From contig JBHLME010000141.1 of the NCBI GenBank assembly GCA_048938445.1, positions 1-11,109 on the forward strand: DNA of 11,109 bases, read 5' to 3'. Numbering within the stretch: position 1 is the stretch's first letter; every line of letters starts with the position of its first letter. Position numbers and translations under genes: made by a program. The stretch is from Promethearchaeota archaeon. Its GTDB lineage: Archaea; Asgardarchaeota; Lokiarchaeia; Sigyniarchaeales; SOKP01. Below the pieces are notes generated by a model that was not told the DNA's origin, searched no databases, and saw only the letters and a program-made list of their open reading frames with translations. Positions 1 through 11,109 of this stretch are shown here, in pieces.

Positions 1-1791
1 GGAACTCCTATAATAATATCAATGTTTTCACTTTTTTTTTATTTAATATTTAGGGAACCATGGACCTTTATTTATTTCTTTATATTAGCTTTTATATATT
101 TGGTCATGTCTTCTGTAGGAGTATTAATTACGATGTTTTTTTATTCTAAAAAATCACCAATTTTAGGACGACCTCCAAAAGGATGGGGACTTCAATTAAA
201 TTTATTTTTCACTGCACTCATAGGAGGCTCCTTTTTATTTGGAAAATTTATGGAATTTTTATTCCAAAACCCAGCATTTCAAGAAATATTCTTGATGTTA
301 GGAACGATTTTATCATATATCATTGCATTTGTAATTTATTTTTCATTTACAACTGTAGGAAAATATGGAAATATATTTTTATCTTTAATACAACCCGTCT
401 TGGCAATCATTTTATATAGTATTTTCACGGTTCAGTTTCATTTTGAATTTTTTTTAAGAGCTATGATTTTTTTCTTAATTTCTGCTGCCTTATTCGCAGT
501 ACCATATGGAAGAAGTTTATCGCATGTAAGTAAGATATATAAAGAAGCAACAGGGTTAGGGGGATATGAGTTTATTAGAGCATTTACTCTTTCTCTCATT
601 ACTGATGGAAATGATGACCGCATAGAAAACATGTTCGATCGAGTAGGGATCACCTCAAATATTCAAATTCAGTACTTATTTATCAGAACTGAAAAAACTA
701 AGGATTTAAAAGGACTTTTTGTGATTCCTCATGTACATTTTGGACCATTTAAAACATGTGGATCATCTGATTTACCAGAACATATCTATAGAGCATTTAA
801 AGAAATCCCCGGAATAACAGTCTACCATACAACTAACGATCACGCTCAAAATTTAACTACTCAAAAAGGAGTTAATACAATTTTAAAAAAGATAAAAGAA
901 GACGTAGCCCAAATAATGAAAAATCAAAAATTAAGATGGGAAAAAGAAATTATGAATTTTTCAAGAAAGATCTCTAATTCTGCTAAATTAATTGGAACAA
1001 CCATTGGAAATATACCTTTTATATTTCTTACTAGACATCCCCTCCCATCTGATGATATTCAACAAGAGGTGGGAAGAGAGATATATCACATTGCTAATTC
1101 TGAGGGTTTTAATAATATCATTACTATTGACTCCCACAATTCAATTATAGGGGACGAAATACTAATTTCAAAGAATTCTGTCGAAGCAAGAGATTTAATA
1201 GATGTTGCTAAGGAATATTTATTAGATAAAACAATCCAAGGAAAAAAAAGATGCCAATTTTTATATGGTGTGGCTAAGGATCCTTGCAATGAATATTCTG
1301 AAAAAGATGGAATTGGTTTTGGTGGAATTACCGTGCATCTTTTTAAAAATATAGAAACAAATCAAAAAACAGTATTCATCCACTTTGATGCAAACAATGC
1401 TTATATAGAAATTCGCTCTTATATATTAAACATGCTTCAAAATAAAGGCATTGAAAAGGGAGAAATCACTACATCAGATTCGCACACAGTTGCCAGACAA
1501 ATTTCGAAAAGAGGATATTCCCCAATTGGAGATAAAATTAAAATTGATATAATCTTAAACAAATTGGAAATTTTAATTCAAAAAGCACAAAATGATTTAG
1601 AATCCGTCGAATTTTATTATCTTGATTCAATACAAGAAAATGTTAGAATTTGGGGAGATGAAAAATATTTTGATATCATAATGACAACATTGCAAGAATG
1701 CCTTCGAGTTTCTCAAAGATTGCTCACATTTAGTTTAATAATCCCTGCATTTTTAGCTTTTATATTACTATTCTTCTTTTATAATATTTAA
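1..1791 (+). CDS. DUF2070 family membrane protein (COG3356-like, predicted membrane-associated hydrolase of the neutral ceramidase superfamily); probably 5'-partial
   Basis: The frame is open from base 1 (GGA ACT CCT ATA ATA ATA TCA ATG), so the ATG at 22 may be internal. An N-terminal multi-TM region is followed by a large soluble domain with PHVHFGPF..GSSDLP, HTTNDH, DSHN, DANN and TSDSH motifs, then a C-terminal TM helix. This architecture matches archaeal DUF2070 proteins as recalled, not searched. Confidence 0.8.
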   Translation, partial: GTPIIISMFSLFFYLIFREPWTFIYFFILAFIYLVMSSVGVLITMFFYSKKSPILGRPPKGWGLQLNLFFTALIGGSFLFGKFMEFLFQNPAFQEIFLMLGTILSYIIAFVIYFSFTTVGKYGNIFLSLIQPVLAIILYSIFTVQFHFEFFLRAMIFFLISAALFAVPYGRSLSHVSKIYKEATGLGGYEFIRAFTLSLITDGNDDRIENMFDRVGITSNIQIQYLFIRTEKTKDLKGLFVIPHVHFGPFKTCGSSDLPEHIYRAFKEIPGITVYHTTNDHAQNLTTQKGVNTILKKIKEDVAQIMKNQKLRWEKEIMNFSRKISNSAKLIGTTIGNIPFIFLTRHPLPSDDIQQEVGREIYHIANSEGFNNIITIDSHNSIIGDEILISKNSVEARDLIDVAKEYLLDKTIQGKKRCQFLYGVAKDPCNEYSEKDGIGFGGITVHLFKNIETNQKTVFIHFDANNAYIEIRSYILNMLQNKGIEKGEITTSDSHTVARQISKRGYSPIGDKIKIDIILNKLEILIQKAQNDLESVEFYYLDSIQENVRIWGDEKYFDIIMTTLQECLRVSQRLLTFSLIIPAFLAFILLFFFYNI

Positions 1792-1987
1792 CAATCATCA
1801 ATTTTATTTTATTAACATCAAGTTTGATTAAAAAAGAATCTTAGAATTAAATTTCTTTTGTAAATATCTTGATTTAAATATATGTACAGTAAATATACAA
1901 TTTTTTGAACACAGATTACTCTTTAAACTATATTTTTGAATCTAATTATAATAATATTAACAGTGTTAGTTTAATATAATAAGATAA

Positions 1988-1995
1988 TTTTATAT
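1988..1995 (+). promoter_or_regulatory. Putative archaeal TATA box for 7TM paralog A1
   Basis: TTTTATAT preceded by purine-rich AAGATAA, about 76 bp upstream of the ATG. The AT-rich background lowers specificity. Confidence 0.4.
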
Positions 1996-2070
1996 TTGTT
2001 TAACATTATTAAACATTAACAACAAAGGTTATAGCAATAAACTAAGAATAGTTAAAAAAATGATTGTACT

Positions 2071-2781
2071 ATGGTAGGATACTTAAATGTGATTGGTTGG
2101 GTTGATGGTGTTTCAGCGGCGGCAATTATCATATCAGCAGTGATTTTTGGTTTAGTGTGTATTATCAAGGGATTTAAAAACAACACAATACTCCTTACAT
2201 ATGCGGGGTTAACCTCTTTTTGCATAGGGAGTTTTTGGTTAGGTCCTTTTACTGATTTCCTGATGGTGCTTTTTTTTGATAACGCACATATTTATCCTGA
2301 ATTGCTATATGGACTTTTAAGTTATACAATGGTTGGTCCTGGAGTAGTGTTCGCTGCAGTTTTAGGAGGAGCTCTCATAGCACCAAATTATAAAAAAGTA
2401 TTAGTAGCCATAATGCTGATTACTGGTGGTCTTTTTGAATTTTTTCTTTATGGTTTTCCTGAACTGACATTTCAAAAATTTGTCGCACCTAATGTTGGTG
2501 AATTACTTGATGCAAGTTTTAACCAAGGTTATTTTAGCTTCTTTCTCATAGCATTTTTCCTTGCTTACATGTTGATATTCATGGCAACGGGATTTTTAAT
2601 TAAAGCAAAGCAATCTTCTGGTGAATTGAGGAGAAAATTCATTTACTTGGCAATAGGATTCTATATTTTTGTGATAACGGGAGTTATAGACGCGCTATTC
2701 ACACCAACTGTATGGGTAGGTTTCTTTAGAATTGCAATGGCTACATTTGCTATTTGGTTATATTTGGGATTAAGACCTTAA
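2071..2781 (+). CDS. Stand-alone 7TM integral membrane protein, paralog A1 (unknown function, receptor-like)
   Basis: 236 aa with seven hydrophobic segments separated by basic cytoplasmic-type loops (KGFKNN, PNYKK, KAKQSSGELRRK). Clearly homologous to 3312..4130. Confidence 0.85.
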   Translation: MVGYLNVIGWVDGVSAAAIIISAVIFGLVCIIKGFKNNTILLTYAGLTSFCIGSFWLGPFTDFLMVLFFDNAHIYPELLYGLLSYTMVGPGVVFAAVLGGALIAPNYKKVLVAIMLITGGLFEFFLYGFPELTFQKFVAPNVGELLDASFNQGYFSFFLIAFFLAYMLIFMATGFLIKAKQSSGELRRKFIYLAIGFYIFVITGVIDALFTPTVWVGFFRIAMATFAIWLYLGLRP

Positions 2782-2813
2782 TTTTTTATTTTTTTATTTT
2801 TTTAGTTATTTTT
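2782..2813 (+). terminator. Oligo-T archaeal-type terminator after paralog A1
   Basis: Several T5-T7 runs start immediately after the TAA stop. Confidence 0.55.
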
Positions 2814-3211
2814 AATCAATTTAAAATTTAATTTTACATATTCCACAGTTTTTCTTCAGCGTGTACTCTTTAAATCATAATTTTTAATTTTCTATTTTTA
2901 ACAATAATCCATTAATTAAATTTTACTATTGAACCTGTTGATCGTCTTGGAAAAAATTGTAAGATCAACTTCTTTGAATTTAAATTAAATTATTGTTGTC
3001 AAAAATAGCTTGATATAAATTTTCTATTAAGGTTTACTTTATTTAATTTCAATAAATTCTAATAAATTAAATACTAACGTAAAAGATTTTGATTTTTTGT
3101 CATTCTTTGAATAATACTCTCGTAAATAACTGGGTTATCCACGATTTTAAGAATTTATTTCTTGATAATTATTAAGAGGTTAATTAAATATCAATCAAGA
3201 ATTCAGAAATC

Positions 3212-3218
3212 TTTATAT
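3212..3218 (+). promoter_or_regulatory. Putative archaeal BRE/TATA box for 7TM paralog A2
   Basis: AGAAATC-TTTATAT about 94 bp upstream of the ATG, followed by a 15-bp palindrome. Confidence 0.4.
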
Positions 3219-3233
3219 GCTTATGTTCAAATT

Positions 3234-3248
3234 GTTATTAGTAATAAC
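3234..3248. promoter_or_regulatory. Palindrome GTTATTA-G-TAATAAC, candidate operator
   Basis: Perfect 7-1-7 inverted repeat starting 16 bp downstream of the putative TATA box. Confidence 0.4.
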
Positions 3249-3311
3249 GTATTATTTAGTTACAAAATATTTTTTCTGAAATTGTATTAAAAATAAAAAA
3301 AGGTTATTATA

Positions 3312-4130
3312 ATGTTTCTTGATTTATCAATAACTGGTTGGTTAGATGGAATCACTTCAACAGCTATCATTGCTTCTGCTTTAGTCTTTGGTTTATTGAG
3401 CATAATTAAAGGTGTGAAGAATAATACAAGGCTTTTAGTAATCGCAGGAATTCAGGTAATGATAATCGGTTCTTACTATTTAGGACCTTTTGTGGATTTC
3501 ATGTTCTATGGAATTTTTAGCCTTCACATCATACCCGAACTCTATCCCCTATTAAGTTATTCACAAGTATTCTTAGGAATAACCACAGTTGCTATACTTG
3601 GAGGAGAACTCATCACGCCGAATTACAAGCAAGCGGTAGTTGGTGCAATGTCCGCTCTGGGAATGATGCTTTTCGCACTCATATATATATGGGTTTGGGC
3701 AATGGCTTACAATGTCCCTTATCTTGAAGTCCTTGCAGGTATTAATCCTGCATTTGCAGCATTAGGAGCCTATGCGCCATGGAATCCATTTCATATAACT
3801 CCAGGTACATATGGTTTCCCTGCCGAACTAATTGATGCAACTTTTTCACCTTGGAATCCCGCGATGATGTTGATATGGATTATGCAATTCTTCGTCCTGA
3901 TATTCATGGGTGGTGGATTTCTTATAAAAGCAAAGCAATCAACGGGTAATTTACGTGGCAAGTTTATCATCCTGGCTATAGCATTCATACTTTTCTTCCT
4001 ATCGGGAATAACAGACTCGCTTATTTCTCAAGTAATAGACGCGCGTATCGGTCTCCCTATATCCAAAACAATTGCAAGAATTGTACAATGCTGGTTTGGT
4101 CTATTGATATACCTTGGTCTCAGACCATGA
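3312..4130 (+). CDS. Stand-alone 7TM integral membrane protein, paralog A2 (expanded extracellular loop 2)
   Basis: 272 aa. Shares GWxDG, IIKGxKNNT, LGPFxDF, LLSY, LGGxLIxPNYK, ELxDAxF, GFLIKAKQSxGxLRxKF and the C-terminal YLGLRP with A1. Confidence 0.85.
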   Translation: MFLDLSITGWLDGITSTAIIASALVFGLLSIIKGVKNNTRLLVIAGIQVMIIGSYYLGPFVDFMFYGIFSLHIIPELYPLLSYSQVFLGITTVAILGGELITPNYKQAVVGAMSALGMMLFALIYIWVWAMAYNVPYLEVLAGINPAFAALGAYAPWNPFHITPGTYGFPAELIDATFSPWNPAMMLIWIMQFFVLIFMGGGFLIKAKQSTGNLRGKFIILAIAFILFFLSGITDSLISQVIDARIGLPISKTIARIVQCWFGLLIYLGLRP

Positions 4131-4142
4131 CCCTAAATTCTC

Positions 4143-4176
4143 TTTTTTTTTTTCTATTATTCTTTATTTTTTTTAT
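4143..4176 (+). terminator. Oligo-T archaeal-type terminator after paralog A2
   Basis: T11 and T8 runs lie in the 63-bp convergent gap between A2 and the DUF3786-like gene. Confidence 0.55.
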
Positions 4177-4193
4177 TCATTTTCAAAATAAAA

Positions 4194-5009
4194 TTATCTC
4201 GTTCTATGTTCCCAATCCTTTTCCTTAGTAAAGAGTCTTGAAAACATGATATAACAAATATCAGGTAATTTCTTATCTTCATTATTAATTGTTATGTATC
4301 TAAGAATATGGTTGATTGTAAAAATTCCTAATAATTCCACGTGATAACTATTAATATTTTGAGAGAGTTTGTCTCCTGAAAATGCGATATCCAATCCATT
4401 TTGCGTGTCCCATGCAAGATCTATAAATATACTAGGAAAGACCTCTCTTTTGATTTTCCAACCATTAATTGTTCTCCAAACTTTTCCTCCAATAAAAGCG
4501 GCTAATGGATCCTTGTCTGCCTCTTTCAAGAGGTTGAAAGGTTCATTTCTTTGCGTGAGGACTTTTTTCATCAAATCTGTCTTGGTATCATATGATTTTT
4601 CAAAAGGTTCTTTATTTTTTATTTTCCTCTCAATAAAATCCATAATGATATCTATAAACGTTGCGCTATCTTCTCCTGGCACCCACCACACACGTTCACC
4701 AGAAAAATAATACTTGAATTCTGCTTCTATACCGTTTCCAAACTCATCACCAAAGTACGAATATGCAATGTGAATGTTTACTTCAGGAAACATTTCTATC
4801 GTGATTGTCCAATCTTCATTAATTCCGATGTTTTCAAGTTTCCCTCCTAAATCCTCTTCCACGATATTCTTTAATTTATTATTTTCTAAATTAATAAATA
4901 AAGGGTATTTATTCATGCTAATATCTTCCAACTCTTTCTCATGGGGGCCTCGTACTCCAGTCGCGTCAATTTGTCCTACTGTAAAAAACTTGTGGTCTAC
5001 TTTTTTCAT
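4194..5009 (-). CDS. Soluble protein with two tandem DUF3786-like repeats
   Basis: 271 aa. LGG...DWTITIEMFPEVNIHIAY..GDEF...AEFKYYFSG......ED resembles the DUF3786 pattern (LGG, FP, D/E-EF, ED). A second degenerate copy follows (IGG...WKIKREVFPSIFIDLAW...IAFSG). An AGGTGA SD motif lies upstream. Confidence 0.65.
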   Translation of the reverse strand: MKKVDHKFFTVGQIDATGVRGPHEKELEDISMNKYPLFINLENNKLKNIVEEDLGGKLENIGINEDWTITIEMFPEVNIHIAYSYFGDEFGNGIEAEFKYYFSGERVWWVPGEDSATFIDIIMDFIERKIKNKEPFEKSYDTKTDLMKKVLTQRNEPFNLLKEADKDPLAAFIGGKVWRTINGWKIKREVFPSIFIDLAWDTQNGLDIAFSGDKLSQNINSYHVELLGIFTINHILRYITINNEDKKLPDICYIMFSRLFTKEKDWEHRTR

Positions 5010-5021
5010 CTTATTTATTTA

Positions 5022-5027
5022 TCACCT
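5022..5027 (-). promoter_or_regulatory. Shine-Dalgarno motif AGGTGA for the DUF3786-like gene
   Basis: TCACCT on the + strand, 12 nt upstream of the minus-strand ATG at 5009. Confidence 0.55.
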
Positions 5028-5235
5028 ATTCTTTGGATTAATTATGAATGAATTTTATATTTTTTTAACTTTATGACCTATAATCATTGAAAATTAAGGT
5101 TAAAGATGTTCGATAAATTGATCTAAATTCATTAAATTCCCAAGACTATTTTGTTAATTCTTTTAAATAATGAGTGATTAAACTGATGATATACATAAAA
5201 ATTTATAGTCGATTGGATATTATAGTCCTAATACC

Positions 5236-5958
5236 ATGCAATACCCTTATTTTGTTTCTGGAATTCTGAGTTTAGTACTTGTTATCATTTCTATAATGGT
5301 AACGACCTTAATTTTTTACAAATATTATAAAGCAAGAAGGGTAGACTTTATTTATTTTGCCATTTCTGTCATGATATTATCCGAACCCTGGTGGCCTGGA
5401 GCAATTTCATTTATTTGGACTTTTTTTAATAATGGGGGAGGAATCGATCATCAACTCTACCGCTTTCTCGGAAATGTGTTCATTCCAATCGGTTTATTCG
5501 CTTGGACATTAGTTTGCACGAATTTAATATTTACTAATAAGAAAAAATTATTGATTTGGATCGTTATAGTTTCCAGTATTATATTTGAAGTAGGTTTTTT
5601 CATATTATTTTTTACATTCCCTGAATACATCGGAAAAGTTTCAGGAGAAGTTGATATTGAATATGAAACCTTTACATTAGGGTATCTATTATTCGTAGTC
5701 GCTTACATTCTATTTACAGGAATTAATTTTGCTTTAGAAACGATAAAGACTGGATCCCCTGAGTATATATTAAAAGGTAGACTCATGATAGCTGGTTTTA
5801 TTTTATTTTGTATAGGAGCGGGTAGTGATGCTATTATCACTATTTTTCCTGAAATGTTATTAGTCACGAGAATTATCATAATGATTTCAATTATATTTCT
5901 ATACCTTGGCTTTTTTTTACCTAAGTGGATGATGGATTTGCTTTTTAAAAATAAATAA
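5236..5958 (+). CDS. Stand-alone 7TM integral membrane protein, paralog B1
   Basis: 240 aa with seven hydrophobic segments. Shares KYY, DF, EPWxP, ISF, GNxFIPIGL..WT, FE, DIxYE, ETxKT..PE..xKGRLMIxGF and GFFLPxWM with 6051..6815. Confidence 0.85.
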   Translation: MQYPYFVSGILSLVLVIISIMVTTLIFYKYYKARRVDFIYFAISVMILSEPWWPGAISFIWTFFNNGGGIDHQLYRFLGNVFIPIGLFAWTLVCTNLIFTNKKKLLIWIVIVSSIIFEVGFFILFFTFPEYIGKVSGEVDIEYETFTLGYLLFVVAYILFTGINFALETIKTGSPEYILKGRLMIAGFILFCIGAGSDAIITIFPEMLLVTRIIIMISIIFLYLGFFLPKWMMDLLFKNK

Positions 5959-6050
5959 AATTCTGCAACGATTTTTAATATCAACGAGGGTGATATTTAT
6001 ATTTAACAAAAATAATTTAATATCTTATAATATTTAAGAGGAACAATTCA

Positions 6051-6815
6051 ATGATTTTTGAAACGATTTTTACACCATTTGATTTTATATCAGGTATATT
6101 TAGTAATATCATTCTTATTATTGGGGTAATTGCTTCAATTAGCGTGATTCTAAAATATTATAGAACTAGAAAAAGAGATTTTCTCTTGTTTAGTATTACG
6201 ATTTTAGTTTTAATAGAACCATGGATGCCATCAGGAATTTCATTTATAGTAGCATTATTCACCTATGGAGAAGGATTACCAGCACCAATATATATTTTCA
6301 TAGGTAATGCGTTCATTCCAATAGGGCTTATTACTTGGACAATTATTTTTACTGATCTTATATTAATAGACAAGCAAAAAATCGTTTTGCTCATTGTGAT
6401 TCTCTTTAGTACAGTTTTTGAAATACACCTATTCTATTTTCTCTTTACGAATAACCATCTCATGATAGGAGATCGAGTGGGAGCTACTGATATTAATTAT
6501 GAGAATCTTCAAATGATTTTTTTATCAATAATCCTAATGTACATACTAATAACGGGGATTACTTTTGGAATAGAAACTCTAAAAACAAATGAGCCAGAAT
6601 TAAAAATAAAGGGAAGATTGATGATTGTTGGCTTTAGTTCTTTTATAGTTTTTGGAGCGATTGATACGATCATCACGTGGAACGAAATAGCGTTGGTACT
6701 CATTCGTATCCTCGGGATTTTTGCTGCTTTTTCTTTATATGGAGGATTTTTCTTACCAAATTGGATGAGAAGGATAATACAAGAAGTAGATAGTTTTTTT
6801 AAATCACTTTTTTAA
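6051..6815 (+). CDS. Stand-alone 7TM integral membrane protein, paralog B2
   Basis: 254 aa tandem paralog of B1, with a GAGG SD-like motif at 6038-6041. Its 3' end overlaps the convergent methyltransferase gene by 17 bp. Confidence 0.85.
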   Translation: MIFETIFTPFDFISGIFSNIILIIGVIASISVILKYYRTRKRDFLLFSITILVLIEPWMPSGISFIVALFTYGEGLPAPIYIFIGNAFIPIGLITWTIIFTDLILIDKQKIVLLIVILFSTVFEIHLFYFLFTNNHLMIGDRVGATDINYENLQMIFLSIILMYILITGITFGIETLKTNEPELKIKGRLMIVGFSSFIVFGAIDTIITWNEIALVLIRILGIFAAFSLYGGFFLPNWMRRIIQEVDSFFKSLF

Positions 6816-8118
6816 ATTTACCTATAAAAAAAGCTTGTGTTCCATGTGTTGATGGGTATAATCTTCCCGTTCCTGGTAGAATTGAACCATTAATTGAATA
6901 ACTCTTGGAAATCCAGTCAGGTATCTTTACAGGTTTCAATTGATTAAATACATCTTGAATTTGTAGTTCTCCCTCTTCTGGATAGAAACTACATGTGGAA
7001 TATACAAAGATTCCACCTGGTTTTAATAATCCAAGAGCACTCTCAAGTAATTTTTTTTGGAGAATGACGTTTTGATGCAAGAATTTTTCATTTTGACGCC
7101 ATTTTAGTTCTGGATTGGATAAAAAAGTACCACTTCCCGTGCAAGGCGCATCAAGTAATACTTTATCAAATTTTTTATCAAATCGAATGGGAAATTTAAT
7201 ACTATCTGTGTTGATCATATCATAATTAGAAACATTTAGATGTTCTAACATTTTTTTTGCTTCAATAGCTCGAGTATTTAAAAATTCACCCGAAATAATC
7301 CTTGCCTTATTATTAGAGTATTGAGCAATTAATGAGGTTTTCATCCCTGGTGCGGCACACATGTCACAGATGAATTCTTCTGGTTTTGGATCTAGAACAT
7401 TCACGACTGCGGTTGAGGCTTTATCTTGAAATGTAAAAATACCATCCCTATAAAAACGACTATTAATTAGAACCTCTTTTTTTTTAATTGGTACGTAAAT
7501 TAATTCTGAAATATCTTGATCCTCTCTATATTTAATTCCTAGTTTCTTAAAATATTGATAGATATCAACCAATGGAGTGTTTTGTTCCTTAAGTCCCTTA
7601 AGTGTATTTAATCTTATCGTGCATTCATTAATATCATTATAATTATTCATGGCTTGAATGTTTTCTTTTATAAAATTAAGGGATATTACCGGCAATAGAT
7701 GATTGATAAAAAAAGTTGGAACTGCTTCCTTAATACTCAGCTTTTCCACTTCAGATTTATTTTCTAATGCCTTGCTCCAAGAAAAAGATTTTAACTTCCT
7801 AAGAAATGATATAAACAGAAAATCATCCTTGATTTCTAACTCTTTTTTTATTGAATCAATCGAGGTAGATTCCCATAAAATTCTATATGTTGCATAGAAA
7901 TACCTGGCTTCATCATTACTATCTATAAATTTGTCCTTTCTTAAAAATCTCTTAGTTTTGTTAATAATAAAGTTCAATTTACTTTTAAAGCGGATGATCT
8001 CATTGATATAATGGATGATTTGAGGATGAGTAGGATCAAGCTTTACCTTTAGGTTGCTCTGTTCAAAGTAATTTGCTAAGGATGTTATAATGTTGTTTAT
8101 TGAATCATTCTTATTCAT
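6799..8118 (-). CDS. rsmB: RsmB/NOP2/Fmu family RNA (cytosine-C5) methyltransferase, archaeal Fmu-like
   Basis: QDKAS, DMCAAPGMKT (motif I), VLLDAPCTGSG (motif IV Cys), NPELKWR, YSTCS (motif VI catalytic Cys) and R.YP..HGT.AFF. The N-terminal helical region looks like a degenerate NusB-like domain. The exact RNA target cannot be assigned. Confidence 0.9.
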   Translation of the reverse strand: MNKNDSINNIITSLANYFEQSNLKVKLDPTHPQIIHYINEIIRFKSKLNFIINKTKRFLRKDKFIDSNDEARYFYATYRILWESTSIDSIKKELEIKDDFLFISFLRKLKSFSWSKALENKSEVEKLSIKEAVPTFFINHLLPVISLNFIKENIQAMNNYNDINECTIRLNTLKGLKEQNTPLVDIYQYFKKLGIKYREDQDISELIYVPIKKKEVLINSRFYRDGIFTFQDKASTAVVNVLDPKPEEFICDMCAAPGMKTSLIAQYSNNKARIISGEFLNTRAIEAKKMLEHLNVSNYDMINTDSIKFPIRFDKKFDKVLLDAPCTGSGTFLSNPELKWRQNEKFLHQNVILQKKLLESALGLLKPGGIFVYSTCSFYPEEGELQIQDVFNQLKPVKIPDWISKSYSINGSILPGTGRLYPSTHGTQAFFIGKFKKVI

Positions 8119-8285
8119 AAAATAATCAATACTCTTCAGGTAGAATTTGTTTATTATTATTTTTAATTTATAAGATCTACTTAGAAATCATAAAAAGTAT
8201 AGATATAAAGATTTTGAATTGATTTTAAAATTTTTATATTCATTTTAAATAAAATTTATAAAAGTAATATATAAGAGATTTTTGT

Positions 8286-9506
8286 TCATATTTTCTTTAA
8301 TTTATACTCTATAGAACCAATGTTATTTTTCACTGCAGCATCAAACTGGTAGTCAGCACTGGCATCTTTAAATAAGGGATTTAATTTACTGAATTTTTCA
8401 ACTCCAGAGGGTAGTGGATCTTTCCATCTTCCATTGGGGCTCATTATCGGCAAACCTGGAGCTTCAATTTCTAAATCTATACACGCTTTATCGAGAGCTA
8501 CTGGATCTTTTGATCCTAAGATTCCAAGATCAGGAACCACGGCTGTTCCAGGATTAGCAACGCAGTCGCACATTAATGCGAGATCAAATGCAAAATTAAT
8601 GAACCTGAATTTTTCTGGACCTATTGAAGAAACAACACCTAATGCATTGTCAATAAAACGTTCACATACGTCTTTAGCATTCGTCATTGCTGGTTTCACG
8701 ATTGCTCCCTCAACAGGACATATTTTACTTGAAGTACAAGCAAAACATCCAAAACATATCAGGTCATCAATAACTGCTCTCTCTCCTTCTATTTTAATGG
8801 CGTCAACAGGACAGGAGGAAATACATTGTTGTTCACACTTGGAGATATGGCATTCTTGAGGATTAATGTTAATCATTCCATAATAATGTGCTAAATGCTT
8901 ATTCTTCTTTGTAACACTTCCAATTCCAAGCTGCTTGAGTGCCCCTCCAAACGTCGCTTGAGGATGGCCTTTAAAATGAGAAATCACGACAATTTTATCA
9001 AAATCATAAAGCGCTGATGCTACTGATACTTTATTGAGTTGGATTCCATTGATATCAATTAACTTTCCATCAAGTCCATTTTCACCATCAACAAACTTTA
9101 AAGTTGCACCAGTTGTCAACTCGTTATATCCGTGAAGATTCGCGATTTTTTCATGATCTTCAGCACATGTCCTATGAGAAACGCATATATCATATCCACC
9201 AGAAAAATCAATTGTTTGTGAATGTTGCCCTAAACCTTGAGTCTCAACAAGGGTTGGAATACCTCCCTTTTCCTTTATGGCTCTCACGACTTCTCGAACA
9301 TAGTCAGGGCGTAAATAGCGGGTGTTTTGTGCCTCGCCAACATGGACTTTCACTGCAACTTTATCCCCATCATTTAAATTGTCCAGAATCTTGTCTAATA
9401 TTAATCGGGTTTTCACTAAATTGTTTGTTATCATATTAGTGGCGTTATTTCTAATTCCAGGAATCTCAATAGGTCGCGCCCAATATACAATCGGTTTATC
9501 TGTCAT
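8286..9506 (-). CDS. DUF362 domain Fe-S protein with inserted 2x[4Fe-4S] ferredoxin-like domain (COG2768-like)
   Basis: VAVKVHVGE..NT.YLRP, SHFKGH...FGGALKQLG, two four-Cys clusters ending in CP, a CDC motif, DLGILGSKDPVALDKAC and a C-terminal G..EYKL. Confidence 0.88.
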   Translation of the reverse strand: MTDKPIVYWARPIEIPGIRNNATNMITNNLVKTRLILDKILDNLNDGDKVAVKVHVGEAQNTRYLRPDYVREVVRAIKEKGGIPTLVETQGLGQHSQTIDFSGGYDICVSHRTCAEDHEKIANLHGYNELTTGATLKFVDGENGLDGKLIDINGIQLNKVSVASALYDFDKIVVISHFKGHPQATFGGALKQLGIGSVTKKNKHLAHYYGMININPQECHISKCEQQCISSCPVDAIKIEGERAVIDDLICFGCFACTSSKICPVEGAIVKPAMTNAKDVCERFIDNALGVVSSIGPEKFRFINFAFDLALMCDCVANPGTAVVPDLGILGSKDPVALDKACIDLEIEAPGLPIMSPNGRWKDPLPSGVEKFSKLNPLFKDASADYQFDAAVKNNIGSIEYKLKKI

Positions 9507-9843
9507 TAATTTTCACTAAAAAAGCTTTTTGTTTATAATTTACTAAATACAAATTGTTAATGATTTTTTAACATTTCTTGTATATTTTAAAACAAAAAAC
9601 TGATTAAAAAATACGGAATAAATAGCCAAAAAATCTTTTAATCAAACAGAAAAATGAATAATGTCTAGTAAAAAAATGTTTTATATGATTTATTAAAAAC
9701 AATCTTAAAATAAGAGTTTTTCACATAGAAAAAACACAATTTGAATTGATTTGAATGATAACTGGTTTTTTATAAATTATCTACTCTACCCCCCTATATC
9801 ATTTACTTTCTGTTCAAAAATATTTTTATAATTGGGGGTTTTT

Positions 9844-10629
9844 TTAATCTTGAGGTGTAGTAGATATACGTTTTGTTGGAAATGCAACATTAGGACGCTT
9901 AACTATAAAAGATGAATCGAGATCTTTAGCCATTCTGCTTGCAATATCAAAAGGAATGCCTAATGACAAGTAATTCTCAGGGAACCAAAAGTTTCCAGTG
10001 GGATCAGTTGGTCCGACTACGATGCTACTCTCATGGATTGTCTCAGTTAAGTCCGCAGGATATGTTATAAACGAAGCACATGAAGGCCCCCAGGGTATAG
10101 TTGCCATTGAACCTTTCTCATCGTGAAAATATGCCAATGAACAGAGATTTCGAATTTGTTCTGAACGACCAAAACAGAGGAATGATCTCACTTCAATATC
10201 AAGTTCATCCGTAAATTCAGACTTTTTAATTACGGTATATTCACCTAAAGGAGTTATTTTACCAACTGATTTTAATTGTTGATCAGCGATATCTGGATCT
10301 GCTAGCAAGTATTCAGCTGCGCCTCCTCTAAATTCTTTGGTACCTGTTGAAATGAAATATTTTAACTGGGGAAGGAAAGGTTTATACCCAAACCATGCTT
10401 GTCCCCCAGGACAACATCCTTCCAAGGTTTCTTGTCCTAAATATATTGAATTAATGTTTTTGGTTGTTGCTAATTTAAAAATACTTTTTGCTATACAGCG
10501 ATCTATTTTACACGAAGAAACGGCATTTTCGGGAACAGTTTTAGTACCATAGACGCATAATGGAAATGTTTCTAGCCTTCCTGCTTTTCTTAACCTAATT
10601 CCAATTTCCTTAACCGATAAATTGACCAT
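9844..10629 (-). CDS. DUF169 family protein (COG2043-like, conserved Cys)
   Basis: 261 aa with PLCVY, CCPGG..WFG, EQI..L, GPSCA....YP, GPTDP and LSLGIP, matching the DUF169 pattern as recalled. Confidence 0.75.
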   Translation of the reverse strand: MVNLSVKEIGIRLRKAGRLETFPLCVYGTKTVPENAVSSCKIDRCIAKSIFKLATTKNINSIYLGQETLEGCCPGGQAWFGYKPFLPQLKYFISTGTKEFRGGAAEYLLADPDIADQQLKSVGKITPLGEYTVIKKSEFTDELDIEVRSFLCFGRSEQIRNLCSLAYFHDEKGSMATIPWGPSCASFITYPADLTETIHESSIVVGPTDPTGNFWFPENYLSLGIPFDIASRMAKDLDSSFIVKRPNVAFPTKRISTTPQD

Positions 10630-11109
10630 ATGTACTCTATATTATTTGTTATTTTAATTTTTTATTCTTTGATATTCTCTCTATTGTTGGATGTTATAAT
10701 ATTGGATAAGATAATCTCTTGAATCTATTACATCAATATTATTCTGATATATATATTTACGCGCGAAAGACAGCTTATAAAGATATAATTAATTATGAAT
10801 CTAAAAAATTCAGATTACCAATTAAAAAAATTAACAAAAAATATATCGGTTGTATAATAAAAAAAAACATAAGATAAGGTTTTTTTTATCTTTCAAATGT
10901 TTAATTACTGAACAAAGAGAATAATTTAATTCTAAAAATATATTAGATTAAGAATTTATAAATGACATTAATATTCGATATTAATATACATTATTAAACA
11001 ATATAAAAGAAAAATGATAGTTCTAATAAAAAGCATTAAATTTAGATTTATAACGAATATAATTTGACTAAATTGAGGAAATTTAAATTATGATCTCTTA
11101 TTTATAATT

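Follow-up and report, generated by a model that had tools for sequence, protein, structure and literature searches.

The window, the whole 11,109-nucleotide stretch of DNA analysed here, carries four co-oriented open reading frames (ORFs) of 236–272 aa, exactly where an earlier note on this DNA had placed them, and a fifth ORF of interest on the opposite strand:

A1, 2071–2781, plus strand: 236-aa ORF; stand-alone 7TM protein of the A-type clade
A2, 3312–4130, plus strand: 272-aa ORF; stand-alone 7TM protein of the A-type clade
271-aa soluble protein, family-less, 4194..5009, minus strand: ORF divergent from B1, with a 226-bp spacer
B1, 5236–5958, plus strand: 240-aa ORF; stand-alone 7TM protein of the B-type clade
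B2, 6051–6815, plus strand: 254-aa ORF; stand-alone 7TM protein of the B-type clade

Neither Pfam nor NCBIfam provides a family for any of the four 7TM proteins at E ≤ 1, except for two noise-level NCBIfam rows for A1. Homologs of A1 are 57–80% identical and cover 100% of the protein, an ortholog with 67% DNA identity occurs in a same-genus genome, and A1 clusters with paralogs bearing a C-terminal 8-Cys zinc finger. Alignments of A2 reveal an insertion of ~30 residues in extracellular loop 4–5, between TM4 and TM5. B1 is nested within paralogs whose neighbour is a DENN-like gene. The B1–B2 tandem is also present in a same-genus genome, and the 3′ end of B2 overlaps a convergent RsmB-like gene by 17 nt. 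The order 271-aa gene, B-type 7TM, RsmB is kept in two same-genus genomes. The 271-aa protein has no Pfam, NCBIfam, or PADLOC family and no detectable relation to the DENN-like and 90-aa partners described below; its single paralog in the genome is 72% identical and lies on a short contig without a 7TM gene nearby. It is a possible associate of the 7TM system.

The four proteins form two close pairs, A1/A2 (40% identity, E 1e-51, BLASTP) and B1/B2 (43% identity, E 6e-61), that also align with each other, A1 and B1 being 25% identical over 204 collinear residues (E 6e-5). Judged by sequence comparison, the pairs are related weakly but collinearly, and the four are true paralogs. Their four-way alignment has 21 invariant columns, including L102-I103, D147, K189, D207, R220-I221, and Y231-x-G233 (A1 numbering), and every motif position named in the earlier note is among them.

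Hydropathy yields approximately seven segments per protein. The AlphaFold2 model of B1 (pLDDT 95.8, pTM 0.90, 67-row alignment) has seven TM helices, a β-hairpin (133–143) in loop 4–5, and a short C-terminal helix (230–237); its cytoplasmic loops comprise 2–5 residues, and no extracellular ligand-binding domain is recognisable in it. The ratio of Lys plus Arg on the cytoplasmic and extracellular sides is 10:1 in A1, 9:2 in A2, 13:2 in B1, and 14:1 in B2, and because of this cytoplasmic excess an N-out/C-in topology is supported. Thus, the topology, the seven helices, and the lack of a fused domain in the four proteins agree with the earlier note. Its division into a conserved inner and a variable outer face holds only modestly, with mean conservation of 0.505 inside vs 0.446 outside (Mann–Whitney P 0.004); the extracellular loops are the least conserved (0.38). 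Three buried charges in the outer half are nearly invariant across the family, namely an Arg in TM7 (99%), an Asp in TM6 (85%), and a Glu in TM4 (76%). The DRY, NPxxY, and CWxP motifs are absent from all four proteins. The family alignment contains no conserved His cluster, with His exceeding 20% in one column only, and no conserved TM7 Lys for retinal.

Profile searches indicate that the array, read earlier as an expanded receptor repertoire, represents only a few members of a family with about 48 paralogs dispersed through a 4.6-Mb genome. A four-sequence profile matches the host genome at 31 places and in 30 ORFs, the latter rising to 49 upon iteration. The late-recruited clades are recovered by hhalign with 97% probability (E ~1e-11, 218–222 columns; reversed controls, 0.3–2%). 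In one taxonomic family (f1), 24/24 genomes are positive, with 4–45 matches each; phylum-wide, positives amount to 29/29 genomes in f1, 3/3 in f2, and 5/118 outside the order. Among 1.84 billion proteins, 1,312 representatives match at E ≤ 1e-3, and 132 of the best 150 are stand-alone proteins of ≤283 aa. Homologs are labelled Promethearchaeota (Atlas) and, in one case, ‘Candidatus Thorarchaeota’. The family is lineage-specific and concentrated in one Asgard lineage, and the host is probably an Asgard archaeon of Thorarchaeia type, an Asgard host being a possibility raised earlier. Tandem arrays occur among family members.

Outputs absent from the window are present elsewhere in the family. 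A domain scan of 20 longer homologs identified one 7TM-PAS-HisKA-HATPase_c protein (P0142) and one 7TM-TIR protein (P0064; TIR E 7e-15), the only TIR among the 20, which also matches the bSEFIR, TIR-NLR, and ThsB defence models. RING/B-box/C1-like zinc fingers are found below threshold in six of the 20, and three A-type members of the host genome carry an 8-Cys tail. The absence of a fused output, noted earlier for the four, therefore does not extend to their homologs. A helical module of 90 aa is encoded ≤46 nt from eight 7TM genes, with a 4-nt overlap in three, and is fused to the 7TM domain in two others (E 3e-25 and 8e-24). Partner type tracks the 7TM clade. The earlier proposal of a separate signalling partner is in line with the cytosolic modules that paralog clades have as dedicated neighbours or fusions, but neither a 90-aa nor a DENN-like partner gene adjoins any of the window's four genes. 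Histidine kinase genes are not enriched overall near family members, lying within 3 kb of 4/49 where the null model gives 2.9 on average (P 0.32).

For some paralogs, the apparent partner is a DENN-type regulator of eukaryote-like character. This partner is a 286-aa protein with an N-terminal CPxC…CxH zinc domain (zinc ribbon) and no Pfam family; its residues ~84–280 retrieve only DENN-family structures at Z ≥ 8 (DENND1A, 10.3; C9orf72, 9.1; DENND10, 9.0; folliculin, 9.0 and 8.8). A family 7TM gene adjoins 11 of the 19 full-length DENN-like copies; in five other genomes, the same holds for 6/15 DENN-like genes, while 9/15 have no recognised one within 1.5 kb. The pairwise divergences of the 7TM and DENN-like genes correlate (r 0.45), a value as high in 82 of 5,000 permutations. 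The complex predicted for the two has an ipSAE of 0.63, compared with 0.00 for the best of three controls; this mark is met by 58/80 solved complexes and 2/110 mismatched pairs, a calibration that holds only roughly since the model run used alignments built in this analysis. At least 95% of contacts are common to the runs, and the partner is modelled with a pLDDT of 77 or more. On the 7TM side, contact is confined to ICL1, ICL2, ICL3, and the end of TM7; the partner would dock on the cytoplasmic face by its C-terminal helix. In B1/B2, 6 of the 26 predicted interface positions are identical and 16–17 similar, a conservation no better than elsewhere in the protein, where 28% of positions are identical and 61% similar. 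A Ras-family GTPase is nearby at only one of six DENN-like loci examined.

HisKA_7TM (PF16927) is a membrane sensor module that occupies the N-terminus in histidine kinases and in cyclic-nucleotide enzymes. Taken singly, the four window proteins and the 67 aligned members all fail to match PF16927 at E ≤ 1, and a PF16927 search of the host genome gives no match whatsoever; 2/20 longer homologs match it over its full length, scoring 22.3 and 25.0 bits where the cut-off is 28.6. Compared as a profile with 14 bona fide PF16927 domains, the family aligns over 204 collinear columns, from TM1 to TM7, with 84.2% probability (hhalign, E 7.3e-6), and this link stands below 95%. The score of the real pair is 46.7, versus 16.9 and 17.7 for reversed templates and at most 28.4 among 20 block-shuffles. 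Used alone, neither the p90 clade (0.6%) nor a fourth clade (0.4%) matches the HisKA_7TM profile. Once the family's own clusters are set aside, the nearest Atlas models are those of HisKA_7TM kinases, of a GGDEF cluster, and of an HD-domain cluster (TM 0.65–0.77). The charged residues of TM4, TM6, and TM7 are not common to bona fide HisKA_7TM domains in the hhalign alignment. Profiles and models together place the family as a distant relative, or remote branch, of HisKA_7TM. Describing it as undescribed was therefore too strong, HisKA_7TM being the very case with which the earlier note contrasted it. As the role of HisKA_7TM is itself only presumed, homology to it is no proof of sensing.

The best overall explanation, held with slightly better than even confidence, is a HisKA_7TM-related membrane sensor or receptor module whose partners are separate or fused. 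For the window's four proteins, sequences and models make a sensor role with separate partners likely. We infer the receptor function of the family; sensing, ligand, and partner choice of these four are presumptive. In the proposed mechanism, the outer half, with its buried Arg (TM7), Asp (TM6), and Glu (TM4) and the most variable loops, would adopt a state that is transmitted through the bundle to the end of TM7 and to the cytoplasmic face, which is short and basic. The output would be covalent in relatives (PAS-HisKA-HATPase kinase, TIR, RING-like zinc finger, or 90-aa helical module) and next door in other paralogs (90-aa module, or zinc-ribbon plus DENN-like protein). A1/A2, of the zinc-finger/kinase clade, and B1/B2, of the DENN-partner clade, would act unfused, with partners encoded elsewhere or with each other.

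Some weight, well short of even, goes to the proteins being membrane anchors or adaptors, similar to the multi-pass adaptors of eukaryotic trafficking, that mainly recruit cytosolic regulators (DENN-like, RING-like, 90-aa) to particular membrane sites with no sensing of an external ligand. The very short cytoplasmic loops and the lack of a recognisable extracellular ligand-binding domain in the B1 model, the predicted contact by simple docking of a helix, and partner types used in eukaryotic membrane trafficking and ubiquitylation are all consistent with this role. However, both profile and structure comparisons place the family closest to sensor modules, those of kinases and of cyclic-nucleotide enzymes, a complete histidine kinase is fused to one homolog, the buried outer-half charges are hardly needed by a passive anchor, and 4–45 diverged paralogs per genome better suit diversified specificity. 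Small transporters, channels, or intramembrane enzymes sharing only the seven-helix bundle are improbable. Charges are conserved within TM4, TM6, and TM7, an A1 noise-level NCBIfam row reads ‘putative transporter’ (E 0.39), and ACER3 (Z 11.3), adiponectin receptor 2 (Z 9.9), and ion-pumping rhodopsins (Z about 9.5–10.3) are structural matches, but Pfam, NCBIfam, and PDB sequence searches return no such family, and a conserved His cluster and TM7 Lys are lacking. PAQR/CREST proteins are N-in, opposite to this family, and every C-terminal fusion is to a signalling or regulatory domain rather than to a transport accessory.

Quite improbable is a biological-conflict or immunity system, in which membrane sensors would diversify to detect viruses or competitors and be coupled to effectors. 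It would account for the TIR fusion with its defence-model matches and for the paralog diversification, tandem arrays, and variable outer loops; yet that fusion is found in just one of the longer homologs scanned, PADLOC matches none of the window four, the DENN-like protein, or the 90-aa module (sole noise row, B2, E 0.006), neighbourhoods consist of housekeeping and redox genes rather than defence islands, and the B1–B2 tandem is kept within the genus at 67% DNA identity, with no rapid turnover apparent. Direct homology or ancestry to eukaryotic GPCRs, with G-protein-like signalling, is highly unlikely, even though the top 50 Foldseek rows are all GPCR 7TM domains. A Foldseek-independent comparison ranks Ste2 best (Z 12.4, rmsd 4.6, 226 aligned), followed by a designed GPCR-like fold (Z 12.2) and GABA-B (Z 12.1). 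The topology is identical, B1 has a short helix after TM7, and the predicted docking of the partner helix is reminiscent of Gα helix 5. In contrast, Foldseek E-values are all 5.9e-3 or worse (TM-scores 0.34–0.58), HisKA_7TM models superpose better, and the class A motifs are missing. Z declines little down the list (still 9.4 at rank 50) and stays under the ~13 that, according to the tool, helical bundles attain through a common arrangement; the PDB over-represents GPCR chains, and the host genome has no Gα above cut-off.

With eukaryotic GPCRs (classes A, C, D, adhesion, Frizzled, and taste), the family thus shares the N-out/C-in 7TM bundle and full-length superposition (Z 9.4–12.4), and the resemblance to GPCRs and rhodopsins raised earlier is limited to that bundle. 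It differs from GPCRs in its insignificant Foldseek E-values, missing class A motifs and genomic Gα, intracellular loops of only 2–5 residues, and closer fit to HisKA_7TM. The 7TM domains of archaeal histidine kinases have already been described as GPCR-like in fold in a 2026 Nature article (PMC13581589). Like the SRII–HtrII sensory rhodopsin system, a stand-alone 7TM sensor would signal to a separately encoded partner; unlike it, the family has no conserved TM7 lysine for retinal and no sequence relation, and the partner is predicted to be cytosolic and bound to the cytoplasmic face rather than a membrane-protein transducer.

DENN proteins and their paralog expansions in Asgard archaea are reported in a preprint by Liu et al. 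(2020, 10.1101/2020.10.19.343400), whose main text contains neither ‘7TM’ nor ‘transmembrane’. The partner resembles these proteins in its DENN-family structural match but has, in addition, a zinc domain and pairing with 7TM genes, and lacks a Pfam family. HisKA_7TM is similar in its seven helices, its length class (~220–240 aa), and the classic 7TM-PAS-HisKA-HATPase_c architecture of one homolog; Galperin et al. (2018, PMC5847659) state that archaeal versions of the domain are frequently missed by the standard model. In contrast to HisKA_7TM, the family falls below the Pfam threshold, is mostly stand-alone, is marked by a conserved Glu in TM4, Asp in TM6, and Arg in TM7 of its own, and is expanded within one archaeal family. 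To our knowledge, its outputs, namely the DENN-like protein, the 90-aa module, the RING-like finger, and TIR, have not been described for HisKA_7TM.

The four stand-alone seven-transmembrane (7TM) proteins, A1 and A2 (A-type) and B1 and B2 (B-type), are encoded by co-oriented ORFs at exactly the coordinates claimed in the earlier note.

Genes of the window
22-1791, plus strand: DUF2070 predicted membrane protein, 589 aa (E = 2e-81), upstream of A1
2071-2781, plus strand: A1, 7TM ORF of 236 aa, A-type
3312-4130, plus strand: A2, 7TM ORF of 272 aa, A-type
4194-5009, minus strand: soluble protein of 271 aa, divergent from B1, without Pfam, NCBIfam, or PADLOC family
5236-5958, plus strand: B1, 7TM ORF of 240 aa, B-type
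6051-6815, plus strand: B2, 7TM ORF of 254 aa, B-type
6799-8118, minus strand: RsmB/NOL1/NOP2-type RNA cytosine-C5 methyltransferase (PF01189, E = 4e-47), convergent with B2
8286-9506, minus strand: DUF362 protein with an inserted 4Fe-4S ferredoxin-like segment
9844-10629, minus strand: DUF169 protein

The proteins form the two close pairs described before, with 40% identity between A1 and A2 (E = 1e-51) and 43% between B1 and B2 (E = 6e-61). The pairs are themselves related, A1 and B1 being 25% identical over 204 collinear residues (E = 6e-5, single comparison), and every motif position pointed out in the earlier note lies among the 21 invariant columns of the four-way alignment. The four are indeed stand-alone, carrying no fused output domain, and neither of the two partner gene types found beside paralogs elsewhere in the genome (a 90-aa module and a DENN-like protein) adjoins them. 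Their upstream regions have no obvious common motif apart from AT-richness. The datasets listed as carrying the window DNA are sediment metagenomes, with none of RNA among them.

The DUF2070 protein has a hydrophobic N-terminal third, a big soluble middle, and a transmembrane segment at the C-terminus. The last 17 nt of B2 overlap the stop region of the RsmB-like gene. The 271-aa protein has one paralog in the genome, 72% identical, on contig C122, and a B-type 7TM gene adjoins the 271-aa gene in two genomes of the same genus as well; a diverged DENN-like or 90-aa partner is ruled out as its identity (hhalign 0.1% and 3.1%). Redox genes of the Fe-S and F420 types are likewise found repeatedly in the vicinity of other family members.

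By hydropathy, each protein has about seven segments, as claimed, and the AlphaFold2 model of B1, based on an alignment of 67 relatives (pLDDT 95.8, pTM 0.90), contains seven membrane helices together with a β-hairpin in loop 4-5 and a short helix past TM7. The N-out/C-in topology assigned earlier agrees with the basic residues, which are distributed 13:2, 14:1, 10:1, and 9:2 between the predicted cytoplasmic and outer sides; the conserved TM7 arginine is the sole basic residue in the membrane core. The suggested contrast between a conserved inner and a variable outer side holds but is modest, with mean conservation of 0.505 vs 0.446 (P = 0.004) and a value of 0.38 for the outer loops.

In a Foldseek search of the PDB with the B1 model, the best 50 matches are all GPCR 7TM domains, with a best E-value of 5.9e-3 and TM-scores of 0.34-0.58. 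The Foldseek-independent aligner VIA gives Z-scores of 12.4 for Ste2 (rmsd 4.6, 226 aligned), 12.2 for a designed “GPCR-like fold”, and 12.1 for GABA-B, in a flat ranking that still reaches 9.4 at rank 50 and has ACER3, adiponectin receptor 2, and microbial rhodopsins interspersed; by VIA's own caution, helical bundles attain a Z of ~13 by shared arrangement alone. Because no Foldseek E-value is strong, the Z list is flat, and this caution applies, the predicted structure of the four proteins is that of a common GPCR-like 7TM bundle and no more.

A profile of the four sequences finds 31 places and 30 ORFs in their own genome (4.63 Mb, 256 contigs), and the iterated profile 49 ORFs, nearly all of 226-275 aa. 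Because profiles of membrane proteins can drift, the late-recruited clades were checked against the round-1 set, giving hhalign probabilities of 97.4% and 97.2% (E ~1e-11, 218-222 columns), whereas the reversed controls reach 2.0% and 0.3%. The uncertain ORF C68_32549 was dropped, its match covering only 68 columns with a reversed control of 30%, so that the genome-wide paralog count, a check proposed in the earlier note, is 48, or ~1% of the 5,181 ORFs of at least 80 aa. Scattered across 36 contigs, the genes include several tandem pairs, and their biggest cluster is that of the window; the tree of the genome's members has three main clades.

In the same taxonomic family, each of the 24 other genomes yields 4-45 matches, and the order's other families yield 0-5. 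Across 150 other genomes of the phylum, with up to 18 candidates per genome scored, the proteins are present in 29 of 29 from the same family, 3 of 3 from a second family, and 5 of the remaining 118. Among 1.84 billion representatives searched exhaustively, 1,312 match at E ≤ 1e-3. By lineage label, one homolog belongs to “Candidatus Thorarchaeota archaeon” and the clusters in the ESM Atlas to Promethearchaeota. Standard annotation leaves proteins of this family blank.

The family is remotely related to HisKA_7TM (PF16927), the 7TM sensor module found N-terminal in histidine kinases. When the family profile is compared by hhalign with one built from 14 bona fide PF16927 domains of the same phylum, the probability is 84.2% (E = 7.3e-6, score 46.7), with the 204 aligned columns collinear and extending from TM1 to TM7; the controls score 16.9 and 17.7 (reversed) and at best 28.4 (20 block-shuffles). 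An independent structure search of the Atlas gives, as the nearest non-self models, histidine kinases that bear HisKA_7TM together with one GGDEF and one HD-domain cluster (TM 0.65-0.77), and a bacterial stand-alone HisKA_7TM cluster of 248 aa is also present there. PF16927 is matched at E ≤ 1 by none of the four window proteins and none of the 67 aligned members, has no match in the genome at E ≤ 0.01, and is not matched by two sub-clades taken alone. Homology to HisKA_7TM over the whole 7TM region thus has moderate support from profile comparison, and we place the family, whose members are mostly unfused, on a remote branch of HisKA_7TM-type sensor modules, outside PF16927 as defined. The genome's own two-component repertoire is large, with 45 HATPase_c matches, many in frames of >1,000 aa with several PAS domains, and no PF16927.

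Of the top 150 representatives, 132 do not exceed 283 aa, and 18 are longer than 330 aa. The scan of longer homologs covered these 18 and two of intermediate length. One of the 20, P0142, is a complete sensor kinase (7TM-PAS-HisKA-HATPase_c), and another, P0064, is a 7TM-TIR fusion (E = 7e-15); the N-termini of both are A-type. A full-length PF16927 match is found in two (22.3 and 25.0 bits; cut-off 28.6), sub-threshold RING/B-box/C1-type zinc fingers in six, and no match of any kind in ten. The earlier distinction between fused prokaryotic 7TM sensors and these unfused proteins stands for the window's four, but some of their homologs are fused. No fused form of 624-2000 aa appears at E ≤ 1e-8, which is weak evidence. 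P0064 is a metagenomic protein of 419 aa with an A-type 7TM region, a C-terminal TIR_2 domain, and weak matches to bSEFIR, TIR-NLR, and ThsB defense models.

The A-type clade comprises A1, A2, and three paralogs of ~355 aa, encoded outside the window, with a cytoplasmic tail of eight cysteines (CxxC...CxxC...CxxC...CxxC). For this tail, Pfam gives sub-threshold matches alone, to zf-RING_2, zf-C3HC4_3, Prok-RING_1, B-box, C1, and DZR. In another clade (p90), a gene for a 90-aa helical module lies within 46 nt of eight 7TM genes, six times downstream and twice upstream, and overlaps the 7TM gene by 4 nt in three of the six downstream cases. The same module is found at the C-terminus of two other 7TM proteins (E = 3e-25 and 8e-24); the module and the 7TM domain are therefore in a fused-or-split relationship. 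It belongs to no Pfam family, and sequences in the PDB match it at E = 0.87 at best. Soluble PAS histidine kinases adjoin three p90-clade loci; because kinase proximity family-wide is not above chance (P = 0.32 at 3 kb), this adjacency is a post-hoc hint only. Further 90-aa copies are encoded on contigs of the same genome with no recognized 7TM gene, at 10469-10744 (minus strand) on C109 and 24604-24879 (minus strand) on C184.

In the B-type clade, B1 and B2 are nested among members whose genes adjoin a gene for a protein of ~286 aa, which harbors an invariant CPxC...CxH site of zinc-ribbon type and has as few as 13 homologs in a word-indexed search. Four copies of this partner match no Pfam family, including the DENN families at E ≤ 1, and an Atlas search returns no DENN cluster. 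Its AlphaFold2 model (pLDDT 86.8) reaches Z ≥ 8 with 5 of 48,161 chains, all of them DENN (DENND1A 10.3, C9orf72 9.1, DENND10 9.0, folliculin 9.0, 8.8), which align 164-180 residues within ~84-280 of the partner. SMCR8 follows at Z = 7.6 and then winged-helix pieces of ~65 residues. Foldseek likewise has DENND1A/B and C9orf72 in its first five places, with E-values of 7.8e-3 or worse. On the basis of the model, the partner is predicted to carry a core DENN plus d-DENN fold. Its N-terminal strand-strand-helix-strand-strand-strand order is presumably that of longin/uDENN domains.

The genome encodes 19 full-length DENN-like copies, 11 of which adjoin a recognized family 7TM gene (62-243 nt). Five further copies adjoin possible family members of 209-241 aa with ~5-7 helices; compared with the family, such multi-TM neighbors of “orphan” DENN-like genes give iterated-profile E-values of 6e-6 to 3e-3 and 14.5% by hhalign. 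In five other genomes from four genera, a family 7TM gene lies within 1.5 kb of 6 of 15 DENN-like copies; the other nine stand beside a ~160-aa four-TM protein (three), beside an eight-TM protein (one), or beside neither (five). Four-helix neighbors of DENN-like genes lacking a family 7TM suggest a second kind of membrane partner. At loci L082, L083, and L091 (genomes G019, G023, and G010, respectively), a four-helix membrane protein of 159-162 aa is encoded immediately upstream of the DENN-like gene on the same strand.

The divergences of the 11 adjacent 7TM/DENN-like pairs correlate pairwise (r = 0.45; as high in 82 of 5,000 permutations). Complex prediction for one adjacent pair gives an ipSAE of 0.63 (best of three controls, 0.00), a mark that, among 80 solved complexes and 110 mismatched pairs, 58 and 2 reach, respectively; this calibration applies only roughly because author-built alignments were used. 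At least 95% of the contacts agree between runs, and the partner pLDDT is at least 77. On the 7TM side, all predicted contacts lie in ICL1, ICL2, ICL3, and the end of TM7, i.e., the predicted cytoplasmic face; on the partner side, they lie in the conserved C-terminal helix and tail. The predicted complex supports binding of the DENN-like partner to its adjacent B-type 7TM protein. The corresponding positions in B1 and B2 are conserved no better than the protein average, which speaks neither for nor against coupling to a DENN-like paralog encoded elsewhere. A Ras-family gene lies within a few genes of the DENN-like partner at one of six loci. On contig C8 (locus L075), a SUFU-domain protein (6008-6718, minus strand; PF05076, E = 4e-46) adjoins a Ras-family small GTPase (6810-7373, minus strand; PF00071, E = 7e-40), and the two stand three genes from a 7TM/DENN-like pair.

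The reading slightly favored is that the four proteins are sensor or receptor modules whose output reaches separate partners by way of the C-terminus and the cytoplasmic face. True homology to GPCRs, to which the Foldseek matches might point, is very improbable. DRY, NPxxY, and CWxP, the class A GPCR signature motifs, occur in none of the four by pattern search, and the genome (96.5% complete) has 10 partial PF00503 GTPase-core matches to G-alpha, none above the 48.8-bit cut-off. Transporters or enzymes, some of which appear in the VIA ranking, are unlikely. Type 1 rhodopsins conserve a retinal-binding lysine in TM7; the family alignment has no TM7 lysine column with ≥60% conservation, its conserved TM7 residues being R212, Y223, L224, and G225, and of the window proteins A2 alone has a TM7 lysine, at the outer edge. 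PAQR/CREST hydrolases have a conserved His/Asp metal site and an N-in topology, in contrast to the N-out orientation that charge bias gives the family; the window proteins have one or two histidines each, and a single column exceeds 20% His (28%), with no histidine cluster conserved. Searched against PDB sequences, the family profile gives no matches at E ≤ 10, and Pfam and NCBIfam return nothing usable for the four.

A place in conflict systems, with the TIR-fused homolog set beside a PADLOC scan that returns no defense model for the 7TM proteins or for their partners, is quite unlikely, a little more so than a transporter or enzyme. Membrane adaptors without sensing would also fit the predicted docking at the cytoplasmic face; with the homology to a sensor module on the other side, they are a minority prospect. 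The sensor or receptor reading extends to a more doubtful proposal, an Asgard receptor-to-GTPase-regulator pathway, which we consider possible and on balance improbable. In it, diversified stand-alone 7TM receptors would couple through their cytoplasmic face to putative DENN-like exchange factors and by way of these to Ras/Rab/Arf-like small GTPases of the same organism. The outputs of sister clades would instead be RING-like ligase modules or histidine kinases. B1 and B2 would be receptors of the DENN-coupled kind, with DENN-like partners encoded elsewhere, and the pathway would combine a sensor module of the two-component type with a eukaryote-signature DENN protein.

Asgard archaea are intensively searched for antecedents of eukaryotic signaling and membrane trafficking. 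If true, the proposal would describe a prokaryotic pathway running from a seven-helix receptor to a GTPase regulator, an analogue or forerunner of eukaryotic receptor-controlled GTPase signaling. Descent from the HisKA_7TM sensor module gives the family a testable function, and the family joins prokaryotic two-component sensing with eukaryote-type regulators (DENN-like and RING-like proteins, TIR). Should the predicted DENN-like docking be real, it would offer a simple, expressible two-protein system for asking how a 7TM bundle first gained control of a GTPase regulator; even otherwise, a sensor module would have been freed from its kinase and re-paired with other outputs clade by clade.

The earlier description of the system as undescribed is borne out in part. 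Earlier publications cover the 7TM sensor module, its GPCR-like fold, and Asgard DENN proteins; the stand-alone expansion in this lineage, the clade-specific partners, and the 7TM/DENN-like pairing were not found in the literature searched. HisKA_7TM is listed among archaeal kinase sensor domains by Galperin et al. 2018 (PMC5847659), according to whom archaeal versions often evade standard models. According to a 2026 Nature paper (PMC13581589), archaeal histidine-kinase 7TM domains are GPCR-like in fold, which accounts for the family's GPCR matches. Eme et al. 2023 refer to neither 7TM nor GPCR in their main text. A 2026 preprint (10.64898/2026.10.28.762692) reports Asgard-eukaryote structural clusters of “G protein-coupled receptors (4)”, “a class C GPCR”, and “7TM proteins”, which may overlap this family, their members being named only in its supplements. 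Asgard DENN proteins, encoded together with Roadblock and a Rab-like GTPase in one operon and expanded in other lineages, are known from a 2020 preprint by Liu et al., in whose main text 7TM or transmembrane proteins do not come up, whereas many of the DENN-like genes described here adjoin a 7TM gene.
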